Of a stretch of 64,000 nucleotides of DNA, positions 1 to 64,000 are shown piece by piece. Under the pieces are notes generated by a model. The model saw nothing but the letters and a program-made list of their open reading frames with translations, was not told where the DNA came from and made no database searches. This DNA is from Alphaproteobacteria bacterium. Lineage in GTDB: Bacteria > Pseudomonadota > Alphaproteobacteria > GCA-2746255. The DNA lies in assembly GCA_965249135.1 (NCBI GenBank), contig OZ252220.1, forward strand, positions 608,001-672,000, read 5' to 3'. The stretch's first letter is position 1; every line of letters starts with the position of its first letter. The translations under genes and the position numbers were made by a program.

Positions 1-1
1 G

Positions 2-358
2 TGCTGGGTCGCAGGCTTTTCCTTCGGCGCCTGGATCGGCATGCAGCTTCTGATGCGCCGGCCCGAGATTTCCGGATTCATTTCCATCGCACCGCCGGTC
101 AACCTCTTCGATTTCAACTTCCTGGCCCCCTGCCCGAAGTCCGGCCTGATCGTCCAGGGCCGGCAGGACGAGGTCGTCCCGGAGGAGGCCGTCGCCAAGC
201 TCGCCACCAAGCTGTCGAACCAAAGGGGGATCGAGATCGACTACCGGGTCATCCCGGCGGCCGATCATCTGTTCAGCAACAAGCTGGATCAACTCCTGAA
301 AAACGTCGAAAGCTACCTCGGCACCGCCCTCAAGGATCAGGACCTAGGCGCACAGTGA
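2..358 (+). CDS. alpha/beta hydrolase (5'-partial)
   Basis: Frame 2 is open from the window edge: CWVAGFSFGAWIGMQLLMRRPE (GxSxG nucleophile elbow) ... QGRQD ... ADHLF; usual neighbour of anmK in Alphaproteobacteria. Confidence 0.85.
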   Translation, partial: CWVAGFSFGAWIGMQLLMRRPEISGFISIAPPVNLFDFNFLAPCPKSGLIVQGRQDEVVPEEAVAKLATKLSNQRGIEIDYRVIPAADHLFSNKLDQLLKNVESYLGTALKDQDLGAQ

Positions 359-1425
359 AGGACGCCGCCCGGCATCGGGGCCCGGACCCCCGTCGTCGTC
401 GGCAAGCTCAAGGGCAGCCCCCGCAAGGAACGGACCGCGAGGAAGGCGAAGGCCTCCGCCTCCAGCGAATCCCCATCCCATCCCACGAATTCGACCGGCA
501 CGACCTCGGCATCGAGTTCGTGGCGGAGATCCGCCATCAGGACCGGATTTCGCCGGCCACCGCCGGTCACCAGCCAGCGCTCAACCGGCGAAGGGAAGTG
601 CCGCTCGGCGGCGAGCGCGACGGCGGCCGCCGTGAAGGCGGTGAGCGTTGCCGCCCCGTCCTCCGGCGAAAGCCCCTCGATCCGTTCGGTCGCAAAGGCG
701 TTCCGATCCAGCGACTTCGGCGGACACCGCCAGAAATAGGGATCCGCCAAGAGGTCATTGAGCGCCGCCTCGTCGACCTTGCCCTGCCTGGCAAGACGGC
801 CGCCGTGGTCGTAAGCGGCACCCATCCTCGTAGCAACCCAGTCATCGAGCAGCGCGTTGCCGGGCCCGGTATCGAAGGCAATCACGGCGCTGCCCTCCCC
901 GATCCAGGTGACGTTCGCAACCCCACCCAGATTCAAAACCGCCAGCGGGCGTTCGAGTCCGGCCGTGCGCGCCAGGTGATAAAGGGGTGCAAGGGGGGCG
1001 CCCTCGCCACCGGCGGCGACATCGGCCGAGCGGAAGTCGGAGACGACGTCGATCCCGGTTCGTTTCGCGAGCAACGCGCCATCGCCGATCTGGACGGTTC
1101 GCCGCCGCTTTGATTCGTGCAGGATCGTATGCCCGTGGAATCCGATGACGGCGACGTCGGAGGCCTCGAAGGCGGCCGTCTTGAGGAGGCTCTTTACCGC
1201 TTCTGCGTGCAATTCCGTTAGCTTGCGGGAAACTCCCCGGGTCCATCCCTTCCCGCCGAGCAGGCGTCTGAGCTTCTCGCGAAAAGCGGGATCGTAGGGC
1301 TTCGCGGCGGTAGGACCGATCTTTTCGATCCGTTCCCCATCCGTGCAAACAAGGGCGGCGTCGACTCCATCCATCGACGTGCCACTCATCAGTCCCAACG
1401 CCCAAACGGCTTCGAAATCTTCCAT
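337..1425 (-). CDS. anmK: anhydro-N-acetylmuramic acid kinase
   Basis: GLMSGTSMDGVD, GFHGHT, DFRSADVAAGGEGAPL, DTGPGN, EAEAFA motifs. Confidence 0.97.
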   Translation of the reverse strand: MEDFEAVWALGLMSGTSMDGVDAALVCTDGERIEKIGPTAAKPYDPAFREKLRRLLGGKGWTRGVSRKLTELHAEAVKSLLKTAAFEASDVAVIGFHGHTILHESKRRRTVQIGDGALLAKRTGIDVVSDFRSADVAAGGEGAPLAPLYHLARTAGLERPLAVLNLGGVANVTWIGEGSAVIAFDTGPGNALLDDWVATRMGAAYDHGGRLARQGKVDEAALNDLLADPYFWRCPPKSLDRNAFATERIEGLSPEDGAATLTAFTAAAVALAAERHFPSPVERWLVTGGGRRNPVLMADLRHELDAEVVPVEFVGWDGDSLEAEAFAFLAVRSLRGLPLSLPTTTGVRAPMPGGVLHCAPRS

Positions 1426-1538
1426 GAGGACCGATCATGGCCGTTCCATTGTCCGGCCAGCAATGATCGTGTTAAATCACCACACGCCCGGCAATGAGCA
1501 CCCCCTCACTTTCTTGTGTCAAGGGGAAGCAAAAGCAA

Positions 1539-2801
1539 ATGACGACAAGCCAGCACCGTTCCGATTTTCTTGTGAATGCCGAGAGCCGCGGCTTCATGCA
1601 TCAATGCACGGATCTGGAAGGGCTCGACGACATCCTTCGGACGAAGGCACCCGTGAAGGGCTATATCGGCTTCGATTGCACGGCCGACAGCCTTCACGTT
1701 GGAAGTCTGGTGCCGATCATGCTGCTGCGCTGGTTTCAAAAGACAGGAAACAAGCCGATCGTGCTGTTGGGCGGCGGCACGTCGAAGGTGGGCGATCCTT
1801 CCGGCAAGGAAGAAACCCGCCAATTATTGAGCAAGAAGGAGATCAAGAAGAACCTGAAAGGGATCCGCACGGTCTTCGAAAAATTTCTTACCTTCGGCAA
1901 AGGGCCGACGGACGCCGTCTTCATCGACAATGACGCGTGGCTCGATGGCCTTCACTACATCGACTTCCTTCGGGAATATGGAAGCCATTTTTCCGTCAAT
2001 CGCATGCTGAGTTTCGATTCGGTCAAACTCCGATTGGAACGCGAGCATCCTTTAAGCTTTCTCGAATTCAACTACATGATCCTGCAGGCCTATGACTTTC
2101 TCGAGCTGGCGCGCCGTCACGATTGCCAGCTTCAGATGGGCGGCTCGGACCAGTGGGGCAACATCGTGAACGGGATCGAACTGGGCCGGCGGATCGAAGG
2201 CCGTGAACTTTTCGGGTTCACCTCGCCGCTGATCACGACGAGCTCGGGCGCGAAGATGGGAAAGACGGTCAAGGGCAGCGTCTGGCTGGATGCGAAGAAG
2301 CTCTCGCCTTATGACTACTGGCAGTACTGGCGAAACACGGAGGATGGGGATGTGGGGCGGTTTCTGCGTCTGTTTACCGATCTTTCCATCGAAGAGATCG
2401 CGCGCCTTGAATCGCTCGAGGGAAGCGAGTTGAACGCGGCGAAGAAAGTGCTCGCGGATGCGGCCACCGCGTTCTGCCATGGAGAAAAAGAGGCGGGCAT
2501 GGCTGCGAAAACGGCACATGAAACCTTTGAGGCAGGCGTGGTGGCGGAAGGGCTTCCTACCATCCAGCTTCCGCGCGCCGAACTCGAGGCGGGCATTCTG
2601 GCCTTCGAGCTTTTCTGCCGCGCCGGCCTCGCCACCAGCAACGCCGAGGCCCGCCGCCTCATCCGCGGCGGCGGCGCACGAGTAAACGGCACCATACCGG
2701 CGGAAGAGACCACCCCGATCAGCACGAATGATCTCGATGCGGACGGCGTCATCAAGCTAAGCGCCGGCAAGAAACGCCACGCACTCATCCGGGTCGGCTG
2801 A
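1539..2801 (+). CDS. tyrS: tyrosine--tRNA ligase
   Basis: [15 protein letters not shown] (HIGH), [15 protein letters not shown] (KMSKS), C-terminal S4 domain; start set at ATG 1539. Confidence 0.98.
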
Positions 2802-2805
2802 AGCC

Positions 2806-5800
2806 TTAAGGTTTCGGCGACTCAACGCCCGACGGCTTGGCTTCGGTATCCTTCTCGAACACGTCGAAGAAGTTGCGGAGGAAGCCCGGGGTAAACGCCG
2901 ATAGCGGATTAACGGAAACGTCGGGGTCGTCCCTCGGTCCCTCGGCCTTGTAGCTCATGGCGAACACGCCCTCCCCCTCACCGCCCACCAGAATCTCTCC
3001 GATCAGGGGGACCTTCCCAAGCGCGCGGTTGATCGTGTAGGCGGGGATCACCGTGCCGTGGAGGTCCACCGTCTCTTTTACGTTATCGATCTTTCCTTCG
3101 AAGGTGATGCCGAGAGAGGAACCGAAGGCCCTGCCTTTCCCGATCGTGATCTCGGATTCCGTGATCGTGAAAGGGACATCCAACCGCTTAAATTCGACGC
3201 CCTTGCCTTGCAAAAGATCTAGGATGCCGGTGAGCGAGGCGACGGCAAGCACCTTGGCAAGTACCGGCGCGTCGATCGCACGGAAGTCTTTCATCTTGAT
3301 CCGCCCGCGAAGGGGAATGTCCGGTTCCTCATCGTCGTGAAAGGTGCCCGAAATGACGAGTTCGCCGCCATGCAGGTTACGTAGCAAATCCATGGATTCC
3401 AGGACGGCCCCGCCGGCATTCGACGTCAATACCAGTTTCCGAATCTTTCCTTCCGGCTTCACGATCAGTTTCATGGTTCCGCGTTTCTCGAAATCGCCAT
3501 CCAGAAGAATCGAGACCCAGCGTTTTCCATCGTGCTCCATGGAGCCCACCAGCCGGTCGATTCGCCCCTCAGGCTCGGAGCCAAGCCGAACATGATCCAC
3601 GGCAAGCGCAAGCTTGAGCGGCGGCAACTCGACGCCTGACTTCTCTCCGATCAAAAGCTTCTCCGCATTAAACCCGCGGCCGACAAGATTGACATCAAAC
3701 CGTCCGTCCGGCCCGCGTGTCGCCTTTCCCTCGATATCGGTGATACCAAACTTCAGGCGTTCGAAGCGCACCCATTCGAGCGTTTCCCCATCCGAAGCGA
3801 ATTGTGCCGCCCCCTTTACCTCCATATCCTCGGCCGTGACCTCCAGCTTTCGAATGCGCCGGATCTTTCCTTTCTCAAAGTCGATGCGCAAGTTTCCTTT
3901 TCCGGAGGCACCCGCCGGTTTCGACCATTCGAAGCCGGGCATGTGAATCCCGGCATCGGCAAGATCAAGAGCAATCGCCAGCGTTCCTTCGCCATCCCTG
4001 CTCGTATAGACGAGGTCCACATCCGTCGGCCCGGAAAGAAAGGGCTCGCCGCTGAACCCAAACGTTTTACGCTGCCCATCGTCCATCCGGGCTTTCAGGG
4101 TGTAACGGCTTTGGAAATCCGCCTTCTCGGAAAAGTTCTCCTGCCATGACACTTCGGCCGATAGCCCGCCCATCTCGGCCGGGCCCTCCATGGAAAGAAG
4201 CAATCCCTCGAGCTTCATGCGAAGCTCCCCCTTCGCAAGATCGACGCCGGGCAACGCTTCCTTGAAGGAGGTCTTTCGCAAGCTGGCCTCGGCTGCGACC
4301 TCGAGGTGCTCGAGACTCAGGTCTTCCAGCAAAGGAAAATCGATAAGAAGACGGATCGTCGCCTCGCCTTCGAAGCGATCCGGTGAGAGACCGATTTTCT
4401 CAAGATAGCGAAGCTTCGGATGGTCGAGCATTTCAAGGGCACGCCGGACGGGCGCTTCGATGTTGAGATCGACCCGCGCATGCTCGTTATCCCCCTCGAG
4501 GCCATGGAGACGGACGGTGCCGGACGCGATGGTAAGCCCTTCGTGCTTGCCCTCCGTCACCGTGAATTCGACCTTGCCCGTATCGAAGGTGGCCGTGCCG
4601 TCGACACCGGTGACGGGCGGGAAGTCATCCGCGTATTCAACGTCAAGGTCGTAGAATTTTAACGTGCCGTTGATCGACGTGATTTCGACAGAAGGCTTGT
4701 TTTTAAGATCAACCACGGCAGAAAAAACGGCGCTCGTCTCTGAAATTCCGCCATAGGAAAGCTGTTCGTCCATCCACTCCCGTGTGTCGCCAGAAGCGTC
4801 ACGCGGCCAATATTTTGGCAACTTGTCGATCGGCATGTCGCGGATCTCGATGTCCCCGTTCAACAGAAGCTTGTCCTCGGCACGCGCTTCGCGCACGGCA
4901 ACCTTGAGCGTGGGGCCGCCAAGGTTGACGAAAAACTCCTCGATGCTGAACCGCGTTAGCCGGGCACCAATCATGCCCCGCAACGCGGCATGGGTAATGT
5001 CCACGGCCTCGTCGTAGACGCCCGGAATGACCACCTGTCCTTCCCCACTCGTAAGATCGAAATTCGCCTCCTCCAACGTTCCATCCAGAAGAAGCGCCAA
5101 TGCGACCGTGCCGCTTACCGGAATCTTCAAACCCGCGATCTGGTCGAAGGGCGCGGTCGCACTGGCGAACATAGCCGGCTCGACCTCGTGGAAATCGACG
5201 CCGAGGCGAATTTTTTCCGCCGCGTAGCGACGGCTGATTTCGCCCGTGAAGCGGGCGTGCTTTTCGTGGAGTTCCAGCTCGACCGCGTAATCGCCGGAAA
5301 CTTCCTCGTCGTCCCGAAAGAGGTGCAGATCCAGCCGAGGAAACCGCCAGGAAACTTCCATTTGCTGATCGTCGATCGTGACGTCCGCGCCAACCAGCCG
5401 GATCTCCGTGACATAGCCAAGGGGATGCTTCGGATCCGGCGCCTCGAACAGGCCGGCAAAAAATCCTCCGAGCACCGCACCGTCGGCCTCGGCTTCGCCG
5501 ATCCGCGCCTTGATCGGACCTTCCTGGTGCCGCAGCAGATGGATGCGCGGGCTGTGCACGCCGATCTCGCTCGGTGCCAACGTGCCGCCGAGCGCGGCGG
5601 GAATGCTGAGCCCCATCGTGATTTCCGGAACCTCACCGATGACGGCCCCTTCCCCATCCGTTACCCGGACACGCGTCACGGCAATACCCAGGCCTTCCAC
5701 GACACCTTCCCAGGTCAGCACCACCCCTTCCAGCCGCACCCGGTAGGAACCATCCTTCGCACTGAAGGCGGTCTCGAGATCGTCTTTTAGAAAATTCAGT

Positions 5801-5910
5801 GGGATCGGCCCGATCGAAAGGCGCAGGCTCAAGGCCAGCGCCGCGACAAACAAGACGAAAGCCGCCAAGCCAAGTATCTTGAACAATATTTGCGAAGTCC
5901 GGGGAATCAC
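2806..5910 (-). CDS. AsmA-like/YhdP family (DUF3971) envelope lipid-bridge protein
   Basis: N-terminal TM anchor, long beta-rich body, C-terminal GTVIPAYTIN...VPLIG...VNPLSAFTPGFLR; start GTG 5910 inferred. Confidence 0.85.
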   Translation of the reverse strand: MIPRTSQILFKILGLAAFVLFVAALALSLRLSIGPIPLNFLKDDLETAFSAKDGSYRVRLEGVVLTWEGVVEGLGIAVTRVRVTDGEGAVIGEVPEITMGLSIPAALGGTLAPSEIGVHSPRIHLLRHQEGPIKARIGEAEADGAVLGGFFAGLFEAPDPKHPLGYVTEIRLVGADVTIDDQQMEVSWRFPRLDLHLFRDDEEVSGDYAVELELHEKHARFTGEISRRYAAEKIRLGVDFHEVEPAMFASATAPFDQIAGLKIPVSGTVALALLLDGTLEEANFDLTSGEGQVVIPGVYDEAVDITHAALRGMIGARLTRFSIEEFFVNLGGPTLKVAVREARAEDKLLLNGDIEIRDMPIDKLPKYWPRDASGDTREWMDEQLSYGGISETSAVFSAVVDLKNKPSVEITSINGTLKFYDLDVEYADDFPPVTGVDGTATFDTGKVEFTVTEGKHEGLTIASGTVRLHGLEGDNEHARVDLNIEAPVRRALEMLDHPKLRYLEKIGLSPDRFEGEATIRLLIDFPLLEDLSLEHLEVAAEASLRKTSFKEALPGVDLAKGELRMKLEGLLLSMEGPAEMGGLSAEVSWQENFSEKADFQSRYTLKARMDDGQRKTFGFSGEPFLSGPTDVDLVYTSRDGEGTLAIALDLADAGIHMPGFEWSKPAGASGKGNLRIDFEKGKIRRIRKLEVTAEDMEVKGAAQFASDGETLEWVRFERLKFGITDIEGKATRGPDGRFDVNLVGRGFNAEKLLIGEKSGVELPPLKLALAVDHVRLGSEPEGRIDRLVGSMEHDGKRWVSILLDGDFEKRGTMKLIVKPEGKIRKLVLTSNAGGAVLESMDLLRNLHGGELVISGTFHDDEEPDIPLRGRIKMKDFRAIDAPVLAKVLAVASLTGILDLLQGKGVEFKRLDVPFTITESEITIGKGRAFGSSLGITFEGKIDNVKETVDLHGTVIPAYTINRALGKVPLIGEILVGGEGEGVFAMSYKAEGPRDDPDVSVNPLSAFTPGFLRNFFDVFEKDTEAKPSGVESPKP

Positions 5911-5956
5911 GCGGATCTCATGTCGGAAATTCCGAGGCAAAAAGCGGGTAAAAGGT

Positions 5957-8929
5957 ATGCGGCAACCGCCCCTCTTGTCCAATCCTGATGCCTGGCCGCA
6001 CCCGGCGAATGCCGACCGCGCGGCGCTGGGGCGCGAGCACTGGCTCGAGCGGGGCAAGCGCGAGGCGGACGACACGCTGAAGGCCTTCGCCAAGGAATTC
6101 GTGGGCACGCCGGCCGGCGTGACGGTTCTCGATGCCGTCTTCGGAAACAGCCCCTATCTCGGGGACTGCCTCTTGAAGGAAATGACCTTCTTCCGCGACC
6201 TCCTCATGGCGGGCCCGGAAGCGATGGCGGGCACCTTGCGGGACCGTTTGTTTGAGAAGGCGGCCGCCGCCCTCGACGGCGTGGCCCTGAAACGCCTGCT
6301 CCGCGAAACGAAGCGCCAATCGGCATTGCTGATCGCCCTTGCCGACATCGTCGGGCTGTGGACGGTTGAAGAAGTCATGGACGCCTTAAGCGACTTCGCC
6401 GACGCGTCCCTCGCCGTGACGGTCGACCACCTTCTCTACCGCGCGGCGGAAGATGGCGCCCTCGCACCACCCGATCCCATGAGGCCTTCCCTCGATTCCG
6501 GTTTCATCGTGCTTGCCATGGGGAAATTGGGTGCGCACGAATTGAACTACTCGAGCGACGTGGATCTGATCGTTCTCTATGACACAGACCGCATGCACTA
6601 CTGTGGCGATCAGGACGCCCAACGCTTCTTTGAACGCTTAACGCGCGCGCTCATCGCAATTCTCGAGGATCGAACCCCGGACGGCTATGCGTTTCGGACG
6701 GACTTGCGCCTTCGTCCGGATCCGGGCGCAACACCGGTGGCGCTTTCCGTCGTGGCCGCCGAAACCTACTATGAAAGCACCGGTCAGAACTGGGAACGCG
6801 CAGCCTTCATCAAGGCCCGGCCGGTGGCCGGCGATCTCAAGGCGGGTGACGCCTTCCTCGGCGCCTTACGCCCCTTCCTGTGGCGAAAGTCTCTCGATTT
6901 TGCTTCCATTCAGGACATCCATTCCATCAAACGGCAAATCGAATCCCACCGCGGCGGTCATAGGATTGCCGTCGCAGGCCACAACGTGAAACTTGGCCGC
7001 GGGGGCATCCGCGAAATCGAACTCTTCACCCAAACCCAGCAGTTGATCTGGGGTGGCCGCATACCGGAACTGCGCCTGCGCAAGACTTGCGATGCCCTTC
7101 GCGCACTGGTCAAGGCCGGGCGTATCCGTGAAGCAGTCGCCGACGAACTGATCAAAAGCTATCGTTACTTAAGGCGCGTCGAGCACCGCCTGCAGATGAT
7201 CGAGGACAAGCAGACCCACACTCTTCCAGACGAAGCCGGCGAGCTCGAGGCGTTTGCCACCTTTCTCGGATACGCGAACAAGGCCGCGTTCGAAGCCGAA
7301 ATTCGCGAACATCTCGGCCGGGTCGTCCGCCATTCCAGCGAACTTTTCGAAGAAGCGCCGGCCCTTGGCGCGGCAGAGGGCAAGCTCGTCTTCACCGGCG
7401 GCGAAGACGATCCGGAAACCTTGAAGACCTTGGAAAAAATGGGTTTTCGAGACACTTCCAACGTCGCCTCCGTGATCCGCGGGTGGCACCATGGCCGCAC
7501 CCGCGCGACCCGTGCCGAGCGGACGCGCCAAATCCTCACCGAATTGATGCCGACCCTGCTCCGAGCCTTCACCAAGACGGTCAACCCGAACGCCGCCTTC
7601 ATGAAGTTCGATGAGTTCCTTTCGAAACTGCCGACAGGCGTCCAGCTCTTCTCACTTTTCCAGGCAAACCCGCCGCTGCTTGATCTCGTCGCCGAAATCA
7701 TGGGCAGTACGCCGAGTCTCGCCGATAGCTTGAGCCGCAACCCGATCATTCTGGACGCCGTTCTGACGGCGGATTTCTTCGCCCCCCCACCGCCCAGGCA
7801 AGCGATGGCGAAGGAACTTGCCCATGCCCTCAGTGAGGCCCGGGACTTCCAGGACGTGCTGGACATCTCGCGGCGGTGGGCGAACGATTGGAAATTCCGG
7901 ATCGGCGTTCAGGTGCTGCGCAATCGCCTGCCCTCGGACGATGCGGGAAAGCCGCTTTCGGATATTGCGGAGACCCTCGTCACCACCTTGCTCGCCCATG
8001 TCGAGAAGGACTTCCGCGTACGGCATGGCGGGTTTGCGCAAGGCGGCCTGGTCATCGTCGCGATGGGGAAACTCGGCGGGCGCGAGCTTACCTTCCAGTC
8101 CGATCTTGACCTCATCTTCGTCTACGACGTGCCGGAAGGCGTTGAGACGTCGGATGGTGAGCGGCCGCTTTCGCCAAGTCACTACTTCGCGCGGTTGGGC
8201 CAAGCGTTGAACAGCGCGCTTACCTCGCTCACGGCAGAGGGAAAACTCTATGACGTCGACACCCGCCTTCGGCCTTCCGGCGACGCCGGGCCGATCGCAA
8301 CCTCGCTTGCCGCCTATCGGGAATATTTTCGCGACGCCGCCTGGACCTGGGAACGTCAAGCCCTGATCCGGGCGCGAACGCTCGCCGGCCCGCTCGCTTT
8401 ACGCGAGGCAACGGAAGCGGCCATCGCGCAAGCGCTCGACCGGCCGATCGCGCCCGCCACCCTGGTCCGTGACGTGGCCCAGATGCGCGCGCGCATCGCT
8501 TCAAAGCGGCCGGGAAAGAACTGCTGGGACATCAAGAACCGCCCGGGTGGGCTGATCGACGTCGAGTTCTTTTGTCAGTACCTGGTGCTGGCAAATCTGG
8601 CCGATCATCCGGAGATTCGTGACACGAACACCCATGCGACGCTCGAACGCATGGGCGAGAGTGGATTGCTGGCAGCGGAAGAGATCGACACGCTGATTGC
8701 CGCCTCGATGTTCTGGCATCGCGTGCTTGGGCTGTTGCGTCTTTCCTTCGAAGGTCCGTTCGAGGAGGCCGACATCCCGGAAGGCTTGAGGCAGGCGCTG
8801 GTCCGTGCGACGGAATGCGAGGATTTCGAGGATCTGAAGGTCCGCATCGCGAACACGGCGAAAAGCGTTGCGCGCATCTTCAAAAACCGGATAACGAACC
8901 CGGCGGAGGAAACGTCCGATGGCACTTAA
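5957..8929 (+). CDS. glnE: glutamine synthetase adenylyltransferase/adenylyl-removing enzyme
   Basis: Two nucleotidyltransferase repeats (MGKLGAHELNYSSDVDL; MGKLGGRELTFQSDLDL), DLRLRP, GGIREIE. Confidence 0.97.
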   Translation: MRQPPLLSNPDAWPHPANADRAALGREHWLERGKREADDTLKAFAKEFVGTPAGVTVLDAVFGNSPYLGDCLLKEMTFFRDLLMAGPEAMAGTLRDRLFEKAAAALDGVALKRLLRETKRQSALLIALADIVGLWTVEEVMDALSDFADASLAVTVDHLLYRAAEDGALAPPDPMRPSLDSGFIVLAMGKLGAHELNYSSDVDLIVLYDTDRMHYCGDQDAQRFFERLTRALIAILEDRTPDGYAFRTDLRLRPDPGATPVALSVVAAETYYESTGQNWERAAFIKARPVAGDLKAGDAFLGALRPFLWRKSLDFASIQDIHSIKRQIESHRGGHRIAVAGHNVKLGRGGIREIELFTQTQQLIWGGRIPELRLRKTCDALRALVKAGRIREAVADELIKSYRYLRRVEHRLQMIEDKQTHTLPDEAGELEAFATFLGYANKAAFEAEIREHLGRVVRHSSELFEEAPALGAAEGKLVFTGGEDDPETLKTLEKMGFRDTSNVASVIRGWHHGRTRATRAERTRQILTELMPTLLRAFTKTVNPNAAFMKFDEFLSKLPTGVQLFSLFQANPPLLDLVAEIMGSTPSLADSLSRNPIILDAVLTADFFAPPPPRQAMAKELAHALSEARDFQDVLDISRRWANDWKFRIGVQVLRNRLPSDDAGKPLSDIAETLVTTLLAHVEKDFRVRHGGFAQGGLVIVAMGKLGGRELTFQSDLDLIFVYDVPEGVETSDGERPLSPSHYFARLGQALNSALTSLTAEGKLYDVDTRLRPSGDAGPIATSLAAYREYFRDAAWTWERQALIRARTLAGPLALREATEAAIAQALDRPIAPATLVRDVAQMRARIASKRPGKNCWDIKNRPGGLIDVEFFCQYLVLANLADHPEIRDTNTHATLERMGESGLLAAEEIDTLIAASMFWHRVLGLLRLSFEGPFEEADIPEGLRQALVRATECEDFEDLKVRIANTAKSVARIFKNRITNPAEETSDGT

Positions 8930-9383
8930 ACAAGGCGACAAGGCCCCCGATTTCACGCTGTCCACCGATGACGGCGGCAAGCTCTCGCTCAAAAAACTCC
9001 GCGGCAAGAAGGTCGTTCTTTATTTCTATCCAAAGGATTTGACGCCGGGCTGCACGAAGGAGGCGTGTGGGTTTCGCGATTCTTATGCCGCGTTGAAGCG
9101 AAAGAATGTCGAGGTCATCGGGGTTTCGAAGGACAGCGTCGAACACCACGCCAAGTTCAAGGAGAAATATGACCTTCCCTTCCCGCTCGTCTCGGACGAG
9201 AAGGGCGAGGTCATCGAGGCCTACGGCGTGTGGAAGAAGAAAAGTCTCTATGGGCGAAGCTTCTTAGGCATCGAGCGCGCGACCTTCCTCATCGACGAAA
9301 AGGGCATCCTGCGCAAGCTTTGGCGAAAGGTGAAGGTGGGCGGCCACATCGAAGAGGTGGAAGCAGCCCTCAACGCGCTTTAG
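8919..9383 (+). CDS. bcp: thioredoxin-dependent thiol peroxidase (BCP)
   Basis: [20 protein letters not shown] peroxidatic motif. Confidence 0.95.
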
Positions 9384-10490
9384 CCCCCCTCGCCGCCGAC
9401 GCGCTGGGCCAATGAGGCGGTCAGGAACGGATCAAGAGCGCCGTCAAGCACGCCCGGCGCGTTCCCGGTTTCGACCCCGGTGCGCAGGTCCTTCACCATC
9501 TGATAGGGGTGCAGCACGTAGGACCGGATCTGATGCCCCCATCCGATCTCCGTCTTCTCCGCTTCCTTCGCTTTCGCCTGTTCCTCGCGTTTCTTGAGTT
9601 CCAGTTCATAAAGCCGCGCGCGCAGCATGTTCATCGCCTCCGAACGGTTGCGGTGCTGGGAACGGTTCGACTGGCACTGGACGGCGATGCCGCTCGGCAG
9701 GTGGGTGATGCGCACGGCGCTGTCCGTCTTGTTGACGTGTTGGCCGCCGGCGCCGGAGGCGCGGTAGGTGTCGACGCGAAGGTCCTTGTCCGGGACCTCC
9801 ACTTCGATCGATTCGTCGATCACCGGATAGACCCAGACGGACGCGAAGCTCGTATGACGCCGCGCACTTGCATCGAAAGGCGAGATGCGCACCAGCCGGT
9901 GCACGCCGCTTTCCGTCTTCAGCCAGCCAAACGCGTTCGGCCCCATGATGCGGACGGTTGCGGATTTGATCCCCGCCTCCTCGCCCGGGCTTTCTTCCAG
10001 CCATTCGGTCTTGAAATCGTGCTGCTCGGCCCACCGCATATACATACGAAGCAGCATCTCCGCCCAATCCTGGGATTCGGTGCCACCGGCGCCGGCGTGC
10101 ACCTCGAGGAAGCAATCGTTGCCGTCCGCCTCGCCCGAGAGCAGGCTCTCGAGCTCGAGTTTGGCGGCGCGAGAGCGAAGCGCGCCAAGGGCCGCCTCGG
10201 CTTCCGCGACGACTTCCTGGTCGCCCTCCGCCTCGCCGAGCGCAATCAGCTCGAGGTGATCGGAAAGCTCGCCTTCGATTTCGCGGCAGGCATTGATCGC
10301 GGCCTCGAGCTGCGTGCGCTCTTTTAGAATTCGTTGGGCTTCCTCCGGCTTGTCCCAAAGCGCCGGGTTTTCGGCTTCCCGGGTCAGCGTCTCCAAGCGT
10401 TTGAGGGCGTTTTCCCAGTCAAAGATGCCTCCTCAGCAGCTCGAGCGACTGCCGGATCGTTTCCGCCACGGTTTCTATCTCGGCGCGCAT
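9380..10490 (-). CDS. prfB: peptide chain release factor 2 (programmed +1 frameshift)
   Basis: SPF and GGQ motifs; 5' segment [23 protein letters not shown] joins the main ORF at CTT-TGA-C. Confidence 0.98.
10418..10433 (-). other. prfB +1 ribosomal frameshift cassette
   Basis: Minus strand reads AGGAGG CAT CTT TGA C: internal SD, then slippery CTT-TGA-C. Confidence 0.95.
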
Positions 10491-10524
10491 GGTCGTAAGG
10501 GCCCCTCGTTGGTTTCTTGAAGAA

Positions 10525-12993
10525 TTAATATAGGCCGCCGGTGCCGTCCGTGGGAACGGTCGGTGCGGTAACGCCGGTGCTGCCATCGAGAACGGGCCCG
10601 CGTCCCTTCGGCTCCGTGCCGGGCTTGAAGGCTTCCAGGATCACCTTGCGGTCGCCGGGGCGCGCCGGCAGACCGGTCTGGGCGTTCACCCGAACGAGTT
10701 GAATGCCGGGCGGGATTCGGAACGGCACGGCCGGCTTGCCGCGCAAGGTTTCCGTCATGAAATCCCGGAAGATGGGAGCGGCGACCCTGGAGCCGGCTTC
10801 CTTGGGGCCCAAGGACCGTGGCACGTCGAAGCCCACGAAAACACCGACGACGAGGTCCGGCGAGAATCCGACGAACCAGGTGTCTATGTGCTCATTCGTC
10901 GTGCCGGTCTTGCCGCCAAGGGGCTTGCGGATGGGGCGCGCGATCCGACCGGTGCCGCGCTGGATGACGCCCTCCAGCATGGAGACGATTTGATAGGCCG
11001 AGCCTGCGTCCGCCAACCGTTCGCTCAACTCCGGTAGCTCCGGCACCTCCGTAAGGGAGGGCGCGCCGTTCGCTTCCGCCTCCAGCGTGTCCGCCGCATC
11101 CAGCCAGCTGGTCACCGCACAAGCCTCACATTTACGAGGGTCCTGCCGAAAAATGGTTTGCCCATGACGGTCCTGGATCCGATCGATGAAGGCCGGCTGA
11201 AGGCGCTTCCCCCCATTCACGAGCATCGCGTATCCGTTCGTAAGCCGGAGCAGCGTCGTTTCGCCCGCGCCCAGCGCCATCGAAAGGATGGGGGGCATGT
11301 CATCGACAATATCGAACCGCTTTGCAACCTCGACGACGGCATCCATGCCGATCGTCTGGGCAAGCCGCACCGTCATCAGATTGCGGGATTTCTCGATGCC
11401 GAGCCGCATCGTGCTGGGACCATAGAATTTCTCGCCGTAGTTCATCGGCTTCCATTTGCCGAGGCCGGGTCCCTGATCGATCACGAAGGGCGCGTCGAGG
11501 ACCAAGCTCGAAGGCGTGAAGCCGGCACCCAGCGCCGCCAGATAGACGAAGGGCTTGAAGGCGGAGCCTGGCTGACGTAGGGCCTGGGTCGCGCGGTTGA
11601 ACTCCGACTTTTCGAAATCGAAACCACCGGTCATGGCAAGCACGCGGCCCGTATGGGGGTCCATGGCGACCAACCCGCCCTCGACTTCCGGGATCTGGCG
11701 CAGGCCATAGGTGCCGGGTGGCGGGGTCGCGCCATCGACCGGGCGGCGATCGGCTTCCACCGCGACGATGTCGCCCACTTCAACGACGTCCCGAGGCGCC
11801 CGGACCTTTGGGCCCAGGTATTCGCCTTCCAGCCAGGGCCGCGCCCATCGCATCTTGCCAAGGGGGATCTTGCCAAGGCTACCATCCGCAAAGCCGATCC
11901 AGGCGGCGTCCGCCTCCAAATTCAGAACCATGGCAAGCCGCCAATCGCCAAGCCCGTCGGGCTCACGCACGGCGGCCAGCAACTGCGGCCAGGCCGACCC
12001 CGGATCGATCCACGCGATCGGCCCCCGCCAGCCGTGGCGGCGGTCGTAATTAATGAGGCCGGCGCGAAGCGTCCTTTCGGCGATTGCTTGAAGCTTCGGG
12101 TCCAGCGTCGTGCGAACGGAAAGCCCGCCGTGATAAAGCCCTTTCTCGCCATAGCTTTTCAAAAGCTCGCGGCGCACTTCCTCGACGAAGAAGTCGGCCT
12201 TCGCCAAATCGGCCGTCCCGCGCTTGCGGGCGACGACGAGCGGGGCCAGCTTCGCCGACTTTGCCGCCGAGGAACTGATGAGGCCTTGCGAGGCCATGCG
12301 GTCGATCACCCAGTTGCGCCGCGCCTTTGCCGCTTCGGACTTGTGAACAGGGTGGTAGTTGTTCGGGGCCTTCGGCAAGGCGGCAAGGTAGGCGGCTTCC
12401 TCGATCGAAAGCTCATCCAGCGATTTGTCATAGTAGTTCAGCGCCGCCGCTGCCACCCCGTAGGAGCCGAAACCGAGATAGATCTCGTTCAGGTAAAGCT
12501 CGAGGATGCGATCCTTCGAAAAGGCATGTTCGATCCGAAAGGCGAGGATCGCTTCCTTGATCTTGCGATCCAGGCTCAACTCATTCGTCAGCAGGAAATT
12601 CTTCGCCACCTGCTGGGTAATCGTGGAGGCGCCCTGCGGACGGCGGTTCTGACCAAGATGGGACAGGTTGTCGATGAAGGCGCGGATGACGCTCAAGACA
12701 TCGACGCCGGGATGGGCGTAGAAATTCTTATCCTCGGCGGCAAGAAACGCCTTGATGATGCGTTTGGGGATCGCCTTGACCGGAATGAAAACACGCTTTT
12801 CGACGGCGTATTCGGCAAGCAGTCGCCCATCGCCTGCATAAAACCGCGTCACGGTCGGCGGCTCGTAATCGGCAAGCTGCTGATAGTCCGGAAGTCCCCT
12901 TCCGAAATAGAAGAAGACTCCAAGCGCCGCGGCGAAGCCCAGAAAGGCGACAAACGCGACGATAACAAGCAGGTTAAAGACCGTACGCAGCAT
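10525..12993 (-). CDS. mrcA: penicillin-binding protein 1A
   Basis: Transglycosylase EDKNF/GASTITQQ/RKIKE; transpeptidase SAFK, SRN, KTG. Confidence 0.96.
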   Translation of the reverse strand: MLRTVFNLLVIVAFVAFLGFAAALGVFFYFGRGLPDYQQLADYEPPTVTRFYAGDGRLLAEYAVEKRVFIPVKAIPKRIIKAFLAAEDKNFYAHPGVDVLSVIRAFIDNLSHLGQNRRPQGASTITQQVAKNFLLTNELSLDRKIKEAILAFRIEHAFSKDRILELYLNEIYLGFGSYGVAAAALNYYDKSLDELSIEEAAYLAALPKAPNNYHPVHKSEAAKARRNWVIDRMASQGLISSSAAKSAKLAPLVVARKRGTADLAKADFFVEEVRRELLKSYGEKGLYHGGLSVRTTLDPKLQAIAERTLRAGLINYDRRHGWRGPIAWIDPGSAWPQLLAAVREPDGLGDWRLAMVLNLEADAAWIGFADGSLGKIPLGKMRWARPWLEGEYLGPKVRAPRDVVEVGDIVAVEADRRPVDGATPPPGTYGLRQIPEVEGGLVAMDPHTGRVLAMTGGFDFEKSEFNRATQALRQPGSAFKPFVYLAALGAGFTPSSLVLDAPFVIDQGPGLGKWKPMNYGEKFYGPSTMRLGIEKSRNLMTVRLAQTIGMDAVVEVAKRFDIVDDMPPILSMALGAGETTLLRLTNGYAMLVNGGKRLQPAFIDRIQDRHGQTIFRQDPRKCEACAVTSWLDAADTLEAEANGAPSLTEVPELPELSERLADAGSAYQIVSMLEGVIQRGTGRIARPIRKPLGGKTGTTNEHIDTWFVGFSPDLVVGVFVGFDVPRSLGPKEAGSRVAAPIFRDFMTETLRGKPAVPFRIPPGIQLVRVNAQTGLPARPGDRKVILEAFKPGTEPKGRGPVLDGSTGVTAPTVPTDGTGGLY

Positions 12994-13046
12994 CACACAC
13001 CGATTGCAAAGTCATGCAGTGGAGATTGGGATCAAGGACCCCGCCT

Positions 13047-14234
13047 CTAAAGATCCCGGCCGTCGAAGTACTGATCCGTCGCCTTCACGATCGCCCCCGC
13101 CAAGCGGGAGCGATGGGCCTTGTCCCGCAGAAGCTTTTCTTCATTACGGTTCGAAAGATAGCCCATTTCCACCAGGATGGAGGGGACATCCGGCGCCATC
13201 AGAACCGCAAACCCGGCCGATCGGCGCGTATTCCGCACCAGGCGCGTGACCTTGCCCATCTCCTTGATCAGTAAATTGGCGAAATTCAGCGACGAATTCA
13301 ATGAATCGCGTTGGGCGATGTCGATCAGGATGTTGGTGAGCACGGGGTCGGCGTCCGAAAAATCCAGGCCGGCGATGATATCCGCCTTGTTTTCCTTGGC
13401 GGCAAGGGCCGCCGCCTCCTTATCGGAGGCCTTCTCGGAGAGCGTATAGATGGAGGCCCCACGGGTCTTGCGATTGCGGTGCGAATCCGCATGCAGCGAG
13501 ATGAAGAGGTTGGCCCCGGCCTGGCGGGCCATCGCCACCCGCGAGCGCAATGGGATGAAGATGTCCCGGTTCCGGGTAAGCAGGGCGCGATAGTAGCCGC
13601 TCGCCTCCAGCTTTTGCTTCAGTTTCCTGGCGACATCCAGGGTGACCTGTTTTTCGAGCAGGCCGGAACGGCTGAGCGCGCCCGGATCGACGCCGCCATG
13701 GCCGGGATCGATGACGATGAGCGGCTTCGTTCCATTTTTCGGGGCGGGTGGCGGCACCGGTGAGGCGGCTAAAGCTGCCTTCGGCCGCGTGGCTTTGTCG
13801 CGGGAACGCTTGAAGGCCTTCCAGCTTACTGCCTCCAGGTCGAGGACGAAGCGATAGCGATGCTGGCCGATCGGATTGAGTAAAAAGGCCTTCTTCACGG
13901 CGACGGGCTGACCGGCGTCAAGGACGATGCGGGACGTGCCTGCCGTAAATAAGCCGTAGCGAAACCCCTGGATCAGCCCCTTGCCTGCCTCGAGGGCATT
14001 CGGCGGAATCCGCCATGCCACTTCCGGAAAGTCGACGACGATCCGGTAGGGGTTGGCCAGCGTGAAAATCTGGAATTCGACGCGTTCCGAAAAATCAAGC
14101 ACGAAGCGGGTCATCGCGAGGTGTTCGCCGGCCCGCACCCCCAGCACGCTCGGTTCCGCCGCCACCGCGCCTGGCCACCACGACCCGACCAGCAAGATCA
14201 GAAAAGCGATGCGTCGCATCTGTAATCTCGCCAT
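13047..14234 (-). CDS. amiC: N-acetylmuramoyl-L-alanine amidase (AMIN + Amidase_3)
   Basis: Signal peptide, AMIN domain (YRIVVDF), IDPGHGGVDPG, SLHAD, LVEMGYLSN; start inferred. Confidence 0.93.
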   Translation of the reverse strand: MARLQMRRIAFLILLVGSWWPGAVAAEPSVLGVRAGEHLAMTRFVLDFSERVEFQIFTLANPYRIVVDFPEVAWRIPPNALEAGKGLIQGFRYGLFTAGTSRIVLDAGQPVAVKKAFLLNPIGQHRYRFVLDLEAVSWKAFKRSRDKATRPKAALAASPVPPPAPKNGTKPLIVIDPGHGGVDPGALSRSGLLEKQVTLDVARKLKQKLEASGYYRALLTRNRDIFIPLRSRVAMARQAGANLFISLHADSHRNRKTRGASIYTLSEKASDKEAAALAAKENKADIIAGLDFSDADPVLTNILIDIAQRDSLNSSLNFANLLIKEMGKVTRLVRNTRRSAGFAVLMAPDVPSILVEMGYLSNRNEEKLLRDKAHRSRLAGAIVKATDQYFDGRDL

Positions 14235-14706
14235 ATCTAGAGTTCGAGAACGCAATTCCATACCATATATCGAAACGCCATCGAAATTTCCCTCGAAGAA
14301 AGCGCCCTCGCGGCAAGGAGGAAAGCTGAAAAAACTAATATATTTCAACAAATTACACAAATCCTTTGGCGAATGCCTGGCGGGCGGCGTATGTTGCCAA
14401 TTGCGATTGTCGCAAGCCGTCTGTCCCGATTCGTCGTGGCAGGGGCGCGGTTCCCGATTTCCGGCCAGGAACATTCCATCAATCCCCCTGGCAATCGGTC
14501 AACGGCGTCAAGGACTTGCGATGAAATATTGAACCTAGAAGTCGGCAAGCCCTCCATGGGTTGGCCGCTGAACGCGATCCCCGTCCTGACCCGAGTGGTT
14601 GGTGTTCGACGGGTTAAGAACGCAAGGCGCCGCCGATTTCGTAGATTTGCCGCCCCGGACTTTCGCTATCGCACGAAGGACCGGGCCGGCACGGAGTTTT
14701 TGCCGA

Positions 14707-16866
14707 ATGGCAAGACGCATGCTGATCGGAGCGACACATCCGGAGGAAACCCGCGTCGTCATCCTCGATGGAAATCGAATTGAAGAATTCGATTTCGAAA
14801 CCTCCACCAAGAAACAGCTCAAGGGAAACATTTACCTCGCCAAGGTGACGCGCGTTGAGCCGTCCCTGCAGGCGGCGTTTGTCGATTACGGCAGCGGGCG
14901 ACACGGCTTCCTGGCCTTCAGCGAAATCCACCCGGATTACTACCAGCTCCCGATCGCCGACCGCCGCGCCATCCTCAAGGAGGAGGCCGCGATTCTCGAA
15001 TCGGAAGGCGCCGAGGCAAGCGCCGAGACGCTCCCCGACGAGCCGGGCGAACCGGCGACGGAGCCGGAAAAGAAAACGAAGAAGTCGAAGGATAAGGCCG
15101 CCCCTTCCGACAACCAGGAAGAGCACGTCGAAACCGTCGGCGGCGATGAGATTGAGGAAGCGGCGCGCCGCCGCCGCCCTGCCCGCAGCTACAAGATTCA
15201 AGAGGTGATCAAGCGGCGGCAAATCCTGCTCGTTCAGGTCGTGAAGGAAGAGCGAGGGAACAAGGGGGCGGCGCTGACGACCTATATTTCGCTTGCCGGG
15301 CGCTACTGCGTGCTGATGCCGAACACGGCCCGCGGCGGCGGCATCTCCCGCAAGATCACCAGCCAGACCGACCGCAAGCGGCTGCGCGACATCCTGAAGG
15401 GTCTTTCCATCCCGGCCGGGATGGGCGTCATCCTGCGGACGGCGGGGATCGAGCGAACGAAGGCGGAAATCCGGCGCGATTCCGAATATTTGCTGCGTCT
15501 TTGGAACACGGTTCGGGAATTGACGCTGAAATCGACGGCACCGGCCCTCGTCTATGAGGAAGCGAATCTGATCAAACGCTCCATTCGCGACCTCTATCGC
15601 AAGGACATCGAGGAAATCCTCGTCGATGGGGAGGAAGGGTATCGGCTGGCCAAGGACTTCATGCGCACGCTTGCGTCTTCCCATGCAAAGCATGTGCAGC
15701 GCTACAAGGATCCGAACATTCCGCTTTTCCAGCGCTACCAGATCGAGGCGCAACTGGACGAGATTCATAGCCCGCGCATCGAACTGAAGTCCGGCGGCTA
15801 CGTCATCATCAATCCGACGGAAGCGCTCGTTTCCATCGATGTGAACTCCGGCAAGGCAACAAAGGAGCGGAACATCGAAGAAACCGCCGTGAAGACGAAT
15901 ATGGAAGCGGCGGCGGAAACCGCCCGCCAACTGCGTCTTCGGGATCTCGGCGGTCTCATCGTCATCGACTTCATCGACATGGAGGAAGGCAAACACCGCC
16001 GCCAGATCGAGCGCTGCCTGAAAGAGGGCATGAAGACGGATCGCGCGCGGATTCGCCTCGGCAAGATCAGCGCCTTCGGGCTGCTGGAAATGTCGCGCCA
16101 ACGGCTGCGGCCGAGCCTGATCGAGGCAAGCTCCGAATCCTGCCCCCATTGCACCGGCACCGGCATCGTCCGTTCGACGGAATCGACCGCCCTTCACGTC
16201 CTTCGCGCCATCGAAGAGGAAGGCGCGCGCAAACGAAGCGCGGAGATCAACGTCGTCGTGCCGACGGAGGTGGCGCTTTATCTTCTGAACCAAAAACGCG
16301 AGACGCTGGTGGAACTGGAGACACGCTTTGGCTCCCGTGTCCTCATCTCCCGTGACGACGCCCTGATCCCGCCGGACTTCCGGATGGAGCGCGAAAAAAC
16401 GCAGGCCCGTGAAAAGGCAGGGAGCGCATCCGGCACGGCGGAAACCGAGAAGAACGGCCGCCGGCCACGGCGCCGTCGGAAGACAGAAGAACGCAAGCCG
16501 GAAGAAAGAAAGGCGGAAGAAGAAACCGCCGAGACGCAGGCGGAAGCGGTGAAAACCACCGCGGAAAAAGAAGACGAGCAGCCCCGCAAGCGTCGCCGCC
16601 GCGGCCGCAGGGGCGGTCGCCGGCATGCCTGCACGAAGGCGGCGAGAGAAGAAAACGAAGCGCCCGCAGAAAGTGCCGTCGCCAGCGAGGAGAAAACCAA
16701 GGCAACGGAGAAGAAGCCCCGGCGCCGTCGCCGGACGCCCCGCAGGAAGGCGGCAGTGGAAACGACACCCGCCACTTCCGAATCCGTGGAGACATCCCCC
16801 GCCCAGGCCCGTGCATCGGCTGCAGACGAAACCCCGATCAAAGCCGAGGCCCCGGCCAACGACTGA
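14707..16866 (+). CDS. rne: ribonuclease E
   Basis: GNIYLAKVTRVEPSLQAAFVDYG, IDVNSG, DFIDM, CPHC Zn link, Arg-rich disordered C-terminal tail. Confidence 0.96.
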   Translation: MARRMLIGATHPEETRVVILDGNRIEEFDFETSTKKQLKGNIYLAKVTRVEPSLQAAFVDYGSGRHGFLAFSEIHPDYYQLPIADRRAILKEEAAILESEGAEASAETLPDEPGEPATEPEKKTKKSKDKAAPSDNQEEHVETVGGDEIEEAARRRRPARSYKIQEVIKRRQILLVQVVKEERGNKGAALTTYISLAGRYCVLMPNTARGGGISRKITSQTDRKRLRDILKGLSIPAGMGVILRTAGIERTKAEIRRDSEYLLRLWNTVRELTLKSTAPALVYEEANLIKRSIRDLYRKDIEEILVDGEEGYRLAKDFMRTLASSHAKHVQRYKDPNIPLFQRYQIEAQLDEIHSPRIELKSGGYVIINPTEALVSIDVNSGKATKERNIEETAVKTNMEAAAETARQLRLRDLGGLIVIDFIDMEEGKHRRQIERCLKEGMKTDRARIRLGKISAFGLLEMSRQRLRPSLIEASSESCPHCTGTGIVRSTESTALHVLRAIEEEGARKRSAEINVVVPTEVALYLLNQKRETLVELETRFGSRVLISRDDALIPPDFRMEREKTQAREKAGSASGTAETEKNGRRPRRRRKTEERKPEERKAEEETAETQAEAVKTTAEKEDEQPRKRRRRGRRGGRRHACTKAAREENEAPAESAVASEEKTKATEKKPRRRRRTPRRKAAVETTPATSESVETSPAQARASAADETPIKAEAPAND

Positions 16867-18015
16867 TCAGGGCCGCCAGTCCTTCAGGCGGCGGGCGGCT
16901 TTGGCAATCGTCTCGTGGGAGCCGGCGAAGGAAAAGCGGACATACCGATTGCCCTCGACGGGATCGAAGTCGATCCCGGGCGTCGCCGCAACCCCGGTCT
17001 CCTCCAGCATGCGGCGACAGAAACGTTCGCTGTCATCCGAAAATTTCGAGACGTCCGCATAAAGATAGAACGCACCATCCGCAGGTGCCAGCTTGTCGAA
17101 GCCCGCTTTCGGAAGCTCCTCCAGAAGCAGGTTGCGGTTCTTCGCATAGGCGGCGACGTAGGCGTCCAGCTCGTCCATGCAATCGAAGACACGAATCGCG
17201 CCATGCTGTGACAGGGTCGGCGGCGAAATGAAAATGTTCTGGGCCAGGCATTCGATCGAGCGCAGGAGCGATTCCGGCACTGCCATCCAGCCGACACGCC
17301 ATCCCGTCATCGAAAAATATTTCGAAAAACTGTTCACGACGATCGCTTCCGGATCGAAGGCAAGGGCGGTTGCGGCGGCTTCGCCGTAACTGATTCCGTG
17401 ATAGATCTCGTCCGACAGGAGGCGGATGCCGCTGCCCTTGCAGTAGGCCGCCAGCCGTTCAAGTTCGTCGCTTCTCAGCATCGTTCCGGTCGGATTCGAA
17501 GGGCTGGCGACGATCAGCCCATCGAGGCCGTCGCCATGGGGCTCAAGAAGTTCGACGGTCGGCTGAAAGCGGCTTTCCAGAGACGTCCGGATCGGCACCG
17601 GCTCGAGATCCAGCGCGACAAGGATGTTGCGATAAGCCGGATAGCTGGGCTCCATGATGCCGACCCGATCCCCAGGCTCGAACGCGCTCAAAAACGCCAA
17701 CAGAAACCCACCGGAGGCCCCCATCGTCACGACGATGCGCGATGGTGCCACGTCGAGGCCGTAGCGCACGCCGTAATAGGCCGCGATCCGCTCACGAAGG
17801 TGAGGCAGTCCAAGCGCTTCGGTATAGCCGAGCGGCTCGGAAACCAACGCCGCCTTCGCCGCCTCGATCACCGGCGTGGGCGCGCCGGTATCCGGTTGGC
17901 CGACTTCCAGATGCAGGACGTCTTCGCCGGCTGCCTCCCGTTCGTTCGCGGCGCGCAGCACATCCATCACGATGAAGGGCGGAATGGCGCCCCGTTTGGC
18001 GACCTTTAAGACCAC
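16867..18015 (-). CDS. class I/II PLP-dependent aminotransferase
   Basis: SPSNPTG, SDEIYH, NSFSKYFSMTGWRVG; conserved neighbour of rne; start GTG inferred. Confidence 0.92.
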   Translation of the reverse strand: MVLKVAKRGAIPPFIVMDVLRAANEREAAGEDVLHLEVGQPDTGAPTPVIEAAKAALVSEPLGYTEALGLPHLRERIAAYYGVRYGLDVAPSRIVVTMGASGGFLLAFLSAFEPGDRVGIMEPSYPAYRNILVALDLEPVPIRTSLESRFQPTVELLEPHGDGLDGLIVASPSNPTGTMLRSDELERLAAYCKGSGIRLLSDEIYHGISYGEAAATALAFDPEAIVVNSFSKYFSMTGWRVGWMAVPESLLRSIECLAQNIFISPPTLSQHGAIRVFDCMDELDAYVAAYAKNRNLLLEELPKAGFDKLAPADGAFYLYADVSKFSDDSERFCRRMLEETGVAATPGIDFDPVEGNRYVRFSFAGSHETIAKAARRLKDWRP

Positions 18016-18025
18016 GTTTCGACCT

Positions 18026-19795
18026 TTATTCCTTGGTCCGCAGACCGAAGCCAAAGCCACGCGGTTCGTTCTCGACCTCGCAGTTTTCCGGGCCCAGCCG
18101 AACGCCCTCGGCGCAGGAAATCGCGTTCACGTGACCGAGTGTTTCGATTGCCACTACCCGCTGTTCCCGCTCCAGCAGGCCACCGACCTGCACGCTGCCG
18201 ATCTTCTCCTCGACGGTAACGACGTCGGGAAGGCCGCCATGATGGACGCGCGGCGCCGCCAGGGCGTCGCTGAGATGTTGGCCGCCAAGCAATACCTCGG
18301 CCGCCACTTCGACGAGGGCGGAAACGGAATCGACGCCACCGGAAGGCGCGGCAAGAAAGACCGGTTCGGTGCGAATGTAGGCCGGTGCGCTTCCTTCCGC
18401 GTAATCCAGCGGATCCGCTCCCAGGGTTTCCAATAGCCAATCTTGCCTTTCATCTTCCGGAAGGCGTGTTTTTCCGATGTCGCGCATCACCAAAACCGGG
18501 GCAAGGGCAACGTCATGGCTGTTTTCGGTCGGCGCGGCGAAAAAGACGCCGGTGCCAGGGACGATCGCGGCCGTGCCAAAGGAACGATTCATCGTGTGGG
18601 AACAAACGACGGCAAGGCCCTTGCGATCGACGATCGCATAGCTTGTCGTTGCCCGATTGTCCGGGAAGGCAATCGGCGCAAAGGGAAGCCGTTCGACCGG
18701 CAAATGCCTTTGTGGATCAAAATCGTCCATCCAACCTTCCCGGCTGCCCTTCGTATTCGCGCCGGCAAAGGACCGCATGGCGATTTCGGCAAGCAAATGC
18801 GGCTTCTCTTCCGCCGAAGCCGCCGCATACCGATTTCCTTTCGTCAGCATTTCCCACATCCGAACGACGATGCGCCCGCCCGTGCTTCCAGCCGTATAGA
18901 GCGTTTCCTCGCCGTAGCCGACAGTAAGAGGCGGTCGCCATTTGGCGCGAAAGTCACCAAGTTGCGAATGGTCGACCAAACCACCCCGTGCGGCGGATGC
19001 GCTCGTCAGTTTCCTGGCAAGCGTGCCGCGATAGAAAGCGGTTGGGCCGAGTGTGCGGATATATTTAAGCGTGCTCGCAAGCTCGAACTGATGGAGCCGA
19101 TCGCCTTCGCCCAAAATCATTCCTTCGTAATTCGCAAGAAGGTGACGGGTCTCCATGTTGAGAAGCAGACGCCCGCTCTGCTCCTCCAGATCTTGCGCAA
19201 GCGCCTTGGAAATCCGGATCCCGTTTTTTGCGTATTCCTCCGCCGGCGCAACGAGATCGGCCCAGCTCTTGCCCCTGAACCGAAAATGAAGGGCTGCCAG
19301 CCCACCGACATTGCCGGGAACCAGACCGGCCTGGGAATCGTCGAGGCTGGAAAGTGGTTGCAGGAAGTCCAGGACGGCGACTTCCTGGTTTTCCCAGTCG
19401 TGAACAAGGCAGACGCCACCGCCACCGAGACTGGCCGCCGACGGATAGGTCACGGCAAGCGAGAAGTAGAGCGCAACGGCGGCATCGGCGGCCGTGCCAC
19501 CACCCGCAAGCACGTTCCTTGCCGCGAGCGTGGCAAGCGGCTCATCCGCGACGACGGCTCCGAAGAAGGTGTTATCGCCTCCAACCAAGATGCGCGGCGC
19601 CGCCACATCCCTCGACGTTTCCTTCGGTTTCTCGAATTGAGCCAGCCATTCCGGCGTCTGGCCGGTCCCGAATTCGCAGGCACCGAGCATCGTAAGCCCC
19701 AGAATCAGAAGGAGGATGCCATATTGACGCGGCCCATCCGCCCACCTACCTTGAGAATTGGGGGCTGGAGTTAGCCTATTGTTTTTTCGTTTCAT
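18026..19795 (-). CDS. gamma-glutamyltransferase-family lipoprotein
   Basis: GGTAADAAVA...SLGGGG, putative catalytic Thr in TTSYAIVD, APRVHH, lipobox LGAC; start uncertain. Confidence 0.8.
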   Translation of the reverse strand: MKRKNNRLTPAPNSQGRWADGPRQYGILLLILGLTMLGACEFGTGQTPEWLAQFEKPKETSRDVAAPRILVGGDNTFFGAVVADEPLATLAARNVLAGGGTAADAAVALYFSLAVTYPSAASLGGGGVCLVHDWENQEVAVLDFLQPLSSLDDSQAGLVPGNVGGLAALHFRFRGKSWADLVAPAEEYAKNGIRISKALAQDLEEQSGRLLLNMETRHLLANYEGMILGEGDRLHQFELASTLKYIRTLGPTAFYRGTLARKLTSASAARGGLVDHSQLGDFRAKWRPPLTVGYGEETLYTAGSTGGRIVVRMWEMLTKGNRYAAASAEEKPHLLAEIAMRSFAGANTKGSREGWMDDFDPQRHLPVERLPFAPIAFPDNRATTSYAIVDRKGLAVVCSHTMNRSFGTAAIVPGTGVFFAAPTENSHDVALAPVLVMRDIGKTRLPEDERQDWLLETLGADPLDYAEGSAPAYIRTEPVFLAAPSGGVDSVSALVEVAAEVLLGGQHLSDALAAPRVHHGGLPDVVTVEEKIGSVQVGGLLEREQRVVAIETLGHVNAISCAEGVRLGPENCEVENEPRGFGFGLRTKE

Positions 19796-21122
19796 CCGCT
19801 TCATTGCCGCGATTTTTTGCGTTGCCGGCCTATGGGCACAGGAGGCCCAGGCGCAGCGGCGCATTAGCCTTATCCGTGACGCCGAAATCGAAACTATCAT
19901 CCGCAATTGGGCTACGCCACTATTCGAAGCGGCGGAGCTGTATCCATCGGCCATCGGCATCCATCTGGTCGGCGATAAAAGCCTGAACGCATTCGTCGCC
20001 GGCGGCCAACACCTCTTTCTCAATACGGGACTCCTCACGCGGGCCGAAAACCCCGGCCAGGTGATCGGGGTCATCGCTCACGAAACCGGCCACATTTCGG
20101 GTGGCCATCTGACTCGCGGCCAAGAGGCGATGCAGCACGCTTCGACACAGATGATCCTCGCCGCCATCCTCGGCGTTGCCGTCGGCGTCGCAGGCGGTGG
20201 CGGAGACGCAACGATGGCTATCCTCGCCGGCGGAGGTGGGATCGCGACAAGCCAATTTCTGCATTTCAGCCGCGGCCAGGAAGCGTCCGCCGATCAGGCC
20301 GGCCTTTCCTATCTCGACGCAACGCACACCTCGGGGCGCGGGTTTCTCGAATTCCTGGAAATTCTTCAGCAACAAGACCTCCTGCGTTCGGACCGGCAGG
20401 ATGCGTATTTGCGAACCCACCCATTGACGCGCGATCGGGTTGAATTCGTCCGTCAGTACGTAAAGCAATCTCCAAACAGTGAGACACCACTCTCGCCGGA
20501 AATCACGCGCGATTTCCGCCGCATACAGGCGAAGCTCGTCGGCTTCATGGAACCTTTCCGGAATGTCATGAGGCTCTACCCGAGAGGCAATACCAGCCTG
20601 GATGCCCGCTACGCCCACGCCATCGCCTATTACCGGCGGGATGATCTTGAGCGCGCGTTGCCGCTTGTCGACGGCCTGATCAGGGAAGAGCCGGCCAATG
20701 CCTACTTCCACGAGCTACGCGGTCAGATGCTGTTCGAAAGCGGGCGCATCGTGGAATCGCTGCCGTCCTATAAAGAATCCGTTCGTTTGCAGCCGAAATC
20801 CGTCCTTTTGCGCGTGGGGCTTGCACGCGTGCAGCTTGAAACGGTGGACCCGGCGCAGAATCGTCCGGCCATGGAACATCTCCTTTACGCCGTTGGGCAG
20901 GAGCGGGACAATCCGCAAGTCTGGCACTTGCTTGCCATCGGGTACGGCCGCGAGCAATCCTATGGGATGAGTGCACTGGCCCTTGCCGAGCAGGCAATAA
21001 CCATCGGCGACAAAGAAACGGCCATCCAGCAGGCCCACCGTGCCCAAAAACTCTTGCCAAAAGGATCGTCCGGATGGGTCCGGGCCCAGGACATCAAGAT
21101 CATCACGAAGGGCCGACCATAG
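19779..21122 (+). CDS. M48 metalloprotease with TPR (BepA/YfgC-like)
   Basis: Signal peptide, LNAFV, HETGH zinc motif, EASAD, THP, TPR-like C-terminus. Confidence 0.92.
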   Translation: MFFRFIRFIAAIFCVAGLWAQEAQAQRRISLIRDAEIETIIRNWATPLFEAAELYPSAIGIHLVGDKSLNAFVAGGQHLFLNTGLLTRAENPGQVIGVIAHETGHISGGHLTRGQEAMQHASTQMILAAILGVAVGVAGGGGDATMAILAGGGGIATSQFLHFSRGQEASADQAGLSYLDATHTSGRGFLEFLEILQQQDLLRSDRQDAYLRTHPLTRDRVEFVRQYVKQSPNSETPLSPEITRDFRRIQAKLVGFMEPFRNVMRLYPRGNTSLDARYAHAIAYYRRDDLERALPLVDGLIREEPANAYFHELRGQMLFESGRIVESLPSYKESVRLQPKSVLLRVGLARVQLETVDPAQNRPAMEHLLYAVGQERDNPQVWHLLAIGYGREQSYGMSALALAEQAITIGDKETAIQQAHRAQKLLPKGSSGWVRAQDIKIITKGRP

Positions 21123-21125
21123 CGG

Positions 21126-21971
21126 ATGAACCCGACGCGCGGAAAGAACGGCTTAACCGGCGTGAATGAAAGCTCACAAGTCGCCTACCCCCTCTTCCTT
21201 CTTCGACCGTGGGCATTTTGCTCGGTTCTTTTCCTATCGCTTCTGCTGGGCGCCTGCGAATCAGGACCCGACCTGCCCAGCCCGGCACCGGAATTTGCCA
21301 AGGCCGGCCTCTCCGGAGATTGGATTCCCGATCCGAACGCAGGCGGACCGGAGGTCACCTTCACGAACAAGGAGGGGATCGCCGCCTTGAAATTAACGGC
21401 CAAGGGGGAACGCGCCTTCGTTGGCCGGAGGCTGGATTCGTCCTTGATGGCGGGCCCGTACCTGCGTTGGGCCTGGTACCTGGAGACGGCCTCCTATGTG
21501 GGGTCCGGCCGCCATCTTTCCGATGCGACGGCGCCGCCCAGAAACCCGCTTCGCCTACGAATCGCCTTCCGTGGCGGCCCGCGTGAGGAGGAAGGTGCGC
21601 CCGTCTCGCCCTGGACGGCCACCGGCGTGCCCACCCACGACCGGTTGCTTGACCTGGTCTGGGAATGGCAACCGGCCATCTCCACCCAAGGCGGCGGTTG
21701 GCGTCCGGTCGAGGGCGATGCGAACCGGGCGTCGGAAACCATCGCCGGCGGGGCGCATCCGGGGTGTTCCGTGCCTTGCATTCCCATTCAAAAACGGCTG
21801 GAGGATACCGGCCAGTGGTGGCTGGAAGCGGCCGACCTCGAAAAAATCTATCGCCGTTTTTGGCCAGAGGATTATCTAAGGGAAGTTCATGTCGTCTTCG
21901 TCGCGCTCGTGCTGGAACCCTCGCCGGTGCCGACGGTCGGCTACCTCGCCGATCTCGACTTCCACCGCTAA
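21126..21971 (+). CDS. hypothetical lipoprotein (DUF3047-like)
   Basis: Lipobox LLLGAC; PYLRWAW ... WWLEAADLEKIYRRFW pattern; 3 bp after the M48 stop codon. Confidence 0.6.
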   Translation: MNPTRGKNGLTGVNESSQVAYPLFLLRPWAFCSVLFLSLLLGACESGPDLPSPAPEFAKAGLSGDWIPDPNAGGPEVTFTNKEGIAALKLTAKGERAFVGRRLDSSLMAGPYLRWAWYLETASYVGSGRHLSDATAPPRNPLRLRIAFRGGPREEEGAPVSPWTATGVPTHDRLLDLVWEWQPAISTQGGGWRPVEGDANRASETIAGGAHPGCSVPCIPIQKRLEDTGQWWLEAADLEKIYRRFWPEDYLREVHVVFVALVLEPSPVPTVGYLADLDFHR

Positions 21972-21977
21972 GTCCGT

Positions 21978-23108
21978 TCAGATGTAATAGTCCTTCAATG
22001 GCGGAAGGCCATTGAATCCGACCGTCGAATAGGTCGTCGTGTAGGCGCCGGTCGCGAAGATCTCGACGCGATCGCCGATCGCAAGATCGAGGGGCAATTC
22101 GTAGCCGGCCTTCTCGTAAAGGATATCGACGCCATCGCAGGTAGGCCCCGCCAGGATGACCGGGCCGACCGGCCCCCCGTCGTGGGGCGTGCGGATGGCA
22201 TATTCGATCGCCTCTTCCATCGTCTCGGCCAGCCCACCAAACTTTCCGACGTCGAGATAGACCCACCGCACGTCATCCCGTTCGGACTTCTTCGCGATCA
22301 ACACGATCTCGCTTTGGATGATTCCGGCCGCCGCCACGATGTAGCGGCCGGGTTCAACCAGAAGTTCCGGAAGGCCTTCCGGGAAGTGTCGCGCCAGGGA
22401 CTCCTCGATCCCTTGCGTGTAACGTTCGATCGGCGGTACCTCCTTTCGGTAGTGAGCCGGAAAGCCCCCGCCCAGATTGAGCATTTTGAGCGAAACCCCA
22501 TCCGAGCGAAGCCGTTCGAAGAACTGCTTTGACGTCGCGATCGCCGCGTCCCACTGCTCGGGCTTCGTCTGTTGCGACCCCACATGGAACATCACGCCAT
22601 AGGGATCAAGGCCAAGCGCCTTAGCCTTGCGCATCAAATCGCAGGCCATATCGAAATCACAGCCGAATTTACGTGTAAGCGGCCAATCGGCGCCGCTTTC
22701 GGAAACCCATATCCGGCAACAGACTCGCGATCCCGGGGCTGCCTCGGCGATCTTCTCAAGCTCCGCTTGGCTGTCGAAGGCAAAAAGCCGAACGCCGAGA
22801 TCGAAGGCGGCGGCGATCTCCGGTCGCTTCTTGATCGTGCTGCCGTAAGAAATCCGCTCAGGTGCACCACCGGCATCGAGGGTGGCCCTGATTTCCAGGA
22901 CGCTCGCCGCGTCGAAGCCGGCGCCCAGGCCGGCCAGGACCGACAGGATCTCCGGCGCCGGATTCGCCTTCACCGCGTAGTAAATGCCCACCTTTGGCAA
23001 CAGCGTCGCAAGCGAGCGGTATTTCTCGGCGACGACGTCGAGGTCTACCACGAGGCAGGGTAAATCCGGCCGTTGTTCCGCAAGGAACCGGAAGATTTTC
23101 TCCGACAT
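21978..23108 (-). CDS. type III PLP ornithine/lysine decarboxylase
   Basis: YAVKAN (PLP Lys), FHVGSQ, NLGGGF, EPGRY, GPTCDGVD, GAYT. Confidence 0.93.
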   Translation of the reverse strand: MSEKIFRFLAEQRPDLPCLVVDLDVVAEKYRSLATLLPKVGIYYAVKANPAPEILSVLAGLGAGFDAASVLEIRATLDAGGAPERISYGSTIKKRPEIAAAFDLGVRLFAFDSQAELEKIAEAAPGSRVCCRIWVSESGADWPLTRKFGCDFDMACDLMRKAKALGLDPYGVMFHVGSQQTKPEQWDAAIATSKQFFERLRSDGVSLKMLNLGGGFPAHYRKEVPPIERYTQGIEESLARHFPEGLPELLVEPGRYIVAAAGIIQSEIVLIAKKSERDDVRWVYLDVGKFGGLAETMEEAIEYAIRTPHDGGPVGPVILAGPTCDGVDILYEKAGYELPLDLAIGDRVEIFATGAYTTTYSTVGFNGLPPLKDYYI

Positions 23109-23198
23109 GCACCGTCTCGCAGCTTAAGAAGCAGCAGCGAACGGCTTTTAATGAAATTGTGTCGTGATGCCAAGCAGGAATTCTGGCCGCGAGTTGGG

Positions 23199-23636
23199 CT
23201 AGAAGTGCACGGCCAGATAACGGATGCCGATGATGACGCCCGTGCCAAAAACGACGATACCGGTGGCCTTAAGAAAGACCATGAGATAGGCGCCCTGGAG
23301 GCTTTTCTTCTGCTTCTTCTCAGCCTCAACCCGGGCTACTTGTTTCTTCTGGGTCTTTTTCTTGGCGTCCTTGGCCTGCACTTCCGTGCGTATCTGTTTC
23401 TTGCGCTCAAGCGCATTCGCGTTCCCTTTGTCGACTTTCGTGCCGCGGAAGATGGTCCATGAATTCACACGTTGCGTCGCTTCATCGAAACTTTCTTCGA
23501 TGACCCGAACGGCACTATAGCGCGTACCTTCGTCGATCCGCCTGGCTTCCGACAACGCGAGGTCGCGGCTGTCGAAAATCGAATCGATCTTCCACTCACC
23601 GCTTACAAAGGTATGAATCTCATAACTAACAATCAT
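23199..23636 (-). CDS. hypothetical membrane-anchored protein
   Basis: Globular N-terminus, Lys-rich linker, single C-terminal TM helix; co-oriented with the PAS gene. Confidence 0.75.
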   Translation of the reverse strand: MIVSYEIHTFVSGEWKIDSIFDSRDLALSEARRIDEGTRYSAVRVIEESFDEATQRVNSWTIFRGTKVDKGNANALERKKQIRTEVQAKDAKKKTQKKQVARVEAEKKQKKSLQGAYLMVFLKATGIVVFGTGVIIGIRYLAVHF

Positions 23637-23660
23637 GCAGCATGACCCAACTAGCTATTT

Positions 23661-24167
23661 TCATTTCGATTTTGGATGTTTCAGATAGTTTGCTCCGCCA
23701 AGAATCAGCGAAATCGTCTCATTGTCGTCGCTTAACGGCAGCAGAATGCTTCGGCACAGCACGCCCTCGCCGTTGGTGTCTTTGAAGCTGTTTCCATAGG
23801 AAATGGGCACGCCCTTGCGTAGGATTTCGTCTCTATAAGAAGTCGCAACGTCAAGCAGGCTGTCCTTGCGAATCTCGGAGATGCGAAGGTTCACGCAAGG
23901 CTCGCCATAGCATTCGATAATTTCCTCGCCCACGTAGCGCAGAAGCGGATCTTTTGCATTCTCGCTTACGTCGAGCACGAAGCAGAAGGGCCACATGTCG
24001 GCGATATCGTCCGACCGCACGTCGTTCAACGAGGGATAATTCCGATCGTCCGTAATCCCCCGCCAGTAATCGAGCAGGCGAAGGACGAGCCGGCGCTCCT
24101 TTCCAGGACGACGCTCCGGCACCACCTGGTCCTGCGCTTCCTCCGGAATTTTCATTACTTCCGCCAC
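23661..24167 (-). CDS. stand-alone PAS domain protein (PAS_5/DUF1457-like)
   Basis: LLDYW...P...WPFCFVLD...RYVGE...ILLPLSDD...GGAN pattern. Confidence 0.8.
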   Translation of the reverse strand: MAEVMKIPEEAQDQVVPERRPGKERRLVLRLLDYWRGITDDRNYPSLNDVRSDDIADMWPFCFVLDVSENAKDPLLRYVGEEIIECYGEPCVNLRISEIRKDSLLDVATSYRDEILRKGVPISYGNSFKDTNGEGVLCRSILLPLSDDNETISLILGGANYLKHPKSK

Positions 24168-24189
24168 CTACTTCTCCTCTCCTGCCTGC

Positions 24190-24197
24190 TTAACCAT
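24190..24197. promoter_or_regulatory. CtrA half-site TTAACCAT
   Basis: Exact TTAACCAT 23 bp upstream of the PAS gene, flanked by TCCTGCCTGC direct repeats. Confidence 0.45.
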
Positions 24198-24349
24198 CCT
24201 GCCTGCGCGCCAGTCTCGGACTGCATGCGGATCTAAAGAGGCGCCCAAGGGTCGTAACCTTGCGTATTTATGGGACTTCCATGATTAAGAATCCGTAAAA
24301 CCGGCCGGCCCGGCCGGGCTAAAAAGGCCGGAAATGCTAGGAATAAAGG

Positions 24350-25372
24350 TTAAATCAGGCCGGCCAGCGGCGAGGAAGGGTCCGCGTAGCTCTTTTTTGC
24401 CATGCGCCCGGCAAGGTAGGCCAAGCGCCCGGATTCCACAGCCAGGCGCATGGCGTAAGCCATCCGAATGGGGTCCCCTGCCTCGGCGATCGCCGTATTC
24501 ATGAGGACCCCGTCGCAACCAAGCTCCATGGCAATCGTCGCGTCGGATGCCGTACCGACGCCGGCATCGACCAGGACGGGAACTTGGGATTGCTCATTGA
24601 TCAGACAAATGTTCACCCGGTTCTGGATGCCAAGCCCGGAACCGATGGGGGCGGCCAACGGCATGATGGCGGCGCATCCGATCTCTTCGAGGCGTTTCGC
24701 CATGATCGGGTCGTCGCTGCAATAGGCAAGCACCCAAAAATTCTCTTTCACCAGGGTCTCCGCTGCCTCAAGCGTTTCCACCATGTCCGGATAAAGGGTC
24801 TTCTTGTCGCCAAGCACCTCCAGCTTCACCATCTCCCAACCGCCCGCTTCGCGCGCGAGGCAAAGGGTACGAACGGCTTCTTCCGCCGTGTAACAACCAG
24901 CCGTATTCGGAAGGTAGGTGTATTTCTTCGGATCGACGTAATCGACGAGTCGCGGCGAGGATGCATCGGAAAGATTGACGCGCCGAACGGCAACCGTGAC
25001 GATTTCCGCACCCGAAGCCTCGATTGCCGCCGCCGTTTCTTCAAAATCCCGATATTTGCCGGTTCCGACAAGAAGCCGTGACGTGAATTGGCGGCTCGCC
25101 AATTCGAAACGGTCGTCATCCTCGACGGCAACGGCGCGGATTTTCGCTTCGTCCACCCCGCCGCCGATAAAGTGAACGATCTCGAACTGGTCGCCGTCGG
25201 CAACCATCGTTTCCCCATAGGCCGAACGGGGCACGACCGCCAGGTTATGTTCGACCGCCACCTTGCGAAGATCGATCGCAAGCCGCTCGAGAAGACCGGC
25301 CACGCTTAACGGCGCATCAAAGCGATGCGCTTCGCCATTCACCGTAACCTTGAGTGGGGAGCTTGCATCCAT
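24350..25372 (-). CDS. thiG: fused sulfur carrier ThiS / thiazole synthase ThiG
   Basis: ThiS domain ending EIVHFIGGG, in frame with [26 protein letters not shown]. Confidence 0.95.
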
Positions 25373-25540
25373 CCGTCTCGATCCTTGTCCGCCTCCAAAC
25401 CGAATATGGCGCGCCTTTCGGCCCGCTTCAACAAACAAGCCCTGAAAGCCATATTCGGTAGCCAGCAGAAGGCATTGCGCCTTTCGGCCCGCGTGCTATA
25501 ACCCCCTCAGCACGAGAATAGAAACGTGGAAGGCGTTGCG

Positions 25541-25999
25541 ATGCCCTCCCCCATCCTGATCCTCAACGGTCCGAATCTCAATTTGTTGGGGGAACGGGAG
25601 CCGGAAATCTATGGAACGGAGACCCTGGCCGACATCGAGGCCGCTGCCAAAGCGGCCGCCGGCGAGCTGGATTTTAACGTTGAGTTTCGGCAAACGAATG
25701 CGGAGGCCGAACTCGTCACCTGGATTCAGGAGGCGCGCGGAAAATATACCGGCATCATTCTCAATGCAGGCGCCTTTACCCATACTTCGGTCGCTATTTA
25801 TGATGCGCTGCTCTTATGCGATCAACCCGTGATCGAGGTGCATTTGTCGAACATCTTCCGCCGCGAACCGTTTCGCCACCACTCCTACGTCGCCCCGGCG
25901 GCGCAAGGTTTGATTTGTGGTTTTGGCGGACACGGTTATGTGCTTGCATTGCAGGCAATGGCAGGAATCTTGGACCGGGATGCGAAGTCGAAAAAATAG
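25541..25999 (+). CDS. aroQ: type II 3-dehydroquinate dehydratase
   Basis: LNGPNLNLLGEREPEIYG, EVHLSN. Confidence 0.97.
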   Translation: MPSPILILNGPNLNLLGEREPEIYGTETLADIEAAAKAAAGELDFNVEFRQTNAEAELVTWIQEARGKYTGIILNAGAFTHTSVAIYDALLLCDQPVIEVHLSNIFRREPFRHHSYVAPAAQGLICGFGGHGYVLALQAMAGILDRDAKSKK

Positions 26000-26420
26000 A
26001 CACGGGATCAATCCCGAAATCATCCGTGAACTCGTCGGCCTCTTGGACGAGCATGGGCTTACGGAACTCGAGTACGGGACCGGCGAGTGGCATGTCCGGG
26101 TCGCACGGGGAGGCGCTGGAAAGGCCGTGCAGGTGGAAGTCCAGGGGGCGAGCGAGCTATCCGGCACGAGCGCCCTTGCCGCCCAGCCCGGCGCCGTGAC
26201 GTCTCCGCTTGTCGGGACCGCTTTTCTCTCGCCCGAACCGGGAACGCCAAATTTTGTGAACGTGGGAGATACGGTGAAGGAGGGAGAAACCCTTTTACTC
26301 ATCGAAGCGATGAAGACGTTCAACCAGATTCGCGCCCCGCAGAACGGCAAGGTTGCTCAGATTCTGGTCGTAAACGGCCAGCCCATCGAGTACGGCGAGG
26401 TTCTGGTAGTGCTTGAATAG
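25980..26420 (+). CDS. accB: acetyl-CoA carboxylase biotin carboxyl carrier protein
   Basis: EAMK biotinylation site, SPLVGT; start approximate. Confidence 0.93.
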   Translation: MRSRKNRHGINPEIIRELVGLLDEHGLTELEYGTGEWHVRVARGGAGKAVQVEVQGASELSGTSALAAQPGAVTSPLVGTAFLSPEPGTPNFVNVGDTVKEGETLLLIEAMKTFNQIRAPQNGKVAQILVVNGQPIEYGEVLVVLE

Positions 26421-26430
26421 CTTTCAACCG

Positions 26431-27774
26431 ATGTTTGAAAAAGTCCTGATCGCCAACCGCGGAGAGATCGCGCTGCGCATCCATCGTGCCTGTCACGAAA
26501 TGGGCATCAAGACGGTGGCGGTGCACTCGACGGCGGATGCGGACGCGATGCATGTGCGGCTTGCCGATGAAAGCGTCTGCATCGGCGCCCCGCCGCCGCG
26601 AGCAAGCTACATGAACGTTCCGGCGATCCTTTCGGCGGCGGCGCTGACGAACGCGTCCGCCATCCATCCGGGTTACGGCTTCCTTTCCGAAAACCCCAAC
26701 TTCGCGGAAATTATCGAGGAACACGGCTTCACCTTCATCGGGCCGACGCCGGAGCATATCCGGATGATGGGCGATAAACTTGCCGCGAAGGCGATCCTGC
26801 GCGATCTTGGGATTCCCGTCGTGCCCGGATCCGAAAAGCCCGTCGTGGGGACGGAAGAAGCGATGCGGATCGCCGAGGAAATCGGCTATCCCGTTCTCGT
26901 GAAGGCGGCTCACGGTGGCGGCGGGCGGGGGATGCAGGTCATTACCGTGCCGCAGGAGCTCGCTTCCGCCCTCGCCATGGCCCGTGCGGAGGCCCAGAAT
27001 CACTTCAAGAACGGCGCGATTTATCTCGAAAAGTATCTGGCAAGCCCCCGCCACATCGAGATTCAGATCCTCGCCGACATGCACGGCAACGTCGTTCATT
27101 TCGGTGAGCGGGACTGTTCGATCCAACGGCGCTATCAGAAGCTGCTCGAGGAAAGCCCCTCGCCCGCGCTCAACGCCGATCAGCGTGAGGAAATCGGTGC
27201 CATGGTGACGGCCGCGATGGCGTCGCTCGGCTACCGTGGCGTCGGCACGCTGGAATTCCTCTATGCGGATGGCATGTTCTACTTCATTGAGATGAACACC
27301 CGCCTCCAGGTCGAACACCCGGTTACGGAAATGCTCTCCAACGTCGATCTCGTGCGGGAACAAATCCGCATCGCCGCCGGCGCTCAACTGGGCTATCGCC
27401 AGAACGACGTCCGCCTTCAGGGGCACGCGTTGGAATGCCGGATCACGGCCGAGAATCCGATAACCTTTATCCCTTCACCGGGACGCATCAACGACTACCA
27501 TCCGCCCGGCGGTCTGGGCGTTCGGATCGATTCCGCCCTTTATGCCGGCTATGCGATCCCGCCCTACTATGACAGCCTGATCGCCAAGCTGATCGTCCAC
27601 GGCCGCAACCGGAACGAATCGCTCATGCGCCTGCGCCGCGCACTCGATGAATTCGTCATCGATGGAATCGAAACGACGATCCCCCTCTTCCAGAGCCTGA
27701 TCGCCAACAAGGACTTCGTGAATGGCACCTACGACATCCATTGGCTCGAACGCTTCGTCGGCGTCAAGGATTAG
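26431..27774 (+). CDS. accC: acetyl-CoA carboxylase biotin carboxylase
   Basis: [38 protein letters not shown]. Confidence 0.98.
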
Positions 27775-27806
27775 ACGCCGCCCCTTTCGCGTGCAAAAAT
27801 CCGGGC

Positions 27807-28421
27807 ATGGAGATTCAGCCGGAACTGCTGCTGCGCACTTACGCCGCCGGAATTTTTCCGATGGCGGAACGCCGCGATTCCGCCGGCCTTTTCTGGGTGG
27901 ATCCGGAACTCCGCGGAATCTTGCCGCTGGACGGATTCCATGTGCCGAAACGGCTTCAGCGGACCCTGCAGAAACACCCCTTTCGCGTCACCTTCGATAC
28001 GACGTTCGAGGCCGTGATCCGGGCCTGCGCGGAGCCCTCGGCCGAACGGCCGGACACCTGGATCAACGACGCCATCATCGAAATCTATTGCGCCCTTCAT
28101 CGGGGAGGTTACGCCCACAGCGTCGAGTGCTGGCAGGACGAAGCGCTAGCCGGCGGGCTATATGGGGTTGCACTCGGCGGTGTCTTCTTCGGTGAAAGCA
28201 TGTTCAGCCGGGAAAAGGATGCGAGCAAGGTCGCCCTCGTCCATCTCGTCGAGCGATTGCGTGCGGGGGGGTTTACGCTTCTGGATGTCCAGTTCGTCAC
28301 CGACCACCTGCGTCAATTCGGGGCGGTGGAAATCCCCCGCGCCGAGTTCCACGCCCATCTCACGGAAGCCCTGAAAAGGTCAGGCCGCTTCCATCCGGAT
28401 GCAGACGTCCGGGCCGGCTAG
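27807..28421 (+). CDS. aat: leucyl/phenylalanyl-tRNA--protein transferase
   Basis: [38 protein letters not shown]. Confidence 0.96.
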
Positions 28422-28792
28422 TTTCCGTTCAGGCAATCGAGCACCCAGATGTCGTAGACGGGGTGTTCCAGGGCGGAAAGCGCCGGGCTCGATGCGAACA
28501 TCCAGCCACGGAACAATTTCACCGGCCCCTCGTCGGGGCGGATGTCCCGAATGACGAGATAGGCGGCACTTTCCGGTAATTCCTCCGGCGGCTTCTTGTC
28601 GCAGGCAAGCGCCGTGATTTCGAGGGAGCCAAAACGCACCGCCTTGTCGATGGGGGCTTCGATCGTCGAGACGCGGGCGGTGATCTTGTCGAGCCCCTGA
28701 AGAACGACGCCGTTCGCACCGAAGGCGGTGCTCGGCGCAAGCAATAGGCTTAGGCAAACGAGGCCGATGGGGTGGAATCGAGCTAAGGACAT
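28418..28792 (-). CDS. DUF2155 domain periplasmic protein
   Basis: [33 protein letters not shown]. Confidence 0.9.
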
Positions 28793-28896
28793 GCCTCAGG
28801 ATTCTCGTCTAATCTATTGATTTCTAGAAACAAGTGTGCGGCTTTCCGCAACCCATCCTGCGGGGGGCGAAGGACGAAAAGCCGGCCGGCGCCTTA

Positions 28897-29355
28897 CTAG
28901 TCCCCCTGCTGGGAGATCCGGGAGATCGCCTCCCCGATGATCCGCTCAAGGCCATAGGCCATCTGGGTAATGATGATCTCGTCGCCGGGCTCGAGATAGC
29001 TATCGTCGCCGCCCGGATGAAGGGCCAGATATTTGCCGCCAAGGAGGCTCTCGGAGACCACCTCGGCAATCGTATCGGAAGAGAGCTTGATCCCGCCCTC
29101 CACGTTCCAGCGAACGATCGCCTGGTTGGTTTCTTCATCCAGTTTCCGTTCGAGCACCGTGCCGACCTTGATGCCGCTGATCGTGACCTCGTCCCCCGTC
29201 TGCAGACCATCCATCCGATCGAAGGCGCCCCATAGCTCGTAATAGCCGGTGGTTTGGATGTCCGCACCTGTGTAGCGGTAAGCAAAAATCACGAACAGGG
29301 CCGCCACGATCAGCACGACGCCGCCCATCACCGTTTCCACCACGTTTTTGCGCAT
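28897..29355 (-). CDS. mlaD: MlaD/MCE lipid asymmetry protein (copy 2)
   Basis: N-terminal TM, GL..GDEV.ISGIKVG, SESLLGGKYL. Confidence 0.9.
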   Translation of the reverse strand: MRKNVVETVMGGVVLIVAALFVIFAYRYTGADIQTTGYYELWGAFDRMDGLQTGDEVTISGIKVGTVLERKLDEETNQAIVRWNVEGGIKLSSDTIAEVVSESLLGGKYLALHPGGDDSYLEPGDEIIITQMAYGLERIIGEAISRISQQGD

Positions 29356-29877
29356 GCTCTTAAGCTCTCCCGTTTCCGTGTGCCGTCGGGCCCCGATAGG
29401 CGCCTTATTCCTCGATCTCTGGCTTGCTGAAGATCGCCTCGCCGATCAGCCGCTCGATGCTGAAGGCCGAGAGCGTGCGCCGAACCCGATCGCCGTCGGC
29501 AAGATAGGCATCGCCGCTGCCAGGGTGGATGGCCAGGTACATGCCACCGAGCAGGCTCTCGGAAACGATCTCCGCTTCGCTGCTCGTCGCGAGCTTGACC
29601 CCATCCCGGATGGTCCAGCGAATGCGGGCGAGGAAGGTTTTCTTATCGATCTCCAACTCGCTGACCGTGCCGACCTTGATGCCGGCAACCGTGACGTCAT
29701 CGCCGACCTTAAGCCCGTCCACCCGGTCGAATCTAGCCCAGAGTTCGTAGTGCTCGCCGGCATCGACGGCCGCGTCGGTGAAGGTGTAGGCAAAAGCGAG
29801 AAACAGGGCCGCCACGATCAGCACGACGCCGCCCATCACCGTTTCCACCACGTTCTTGCGCATGCTTAAGCTCTCCC
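29294..29877. repeat. near-identical ~78 bp direct repeat at the mlaD 5' ends (29294-29371 and 29802-29877)
   Basis: AACAGGGCCGCCACGATCAGCACGACGCCGCCCATCACCGTTTCCACCACGTTYTTGCGCATGCT(CT)TAAGCTCTCCC occurs twice. Confidence 0.9.
29405..29863 (-). CDS. mlaD: MlaD/MCE lipid asymmetry protein (copy 1)
   Basis: Same motifs; ATG at 29863 after GGGAGAG RBS. Confidence 0.9.
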   Translation of the reverse strand: MRKNVVETVMGGVVLIVAALFLAFAYTFTDAAVDAGEHYELWARFDRVDGLKVGDDVTVAGIKVGTVSELEIDKKTFLARIRWTIRDGVKLATSSEAEIVSESLLGGMYLAIHPGSGDAYLADGDRVRRTLSAFSIERLIGEAIFSKPEIEE

Positions 29878-29894
29878 TATTCCTTGTCCCGGCC

Positions 29895-30242
29895 TCAGTT
29901 GGGCCGCCAGGCCTCATAGTCCTCCGGTGCCCCGGCGCCCTTCTCAAGCGCGCCGGGCGGGCGATAGGCCTGGGACGTTCCGGTCGGATTCGCCACGTGT
30001 TCCTTCTGCCAGGCGGCCTGCGTCGTCGACTTCCTGAAGGGTGGCTCATCGATCGTGTGACTGAGCCAGGCATGCCACATCGGCGGCACCTTCGATCCTT
30101 CGACCGTTCCCTTGTATGCCACCCAGCGACGTTCGCGCCGCGTGTTGTCGTGCCGCTTCATTCGGTAGTAGCGGTTGCCGAATTCATCCTTGCCGACGAA
30201 TCGGCCGCGAAAAACTGTAAGAAGCCAAGTTCCGAGTGTCAT
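29895..30242 (-). CDS. NADH:ubiquinone oxidoreductase NDUFA12-like subunit
   Basis: GKDEFGNRYY, RRWVAY, VPPMWHAWL, NPTGT..AYRP. Confidence 0.93.
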   Translation of the reverse strand: MTLGTWLLTVFRGRFVGKDEFGNRYYRMKRHDNTRRERRWVAYKGTVEGSKVPPMWHAWLSHTIDEPPFRKSTTQAAWQKEHVANPTGTSQAYRPPGALEKGAGAPEDYEAWRPN

Positions 30243-30439
30243 GGATCAGGTCATCCGTCTCAAGGCAACGCATCGGGCGATGAAGGCCGAGAATATATGG
30301 CATCGGACGTCCCGGTCGTCCAGCCCCTCAGCCGAAACGGCCGATGCCCCTCTCCCGGCCCCTCTCCCGGGACGGGGGCGAGCATTCTTATCATGAAACC
30401 CCTTGTTTTTTCTTACTGCCACTTTTTTTCTTGCGTATC

Positions 30440-30505
30440 CCACAAGATATAGTATTTTCGGCAACCCTTGGGGGGCTCGTCTTAAATTTACACAAGATAT
30501 AGCAT
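30440..30505. promoter_or_regulatory. tandem NrdR boxes
   Basis: CCACAAGATATAGTAT (30440-30455) and ACACAAGATATAGCAT (30490-30505) resemble aCaCwAtATaTwGtgt, upstream of nrdJ. Confidence 0.85.
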
Positions 30506-30537
30506 GCGAGCGTCCCCTTGCGAACGTTGGGGGAGTC

Positions 30538-33500
30538 ATGCGGGTTTCGCGGCGCTACACGACAGAGGACACGTCCCCTTATGCGGACGTCGTCTTCCGG
30601 AAGACGGCGAGTGAGATTCGCAATCCAGATGGCTCCATCGTTTTCCAACTCGACGGCGCCGAGGTTCCGGAAAGCTGGTCGCAGGTTGCCTGCGACATCA
30701 TCGCCCAGAAATATTTTCGCAAGGCCGGCATTCCCGCACGGCTAAAGCCGGTGCCCGAGAAGGACGTGCCGGAATGGCTGTGGCGGCACGAGCCGGACAA
30801 GGCGGCGCTCGTCGAGCTCCCCGAACACCAGCGCTATAGGGGCGAAAGGAGCGTCTGCCAAGTCGTCGACCGGCTCGCCGGCACCTGGGCCTATTGGGGC
30901 TGGAAAGGCGGCTACTTCGATTCGGAAGCCGATGCGAAGGCCTATTTCGATGAGATGCGCTACATGCTCTGCAGCCAGATGGGCGCTCCGAATTCGCCCC
31001 AATGGTTCAACACGGGTCTGCACTGGGCCTATGGAATCGATGGCCCGGCCCAGGGCCATTACTACGTCGACTTCGAGAGCGGTGAGCTCACCGCATCGGC
31101 GTCGGCCTACGAGCATCCGCAGCCCCACGCCTGTTTCATTCAGAGCGTCAATGACGACCTCGTCAACGAAGGCGGCATCATGGATCTCTGGGTGCGTGAG
31201 GCACGGCTTTTCAAATACGGTTCTGGCACCGGCAGCAACTTCTCGAAACTGCGTGGCGAGGACGAGGCGTTGTCCGGAGGCGGCAAGTCGTCTGGCCTGA
31301 TGAGCTTCCTCAAGATCGGCGACCGGGCGGCGGGTGCCATCAAGTCCGGCGGCACGACCCGGCGCGCCGCCAAGATGGTGACGGTCGACATCGACCATCC
31401 GGACATCGAGGCCTACATCAACTGGAAGACGAAGGAAGAGCAGAAGGTCGCCGCCCTCGTCGCAGGCTCGAAGCTTTGCAACCGCCATCTGAACGCGATT
31501 ATCCGCGCCTGCGCCATGGACTCGGAAGCTGGCGATGCCCGCTTCGACCCGAAGGCCAACCGACGCCTGCGCGAGGCGATCCGGAAGGCGCGCAAGGCGT
31601 TGATCCCGCACAACTATATCCAGCGTGTCATCCATTTCGCGAAACAGGGCTACACGGAAATCCGGTTCGAAACCTACGACACGGACTGGCAGTCCGACGC
31701 CTATACGACCGTGTCGGGACAGAACTCGAACAATTCCGTCCGCCTCACGAACGCCTTCATGGAACAAGTGCTGGCCGACGGCGAATGGCATCTCATGCGG
31801 CGGACGGACGGGAAATGTCAAAAGACGGTCCGCGCCACCGAGCTTTGGGAGCAGATCGCCTACGCCGCCTGGTCCTGCGCCGATCCGGGCTTGCAGTTCG
31901 ATACGACGATCAACGACTGGCACACCTGTCCGGCAAGCGGTCGCATCAATGCCTCGAACCCGTGTTCGGAATACATGTTCCTGGACGACACGGCGTGCAA
32001 TCTCGCCTCGCTCAACCTGCTGACCTTCCGCACGGAGACGGGCGGATTCGATATCGAGTCCTTCGCCCACGCCGTGCGTTTGTGGACGATCGCGCTCGAA
32101 ATCTCCGTCCTGATGGCGCAATTCCCTTCGAAGGAAATCGCCCTACTTTCCTATCAATACCGCACGCTCGGCCTTGGCTATGCGAATCTCGGCGGCCTGT
32201 TGATGGCAAATGGCACGGCTTACGACAGCGAGGAAGGGCGCGCCATTTGCGCGGCCATCAGTGCCATTCTCACCGGCACGTCCTACGCCGCCTCCGCCGA
32301 GATGGCGGCCGAGCTCGGCACCTTCGCGCACTTCCCGGAAAACTCCGAAGAAATGCTTCGGATCATCCGCAACCATCGCCGCGCCGCCTATGGTGAGGAG
32401 GCGGGCTATGAGGGCCTTGCCGTAAAGCCCATGCCCTTGAAGGCGGAAGCCTGCCCGGATGAAGCGCTTGTGAAGGCGGCCCAGGACGCCTGGGACCGCG
32501 CGCTTGAACTCGGCATGCAGTACGGCTACCGGAACGCGCAAGCCACCGTCGTCGCACCGACCGGCACGATCGGTCTCGTCATGGATTGCGACACGACCGG
32601 CATCGAGCCGGATTTCGCGATCGTCAAGTTCAAGAAGCTGGCCGGTGGCGGCTACTTCAAGATCATCAATCACATGGTGCCGGTGGCGTTGCGCACGCTT
32701 GGCTATTCAAAAGACGCTATCGAAGGGATGGTGCGCTACGCGACCGGCCACGGCACCTTGGAAAACGCGCCCGGAATCAATTTCGAAAGCCTGCGCGTCA
32801 AGGGTTTCACCGAGGGCGTGCTGGCGAGCCTCGAAAAGGCGTTGGCGAGCGCCTTCGACATCAAGTTTGCCTTCAACAAATGGACATTCGGCGAGGAGTT
32901 CTGCCGCTCTGTCCTCGGCTTCGACGATGATCAATTGAACAACCCGGCCTTCGAACTGTTGCCGGCCCTAGGCTTCACCCGGGAAGAGATCGAAGCCGCG
33001 AACGCGTATTGCTGCGGGGCGATGGCCCTGGAAGGTGCGCCGGAACTGAAAGAGGAGCACCTCGCCGTCTTCGATTGCGCATCCCCTTGCGGGCGATCGA
33101 GCCAGCGCTGCCTTTCCGTCGAAAGCCACATTCGGATGATGGCGGCATCCCAACCTTTCATTTCGGGGGCGATCTCGAAGACGATCAACATGCCGAACCT
33201 GGCAACCGTCGAGGACTGCAAGGAGGCCTATTTCCTTTCCTGGCAATTGGGGCTGAAGGCGAACGCCCTTTACCGCGACGGCTCGAAGCTTTCCCAGCCC
33301 TTGAGTGCGGCCATCTTCGAAGACCTCGAGGACGAAGACGAGGCAGCCGAGAGCCGGATCGAGGCAATGACGGCCGCGCCTGCACCCGTAAAGGCGGCCG
33401 CCTTAGCCGAACAGGTCGTCGAGCTGGCCGTGAACCGTTCCAGGCGGTCGCGGCTTCCCCAACGGCGCAAGGGCTACACGCAAAAGGCCTTGGTTGGCGG

Positions 33501-34221
33501 CCACAAGGTGTATTTGCGAACCGGGGAATACGAGGACGGCACCCTTGGCGAAATCTTCCTCGACATGCACAAGGAAGGGGCCGCCTTCCGCAGCCTAATG
33601 AACAATTTCGCGATCGCCATCTCGATCGGCCTGCAATACGGCGTGCCGCTGGAAGAATTCGTCGAGGCCTTCACCTTCACGCGGTTCGAGCCGTCCGGTC
33701 CCGTCGAAGGGAACGAGGCGATCAAGATGGCGACCTCGATCCTGGATTACGTCTTCCGGGAACTCGCCGTTTCCTACCTCAGCCGCAACGATCTGGCCCA
33801 TGCGAGTCCGGAAGATCTCCTGCCAGACAGCCTCGGCATCGGGGACGCGGAAGGCGCGCTTCCGCGGGACGACGCAACCAACGAGGTCTCTGCTGTCGCG
33901 CGGATCGCAAGCCGCGGGTACCTGCGCAAGAACCTTTACGTGCTGAAGGGCGGGCGCAACGGCAACGGACATGGCGCGAAGCCGGCAAAACCGAAGGAAC
34001 CGGTCGGGGCAACAGCAGCCGTAACGGCCCGAGCCGGAACCACGGTGACGGAAATCACCACCACGCAAGTCGCGATGGACGTGGAAGTGGTGCCCATCGT
34101 CGATGCGCGGCTCAAGGGCTATGAGGGGGACGCTTGCAGGGAATGTGGGAATTTTACGCTGGTCCGCAACGGAACCTGCCTCAAATGCGACACCTGCGGG
34201 GAAACGAGCGGATGCAGTTGA
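30538..34221 (+). CDS. nrdJ: vitamin B12-dependent (class II) ribonucleotide reductase
   Basis: [27 protein letters not shown]-terminal TSCPD-like domain and CxxC...CxxC finger. Confidence 0.97.
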
Positions 34222-34256
34222 CGTAATTACGAATTCGACTTCCTCCCTGAAGACTT

Positions 34257-34291
34257 GAGGGGTGCAATGTTACGCACCCCTCTTTTTTTTT
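34257..34291 (+). terminator. rho-independent terminator after nrdJ
   Basis: GAGGGGTGC-N8-GCACCCCTC followed by a T run. Confidence 0.9.
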
Positions 34292-34357
34292 ACCGAAACC
34301 CCGGCTGGACCGGATTTTCGGAAACCCCTATCCTCCCTGTCCACCTGGGAAAGAGGC

Positions 34358-34837
34358 ATGACGAAGGCTCAAGAAACACCGGAAGAACGCCTGCGCGCGC
34401 TGGAGATCAAGCTGCCGGAGCCGGCCGCTCCCATCGCCCACTATTTGCCTTACAGCGTCGTCGGAAATCTCGTCTTCGTCTCCGGCCAGATCGCCATCTG
34501 GGAAGGCGTCATGCAGTTCGAGGGAAAGATCGGCGAGGACCTCGGCTTGGTCGAGGCCCGCCAGGCGGCGCGCGTGGCCGTCCTCAACGTGATCGCCCAG
34601 GTGAAGGCGGCCTGCGGCGGCGAGCTTTCCCACGTGAAGCGCTGCGTGCGTTTGGCTGGCTATCTGAACGTCGTGCCCACCTATACGGACCACTCGACGG
34701 TCATGGACCACGCCTCGGACATTCTCATTCAGGTCTTCGGGAGGGACGTCGGGCAACATGCCCGCTTCGTCATCGGGGCGAACTCGTTGCCGAAGAATTC
34801 ACCGATCGAGATCGAGGGCATCTTCGAAATCGCGTGA
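34358..34837 (+). CDS. RidA/YjgF family protein
   Basis: LPEPAAP..HYLP, FVSGQ, ASD....VFG...HAR, LP...PIEIE. Confidence 0.9.
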   Translation: MTKAQETPEERLRALEIKLPEPAAPIAHYLPYSVVGNLVFVSGQIAIWEGVMQFEGKIGEDLGLVEARQAARVAVLNVIAQVKAACGGELSHVKRCVRLAGYLNVVPTYTDHSTVMDHASDILIQVFGRDVGQHARFVIGANSLPKNSPIEIEGIFEIA

Positions 34838-34844
34838 ATGGGAT

Positions 34845-37142
34845 CTAATCGACGAGTTCGGTATCGGCCGTGCGGCCCTTCGGGCCGGAGTCCTTGCCGT
34901 CGGGATAGGTGAAGACGAGATCCCCGTCGCTCACGTCGATCCGAACGTAGCCGCCCTTCTCGAGCCGGCCGAAGAGAAGTTCTTCCGAGAGCGCCCGTTT
35001 CACCTGCTCCTCGATGACGCGGGCAAGCGGCCGGGCACCATATCGATCGTCGTAGCCCTTCTTCGCTAGCCAGGCGCGGGCCGCCTCCGTGAGCTCGATC
35101 GAAACCCCGCGATCCAAAAGCTGCGTTTCCAGCTGAATGATGAACTTGTCGACGACCTTCGCCATGATCTCCGGGGTGAGGCTCGCAAACGCAATCGTCG
35201 CATCCAGCCGGTTGCGGAATTCCGGCGAGAACAGGCGCTCGATCGCCTCCTGATCGTCGCCTTCCCGTTTCACACGTTCGAAGCCGACGGCGTGCTTCGT
35301 CATTTCCATGGCGCCGGCGTTCGTCGTCATGACGAGAATGACGTTTCGAAAATCGATCGCCTTTCCGTTGTGATCCGTGAGCTTGCCGTGATCCATGATC
35401 TGCAGCAGCAGACTGAAAAGGTCCGGATGCGCCTTTTCGACCTCATCCAGCAGCAACACCGCATGGGGATGCTGGTCGATGGCGTCCGTCAACAGGCCGC
35501 CCTGATCGAATCCGACATAGCCGGGCGGCGCGCCGATCAGACGCGAGACCGTGTGCCGCTCCATGTATTCCGACATGTCGAAACGCACGAGTTCGATCCC
35601 CAGCGTCAGCGCCAACTGGCGTGCCACCTCCGTCTTGCCAACCCCCGTGGGACCCGAGAAGAGGTAGCAGCCGATCGGCTTCTCCACCTCACGCAAACCG
35701 GCCCGCGCCAGTTTGATCGAGCTCGCGAGCGCCCCGATCGCTTCGTCCTGGCCATAGACCATCGTCTTCAGGTCGCAATCGAGATTGCGAAGCGATTCCT
35801 TGTCGTCCTTCGTGACGGTCTTCGGCGGAATGCGCGCGATTCCGGCGACGATACGCTCGACATCCTTGACGGTGATCTTCTTGCGGCGCTTGTTTTCCGG
35901 CAGCAGCACTTGCGAAGCACCTGCTTCGTCGATGACGTCGAGCGCCTTATCGGGCAAGCGCCGGTCCGTGATGTAGCGCGCCGAAAGCTCGACGGCGGCG
36001 CGAATCGCCTCCGCCGTGTAACGCACGCCATGATGCTTTTCGTAGTGCGGTTTCAGTCCGCGCAGGATCTTGATCGAATCACTTTGCGACGGCTCGTTCA
36101 CGTCGATCTTCTGGAACCGGCGGACCAGCGCCCGGTCCTTCTCGAAATAGTTCCGGTATTCCTTATAGGGCGTCGAGCCGATGCAGCGGAGATTGCCGCT
36201 GGCAAGCGCCGGTTTCAAAAGGTTCGAGGCGTCTATCGACCCGCCGCTGGTGGCGCCCGCCCCAATCACGGTGTGGATTTCGTCGATGAAAAGGATGGAG
36301 CTCGGAATCGAATCGAGCTCGGTAAGCACCGCCTTGACCCTTTCTTCGAAATCGCCGCGATAGCGCGTGCCCGCCAAAAGCGAGCCCATGTCCAGGGAGT
36401 AGATCGTCGTGGTCCGAAGGACCTCCGGCACCTCCCCGTCTACGATCCGGCGCGCCAGGCCCTCGGCGATCGCCGTCTTGCCGACCCCCGGATCGCCGAC
36501 GTAAAGCGGATTGTTCTTCGTGCGCCGGCAAAGAATCTGGATCGTGCGTTCGACTTCCGCTTCGCGACCAATCAATGGGTCGACCTTCCCGGCCCGGGCC
36601 TTCGCGTTCAGATTGACGCAGTAGGACTCCAGCGCCTCGAAGCCGGCCTTGAGGATGTCTTCTTCCTCTTCCTCGGCGCCGCGAACGGTGCGTGTCTCGG
36701 CATTTTCGGTCACCTTCGCGATACCATGAGAGATGTAGTTCACGGCATCCAACCGCGACATGTTCTGTTCCTGCAGGAAATAGATCGCGTGGGATTCGCG
36801 CTCGGCGAACATCGAAACGAGCACGTTGGCGCCCGTCACCTCTTCGCGCCCTGCCGACTGGACATGAATGGCTGCCCGCTGAAGCACCCGCTGGAAACCC
36901 GCCGTCGGCTTCGGATCCCCGCTGTCCTCACGGGAAAGAAAGGCAAGATCGTTGTCCAAATAGTCGATGAGATCGCAGCGAAGCCGCTCAAGATCGATGC
37001 CGCAGGCGCGCAGCACCGCCACCGAGTCCCGATCCTCCGTCAGCGCCAACAGCAGATGCTCGAGCGTCGCAAACTCATGGCTGCGCTCGTTGGAGAGCGC
37101 AAGCGCACGGTGCAGACTCTGTTCCAGGTTACGAGAAAGCAA
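34845..37142 (-). CDS. clpA: ATP-dependent Clp protease ATP-binding subunit
   Basis: Clp N domain; two AAA+ modules GDPGVGKT and GPTGVGKT; RFDMSEYME. Confidence 0.97.
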
Positions 37143-37145
37143 TGT

Positions 37146-37472
37146 CTACTCCTTCTCCAACGTGCATTGCAGCGGATGCTGATGCTGACGGGCAAAATCG
37201 ACAACCTGCTGCACCTTCGTCTCGGCGACCTCGTAGGTATAGACGCCACAGATTCCAACGCCGCGCTGGTGGACGTGCATCATGATGTGGGTGGCCTCGT
37301 CCCGATCCTTGCTGAAGAACCGCTCGAGGAGAAGGACGACGAATTCCATCGGCGTGTAATCGTCGTTCAGCATCAAGACCTTATACATGGACGGCCGCTT
37401 CGTCTTCGGCCGGCTCTTGACGATGACGCCGGGAGTCGTCCCCTCGCCGCCTTTTGGAGGTTGCGTCGTCAT
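37146..37472 (-). CDS. clpS: Clp protease adaptor
   Basis: [23 protein letters not shown]. Confidence 0.98.
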
Positions 37473-37598
37473 GGCTTTACCGATGGTGTCCCATTTCTAT
37501 TTGTCCACAGGCTAACACAATGGAATCTAATACGATTACGTTTGGATCGCCATACAAACCTGCATTTGCGACCGGAACACCAGTATGACGTAAGCAGT

Positions 37599-37613
37599 TT
37601 AAACGAAAATTAA
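37599..37613. promoter_or_regulatory. CtrA box TTAA-N7-TTAA
   Basis: TTAA ACGAAAA TTAA in the divergent clpS/dac intergenic region. Confidence 0.7.
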
Positions 37614-37704
37614 ACCTCACCCGCCACATTACCAGCCACATTGGTCGACCTGGCCACACGCGCCGAAAACCGGCAAAAACCGAGTGCCCGACCGGCAATG
37701 AGGG

Positions 37705-38839
37705 ATGCCCAGCTTCCACAAAAGCCTGCCCCGTTTTCGTGCCTTTGCGATCGTCACGGCGCTGGCCCTGGCGTGCCTCGCCACGCCCACCTCGGCCACC
37801 GAGACGGCCTCCATCGTCATCGACGCAAAAAGCGGCGCCATTCTTCATGGCGAGGCCATCGACCGGGCGGTGCACCCGGCGTCCTTGGCGAAGATGATGA
37901 CGCTTTACCTGACCTTCGAGGCGTTAAAGGGTCGGGCCTTTCGCGCCGGAACGCGGCTTAAAACCTCCGCCCACGCCGCCCGGCAACTGCCTGCCCGTTT
38001 GGGGCTTCGCCGTGGGGATGCCATCACCGTGCAGGATCGATCCTCGCCCTCGTCACGAAGTCGGCGAACGACGCCGCCGTCGTTCTGGCGGAAGCGATTT
38101 CCGGAAGCGAGGCCCGTTTCGCCGATCGGATGAACGCCAAGGCAAAACACTTAGGTCTGCGGAATACGTTCTTTCGGAACGCCTCCGGCCTTCACAGCGG
38201 CAGACAGCGAAGCACGGCGCGCGATCTTGCCCTTCTCGCCGGGGCACTTTTTAGGGATCTCCCGGAATACGCCCCCTATTTCGCGGTCCAGAAATTTCGC
38301 TTCAAGGGCAGGACCCATCAAAACCATAACGACTTCCTGAAGAGCTATCCGGGCGCGGATGGCATCAAGACCGGCTATATCCGTGCCTCCGGTTACAATT
38401 TAGCGGCCTCCGTGAGCCGCGGGGGAAAGCGGTTGATCGGCATCGTGCTCGGCGAAAAATCCCCCGATGCCCGCGGGCAGCGGATGCATACCCTTTTCGA
38501 CCATGCCTTTCGAACCGCCGCCATCCTGGACCGAAGCTGGGAGATCCGGGTCGGCGACGTCGCCCGCCTTGCCACCGCCCATCTCGTCGCCTCCAGTGCG
38601 GCACGCCGGGTGCCGGAGACCTGCTGCGGCGCGCCGACCTCACCATCTCGACCGTGCGCAACAAGCAGGGCACGCTTTATCGCGCCCGTTTCCTCGGCAT
38701 TCGGGAATCCTTGGCACGCAAGGCCTGCGAAAACTTGCAGGCAAACGGGATCGCCTGCGACATCGTCTCCCCTTTCCAGGCAAACCTGGTCGGGCGCGCC
38801 TGGACGAAGTCGGATGATGGGCCCTTGATCGAAGGCTAG
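37705..38839 (+). pseudogene. D-alanyl-D-alanine carboxypeptidase (S11) with C-terminal SPOR-like domain, two frameshifts
   Basis: SLAK (SxxK), SAN (SxN) and KTG motifs plus LYRARFLG..ARKAC..L lie across three frames; shifts at ~38037 and ~38617; may be sequencing errors. Confidence 0.75.
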
Positions 38840-40230
38840 ATGGGTGGCGGCTCGACCCCGCTTGCACGAAGCTCCGCCACAAGCTCCCCCTTCAAACGCT
38901 CGAGCGTTTCTGTATCCTTCGCCTCGACTCGGGCGACCAGGACGGCCTGGGTGTTCGACGCACGCAGCAACCACCAGCCTTCCGGCGTTTCGACCCGAAC
39001 GCCATCCACGTCGTTAACGGTGAAACCCGCATCCAAGCCCCTTTCGTTAAGCCGCGCCTTCACCTCTTCCAGCACCGCGAATTTTCGCTCGTCCGGGCAG
39101 GACAGACGAAGTTCCGGCGTGTTCAGCGGACTTGGCAGGTCGTCCCGCATCTGGGCCAGGCTCTTCTTCGAACGTGCCACGATGTCGAGGATCCGAACCG
39201 CCGCATACAGCGCATCGTCGAAGCCGTAATAGTGATCGGCGAAGAAGATATGCCCGCTCATTTCCCCGGCCAGAGGGGCTTTCAATTCCGCCATCTTCGC
39301 CTTGATCAGCGAATGGCCCGTCCGCCACATGACCGGCTCGCCACCGGCCTTTGCGATTTCATCGAAGAGGGCTTGGCTTGCCTTGACGTCGGCGATGATC
39401 GGGGCCCCCGGATGAGCCTTCAGCACGTCCTTCGCGAAAATCCCCATTAACTGATCTCCCCACAGCACCCTTCCCTCGCCGTCGAGGACGCCGATGCGAT
39501 CCCCGTCCCCATCGAAGGCGACCCCGAGATCACAACCCTGCTCGAGAACGGTTGCGCGAAGCTGCTCCAGATTCGCCTCGACCGTCGGATCGGGATGATG
39601 AACGGGAAAGGTGCCATCGATTTCTGCGTTCAGCAGGTGATGGGTTCCGGGAAGCCGCTCGGCGAGTGCTACCATCGCCTCGCCGGCCACCCCGTTCCCG
39701 GCATCCCAGGCAACGTTCAACGCACGTTCGCCGTGATAATCCTCGACCAGCCGGGCGATATAGGCGGGAAAGAAGTTCTCTTCCGTTACGCTCCCCTTTC
39801 CTTCCGCGAAATCGCCCTTGGCCGCGAGTCGGGCGAGCTCCCGGATCGCCTCCCCATAGAAGGAGGCGCCGTCGCGCACCATCTTGAAACCGTTGTGATC
39901 CGGCGGGTTGTGCGAGCCGGTGACCATGATCCCCCCGTCCGCCTTCGTCGTCTTCGCCGCGAAGTAGAGCATCGGCGTCGGCCCGCGACCAACCCGATGC
40001 ACGTTGAGTCCGGCCGCCATCAGTCCTTCGACCAGCGCCCGTTCGAGGGCGGGTGAACTTAGCCTGCCGTCATAACCGACCATCACCTTCGTGCCGCCGG
40101 AACGAACGAGCAGGGTCCCGAGGGCGCGTCCGATCGCGTTCGCGTCGGCTTCCGTCACCGTTTCGTCGACGATGCCGCGGATGTCGTATTCGCGAAGGAT
40201 GGTCGGGTCGAAATGATGCGGGGCACCCAT
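38836..40230 (-). CDS. phosphomannomutase/phosphoglucomutase
   Basis: REYDIRG, TGSHNP, FDGDGDR, GEMSGH, RASNT. Confidence 0.95.
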   Translation of the reverse strand: MGAPHHFDPTILREYDIRGIVDETVTEADANAIGRALGTLLVRSGGTKVMVGYDGRLSSPALERALVEGLMAAGLNVHRVGRGPTPMLYFAAKTTKADGGIMVTGSHNPPDHNGFKMVRDGASFYGEAIRELARLAAKGDFAEGKGSVTEENFFPAYIARLVEDYHGERALNVAWDAGNGVAGEAMVALAERLPGTHHLLNAEIDGTFPVHHPDPTVEANLEQLRATVLEQGCDLGVAFDGDGDRIGVLDGEGRVLWGDQLMGIFAKDVLKAHPGAPIIADVKASQALFDEIAKAGGEPVMWRTGHSLIKAKMAELKAPLAGEMSGHIFFADHYYGFDDALYAAVRILDIVARSKKSLAQMRDDLPSPLNTPELRLSCPDERKFAVLEEVKARLNERGLDAGFTVNDVDGVRVETPEGWWLLRASNTQAVLVARVEAKDTETLERLKGELVAELRASGVEPPPI

Positions 40231-40235
40231 GAAGC

Positions 40236-41552
40236 TCACGCCGTCGACGGCGGCCGTCCAATCGCCCGGTAATCGAATCCGGCGGCCCGCATTTCTGTCG
40301 GGTTGCAAACGTTCCGAAGATCGACGACGACGGGATGGCGCAGGCATTGCTTCATGCGCTCAACGTCGAGATTCCTGAACTCGTTCCATTCCGTCAGGAT
40401 GACGAGCGCATCCGCACCTTCCATGGCCTCATACGAATCCGCACAATAGGTCACATTCTTCAGATGCTTCTTGGCTTCGGCCATGCCCTCCGGATCGAAG
40501 ACGCGCACATGAACGCCCGCCCCTTCAAGGGCCGGCACGATGTCGAGACTTGGGCTCTCGCGGATATCGTCTGTGTTTGGTTTGAAAGTGAGGCCCAGGA
40601 TCGCGACCGTCTTACCGGAAGGCTTTGCGCCTAAGGCCCCAAGGATTCGTTCCGCCATCTGTTTCTTGCGTGCCTCGTTCACCTCGACGACCGTTTCGAT
40701 CAGGCGCAGCGGAGAGGACGCGCGTCTCGCCATCTCGACAAGCGCGCGCGTGTCCTTCGGGAAGCACGACCCGCCATAGCCCGGCCCCGGATGCAGAAAC
40801 TTGGAACCGATCCGGCCGTCAAGGCCGATGCCGCTTGCCACTTCGTGGACGTCGGCTCCCACCTTCTCGCAGAGATCGGCGATCTCGTTCATGAAGGTCA
40901 CCTTCATGGCGAGGAAACTATTCGAGGCGTATTTCGTGAGTTCCGCAGCCTCCAACGTCGTAAAGTGGATCGGCGTTTCGATCAAATAGAGGGGGCGATA
41001 GATCTTGCGCATGACCTCGCGCGCCTTCTCCGATTCGGCCCCGATGATAACGCGGTCCGGCCGCATGAAATCGCCGAGCGCCGATCCTTCCCGAAGGAAT
41101 TCCGGGTTCGATACGACGTCGATGTCGCATTCGGGCGCGAGCTTGCGAAACATGTCCTGGACTTCCCTTGCCGTACCCACCGGCACGGTCGATTTCATGA
41201 CGATGACGGTATAGCCGTCCAACGCCTTCGCGATTTCTTCCACGGCGCCGTAAACGTAGGTGAGGTCCGCATAGCCGTCGCCATGACGGCTTGGGGTACC
41301 AACGGAAATGAAGACGGCATCCGCGGCACGAACGGCAGCGGCGAGGTCCGTCGTAAAGGAAAGGCGGTTGGCGCCGAGGTTCGACGCAACCAAGGCATCG
41401 AGGCCGGGCTCATAAATCGGGATTTCCGCCTGGCGCAATTGCTCGATCTTTGCCGCGTCCTGATCGACGCAGGCGACGTCGATGCCGAACTCGGAGAAGC
41501 AGGCGCCGGACACAAGGCCCACATAGCCAACTCCAACCATCGCAATCCGCAT
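40236..41552 (-). CDS. ugd: UDP-glucose 6-dehydrogenase
   Basis: GVGYVG, KSTVPVGT, NPEFLREG, GYGGSCFPKD, FKPNTDDIRES. Confidence 0.96.
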   Translation of the reverse strand: MRIAMVGVGYVGLVSGACFSEFGIDVACVDQDAAKIEQLRQAEIPIYEPGLDALVASNLGANRLSFTTDLAAAVRAADAVFISVGTPSRHGDGYADLTYVYGAVEEIAKALDGYTVIVMKSTVPVGTAREVQDMFRKLAPECDIDVVSNPEFLREGSALGDFMRPDRVIIGAESEKAREVMRKIYRPLYLIETPIHFTTLEAAELTKYASNSFLAMKVTFMNEIADLCEKVGADVHEVASGIGLDGRIGSKFLHPGPGYGGSCFPKDTRALVEMARRASSPLRLIETVVEVNEARKKQMAERILGALGAKPSGKTVAILGLTFKPNTDDIRESPSLDIVPALEGAGVHVRVFDPEGMAEAKKHLKNVTYCADSYEAMEGADALVILTEWNEFRNLDVERMKQCLRHPVVVDLRNVCNPTEMRAAGFDYRAIGRPPSTA

Positions 41553-41595
41553 GGGGTTCTACTCCGCAAAACCGGCTCTCACGCCGGTTTGAATC

Positions 41596-42483
41596 CTAAT
41601 TCCTCTTAGCATAGCCTTCGAGCATGGCGCATGCGCTTTCACGGAATTCTTCCCGCGCCAGTGCATAGGCGATGTTCGCTTCCAAAAGACCCAAGCGGTC
41701 GCCGCAATCGAACCGGCGTCCTTCGAAGCGAAGGCCGTGGAAGGGTGCCTCACCGATCATCCGCGTCATGGCGTCCGTCAACTGAATCTCGCTGCCCATG
41801 CCGCGTTGCCGCTCCGACAGAAAATCGAAGATCGCCGGTTGCAGGACGTAACGGCCGATGATGGAAAGCGTCGAGGGCGCTTGGGCCGGATCCGGCTTTT
41901 CGACCAGCCCCCGCACCTCCGCCAGACGGCCGTCGTCCTTGCCGACCTCAAGCACGCCATAGCGACGCGTCTGCTCGCGCGGCACCTCCATCACGGCGAC
42001 GACGTTCCCCCCCTTCTCCTCATAAACGTCGAGCAACTGCCGGAGGCAGGGCGTCTTGCCTTGGACGAGGTCATCGGGAAGAAGCACGGCGAAGGGCTCC
42101 TTGCCGACCAGCTCGCGGGCGCACCAGACCGCGTGCCCAAGCCCAAGCGGTTCCGTCTGCAGCGTAAATTTCAATCGGTCCGGAGCCGGCAGATAATCGG
42201 TCACGGCTTTCAGGGCTTCGGTCTTGCCTTGTACATCCAACGCGTGGGCAAGCTCCGGGTCGGGCCGGAAATGGGCCTCGATGGCCTCCTTGCCCGGCCC
42301 CGTCACGAAAATGAATTCCTCGATCCCGGAGGCCCGTGATTCCTCCAGCGCGTATTGGATCAACGGCCGGTCGACGACCGGCAGCATTTCCTTCGGAATG
42401 GCCTTCGTGGCCGGCAGGAACCGGGTGCCAAGCCCGGCAACCGGAAAAACCACCTTACGAATGGGTTGCGGCATCGCGTCCAC
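41596..42483 (-). CDS. galU: UTP--glucose-1-phosphate uridylyltransferase
   Basis: PVAGLGTRFLPATKAIPKEMLP, GLGHAV, VEKP, IQLTDA. Confidence 0.97.
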   Translation of the reverse strand: MDAMPQPIRKVVFPVAGLGTRFLPATKAIPKEMLPVVDRPLIQYALEESRASGIEEFIFVTGPGKEAIEAHFRPDPELAHALDVQGKTEALKAVTDYLPAPDRLKFTLQTEPLGLGHAVWCARELVGKEPFAVLLPDDLVQGKTPCLRQLLDVYEEKGGNVVAVMEVPREQTRRYGVLEVGKDDGRLAEVRGLVEKPDPAQAPSTLSIIGRYVLQPAIFDFLSERQRGMGSEIQLTDAMTRMIGEAPFHGLRFEGRRFDCGDRLGLLEANIAYALAREEFRESACAMLEGYAKRN

Positions 42484-42489
42484 GACCCC

Positions 42490-43413
42490 CTAGACCGGGT
42501 CCCAATGGAAGACGTCGGCGGAGCGCTCCAGCGGATAGAGCTGGTCACCAAACGCCGGCAGCAATTCCTCGGCAATCGCCTCCGGCGTCCAGCCTTCGCC
42601 ACGATGGATCTTCGCAAGCGGTCTGGGCTGGCTCATCAGGAAAATCTCATTCCTGCGCACGGCGAAAATCTGGCCGGTCACGTCCTTGGCGGCGTCGCTG
42701 GCCAGAAAGACCGCCAGCGGCGCGATCTTGGCGGGTGTCATCTGCTTCAGCTTGTCGACCCGGGCCTGCTGCTCAGGCGTGTCCGTCGGGATCGAGCCGA
42801 TCATCCGGCTCCAGGCAAAAGGCGAGATGCAGTTCGAGCGCACGTTGTAGCGGGCCATGTCGAGCGCGATCGATTTCGAAAGCGCCGCGATCCCGAGCTT
42901 CGCCGCCGAATAGTTCGCCTGACCAACATTGCCGATGAGGCCCGAGGTCGAGGTCATGTGGATGAAGGTGCCGCTCTCCTGCTCGCGAAAATAGGGCGCG
43001 GCCGCGCGGGAAACCAGGAAGGAGCCGTTCAGATGCACATCAATCACCGCCCGCCAGTCTGTCTCCATCATCTTGTGAAAGATGCCGTCCCGGAGAATGC
43101 CGGCATTGTTGACGACGCAGTCGATCCGCCCAAACGAATCGATGGCGGTGTTGACGATGTTCGCGGCGCCAGACGCCGCCGTCACGCTATCGACATTGGT
43201 AACCGCTTCCCCCCCGGCCTCGCGAATCTCCACCGCGACCGTCGTGGCAAGGGAGGCGTCGGCGCCGGTGCCATCGAGTGAGCCCCCGACGTCGTTCACC
43301 ACGACGCGCCCGCCGGCCGCCGCCATGAGAAGGGCGATCTCACGGCCGATGCCGCGCCCGGCGCCGGTGACGAGGACGACCTTGCCGACGATCATGCCTT
43401 TTTTCTTTTCCAT
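42490..43413 (-). CDS. SDR oxidoreductase (3-hydroxyacyl-CoA dehydrogenase-like)
   Basis: TGAGRGIG, VVVND, NNAGILRD, YSAAK. Confidence 0.92.
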   Translation of the reverse strand: MEKKKGMIVGKVVLVTGAGRGIGREIALLMAAAGGRVVVNDVGGSLDGTGADASLATTVAVEIREAGGEAVTNVDSVTAASGAANIVNTAIDSFGRIDCVVNNAGILRDGIFHKMMETDWRAVIDVHLNGSFLVSRAAAPYFREQESGTFIHMTSTSGLIGNVGQANYSAAKLGIAALSKSIALDMARYNVRSNCISPFAWSRMIGSIPTDTPEQQARVDKLKQMTPAKIAPLAVFLASDAAKDVTGQIFAVRRNEIFLMSQPRPLAKIHRGEGWTPEAIAEELLPAFGDQLYPLERSADVFHWDPV

Positions 43414-43603
43414 TTGCCCCCTGGTGGCCCCTTTTCCGCGCGCGTCGGACCCTTAATGTTCGTGCGGCACGATGCTGTCAAGCGCTACCTCCGAGACGGA
43501 AATCGCCGGTCCGACCCGGCTTTTCACTTCCGAGCCCGAGGCCGACCCGCGTCTCGCGATCTACAATTTATACGAGAGTATTTTCGATAAATTACACGCG
43601 TTA

Positions 43604-43618
43604 TTAAATCCATATTAA
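43604..43618. promoter_or_regulatory. CtrA box TTAA-N7-TTAA
   Basis: TTAA ATCCATA TTAA in an AT-rich patch ~100 bp upstream of the chemoreceptor. Confidence 0.75.
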
Positions 43619-43715
43619 TAATTAACACGCATTACTTGCGCAAATACTCAACCGTCGCATGTCTTGTGTCCCCGAAAGGCGGCGGAGGAAAACCGCCAAA
43701 AGAGGGAACAATCAG

Positions 43716-45347
43716 ATGGCTAACGCGGCGCTTCAGGAAATCACAGACGATCAGCAAACCACGCTCTCCGCCGACGAACGGAACGTGCAGAACGCGGCGA
43801 CCCTGGAGGCGATCAGTGCCTCCCAGGCGATGATCGAGTTCGAGACGGACGGCACCATCCTCACGGCGAACGCGAACTTTCTTGCCGGGATGGGCTACAG
43901 CCTCGACGAGATCCAGGGCAAGCACCACAGCATGTTCGTCGATGCCGCCTACAAGGAGAGTGCGGAATACCGCGAGTTCTGGGAGACGCTGCGCAGCGGC
44001 AAGTTCCAGTCCGGCGAGTTCATGCGTGTGAACAAGGCCGGCGAGGAGGTCTGGCTGCAGGCCTCCTACAACCCGCTGCTGGACGCCGACGGCAAGGCGT
44101 TCAAGGTGGTCAAGATCGCCGTCGACATCACCGCGGAGAAGAAGCAGAAGTTGAAGGCGGACGCGGATACGAACCGTCTCACCCAGATGGTCGACAACAT
44201 GCCGGTCAACGTCATGATGGCCGATCCGGAAGAGTTCAAGATCAACTACATCAACCGGACCAGCGTCGAAACCCTGAAGACGCTCGAGCATCTGCTGCCC
44301 GTCAAGGCGGACGACATGCTCGGTCAGTGCATCGACATCTTCCACAAGAACCCGTCCCATCAGCGCGGCATCCTTGGGGATCCGAAGAACCTGCCACACC
44401 AGGCTCGGATCAAGGTCGGCAACAAAACCCTGGATCTCCTGGTTACCGCCATCATGGACAAGACTGGGAAGTACATCGGTCCGATGCTGAGCTGGAGCGT
44501 CATCACGAATATCGTCCAAATGACGGACAATTTCGAACGCCACGTGAAGGGGGTCGTCCAGACCTTCTCCTCGTCCTCGACCGAGCTGCAGGCTTCCGCC
44601 CAGGAAATGACGAAGACCGCGGAGCTGACCAGCCAGCAAAGCTCTTCCGTTGCTTCCGCCGCGGAACAAGCGACGACGAACGTGCAGACGGTGGCCTCGG
44701 CGGCGGAAGAGCTGTCGAGCTCGATTGCCGAGATCAGTAGCCAGGTCTCGAAGTCGAGCGAGATCGCCCAGAACGCCGTCAGCGAGGCGGACCGGACGAA
44801 TACCACCGTCGAGGGCCTGGCCGAGGCGGCTCAGAAGATCGGCGACGTCGTCAGTCTGATCAACGACATCGCCGGCCAGACGAACCTGCTCGCCTTGAAT
44901 GCGACGATCGAGGCGGCCCGGGCCGGCGGCGCCGGCAAGGGTTTCGCCGTCGTGGCGTCCGAGGTCAAGAACCTGGCCAACCAGACCGCCAAGGCGACGG
45001 AGGAGATCGGCAACCAGATCGGCGCCATTCAGGGAGCCGCCGGCGAGGCCGTCATCGCCATCAAGGGGATCGGCGGCACCATCCGCGAGATCAACGAGAT
45101 CGCCTCCTCGATCGCGTCCGCCGTCGAGGAACAGGGCGCCGCCACCTCGGAGATCAGCCGCAACGTCCAGGAGGCCGCCACCGGCACCCAGGAGGTGACC
45201 GGCACGATTGCCCAAGTGGCCACGGCCGCCAACGAAACCGGACAATCTGCAGGTCAGGTTCTGGAGGCATCCGGCGAACTCTCGAAGCAATCGGAGCTTC
45301 TTGGCAACGAAGTCGACAAGTTCCTCAAAGAGATGAAAAAGATCTAA
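43716..45347 (+). CDS. soluble methyl-accepting chemotaxis protein with two PAS domains
   Basis: No TM helix; PAS1 (IEF..DG.IL.AN.NF...GKHHSMFV...WLQASYNP); PAS2 ([11 protein letters not shown]...W); hairpin tip [32 protein letters not shown]. Confidence 0.95.
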
Positions 45348-45377
45348 CCCCCCTCGCCGGGTAACCGGCGAACTCTT

Positions 45378-45411
45378 GAGGCCCCGCATTTCCAAATGCG
45401 GGGCCTTTTTT
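45378..45411 (+). terminator. rho-independent terminator after the MCP gene
   Basis: AGGCCCCGCATTT/AAATGCGGGGCCT inverted repeat followed by a T run. Confidence 0.9.
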
Positions 45412-45493
45412 CTTGCCCGAAGCGCCTTAAAAGCCGCCTTGTTTCACCCCTGCTTCCCGCCTAGCATCGGGCCCGCGGAGGACGTGAAAGCCG

Positions 45494-45913
45494 ATGGCAG
45501 CCTATACCCCCTTCAAGGAACTCGAGGTCGGGCGCGTGTTTCCCGATCCGCCGGCGGATTTTCAGGTAACCGACGCGCAGGTGGAAGCCTACCTCGCCGC
45601 GACCGGCGATGCGACCGCCATCCCCCGGGAAGAAGCCGCCCGCCGCCCGGCCCCGCCGACGCTTGCCGCCGTCTATATGTTGGAGGCGCTTGCCCATCTT
45701 CGGAACCCGCCGGGAGGCATTCATACGAAGCAGCGCCTCACCTTTCATCGGCCGGCCTATGTCGGGGACCGGCTTACGACGGAAGTGCGCATCCTCGATA
45801 AATACGTCAAAAAAAGACGCAACCATGTGGTGATGGAAGTCGAGACCCGAAATCAGGACGGTGAGCTCATCACGACGGCCAGGATTTCACGGATCTGGGG
45901 GAAGGAAGCGTGA
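45494..45913 (+). CDS. MaoC/hotdog-fold dehydratase-like subunit
   Basis: YLAATGD, APPTL, IHTKQRLTFHRP..VGD, NQDGEL; lacks an obvious DxxxxH motif. Confidence 0.8.
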   Translation: MAAYTPFKELEVGRVFPDPPADFQVTDAQVEAYLAATGDATAIPREEAARRPAPPTLAAVYMLEALAHLRNPPGGIHTKQRLTFHRPAYVGDRLTTEVRILDKYVKKRRNHVVMEVETRNQDGELITTARISRIWGKEA

Positions 45914-46344
45914 GCGGAAGTGCAGAGCAAGGCCATGGCGGGGTTCGAATCGGGGACGCCATTCCGGAACGCCGCCACAAGGTTACCCAGGAACAAATCG
46001 ATCGTTACGCCGAAGCGTCCGGTGATCGAAATCCGCTCCATATCGACCCGGAATTCGCCAAACAGACGATTTTCCGGCGAACGATCGCCCATGGATTGCT
46101 GACGCTATCCTTTCTTTCCCAGGCGATGGCGGCCTGGGACTGGAAGGGCTGGGCGTTCGGCGGCGGGCTCGACGTCACGTTCTTGGGTCCCGTCTATCCC
46201 GATGACGAGGTCGTCGTTCAGGGCTCGGTCTCTGCCTTCGAGGTTGCCGAAGACGGCGTCTACGCCGTCTGCGAGGTGGCTTGCGTCGTCGACGATCGCA
46301 CGGTCATCGCCGGCACCGCGCGGCGGCGGCTTGAAGAGGCGTAA
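45910..46344 (+). CDS. MaoC family (R)-specific enoyl-CoA hydratase
   Basis: SGDRNPLHID hydratase-2 motif, IAHGLL. Confidence 0.9.
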   Translation: MSGSAEQGHGGVRIGDAIPERRHKVTQEQIDRYAEASGDRNPLHIDPEFAKQTIFRRTIAHGLLTLSFLSQAMAAWDWKGWAFGGGLDVTFLGPVYPDDEVVVQGSVSAFEVAEDGVYAVCEVACVVDDRTVIAGTARRRLEEA

Positions 46345-46354
46345 GGAAATCGGG

Positions 46355-47524
46355 ATGGCAAAACGACAGGTCGTGATTGCCGGCATCGCGGATGCCCCGC
46401 TTGAGAACGGGGTCATTCCGGGCGGTGCGAACGACCTGGAAATCCAGGCGCGAACGGCGAAGGCCGCCCTCGACGAGGCGGGCCTCAAGCTTTCCGATGT
46501 GGACGGCCTGCTCACCGCCGGGCTTTGGGGGATCCCGGGCCCCGGCCAGTTCCCGACCCTCGCCCTTTCCGAATACCTCGGCATCCGGCCGGCCTTCGGC
46601 GATGGGACGAATATCGGAGGCGCCGCCTTCGAGGCCCATCTCGGCCACGCGGCGATGGCGATCGAGGCGGGGCTCATCGAGGTCGCGCTGATTACCTATG
46701 GGAGCACCCAAAAGAGCTTGAAAAGCAGGGACTTAAGAGGCAGACCGGCGGTGCTTTCGCTGCAGTTCGATACGCCCTATGGCCTTCCCTATCCGGTTGG
46801 CGCCTACGCCATGGTGGCCCAACGGCACATGCATGAATTCGGCACGACCAGCGAACAGCTGGCCGAGATCGCGGTCGCCACGCGCCAATGGGCGGCCAGG
46901 AATCCGGCGGCCATGATGCGCGAGCCATTGACCCTCGATAACGTGGCGTCCTCCCCGATGATCACGGATCCCCTCCACCTGCTCGACTGTTGCCTGGTGA
47001 CGGACGGCGGCGGATCGATCGTCCTTACCACGGAGGCCCGCGCACGCGATTTGAAGACGAAACCGATTTACGTCCGGGGTCATGGCGAATCCCAGACGCA
47101 CCTCACGATTGCCTCGATGCCGGACCTTGCCACCCACACGGCGGCGGTGGAAAGCGGGAAGCGGGCGTTTGCGATGGCCGGCATCGGTCCCGACGCGATC
47201 GACGTCGCCGAGATCTACGATTCGTTTACGATCACCGTCCTACTGACGCTCGAGGCGCTCGGCTTCTGCGGGCGGGGCGAAGGTGGTGACTTCGTAGCCG
47301 GCGGTCGCACGGCGCCCGGCGGCGCCTTTCCGATGAACACGAGCGGCGGCGGCCTCTCCTACGCCCACCCCGGCATGTTCGGGATCTTCCTGTTAATCGA
47401 GGCGGTCCGCCAGCTGCGCGGCGGGGCCGGCGAACGCCAGATCAAAGGCGCGCGAACGGCGCTTGCCCACGGCACCGGCGGCGTGATGTCGAGCGGCGCC
47501 ACCTGCATCCTGTCGAATCACTAA
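46355..47524 (+). CDS. SCP2-type thiolase-fold protein (Ltp2-like aldolase candidate)
   Basis: GGAAF where the nucleophilic Cys usually lies, LLDCCLVTDG, EIYDSFT, NTSGGGLSYAHPG. Confidence 0.85.
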   Translation: MAKRQVVIAGIADAPLENGVIPGGANDLEIQARTAKAALDEAGLKLSDVDGLLTAGLWGIPGPGQFPTLALSEYLGIRPAFGDGTNIGGAAFEAHLGHAAMAIEAGLIEVALITYGSTQKSLKSRDLRGRPAVLSLQFDTPYGLPYPVGAYAMVAQRHMHEFGTTSEQLAEIAVATRQWAARNPAAMMREPLTLDNVASSPMITDPLHLLDCCLVTDGGGSIVLTTEARARDLKTKPIYVRGHGESQTHLTIASMPDLATHTAAVESGKRAFAMAGIGPDAIDVAEIYDSFTITVLLTLEALGFCGRGEGGDFVAGGRTAPGGAFPMNTSGGGLSYAHPGMFGIFLLIEAVRQLRGGAGERQIKGARTALAHGTGGVMSSGATCILSNH

Positions 47525-47537
47525 GGCGAAGTAGACG

Positions 47538-47945
47538 ATGACCGAAAAACCGCTGCCCACGATCGACCCTTCGAGCCGCCCCTTCTGGGAAGCGGCGAAG
47601 GCGCACCGCCTCGTCATCCAACGCTGCGGGGACTGCGGAGCCTACGTTTTCTATCCGCGTGCGAACTGTACGGCGTGCGGTTCCGACCGGCTGGAATGGA
47701 CGGAAGCAAGCGGCGAAGGATCGGTCTACAGCTATACGATTGCGCGCCGGCCGGCCGGCGCCGGCTTCAAGGAAGACGTGCCCTATGTCGTCGCCGTCAT
47801 CGAACTGAAGGAGGGGCCCCGGCTCCTCAGTAACATCGTGACGGAGAACGTAGAAAGCGTCACTATTGGGGAGGCGGTTCGGGTCGTCTTCGACGACGTG
47901 ACGGACGAGATTACGTTGCCAAAATTCATGCTTACGAAGCGCTAG
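47538..47945 (+). CDS. Zn-ribbon/OB-fold DUF35 protein
   Basis: PFWEA, CGDC...CTAC, GSVYSYT, ELKEGPR. Confidence 0.92.
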   Translation: MTEKPLPTIDPSSRPFWEAAKAHRLVIQRCGDCGAYVFYPRANCTACGSDRLEWTEASGEGSVYSYTIARRPAGAGFKEDVPYVVAVIELKEGPRLLSNIVTENVESVTIGEAVRVVFDDVTDEITLPKFMLTKR

Positions 47946-47953
47946 GTTGCCCA

Positions 47954-49186
47954 ATGGTCGATTTCACCGTTCCGGACGAAATTCGCGACATCACGGAGGG
48001 TCTCTGCACCTTCATCGAGCGGGAAATCCTTCCCCTCGAGGAGGCAAATGCCGAGCTTTTCGCCAAGGATCGCAACCTCTACGACGAATCGGGCCATTAC
48101 GTCCCTCTCCATAGCAAGCTTCGCAAACAGGCGCGCATGAAGTCGGCTGAGGCCGGCTATTACACGATGTTCGGCTCAAAGGAAATTGGTGGAACGGAGT
48201 TAGGCCCCCTTGCGATCGTCCACATCCACGATCGAATGAACACCCGCTTCGGCATGCGGTTCCTTGTTCATAAGGTCGTCATCCCGTCCGAGTTTACGAA
48301 CGGGCTCACGCCGATCCTTACCTTCATGAAGCCGGAGCTTCGTGACACTTATCTTCCCGTCATCGCGAGCGGAGAAAAGACGCTTTGCGTCGCCATCAGC
48401 GAACCGGACGCGGGTTCGGATATTTACAACATGCGGACGAAGGCGGTCCGCGACGGCAATGGGTGGGTCATTAATGGAACGAAGCAATGGATCACGAACG
48501 GGCCCTACGCCGATTACTGCATCCTTTTCGCGGTAACGGATGCGGAACGCTGCCGCGAAAGAAAAGGCGGCATCACCGGCTTTTTCATCGACACCGAGTG
48601 GGAAGGCTACGATGCCTCGACGGTGATCCCCATCATGGGACATCCGGGTGGGGATACGGGCATGCTGACCTTCGATGACGTTCGCGTACCCGATTCCCAC
48701 GTGCTTGGCGAAGTGGACGACGGCATGAAGGTGGCGCTTACCGGCATCAACATCGGCCGGCTTGCCATGGCCTCGATCAGTGCCGGCCTTGCCCAGTGGG
48801 GGCTCGATCAGGCGATCGAATACGCGAAGGTCCGCAAGACCTTCGACAAACCGATCGCCGAGCATCAGATGATCCAGGGCATGCTGGCCGAAATGGCGAT
48901 GGACATCTATGCGGCGAAGAACATGCTTCGCCACTGCGCATGGAAAATCGAACAAGGGGAGAGAGCCGTCAAGGAGATATCGATGGTGAAGGCCTATGGG
49001 ACGGAAATGCTCTGCCGGGTCATGGACACGGCCATGCAGGTGCATGGCGGCATGGGGTTGACGAACGAGCTTGGCCTCGAGGCAGTCTACCGCTGGGGAC
49101 GGTCGATGCGGATTCCAGACGGGACCAGCGAAATCCAGCGGCGCAACGTGGCCAGGCGTCTTTTGGACGGAGACACCGAAATTTGA
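47954..49186 (+). CDS. acyl-CoA dehydrogenase
   Basis: ISEPDAGSD, INGTKQWITN, RKTFDKPI, QVHGGMG, RIPDGTSEIQR. Confidence 0.95.
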   Translation: MVDFTVPDEIRDITEGLCTFIEREILPLEEANAELFAKDRNLYDESGHYVPLHSKLRKQARMKSAEAGYYTMFGSKEIGGTELGPLAIVHIHDRMNTRFGMRFLVHKVVIPSEFTNGLTPILTFMKPELRDTYLPVIASGEKTLCVAISEPDAGSDIYNMRTKAVRDGNGWVINGTKQWITNGPYADYCILFAVTDAERCRERKGGITGFFIDTEWEGYDASTVIPIMGHPGGDTGMLTFDDVRVPDSHVLGEVDDGMKVALTGINIGRLAMASISAGLAQWGLDQAIEYAKVRKTFDKPIAEHQMIQGMLAEMAMDIYAAKNMLRHCAWKIEQGERAVKEISMVKAYGTEMLCRVMDTAMQVHGGMGLTNELGLEAVYRWGRSMRIPDGTSEIQRRNVARRLLDGDTEI

Positions 49187-49866
49187 AATCGCCCACTCAA
49201 GCGACTGGCAAGACCACGGCGGAAATCCTGCTGCGCCTGAACGCGATCGATTTCCGACCCAGCGAGCCGTTCCAACTGACCTCTGGCTGGGCAAGCCCGG
49301 TCTATGTCGATTGCCGGAAACTCATCTCTTTCCCCAAAGAGCGGCGCGAGATCTTGGATCTCGCGGTCGACACCCTGACCGACGCCTTAGGCAAAGATGC
49401 CTTCGATGCGATCGCCGGCGGCGAGACGGCGGGCATCCCCTACGCTGCATGGCTTGCCGAACGCATGGACCTGCCGATGCTCTACGTCCGGAAAAAGCCG
49501 AAAGGCTTCGGGCGCATGGCACAAATCGAAGGGCATTTCAAGACGGGCGATCGCGTCTTGCTGGTCGAAGACCTCGCCACGGACGGCAAGGGCAAGCTCA
49601 AATTCTGCGAAGCCCTTCGTGACGCCGGCGCCGAGGTTGCCCACGCCTTCGTCGTCTTTCATTACGGAATCTTCCATGACGGGATCGCCGCCCTGAAGAC
49701 GGCGGGGATCACGCTGCATGCGCTTGCTACCTGGTGGGACGTCCTGGAGGCGGCCACCCGGCAAGACGCCTTTCCGGAGGCAACGCTTCAGGAAGTCCAA
49801 GCCTTCCTCGAAGATCCGCACGCCTGGTCCGCCGCCCATGGGGGCGTGGCCTCGTTTGCTTCCTGA
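49183..49866 (+). CDS. pyrE: orotate phosphoribosyltransferase
   Basis: LTSGWASPVYVDCR, GGETAGIP, YVRKKPKGFG, LLVEDLATDG; TTG start overlaps the ACAD stop codon. Confidence 0.93.
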   Translation: MKSPTQATGKTTAEILLRLNAIDFRPSEPFQLTSGWASPVYVDCRKLISFPKERREILDLAVDTLTDALGKDAFDAIAGGETAGIPYAAWLAERMDLPMLYVRKKPKGFGRMAQIEGHFKTGDRVLLVEDLATDGKGKLKFCEALRDAGAEVAHAFVVFHYGIFHDGIAALKTAGITLHALATWWDVLEAATRQDAFPEATLQEVQAFLEDPHAWSAAHGGVASFAS

Positions 49867-49880
49867 ATCACGCCTTTGCG

Positions 49881-50105
49881 ATGTCGGACCTGGAAACCAT
49901 CCGCCGCCTGCTGGACGAAGTCGAGGCGCTGCTGGACGAACTTGCGCCGCCCGAGCGCGAAATCTTCGAAGAACTCCGCCTTCGCTATTCGCAAACGACC
50001 ACGCTTGCCATCGGCGATGACCGCTCGCTCGAGGTGATCCTTCGGAACGTCGCGGTCCGCAAGCAATTGGGCCTCAAGATCACCTCAGACGGAAGCGAAT
50101 CGTAA
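49881..50105 (+). CDS. small hypothetical helical protein (74 aa)
   Basis: ATG 14 bp after pyrE; amphipathic helical composition MSDLETIRRLLDEVEALL... Confidence 0.65.
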   Translation: MSDLETIRRLLDEVEALLDELAPPEREIFEELRLRYSQTTTLAIGDDRSLEVILRNVAVRKQLGLKITSDGSES

Positions 50106-50163
50106 CGCGGGCGCGGTGTTCAAAAATTGTGAACGCTTTTGTATCCAGCCTTTCCACGGCCTA

Positions 50164-50206
50164 CTTTAAAATCATTTAAAAGAGCCGCCTTTAAAACCAT
50201 TTAAAA
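50164..50206. repeat. tandem 18-bp AT-rich direct repeat (putative operator)
   Basis: CTTTAAAATCATTTAAAA (50164-50181) and CTTTAAAACCATTTAAAA (50189-50206), 25 bp period. Confidence 0.8.
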
Positions 50207-50234
50207 AAAGCGGGGGACTTGGAAGGAGATTCTC

Positions 50235-50732
50235 ATGCGAAAGATCCTACTTAGTCTTGCCATCGTCGGCTTTCTGCTTCCCGGCGTAGCCCGCGCCGAT
50301 CTTCCCTCGGCGAAACACGCCTATGACAGCGGCGACCTCCAGACGGCGTTCCAGGAATTCAAGACCCTGGCCGAACAAGAAAACGGGTTTGCCAAGAACC
50401 GCCTTGGCGAGCTTTACCGGGACGGCAAGGGCACGGACCAAAACCACGAAGAAGCGGCGGCCTGGTTCCAGAAGGCGACCGATAACGGATACTTGCGTGC
50501 CTATTGGAATTTGGGGCGCATGTACGAAGACGGCCTCGGTCTCAACCAGGACTACGTACTCGCCTTCAAATGGTACTACCTTGGCCGAACGACCACCCAG
50601 AACGCGCTCGCCCTTCGGCGCGTGAAGAGCAAGATGTCCCCGCTTCAAAAGTCGGAGGCAAAGAACTTGGCCCGTGATCTTCAGCGTTTACGCCCCTCCT
50701 TTAGGGGCCTCCCCGCCGGATTTCATCTGTAA
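50235..50732 (+). CDS. secreted Sel1-repeat protein
   Basis: Signal peptide; AKNRLGELYRDGKG...AAAWFQKA; LGRMYEDGLG...AFKWY; strong RBS. Confidence 0.9.
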   Translation: MRKILLSLAIVGFLLPGVARADLPSAKHAYDSGDLQTAFQEFKTLAEQENGFAKNRLGELYRDGKGTDQNHEEAAAWFQKATDNGYLRAYWNLGRMYEDGLGLNQDYVLAFKWYYLGRTTTQNALALRRVKSKMSPLQKSEAKNLARDLQRLRPSFRGLPAGFHL

Positions 50733-50763
50733 CTTCATCCGCGAAGAAGAAAGATAGGACCCG

Positions 50764-51141
50764 ATGTCCCTTCCATTCGAAATGGCCGGTCTTTGCCGGC
50801 GCTTGTTCGCCCTTCTTTTGCTCCTCCCCTGGCTCGCCCTGTCCTCGGCCCAGGCCGAGGTTGGAGATACGATCGGCGAAGGGCTGCTTTCCGGAGACGC
50901 CTATCGCTACTCCACGGAATTGGACCGCATGGTCTACGTGGCCGGCGCCTCGGACCTTCTGATCGCGTTTGCGCACCGAACCGGCGAAGATTCGGCTTGG
51001 TACCGCTGCATCGAGCCGATGGATGCGCCCCAGCTCGAGGTGCATTTCCTGAAATGGATCAAGGCGCACCCCGAGGAATGGCCGAACCCGGCAGGACCGC
51101 TTTTCATGCGGGCCATTCGCGAGTATTGCGCATCGCAATAG
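50764..51141 (+). CDS. secreted Rap1a/Tai-like immunity protein
   Basis: Signal peptide; YVAGASD, central Cys, KAHPE, terminal AIREYC, matching the Rap1a/Tai layout. Confidence 0.6.
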   Translation: MSLPFEMAGLCRRLFALLLLLPWLALSSAQAEVGDTIGEGLLSGDAYRYSTELDRMVYVAGASDLLIAFAHRTGEDSAWYRCIEPMDAPQLEVHFLKWIKAHPEEWPNPAGPLFMRAIREYCASQ

Positions 51142-51212
51142 ATCGCCGGCCGAAGGTTGCCTTTGCTTCCAAAAACGCGCTAGCTTCTGGCCCACGGCCA
51201 GAAAGGAGAAGC

Positions 51213-51686
51213 ATGCGCAATACGCTGCTGGCGGCGCTTACTTGCTTCCTCCTCTTCAGCCCCCCGGCGCTCGCTGGCTACGAAGAGGGAAGCGAAGCTT
51301 ACAAACAAGGGGATTATCAAGTCGCCTACCGTGAGTGGCAACCACTCGCGGAACAGGGTAGTGCGAAGGCCCAGAACAAGATGGGCGTGCTGTACGCGAC
51401 GGGCCGGGGAGTCCGGCGCGATCCGAAAGCGGCGCTTAGCTGGTTCATGAAGGCCGCCAAACAAGGCAATTTGGATGCACATATCAATATCGGCCGCATG
51501 CATGAGCAAGGCCACGGAGTTCCTCGCGACCTGCCAAAGGCCTATCTCTGGTACCACATGGCGTCCACGGTGGCGAAAGGCAAAAACATGCGCGAGCGTC
51601 TCTGGAACAAGATGAGCCCGAAGGAACGCAAGCAAGCAAAGCGCCTTCGGGGCAGGTCGGACCGTTTCCGGACGCGGGCTTATTGA
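51213..51686 (+). CDS. secreted Sel1-repeat protein
   Basis: RBS AGGAG, signal peptide, LAEQGSAKAQNKMGVLYATGRGV, IGRMHEQGHGVPRD..KAYLWY. Confidence 0.9.
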   Translation: MRNTLLAALTCFLLFSPPALAGYEEGSEAYKQGDYQVAYREWQPLAEQGSAKAQNKMGVLYATGRGVRRDPKAALSWFMKAAKQGNLDAHINIGRMHEQGHGVPRDLPKAYLWYHMASTVAKGKNMRERLWNKMSPKERKQAKRLRGRSDRFRTRAY

Positions 51687-51781
51687 TCGGCTTCGTATCC
51701 TCGCATGCATTGACCCGCTACCGACTTCCGCCTCGACTGGCTTTCAAGGCTTAAATGGGCTAGCCTTCCATCCGGCCGGTC

Positions 51782-52153
51782 ATGAAACGCATTTTTGCCG
51801 TTTCGCTTGTTGTTTTCCTCGTCACGTCGCTGCCCGCCGCGGCGAAGTGGGGAGGCACGGCAAATTTCTACGACGAGCCGACCCCCTACATGGCCAAGAT
51901 GCAGGCCGGACAGTTCTTAAGTTTCGGCAACCCCATTACCTTTACCTATTGGAAGAAGGCCGCAGGCCCGGCGACCCAGTACCGGGGCATCGTGCAGGCG
52001 ATCTCGGTCGAAGGGGTGCGGCACATGCAGATCCATATCTTCTTCAGCCAGGGCGAAGCCAAGAAGGCGGAAGGAGAACTCAACCTCGAATGGCGTGAAC
52101 CCGGTGGAAAATCAAGACCTTGGTGGAAGTTCTGGGCGTTCTGGGCGTGGTGA
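51782..52153 (+). CDS. hypothetical secreted protein with C-terminal PWWKFW motif
   Basis: Signal peptide (LPAAA), ends RPWWKFWAFWAW. Confidence 0.7.
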   Translation: MKRIFAVSLVVFLVTSLPAAAKWGGTANFYDEPTPYMAKMQAGQFLSFGNPITFTYWKKAAGPATQYRGIVQAISVEGVRHMQIHIFFSQGEAKKAEGELNLEWREPGGKSRPWWKFWAFWAW

Positions 52154-52162
52154 GCAGGCCCT

Positions 52163-53710
<1,548 letters not shown>

Positions 53711-53767
53711 CCGCTTGCCTCCCCACCACGCAGCCTTGCTCCCGGAACCGGCCGCCGGGACAAAGTG

Positions 53768-55231
53768 CTAGCCGTCTTGCCGATAGTTCGGCGCCTCGCG
53801 GGTGATGGTGACATCGTGTACGTGGCTTTCGCGGTGACCTCCCTCCGTAACCCGGAGGAATTCGCAGTTCCGGCGCATCTCGTCGATCGTCCGGTTGCCG
53901 GTGTAGCCCATGGCGGCCCTGAGACCCCCGATGAGCTGATGGACGACGCCTGCGACCGGGCCCTTGTAGGGCACGCGGCCCTCGACCCCCTCCGGCACCA
54001 ATTTAAGGAGGTCCGCCACCTCCTGCTGGAAGTAGCGATCCGCCGAGCCCTCGGCCATGGCGCTGACGGAGCCCATGCCGCGATAGGATTTGTAAGACCG
54101 CCCCTGATAGAGAAAGACCTCGCCCGGGCTCTCTTCCGTGCCTGCGAAAAGGGCCCCGATCATCGCGCTCGAGGCGCCGGCCGCCATCGCCTTCGCCAGG
54201 TCGCCGGAAAAGCGGATGCCGCCATCGGCGATGATCGGCACGTCCTGCTTCCGGCATTCGTCCATCGCGTCCTGGATGGCCGTGAACTGCGGCACGCCGA
54301 CGCCGGCGACGATCCGTGTCGTGCAGATCGAGCCCGGGCCGACGCCCACCTTTACGGCGTCCGCGCCGGCATCGATGAGCGCCTTCGCCCCTTCTGCGGT
54401 GGCAACGTTGCCGGCAATCAGCGCCGGCGCACCGGGAAGCTGGCGAATGCGCTGGACGGTTTCCAGAACGCCTTTCGAATGGCCATGGGCCGTATCGACG
54501 ATGACGACGTCGGCGCCGGCATTCGTCAAGCCTTCCGCCCGGGCAACCCCGGCATCGCCGACGCCGGTAGCACCTCCGACCCGAAGCCGGCCTTGCGAAT
54601 CCTTGTTCGCATTCGGAAAGGCCTGGCTCTTCTCGATGTCCTTGACGGTGATCAGACCAATACAGCGGTAGTCGTCATCGACGACGGGCAATTTCTCGAT
54701 CCGGTGCTGATGGAGTAGCCGTTTCGCTTCATCCACGCCGACATTTTCGCGCACCGTGATCAGCCCTTCCTTCGTCATCAGTTCCGCAACGGGCTGCCTT
54801 AGGTCGCTGGCAAAACGAACGTCCCGGTTCGTAACGATGCCGACGAGGCGCTTCGTCTCGCCCTCGACGACGGGAATGCCGGAAATCCTATGATCCGCCA
54901 TCTGCTTCAAGGCGTCGGCAAGCGGGCGTTCGGGCGTAATCGTGACGGGATCGAAGACGATCCCCGATTCGTACTTCTTGACCTTCCGGATCTCGTCGGC
55001 CTGGCGCTCGATTTCCATGTTCTTATGAACAATACCAAGGCCGCCCAATTGCGCCATGGCGATCGCCATGGCGCTTTCCGTCACCGTGTCCATGGCGGCG
55101 GAAAGAAGCGGAATATGCAATTGGATGGTGGCGGTTAGCCGAGTGCTCGTGTCAACGGTGGCCGGCAAGACTTCGGATTCGGCGGGTTTTAGTAAAACGT
55201 CATCGAAGGAGAGCGCTTCCCTAAGCCTCAT
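53768..55231 (-). CDS. guaB: IMP dehydrogenase
   Basis: [12 protein letters not shown] pair, [15 protein letters not shown]. Confidence 0.98.
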
Positions 55232-55368
55232 ATCTTCTCCCAGGCTGGTTGGCGGGTAATATAATCATCCCCGGCGTCTTGCCAAGGCCATTCGGAGCGC
55301 CCAGCTACAGTTGGGCTCAACGCTATGCGCAAAGCCACCCGATCCACCACCGCCGAAGGGAACGGCCC

Positions 55369-55833
55369 TTGCCACGAAAGCCGCAAAAAACCTGGGTTTT
55401 GATCGCCGACGGCGCCCGCGCCCGCATCCTCAATCACGCCGGACCGGGGGCGACGCTCGAGCCGGTCCTGGAAGCGGCGAACATCAAGAGCCGCCTGCCC
55501 ACCCGGGAGTTGGGCTCGGACAAGCCGGGCCGGACCCAGGAAAGCATCGGTGACGGAAGCCGCCATGCGATGGCGCCGCGCGCCGACTGGCATGCGTTCG
55601 AAAAACACCTCTTCGCGAAGGAGGTGGCGAAAATCCTGGATCGAGGCGCCCAGGACAACGCCTTCGACCGTCTGGTGCTGGTCGCCCCGCCGAAGACCCT
55701 CGGCGAGCTGCGAAGCCTCTTGGGAAAGACAACACAAGCGCGCGTTTCGGCCGAGATCAACAAGGACCTCACCGGGATTCCTCTTCACGATCTTCCGGCA
55801 CACCTCGATGAGGCGCTGAAGACCCACCCTTGA
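55369..55833 (+). CDS. host attachment family protein (AtsE/baeRF12-like)
   Basis: TWVLIADGARAR, SDKPGR, LVLVAPPKTLGELR, KDLT; TTG start inferred. Confidence 0.88.
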   Translation: MPRKPQKTWVLIADGARARILNHAGPGATLEPVLEAANIKSRLPTRELGSDKPGRTQESIGDGSRHAMAPRADWHAFEKHLFAKEVAKILDRGAQDNAFDRLVLVAPPKTLGELRSLLGKTTQARVSAEINKDLTGIPLHDLPAHLDEALKTHP

Positions 55834-56506
55834 ATCCTAGTGCAATTACATAGCTTTCCGCCGATTCGGGCCGGCTTGCGGCGGGTTTCGCGTGGCGCAC
55901 GGTGCGAAAGCGTTGCTTCATCCGATTTAAGAGCTCCCCTTCCGTCCCCCCCTTCAGCACCTTCGCCAGGAACGTTCCATTGGGAACCAGCACCGCTTCC
56001 GCAAAGGCAAAGGCCGCCTCGCAAAGGGCCGCCACCCGAAGGTGATCGGTCGCCGCATGGCCGGTCGCCGGTGACGCCATGTCCGAGAGCACGACGTCGG
56101 CCGGCCCCTCCAAGGCTTCCTGGATCCGCGCCGGCGCCTCCGGGCTTAGAATATCGAACTCAAGGATCGTCGCTCCTGCGATGGCCTCCATCGGTTTCAT
56201 ATCGACCGCGACGACCCGCCCCTTGGGGCCGACGCGATCTCTGGCCACCTGGGTCCAGCCACCGGGGGCGGCGCCCAGATCGATGACCCGTGTGCCGGGC
56301 GCAAGGAAATGGTAACGCTCGTCAAGTTCGATCAGCTTGAAGGCGGCGCGCGAACGCAACCCCCGGCGCTCGGCCTCGGCCACATAGGGATCGTTCAGTT
56401 GGCGTTGCAACCAGCGGGTCGAACCCGCCTTTCGTCCGCGGGCCGTATGCACCTTCGTGGCAAGCCGGCGCCTGCCCGACCCTGGTCCTTTGCGTCGTCC
56501 CACCAT
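55769..56506 (-). CDS. rlmE: 23S rRNA Um2552 methyltransferase
   Basis: RSRAAFKL, DLGAAPGGW, SDMA, KPAASR.ES.E. Confidence 0.96.
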   Translation of the reverse strand: MVGRRKGPGSGRRRLATKVHTARGRKAGSTRWLQRQLNDPYVAEAERRGLRSRAAFKLIELDERYHFLAPGTRVIDLGAAPGGWTQVARDRVGPKGRVVAVDMKPMEAIAGATILEFDILSPEAPARIQEALEGPADVVLSDMASPATGHAATDHLRVAALCEAAFAFAEAVLVPNGTFLAKVLKGGTEGELLNRMKQRFRTVRHAKPAASRPESAESYVIALGFKGGSSAPHRGVPEDREEESR

Positions 56507-56512
56507 GGCCGG

Positions 56513-57511
56513 TCAGGGCAACGGCTTCGAGCCGGGGCCTGAGCGCATCAGGTCTTTCAGGATCCCCTCCCGGATGCCACGGTCGGCCACGCGAAGCCCG
56601 GGCAGCGGCCAGGCCTCCCAGATCGCTTCCAGGATCGCGCAGCCCTGGATGACGAGATCGGCGCGGCCTTTGCCGATGCATGGATTCGCCACCCGTTCTT
56701 GAAGCGTCGTGGCCAAGAGGCGGACGACAAGTTCATCAAACGTCGCGCGTGCGAGATGGGACCCGTCCACCCGCGCCCGATCGTAGCGCTTGAGGTCAAG
56801 GGTGATGCTCGTAAGGGTCGTCGTCGTTCCGGAGGTACCCAGCATCTGCACCTCCCCCTTCGCGATGTGTCGTGCGATGCCATGGGTCACCTCGAAGTCG
56901 TTGAGCAGGGCGCCCACCTCCCGGACCATGCCGGCGTAAGTCTCAAGCGAGATGGATGCGCCGCCCTTCGCCTCGGCCAAGGTGACGACGCCGATGGGAA
57001 GCGAGACGAAACCCTCGATCCAGGCATCCCCCGAAGCCTCCGTCCGCACCCAGATCACTTCCGTGCTGCCGCCACCGATGTCGAAGACCAGCGCATGGCC
57101 TTCCTTCGCTTCGAGAAGGTCGCCGCATCCGGCAAGGGTAAGCGAGGCTTCCTCCTCCGGCGAGATGATTTCCAGCCGAAGGCCGGTCGCCTTGTGGACC
57201 CGATCCACGAAGGTGGCCCCGTTGCGCGCGCGGCGGCAAACCTCGGTGGCGACGCACCGCGCTTGGCCGACGCCACGCGCGCGAAGCTTCCGCGCACAGA
57301 TGTTAAGCGCGCCAATCGTTCGCCGGGTCGCCTTCTTCGTAAGTTGCCGATTGTCCGCAAACCCTTCGCCGAGACGCACGATCTTCGAAAACGAATCGAC
57401 GACGCGAAAGCCCTCTTCCTTGGGCTCGACGATTAACAGGCGGCAGTTGTTCGTGCCAAGATCGAGTGCCCCGAAACGGGGAACCCTTAACGTTTCCCCG
57501 ACCGGTTGCAT
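56513..57511 (-). CDS. Ppx/GppA phosphatase family protein
   Basis: DLGTNNCRL, VATE, DIGGGSTE, GIREG. Confidence 0.93.
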   Translation of the reverse strand: MQPVGETLRVPRFGALDLGTNNCRLLIVEPKEEGFRVVDSFSKIVRLGEGFADNRQLTKKATRRTIGALNICARKLRARGVGQARCVATEVCRRARNGATFVDRVHKATGLRLEIISPEEEASLTLAGCGDLLEAKEGHALVFDIGGGSTEVIWVRTEASGDAWIEGFVSLPIGVVTLAEAKGGASISLETYAGMVREVGALLNDFEVTHGIARHIAKGEVQMLGTSGTTTTLTSITLDLKRYDRARVDGSHLARATFDELVVRLLATTLQERVANPCIGKGRADLVIQGCAILEAIWEAWPLPGLRVADRGIREGILKDLMRSGPGSKPLP

Positions 57512-57689
57512 CGGCGACCCTTCCGTAGGATCGAATGGGTATAGGGCTCCCAGGACTTAGGCCCCCTCCTTGGCTGAAGCACTCATCCTATCCTGCCAAA
57601 CCCAGAGCCAAGGAAAAAGTCTTACCAAGCCAGGCCGGAGAGGTGTTCAAAAGTCCCAGCCCGTGCTAGAGAATCGGGCCCTTGACGCT

Positions 57690-57763
57690 TGGGGGATAGT
57701 TTAGCGGTAGAACTCTCGGCTCTGACCCGAGCGACCCTGGTTCGAATCCAGGTCCCCCAGCCA
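57690..57763 (+). tRNA. tRNA-Gln (CTG)
   Basis: Acceptor TGGGGGA/TCCCCCA, anticodon arm CTCGG-CTCTGAC-CCGAG, T-loop TTCGAAT, encoded CCA. Confidence 0.97.
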
Positions 57764-57802
57764 GCCCTTCTCAACGAATTGTCTTCCTTCAGTTGGCTGG
57801 GC

Positions 57803-58618
57803 CTAGCCCACATCCCGGTCCAGGAACTCGCTCTTTGCATCCTCTTTACCGGTCTGCAGACGCTCCGTCTCTCGTTTCAGGACCCGGTGCGAACGCACGC
57901 TAAGCGGAATGCTGGCAAGGTAAAGGATGGCAAGCACCGAAAGCGTCGCCCAATATTCGCTGGCGACGAACGCCGCCACCAGACCGAAGAAAAGAAAGGT
58001 CGGCAGCACGTATTTATACGGCACCCGGAAATTCTTGAAGGAATAGGTTGGCACGCGGCTGACCATCAGGATCGAAACGCCAAGCAAGAGCAGGGCGGCC
58101 ACGAATGGGCGATCCAACTCCCAGCCCTCGAAGACGAAGCTCAGCATCATCGGAAGCAGGACAAGGGCAGCGGCGGCGGGCGAGGGCACACCGATAAAGA
58201 AATTGTAAGCCCATGGGGGACGGACTTCGTCGCTTCCGTTCTGTGTATTGAATCGCGCGAGCCTGAGCGCGCAACAGACCCCGTACAGCAACACGAGCGC
58301 CCAGCCAACCACCCCCCACTGCTGCATCGTCCAGAAGTAAAGCAGGATGGCGGGTGCTACCCCAAAGCTCAGAAAATCGGAAAGCGAATCCAACATCGCG
58401 CCGAACTCGCTCGTCGCATTCATGAGCCGCGCGATCCTGCCGTCCAGCCCATCGAAGATCGCCGCAACCAGAAGCGCGAAGACGGCAGGTTCCCAACGCT
58501 CTTGAAAACCGAAACGGATGGAGGTGAGACCGGCGCAAAGGGCAAGCACCGTAAGAATGCTCGGCACCATCCGGTTGAAGGAATATCCTTTCAGGCGATC
58601 TCGCTTTGCGCGAAGCAT
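57803..58618 (-). CDS. pssA: CDP-diacylglycerol--serine O-phosphatidyltransferase
   Basis: DGLDGRIAR...SEFG..LDSLSD CDP-alcohol motif, LRLARFN; downstream of psd. Confidence 0.92.
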   Translation of the reverse strand: MLRAKRDRLKGYSFNRMVPSILTVLALCAGLTSIRFGFQERWEPAVFALLVAAIFDGLDGRIARLMNATSEFGAMLDSLSDFLSFGVAPAILLYFWTMQQWGVVGWALVLLYGVCCALRLARFNTQNGSDEVRPPWAYNFFIGVPSPAAAALVLLPMMLSFVFEGWELDRPFVAALLLLGVSILMVSRVPTYSFKNFRVPYKYVLPTFLFFGLVAAFVASEYWATLSVLAILYLASIPLSVRSHRVLKRETERLQTGKEDAKSEFLDRDVG

Positions 58619-59320
58619 CTAGCGAACCTCTCCCAACCGTGCCGACTCGCCCGAGCGAAGGTCGGCAAGGACCGTTTCACCGCCAACTACCTTTTGCCCG
58701 ACAAGAACCAGCGAATTCGTGCTTTGTGGAAGATAAAGATCGACCCGACTTCCGAAACGAATAATCCCGAACCGTTCGCCGGTTTTGACCTGCTGATTGC
58801 GCTGCAAGTCGCATCGAATTCTCCGGGCAACAAGGCCGGCGATCTGGGCCAATCCGATGGCGTCCCCTTCCGCCGTCGTGACGCGAATGACCTGGCGTTC
58901 GTTAAATTCGCTTGCCTTGTCGAGGCTGGCATTGAAGAATTTTCCCGGCCGGTACGCAAGCCCCGTGATCGTGCCTGCGACCGGAACCCGGTTAACGTGC
59001 ACACTGAAAATATCAAGGAAGATGCTGATCCGCGTATGCATCTCCGCCGGTAATTCAAATTCCGGAGGCGGCATGATGGATTGGATGGCATGAACGATGC
59101 CGTCCGCCGGGCTCACCACCAGCCCCTCGCGCGTGGGTACCACCCGGTCGGGATCGCGAAAGAACCAGCCACACCATAGCGTGCAAACGAGCCCGACCCA
59201 GCCGAGGGGGGCATGGATGCTTCCAAGCAAAAAAGTTCCGACCGCGAAGGCGCCCAGAAAGGGCCATCCGTCACGGTGGATGCGCAGGCGATACATCTTC
59301 CAAATCTCGTGGGTCCACAT
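58619..59320 (-). CDS. psd: phosphatidylserine decarboxylase proenzyme
   Basis: FFRDPDR, SPADG, VHVNR, RFGSRVD self-cleavage site. Confidence 0.95.
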   Translation of the reverse strand: MWTHEIWKMYRLRIHRDGWPFLGAFAVGTFLLGSIHAPLGWVGLVCTLWCGWFFRDPDRVVPTREGLVVSPADGIVHAIQSIMPPPEFELPAEMHTRISIFLDIFSVHVNRVPVAGTITGLAYRPGKFFNASLDKASEFNERQVIRVTTAEGDAIGLAQIAGLVARRIRCDLQRNQQVKTGERFGIIRFGSRVDLYLPQSTNSLVLVGQKVVGGETVLADLRSGESARLGEVR

Positions 59321-59444
59321 GGTATGCGCCGGAATTTTACCGATCGTTTGGCATGGGGAAAGGGATTTCCTCTGTTTGCGCACTAGTCCATAAGCATGGA
59401 AAGGCGGCAAATCGGCGGACTTTACGCTTTTTTAAACGATTTCC

Positions 59445-59978
59445 ATGAGAGTAGGGCAGATCGAAGGCAAACGATATTTGGCAATGTCTCCTCCTCACAC
59501 CGAAGATATGGCTTTTTCCCTGGAAGTGCTGGACGCGCAGGTGATTCCCATTGAACTGGGCGCGTCGCTGTTATCGGACAAGCGCCCATCCGCGAACGGC
59601 GACACCGCGAAGTCCCTTGAATTTGGTTTCCTATACCGGGATATCCCTTTCGGGGTGACGGCCCTTGCGCAAGGCTCTTCGTTTCACATGGTGCTTTCCG
59701 CTTATCTGGGCCTCATCCCCTACTCGGTCCAAGACCAGCCGTTGCGGGATGACATTGTTATGATTCTCGGCAGCGTCCCGTCACACAACCGTTTTCATTT
59801 CGAGGTCACGAACACCCAGCAGCTATTCCTGCAGGCGGAGCCAAGTTTGGAAATTCCGCACACCCCTATCCGCATCCTTGCCACCATCACGGCCTGTGTT
59901 CTCGAGGCGGATCTCTATCTGGATTGTTTGCTGGCGAAGCTTCGCGAGAGCGCGGCTCAGCTTGCCGCCGAAGGCTAA
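59445..59978 (+). CDS. hypothetical protein
   Basis: 177-aa ORF filling the psd-fcl gap; LGLIPYS motif; no recognisable catalytic motif. Confidence 0.65.
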   Translation: MRVGQIEGKRYLAMSPPHTEDMAFSLEVLDAQVIPIELGASLLSDKRPSANGDTAKSLEFGFLYRDIPFGVTALAQGSSFHMVLSAYLGLIPYSVQDQPLRDDIVMILGSVPSHNRFHFEVTNTQQLFLQAEPSLEIPHTPIRILATITACVLEADLYLDCLLAKLRESAAQLAAEG

Positions 59979-60946
59979 CTTTCCGTTTCCTTCAAGTACC
60001 ATTGATAGGTTTTACGCAAGCCCTCCTCCAGAGGTATCTTCGCCTGCCACCCCAATGCCTTGAGGCGTCGAACGTCCAAAAGCTTCCTGGGCGTTCCGTC
60101 CGGTTTGCTTGTGTCGTAGACGACGTCTCCTGAAAAGCCGACGACGTCGGCGATCCGTTTCGCCAAATCCGCGATCGTGACATCCTCACCCGTGCCAACA
60201 TTGATGTGTATCTTGTCGGAATAGACTTTCATCAGATGCACCAGCGCATCCGCCAGATCGTCGACGCAGAGAAACTCGCGGCGCGGCTTGCCGGTTCCCC
60301 ATATTTCGACGTTTGCGGCACCTTCGACCTTCGCCTTGTGCATCTTTGCGATCAACGCCGGAATGACGTGGCTCGAAAGAAGGTCGAAAGTATCGCCCTG
60401 GCCATAGAGGTTCGTCGGCATCACCGAGATGAAATCCGCGCCATGCTGGCGACGGTAGGCCTGCGCCATCTTGAGGCCCGCAATTTTTGCGACGGCGTAC
60501 CATTGATTCGTCGGTTCCAGCTGCCCCTCGAGCAGCGCTTCTTCCGGCATCGGCTGCGGGGCAAACTTCGGATAGATGCAGGAAGATCCAAGAAAAAGCA
60601 CCTTCTTCACGCCCACCTTGTAGGCAGTGTGCAGGACGTTCATTTCGATCGCAAGGTTGTCGTAGATGAAATCCGTCGGCCGCGTGTCGTTCGCCAAGAT
60701 GCCGCCGACATGCGCCGCGGCCATGAAAATCGCGTCCGGCTTCGCCTGTCCGAGCCAATCCTCGACCGCCGCCTGACGGATGAGGTCGAGATCGGCATGG
60801 GAAACGGTCAGGATCTCGCATTCTTCACCGGCCAGCCGGCGAACGATCGCCGAACCAACCATGCCGTGGTGACCCGCCACCCAAACCCGCCGTCCTTTCA
60901 GTGGAAAAGCTCGTCCGGTGCGGTCAATGCTTGCCCCTGGCGACAT
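59975..60946 (-). CDS. fcl: GDP-L-fucose synthase
   Basis: [43 protein letters not shown]. Confidence 0.96.
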
Positions 60947-61975
60947 TTTCTAGATCGGATTCGACCATTTCACGCACCAGCTGCGGGAAACCGATCCGAT
61001 GCTTCCAGCCAAGCCTTTCACGCGCCTTGGTTGGATCGCCCAGCAGGCTCTCCACCTCCGCCGGCCGGAAATAGCGGGGATCGATTTCGACCAGAACGTC
61101 GCCGTTCTTGGCGTCCGTGCCTTTTTCATCCACGCCCTTGCCCTTCCATACGATCTCCCGGCCGATATGCTGGAAGGCGAGTTCGACGAATTCCCGCACG
61201 CTATGTTGCTCGCCGGTTGCGAGTACGTAATCGTCCGGTTCCGTCTGCTGCAGGATGCGCCACATGCCTTCCACGTAATCCTTGGCATGGCCCCAGTCGC
61301 GCTTCGCATCCAGATTGCCGAGAAACAGCCGATCCTGCAGCCCATGATGGATGGCGGCGACGGCGCGGGTGATTTTTCGGGTGACGAAGGTTTCCCCTCG
61401 CGTCGGCCCTTCATGGTTGAAGAGGATCCCGTTCGATGCGTGAAAACCGTAAGCCTCGCGGTAGTTCACCGTGACCCAGTACGCGTAAAGCTTCGCTGCC
61501 CCGTAGGGGCTTCGCGGATAAAAAGGCGTCGTTTCCGTCTGGGGGGTCTCGATGGCCTTTCCGTAAAGCTCGGACGTCGAGGCCTGATAGTAACGGGTCC
61601 GATTTTCTAACCTGAGTATCCGCATCGCCTCCAACAGGCGAAGGGCGCCCAAGGCATCCGTGTTTGCCGTGTATTCCGGGGTTTCGAAACTTACCTGGAC
61701 GTGACTCTGAGCAGCTAAGTTGTATATCTCCGTCGGCTGGGTTTCCTGAACGAGACGAATCAGGCTCGTCGCGTCCCCCATGTCGCCATAGTGCAAGGCG
61801 AAGCGCACGTCCCGCCCGTGCGGATCCTGGTAGAGGTGATCGACCCGCCCGGTATTGAAGGAGGAAGACCGCCGTTTCACGCCGTGGACGACGTACCCCT
61901 TCTCAAAAAGCAGTTCGGCCAGATAGGCGCCTCCTGTCCGGTCGCCCCGGTAATCAGTGCAATCTTGTCCGCCAT
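60924..61975 (-). pseudogene. gmd: GDP-mannose 4,6-dehydratase with a 1-bp frameshift near the start
   Basis: [14 protein letters not shown] and [D]GAYLAELL are in different frames (one base missing at ~61931); the rest is intact ([28 protein letters not shown]). Confidence 0.85.
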
Positions 61976-62078
61976 GGCCCCCATTCCCATGGATTGGCAA
62001 GGTCTTCGCCCTGCCCTCCGTTAGCACGATTGCCCCGCATCGCGCCACGTTTTCCGTGTCGCCTTCCTTCATCCCGGC

Positions 62079-63451
62079 TTAGTCGTTTTTCCGTCCATAG
62101 TCGTCATCGAGACGAATGATGTCGTCCTCTCCAAGGTAGCTTCCCGATTGCACCTCGATCAGATGGAGCGGCTCCTCGCCGGCATTCTCCAGCCGGTGAA
62201 CGGTGCCCGGCGGGATGTAGGTCGATTCGTTTTTCCTAAGCAGAAAAGATTCCCCGCCTCGCGTCACGACCGCCGTGCCGCCCACGACAACCCAATGTTC
62301 GGCACGGTGACGGTGCTTCTGAAGGGAAAGTTTTTCGCCCGGCTTTACCGTGATTCGTTTTACCTGAAAGTGCTCACCCTGATCGATGGTTTCGAAACTG
62401 CCCCAAGGACGATACACCTTGGGATGCGATTCCGCCTCCCCGCGCCCTTCGGCCTTTAATTTCTCGACGATCGTCTTTACCTCTTGGGCACGATTGCGAT
62501 CGACGATAAGCACGGCATCGCTGGTGGCAATGACGACGATGTTCTCCACACCAAGGACTGCCACGAGCGGCCCTTCGCTTCGAAGGTAGGCGTTTTGAAC
62601 GTCCTTCGCGATCACGTCGCCGATTTTCACCGTGCCTTGCGCATCGGCCTTCTCAATCGCCTGCAAGGCCGTCCACGAGCCCACGTCGCTCCAACCCATG
62701 TCGGCGGGAACGACCACGGCGGCGGGCGTGTGCTCCATGACCGCATAATCGATGGAGATGGACGGCGATGCTTCGAATGCTTGCCTATCCAGCCTCAGAA
62801 ATCGAGGTCCGTGCTGGCGCCCTCGACGGCGGCCTGTGCCGCGGTGACGATCGCCGGCTGCAGGCGGTCGAGCTCCTCAAGGTAGCGATCGGCGCGGAAA
62901 AGAAACATGCCGCTGTTCCAGTACCTGTCCCCTGCCTCGATGAATTTTTCGGCGGTGGCAAGGTCCGGTTTTTCGACGAATCGGGAAACCTCAAAACAAC
63001 CCTTCGCCTCCTTCGATGGACTGCCACGCTGGATATAGCCATAGCCGGTCTCCGGCGCGGTCGGAACGATGCCGAAGGTGACGAGGCTGCCGGTCGCAGC
63101 CGCCGCCTTCCCGGTCGTGACCGCCGCAAGAAAGCGCTTCGGATCGCGAACCACGTGATCGGATGGAAGCACAAGAAGCAGCGTGCCCGGGTCCTGCTTC
63201 TTCGCGAGACAGGCCGCCACCGCCACGGCGGGTGCCGTGTTGCGCCCGTCTGGTTCCAGCACGAGCCGTGCCGGTTGGACGCCGACCAACTTTAGCTGCT
63301 CGGTGATCATGAAACGGTGGGCATCGTTGCTGATCACCAGCGGTGGCGCAAAAATCTTTTCATCGGCCACCCTTAGCGCCGTTTCCTGCAGCAGGCTGTG
63401 CTCACCCACCAGCGGATAAAGCTGTTTCGGATAAAGGGCCCTGGAAAGGGG
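62079..63451 (-). pseudogene. manC: mannose-1-phosphate guanylyltransferase/mannose-6-phosphate isomerase, 5'-truncated and frameshifted
   Basis: PLSRALYPKQ, RNTAPA, FVEKP, WNSGMF; frameshift at ~62797 (restores DFLRLDRQAF..SISIDYAVME); cupin RPWG, HRAEHW; N-terminal GGxGTRLW absent. Confidence 0.88.
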
Positions 63452-63461
63452 AGATATCACC

Positions 63462-63491
63462 TTGACTGAACAACGTGTCTGGCGGCATGAT
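63462..63491 (+). promoter_or_regulatory. putative sigma70 promoter
   Basis: TTGACT-N18-CATGAT, upstream of GAGGGG RBS and ATG. Confidence 0.4.
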
Positions 63492-63537
63492 ACCGTCTTT
63501 GATGCCCTACGGGATACCGGCGAGGGCAACGAGGGGT

Positions 63538-64000
63538 ATGTCATGGATCACGTCACGATCCAGCCTGAAGAACTGCTATGGAATAAAGGACCTCCAAAAG
63601 GACTTCGATTTTTCGAAGACGCGCGCCTATGCCCTATACGCGCCCAACGGTGTGATGAAGTCGTCTTTGGCCCAGACATTCCAAGACGCCGCTGATGACA
63701 AGGATTCTGAAGATCGTATCTTCAAAACGCGCAAGACTGTACGGAAGATCACAGACGAAGCGCGCCAGGACGTGGGCGGGTATCGCATACTGGTGGTGGC
63801 CCCTTATGACGAGCATCTCGGCCTCACGGAACAAACGTCTACTCTGCTTCTAGAACCAAGACTGAAGAAGGAGTTTGACGAATTGCTCCGCGCCACTGAA
63901 GAGGCCAAGGTGGCTCTTCTCAAGGCAATTCAAGCTCAATCGGGTTCCAAGAAGGATCTGGAAGTCGAGATATCGTCTGCGATCATGCCCACTAGCGTCG
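63538..64000 (+). CDS. ABC/SMC-like P-loop ATPase, N-terminal part (3'-partial)
   Basis: Frame 1 is open from ATG 63538 to the window end: ..LKNCYGIKDLQKDFDFSKTRAYALYAPNGVMKSSLAQTF..DRIF..; helical region follows; not in the ORF track because it has no stop in the window. Confidence 0.75.
   Translation, partial: MSWITSRSSLKNCYGIKDLQKDFDFSKTRAYALYAPNGVMKSSLAQTFQDAADDKDSEDRIFKTRKTVRKITDEARQDVGGYRILVVAPYDEHLGLTEQTSTLLLEPRLKKEFDELLRATEEAKVALLKAIQAQSGSKKDLEVEISSAIMPTSV

Follow-up and report, generated by a model that had tools for sequence, protein, structure and literature searches.

PrrC and RloC are anticodon nucleases in which an ABC ATPase is joined to a C-terminal HEPN-type RNase. The triad of E. 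coli PrrC is R320/E324/H356, and RloC carries a CxxC zinc hook in a coiled-coil insert. The ATPases of Septu (PtuA), of the retrons Ec83 and Eco7 and of PARIS (AriA) combine an ABC head with a helical insert as well (9e8z_C, 9n6b_A, 9kjz_C, 8v46_C) and use a separate nuclease or effector.

Immune genes also travel as transposon cargo, and larger transposons such as Tn7-like elements reportedly carry defence genes, as described by Benler et al. in 2021. Insertion sequences (IS) of the IS1595 family generate target duplications of 8 bp. Members of this family with passenger genes are said to have been described by Siguier, Gagnevin and Chandler in 2009. The term tIS is used for IS1595-family elements with passenger genes (PMC7986276). 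Such elements combine a transposase with an N-terminal zinc ribbon and an ISXO2-like DDE domain, terminal inverted repeats of ~25 nt, a short target duplication and one passenger between transposase and repeat.

PDC-S46 is one of 145 candidate 'PDC' systems according to Payne et al. (bioRxiv 10.1101/2024.01.29.577857), which states that the family was picked up via its embedding in immune systems, namely BREX, DISARM or type I restriction. A later assay of eight candidates did not include PDC-S46, and a full-text literature search for this name found no paper. Here, we analyse a PDC-S46 gene that begins at the very end of a 64,000-nt stretch of an alphaproteobacterial genome (the window, meaning the whole stretch of DNA that was analysed). 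This 724-aa family member, a passenger of an IS1595-family element in manC, is probably to be regarded as a candidate defence gene.

Results

A PDC-S46 ATPase with a conserved Walker A variant

The ATPase open reading frame (ORF) starts at ATG 63538 (or GTG 63475), and its 724 aa are counted from the ATG. The first-pass annotation had described an ORF running off the window and had quoted a peptide for it; the peptide is correct, and instead of closing soon after position 64000 the frame stays open to the window equivalent of 65712. The protein matches the PADLOC profile PDLC05023 (PDC-S46) with an E-value of 1.7e-256 and 851 bits, residues 9-723 aligning to profile positions 7-718 of 719. The family comprises 1911 clusters (50% identity) at E<=1e-3 and 777 at E<=1e-30, and 581 of the 603 matches to the family pattern lie in species genomes from many phyla.

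The canonical Walker A pattern GxxxxGK[ST] does not fit the loop A-P-N-G-V-M-K-S, in which Met takes the place of the second glycine; the Lys and Ser/Thr are retained in the homologues. All 19 close homologues share A35, P36, N37, G38, M40, K41, S42 and S43, and Y34, N37, M40 and K41 are unchanged in all 50 sequences of a wider set with identities down to 33%. The motif had been called both atypical and degenerate at first sight: the former holds, and the latter should give way to a conserved variant, given the Met in 50/50 homologues. The same 50 sequences share G425, D455, H488, R551, H573, K630, R638, H696, N698, E703 and D707. The first three belong to the signature LSMGE (G425), the Walker B motif LIVVDD (D455) and the H-loop MTHN (H488). 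The corresponding family-wide motifs are YAPNGxMK[ST]S for Walker A, LSxGE for the signature, hhhhDDxADSFD for the Walker B region and THN for the H-loop.

The protein consists of an SMC/Rad50-type ABC head, a helical insert of ~270 residues and an all-helical C-terminal region of ~200 residues. Foldseek searches with its AF2 model (pLDDT 87, pTM 0.70) returned SMC, Rad50 and cohesin heads, the retron Ec83/Eco7 ATPase and AriA as best matches (E 2e-6 to 1e-3), with a probability of 1.00 to SMC and Rad50 heads; the PADLOC AriA profile matches the ATPase weakly (0.0027). Pfam SMC_N reaches 23.8 bits in this protein, below the cut-off of 40, and matches 46 of 50 family members, while AAA_13 matches 12 of the 50, this protein not among them. 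The product is thus an SMC/Rad50-type ABC ATPase peripheral to Pfam AAA_13, and its earlier assignment to the ABC/SMC-type ATPases is borne out by the signature, Walker B, H-loop and fold matches. With a Met for the Walker A glycine and an Asp for the catalytic Glu after Walker B, the ABC head may not hydrolyse ATP. Unlike the Septu, retron and AriA ATPases with their separate nuclease or effector, the protein has its C-terminal domain fused to the head, and its gene has no conserved partner.

The ATPase gene is the passenger of an IS1595-family element in manC

The gene is carried by a 3.48-kb IS1595-family 'transporter IS' that has transposed into manC and consists of the left inverted repeat, the ATPase gene, a 68-codon ORF, the convergent transposase gene and the right inverted repeat (Table 1). 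The transposase matches Pfam DDE_Tnp_IS1595 (PF12762; 2.3e-38, profile positions 5-153 of 153) and Zn_ribbon_IS1595 (PF12760; 3.2e-7), as well as NCBIfam transpos_IS1595 (NF033547; 3.8e-58, positions 1-215 of 215). The 68-codon ORF is kept at the same place in three related loci, L110 (76% identity over 68 aa), L133 and L112; it has no Pfam match and is not homologous to the small ORF in the same position in L020.

Table 1. Features of the element and its insertion site. Positions are those of the window; positions of the locus, labelled L002, become window positions by adding 60000.
Feature	Position	Strand	Remarks
manC, 3' part (mannose-6-phosphate isomerase / cupin)	62079..62738	-	Pfam MannoseP_isomer 4.9e-55; other frame than 5' part
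manC, nucleotidyl-transferase part	62795..63449	-	5' end cut by insertion; Pfam NTP_transferase 3e-39, from profile position 14
Left target copy	63442..63449	.	Direct repeat, core TGGAAA, 6-8 bp; G001 and G002 align as empty sites
Left terminal inverted repeat (IRL)	63448..63472 (L002 3448-3472)	+	25 nt; 20/25 positions match IRR
Promoter-like site	63462..63491	+	Putative; -35 TTGACT inside IRL, 9/12 matches, facing ATPase gene
PDC-S46-family ATPase gene, 5' part	63538..64000	+	Continues past window end to L002 5712 (window-equivalent 65712)
Usual family start and extra C	63543..63561	+	ATG 63543, 7 nt after GAGGGG; extra C at 63560/61; homologue start comparison, same-sample contigs
Walker A variant YAPNGVMKSS	63637..63666	+	Residues 34-43; Met for second glycine
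68-codon ORF	L002 5709-5915	+	Overlaps ATPase stop by ATGA
IS1595-family transposase	L002 5912-6865	-	317 aa, intact; Pfam and NCBIfam matches
Right inverted repeat (IRR)	L002 6904-6928		25-nt arm, pairs with IRL; beyond window end
Right target-duplication copy	L002 6929-6936		Beyond window; first ~25 manC codons come next

At the insertion site, 13 nt (CCCTGGAAAGGGG, positions 63439-63451) are present in the repeat, which is longer than the target core because the element ends share GG/CCC with the target; a duplication of 8 bp is possible if the element ends are placed 2 nt inward. The insertion point falls within manC codons ~25-28; manC leads a GDP-sugar operon of the order manC-gmd-epimerase, and the missing ManC N-terminus (ITPVLLSGGSGTRLWPLSR) reads on the far side of the element. 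A start listed for the manC-side ORF at 63544 falls within the element and is spurious. Two genomes of the same genus (G001 and G002) have the empty site with contiguous flanks and encode an intact ManC of 507 aa, the one in G001 being 72% identical over residues 263-478 to the 3' part found here. A second lesion of manC is a change of reading frame between 62738 and 62800 (near 62797).

In 500-nt windows, the G+C content is 0.45-0.54 inside the ATPase gene and 0.57-0.62 in its flanks, in line with the A/T-richer codon usage first remarked on. The gene, of which this genome has one copy, occurs in 0/5 genomes of the same genus and 2/55 other genomes of the same class, so it is indeed foreign to the lineage. 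Contrary to the earlier proposal, no island begins with this gene: the foreign DNA consists of the single element, after which manC and core genes resume.

Recurrence and mobility of the element

We found the ATPase-transposase arrangement in 11 of 142 homologue loci (1/76 genome and 10/66 metagenome loci), counting only loci with at least 500 nt downstream of the ATPase gene. In these 11 loci the transposase gene follows the ATPase gene on the other strand, 193-272 nt separating the ends of the two genes, and its product is 34-86% identical to the transposase of this element. Complete elements were delimited in L020, L164 and L117. They measure 3463-3557 bp, and each has its own repeats (25-27 nt) and target duplication (6-8 bp), the latter being an exact 8 bp (ATTGCAAT) in L020. 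Including the one described here, the inverted repeats of all four enclose the transposase gene and the ATPase gene as the only large passenger. The right repeat is also kept in L110, L112 and L133 amid unrelated flanks, the similarity ending after ..TTCCC.

Contigs from the same sample agree with the element from 63447/8 onwards and differ before that position, that is, its left end is joined to other flanks. Depth inside the element was 13.6, 7.2 and 24.1 compared with 4.5, 2 and 2.5 in the flank (runs X2-X4), and in the sample holding this genome the left end was 3-10 times deeper than this genome's flank.

A tree of the ATPases retained 137 of 161 rows; 24 were dropped for internal stops or a length under 600 aa, among them four transposase-linked loci (L020, L102, L110 and L158). 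All eight linked rows fall inside one starred subtree of 67 rows and none among the other 70. Within this subtree the linked copies are scattered, at least six changes being required, a number matched by 64 of 500 shuffles of the labels; therefore, a single long-lived element lineage is not demonstrated, and the tree lends no support to a single origin of the transposase-linked copies. In its transposase domains, repeats, short target duplication and single passenger the element resembles other tIS. It is set apart by carrying a candidate immune gene and by the occurrence of this cargo in elements with transposases diverged to 34-54% identity.

The start of the ATPase gene

A Met stands 9 residues ahead of the [NHDS]CYG motif in 112 of the 131 homologue loci in which this motif is readable, and the family N-terminus follows the pattern M-D-x-V-x-I-D-L-K-N-C-Y-G. 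The first-pass annotation had favoured ATG 63543 with a 1-bp correction near 63561, and rightly so: the usual family start is ATG 63543, which a single extra C throws out of frame; by chance the shifted frame contains another ATG 5 nt upstream, at 63538. The spacing from the Shine-Dalgarno-like GAGGGG is 7 nt for ATG 63543 but only 2 nt for ATG 63538. The extra C is missing from the contigs of three same-sample runs (X2-X4) and present in the fourth (X1), which may represent the data behind this genome's assembly; as contigs drop rare variants, this host may carry either form of the start. Scans of promoters (4 sites vs 2.8 +/- 1.7 expected) and terminators (3 vs 4.3 +/- 2.2) gave counts not above chance.

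This genome's own copy may therefore be impaired, which we rate somewhat short of an even chance: the extra C after codon 6 would force the use of the upstream ATG with its 2-nt spacing and alter the first nine residues. The stricter form of this reading, to which we give a similar, slightly less than even chance, is that the gene is a dead passenger whose expression is abolished by the +1 frameshift, the ORF being open because the mutation is recent. In addition to the extra C and the spacing, the dominance of element copies without the extra C in the three same-sample runs and the second lesion in the host gene manC speak for it; the other 715 codons, however, form an uninterrupted frame with 96-97% identity to the closest intact homologues, and ATG 63538 restores the frame. 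The matter concerns this copy alone and is compatible with our best explanation for the PDC-S46 family.

Comparison with PrrC and RloC

Of the systems initially named for comparison (RloC, OLD/GajA, AbiEii and PARIS), RloC together with PrrC proved the most apt. No PADLOC PrrC or RloC model matched at E<=1. As in PrrC and RloC, DDxxxS[FL]D follows Walker B, the H-loop reads THN and there is a relation to AAA_13 (12/50 family members). L-R-N-x-x-E-x-T at a similar spacing past the head and a later conserved His may be further points of likeness, and the long helical insert in the head is shared with RloC. An hhalign comparison of the family profile with five PrrC proteins gave a probability of 80% (E 1.4e-5, 121 columns), in a colinear alignment that extends from Walker B past THN to FLRNIVEMT, opposite LLRNLYEKT of PrrC; the His was not aligned. 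The C-terminal profile alone gave no alignment with PrrC (probability 0.25%). There are differences, too: the PrrC Walker A is a canonical GTGKT whereas the one here is Met-substituted, no CxxC corresponding to the RloC zinc hook occurs between residues 100 and 375, an extra C-terminal module of ~120 residues is present, and PrrC resides in a type I restriction-modification operon whereas the neighbours here are the transposase gene and manC.

That the ATPase works like PrrC/RloC is a tentative proposal, more doubtful than not. The head would then be a sensor or switch that depends on nucleotide, with the C-terminal region acting as a HEPN-like RNase that cuts tRNA or other RNA once triggered. 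The candidate catalytic residues would be R551-N552-x-x-E555...H573, arranged like the PrrC triad, and a second HEPN-like module would contain the invariant K630, R638, H696 and N698. R551-N552-x-x-E555 and H573 are invariant among the homologues; R638-x3-E642...H696 was considered as a PrrC-like triad and dropped, as R551-x3-E555...H573 fits real PrrC sequences better.

Homologue alignments contain no conserved His 5-7 residues after the invariant Arg residues (R551, R638), as the HEPN pattern R-x4-6-H would have it. The C-terminal model (pLDDT 88) was compared by VIA-align with 48,161 chains, the best Z-scores being 5.0-6.4; values below about 13 are common for helical bundles. HEPN proteins among the best rows are 3o10_A (Z 6.4, rmsd 3.5, 111 aligned), 2hsb_A (Z 5.8) and 7ae2_A (Z 5.6), all in the chance range for helical bundles. 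Six of the best 50 rows are HEPN by title, and eight more (Csm6, Cas13bt, LsoA, HepS) presumably have HEPN nuclease domains. A Foldseek search of the PDB with the C-terminal model returned nothing at E<=0.001, the PDB sequence search gave 0 matches at E<=10 for the C-terminal profile and two irrelevant ones (E 0.5-0.7) for the full profile, and an ESM Atlas search with residues 525-724 had no usable match. A two-copy complex prediction of the C-terminal domain (score 0.19, mark 0.42) carries no weight either way.

Genomic context and the role of the ATPase

When the 612 neighbour ORFs of 81 loci were clustered all against all, the largest cluster (DUF2130) was present in only 6/81 loci, so the ATPase gene stands alone, without an obligatory partner. 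A restriction-modification, other defence or mobile-element gene lies within 1.5 kb in 30 of 80 genome loci, a raw count without background control for which Pfam names were sorted by hand, 13 further loci being ambiguous. PDC-S46 homologues are often found beside restriction-modification systems, for instance with HsdM, HsdR or HsdS in L025, L035, L060 and L062; others adjoin relaxases, conjugation and replication genes (L027, L032, L040, L061), and 29 of 72,556 plasmid records carry a homologue. The gene described here shares with the PADLOC PDC-S46 system the full-length profile match and the single-gene organization; it differs from it in being IS cargo with a frameshifted start and not embedded in an immune system. 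The earlier proposal of an uncharacterised phage-defence ATPase stands as far as a catalogued candidate family is concerned, and falls in that the family was already known.

We slightly favour the view that the PDC-S46 protein is a self-contained anti-phage module of the abortive-infection type. It is unlikely, by comparison, that the ATPase acts on other mobile DNA such as plasmids or rival transposons, or serves as an element-stabilising addiction or toxin module, rather than against phages. The fold relatives do include SMC-type systems acting on DNA, the gene rides on a selfish element, and the plasmid homologues and those next to relaxase, conjugation and replication genes would suit such a role. 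However, the neighbour clusters contain no conserved antitoxin-like partner, the 68-codon ORF is kept in the closest elements only, and according to the preprint the family came to light through its embedding in the three kinds of immune system named above.

An accessory transposition protein for target selection or immunity (cf. IstB, TnsC, MuB) instead of a defence gene appears very improbable. The fixed position and orientation relative to transposases that are only 34-86% identical, and the absence of any other large passenger from the four complete elements, would be expected of such a protein, but 131 of the 142 homologue loci lack an adjoining IS1595 transposase, and many of these unlinked homologues lie beside restriction-modification and other defence genes. 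Moreover, two other IS1595-type transposase genes in this genome are without such an ATPase, since it is single-copy, and to our knowledge IS1595-family elements transpose with the transposase alone.

A housekeeping SMC/RecN/RecF/SbcC-type protein of repair or chromosome maintenance, to which the weak SMC_N match and the SMC and Rad50 fold matches might point, has practically no chance of being correct and is refuted by distribution and context, as the protein reaches 16.7 bits with NCBIfam recF (cut-off 172), the gene is lacking in nearly all related genomes, its site is empty in relatives and its G+C content is 10-15 points under that of the flanks.

Discussion

PDC-S46 is known as a defence candidate, and what is new here is its context as the passenger of an IS1595-family element; a literature search found no paper on IS1595-family elements carrying candidate-immune cargo of the PDC-S46 type. 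As in larger transposons with defence cargo, for example Tn7-like elements, the candidate immune gene travels with a transposase, but in contrast to those the element described here is about the smallest possible, its 3.5 kb encoding a transposase and a single defence-candidate protein.

A more far-reaching and speculative idea, which we think rather unlikely to hold in full, is that each PDC-S46 element constitutes a minimal immune unit able to mobilise itself. A transposase of the IS1595 type and an ATP-gated RNase that resembles PrrC, consists of one protein and has a Met P-loop would have diverged over a long time while remaining linked in one 3.5-kb transposon. The cargo would repay the spread of the element by host protection, and an element that lands in a surface-polysaccharide gene, manC for example, may also rid the host of a phage receptor.

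For the annotation of this genome, manC, which heads a GDP-mannose/GDP-fucose operon, is an insertion-disrupted pseudogene, and the supposed island is a single IS. The P-loop breaks the textbook rule in every PDC-S46 member, which makes the family well suited to asking how an ABC head with Met for glycine handles nucleotide. With 777 clusters in many phyla, PDC-S46 is among the larger candidate defence families, and the subset that forms the sole cargo of a 3.5-kb IS offers a compact natural unit that can be cloned whole. The element in manC is a concrete case of a candidate immune gene that spreads via a simple IS and not via an island, plasmid or prophage.

The ATPase gene is the cargo of an insertion sequence in manC

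The ORF at the right end of the window stays open past the boundary, and its 463 nt inside the window belong to a gene for a 724-aa ATPase. The peptide and atypical Walker A quoted in the first-pass annotation are confirmed by translation (YAPNGVMKSS), and the composition differs as described, with 45–54% G+C in the ATPase gene (L002 3501–5500) compared with 57–62% in the flanks (500-nt windows). The same annotation made this ORF the first gene of an island; what is found instead is an IS1595-family transporter IS disrupting the sugar-nucleotide gene manC, beyond which core genes resume.

One insertion sequence of 3481 bp, carrying a passenger gene, makes up the foreign segment, because inverted repeats enclose the ATPase gene, a short ORF and an intact transposase gene, the target is duplicated at both ends, and the two manC flanks are contiguous in the same-genus genomes G001 and G002, with an intact ManC of 507 aa in G001. 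In G000, the genome holding the window (C1:608001-672000), the first ~25 codons of manC are read in reverse orientation immediately past the right repeat, and the same protein continues, also in reverse orientation, on the left side of the left repeat. manC is the first gene of its operon, and the core genes past the element (ABC-transport auxiliary protein, permease, ATPase and sugar dehydrogenase) have the identical order in G001. This anatomy is seen directly in the sequence and in the empty sites of the relatives; "tIS" is the term for an IS carrying a passenger gene in PMC7986276.

Since its frame also changes (5′ ORF ending ...TDLDF-stop, homology to intact ManC, LRLDRQAFEAS..., resuming in another frame), manC carries two lesions. 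Within the element, the transposase gene (56–58% G+C, L002 6001–7000) is close to the host, and the low G+C of the ATPase cargo is puzzling since the transposase travels with it. G000 has two other IS1595-type transposase genes, with 67–70% DNA identity.

Features of the element, its insertion site and other loci in G000 (L002, fetched continuation, position = window position minus 60000; C1, contig holding the window)
Feature	Position	Strand	Size	Remarks
In-frame upstream GTG	window 63475
ATPase gene, from ATG	window 63538 to L002 5712		724 aa
Canonical ATG	window 63543			GAGGGG 7 nt upstream
Short ORF			68 codons	between ATPase and transposase genes; overlaps ATPase stop
IS1595-family transposase			317 aa	intact; downstream of and convergent with ATPase gene; Pfam, NCBIfam
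Left inverted repeat	L002 3448-3472		25 nt
Right inverted repeat	L002 6904-6928		25 nt
manC frame change	near window 62797 (62738-62800)	minus
GDP-fucose-type operon	window 59975-63544	minus		manC, GDP-mannose 4,6-dehydratase, epimerase/reductase; element inserted at its head
IS1595-type transposase gene	C1:181821-182169 (L004)			without ATPase
IS1595-type transposase gene	C1:2031779-2031965 (L005)			without ATPase
Match to 68-codon ORF	C1:2030634-2030675		14 residues	86%; ~1.1 kb from one IS1595-type transposase gene
Second accessory locus	C1:~17771-26200 (L101 2771-11196)			outside the window
PglX-like type II methyltransferase	in L101		594 aa
AAA_13 ATPase	in L101		794 aa	PADLOC PDC-S06 5.6e-66; weak PrrC-model match in C-terminal part
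TrwC relaxase/helicase	in L101	other strand	978 aa

Start codon and community contigs

The start Met lies 9 residues ahead of an [NHDS]CYG motif in 112 of the 131 homologue loci with a readable motif, and P0002, a 97%-identical homologue, begins with MDHVTISLKNCYG. The 1-bp correction near 63561 proposed in the first pass was well placed, as an extra C is present there relative to this usual start position: reading from ATG 63543 yields MDHVTI before the extra C in ATC-C-AGC breaks the frame, and ATG 63538 lies in the shifted frame with the N-terminus MSWITSRSSLKNCYG. Because the canonical ATG is out of frame and ATG 63538 would be used instead, the G000 copy may be poorly expressed or have an altered first strand.

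Four runs of one sample, represented by contigs, contain the stretch. In one run, possibly the source data of the assembly itself, a 5955-nt contig matches the window exactly over the manC-element junction, extra C included. In the other three, contigs over 63466-63690 are without one letter at 63560 and are 3–10 times deeper than the manC flank; these contigs do not assign a start form to the G000 host. A set of 1.7–4.3-kb contigs matches the left repeat starting at 63447/8, with other sequence before that point. Our reading is that the community contains further copies of the element, at different sites or in different hosts, and that most of these have the canonical start.

Recurrence of the arrangement

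The ATPase as cargo of an IS1595 element is not a one-off. An opposite-strand IS1595 transposase lies 255 nt downstream in one of 80 species-genome loci (L020), and transposase fragments are found 1.6 kb away in another (L013). Among 80 sampled metagenome loci, a set biased toward close relatives of the 724-aa ATPase, 10 of the 66 with ≥500 nt downstream have such a transposase 193–272 nt downstream. Three loci (L020, L164, L117) hold complete elements of 3463–3557 bp, each with its own 25–27-nt repeats beginning GGG and with a common CTTGAC core, and target duplications of 6–8 bp (ATTGCAAT in L020). The right repeat of the G000 element is shared by L110, L112 and L133, where similarity ends after ..TTCCC and the flanks are unrelated; the 68-codon ORF is conserved in all three. 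In a FastTree phylogeny of 137 ATPases, all 8 transposase-linked sequences fall in one well-supported half but are scattered there (at least 6 changes), implying either repeated loss of the transposase or repeated capture.

The ATPase family and its conserved residues

By its sequence, the ATPase is a new member of the PADLOC phage defence candidate family PDC-S46 (full-length match, E 1.7e-256), so that the first-pass proposal of an uncharacterised phage-defence ATPase coincides with a family already catalogued. Matches to PDC-S06, the ATPase-Toprim model, mad8 and AriA in PADLOC-DB were far weaker, Pfam gave a sub-threshold SMC_N match alone, and no NCBIfam score was near any cut-off. The family is large: 2883 of 8000 scored candidates in a 90%-identity collection match at E ≤0.001, the few named relatives being annotated as hypothetical, as "phage infection protein" or as "AAA family ATPase". 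Among 50%-identity cluster representatives, 1911 match at E ≤1e-3 and 777 at E ≤1e-30, almost all ~720 aa long and matching end to end. On one-genome-per-species contigs, 581 of 603 pattern hits encode relatives, in Pseudomonadota, Acidobacteriota, Actinomycetota, Nitrospirota, Planctomycetota, Cyanobacteriota and other phyla.

In 50 family sequences with identity down to 33% (SMC_N in 46 and AAA_13 in 12 at E ≤0.01), the Walker A residues Y34, N37, M40 and K41 are invariant, as are G425 of the LSxGE signature, D455 of Walker B, H488 of the H-loop and, in the C-terminal third, R551, H573, K630, R638, H696, N698, E703 and D707; an Asp occupies the usual catalytic Glu position of ABC ATPases. 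The Walker A, described earlier as degenerate, is thus atypical without being decayed, and this invariance indicates that the Met-substituted P-loop is a selected feature across the whole family.

Predicted fold and comparison with PrrC and RloC

The AF2 model of the full protein, built on a 50-sequence alignment (pLDDT 87, pTM 0.70), shows a helical insert (~100-375) dividing an ABC head, and beyond that head a region made up entirely of helices (~527-724). Its best Foldseek matches in the PDB were SMC, Rad50 and cohesin heads, the retron Ec83/Eco7/IA ATPase, RecN and AriA. The C-terminal 205 residues, modelled separately (pLDDT 88, pTM 0.87), had no Foldseek match. An exhaustive VIA-align search placed HEPN domains on top (sacsin HEPN, Z 6.4; AF_0298, 5.8; HEPN-MNT toxin, 5.6; Csm6, 5.5), followed by AbiA, RnlA, LsoA and HepS, all within a Z range that, according to the tool, helical bundles often reach by chance.

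Against five aligned PrrC proteins (PADLOC PrrC model; 5 of 401 same-class genomes matching), the family profile aligned over 121 columns (probability 80%, E 1.4e-5), spanning Walker B and the THN H-loop and ending at FLRNIVEMT in PDC-S46 and LLRNLYEKT in PrrC, a segment that contains the Arg and Glu of the PrrC nuclease triad; R551, N552, E555 and H573 are invariant across PDC-S46. The C-terminal profile alone gave no alignment with PrrC. The sole feature lining up in that comparison was residues 700-713 (FMYEPIVDMSDDHL), the most conserved C-terminal motif, which resemble the PrrC Walker B/D-loop stretch (FIDDPVSSLDENHL), probably by chance. Because the C-terminal profile is unaligned, the ATPase lacks the R-x4-6-H motif canonical for HEPN and, unlike in RloC, no CxxC is found in the helical insert, we do not claim membership of the PrrC/RloC family; the ATPase may nevertheless work like these proteins, and we propose a PrrC-like RNase mechanism tentatively, as the less probable outcome.

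Distribution, neighbourhoods and a possible defence role

The ATPase gene is single-copy in G000, was not found in five of five same-genus genomes (88–99% complete), and occurs in 2 of 55 other same-class genomes; the family is present on 29 of 72,556 plasmid records. Near-identical ATPases (branch lengths 0 and 0.0015) with the same 221-aa neighbour ORF at the same position in two actinobacterial genera, Kocuria carniphila (L079) and Ornithinimicrobium sp. (L080), point to very recent horizontal transfer.

Neighbourhoods of 80 loci were sorted by Pfam names (201 ORFs of ≥150 aa within 1.5 kb of the ATPase gene). By raw count, 30 loci have a neighbour that clearly belongs to restriction-modification, to another kind of defence or to a mobile element, with restriction-modification names in 12 and transposase, integrase, relaxase, conjugation or replication names in 16; 13 further loci were ambiguous. 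There was no conserved neighbour family, the largest cluster being DUF2130 (6 of 81 loci). A DUF2130 protein of 350–500 aa directly adjoins the ATPase gene in 6 of the 80 species-genome loci (L022, L041, L044, L045, L073, L075), three of which also have type II/III restriction genes. This protein may be a partner in some loci or itself a further embedded candidate.

The 145 PDC systems of Payne et al. (bioRxiv 10.1101/2024.01.29.577857) are untested candidates, defined by their location within BREX, DISARM or type I restriction systems, and PDC-S46 is not among the eight candidates of a later test as far as the available text goes. A full-text literature search for "PDC-S46" found no paper naming the family. 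We infer that a role of the ATPase in defence is somewhat favoured. Gene loss of the kind seen in the manC operon, affecting surface sugars, can itself alter phage receptors.
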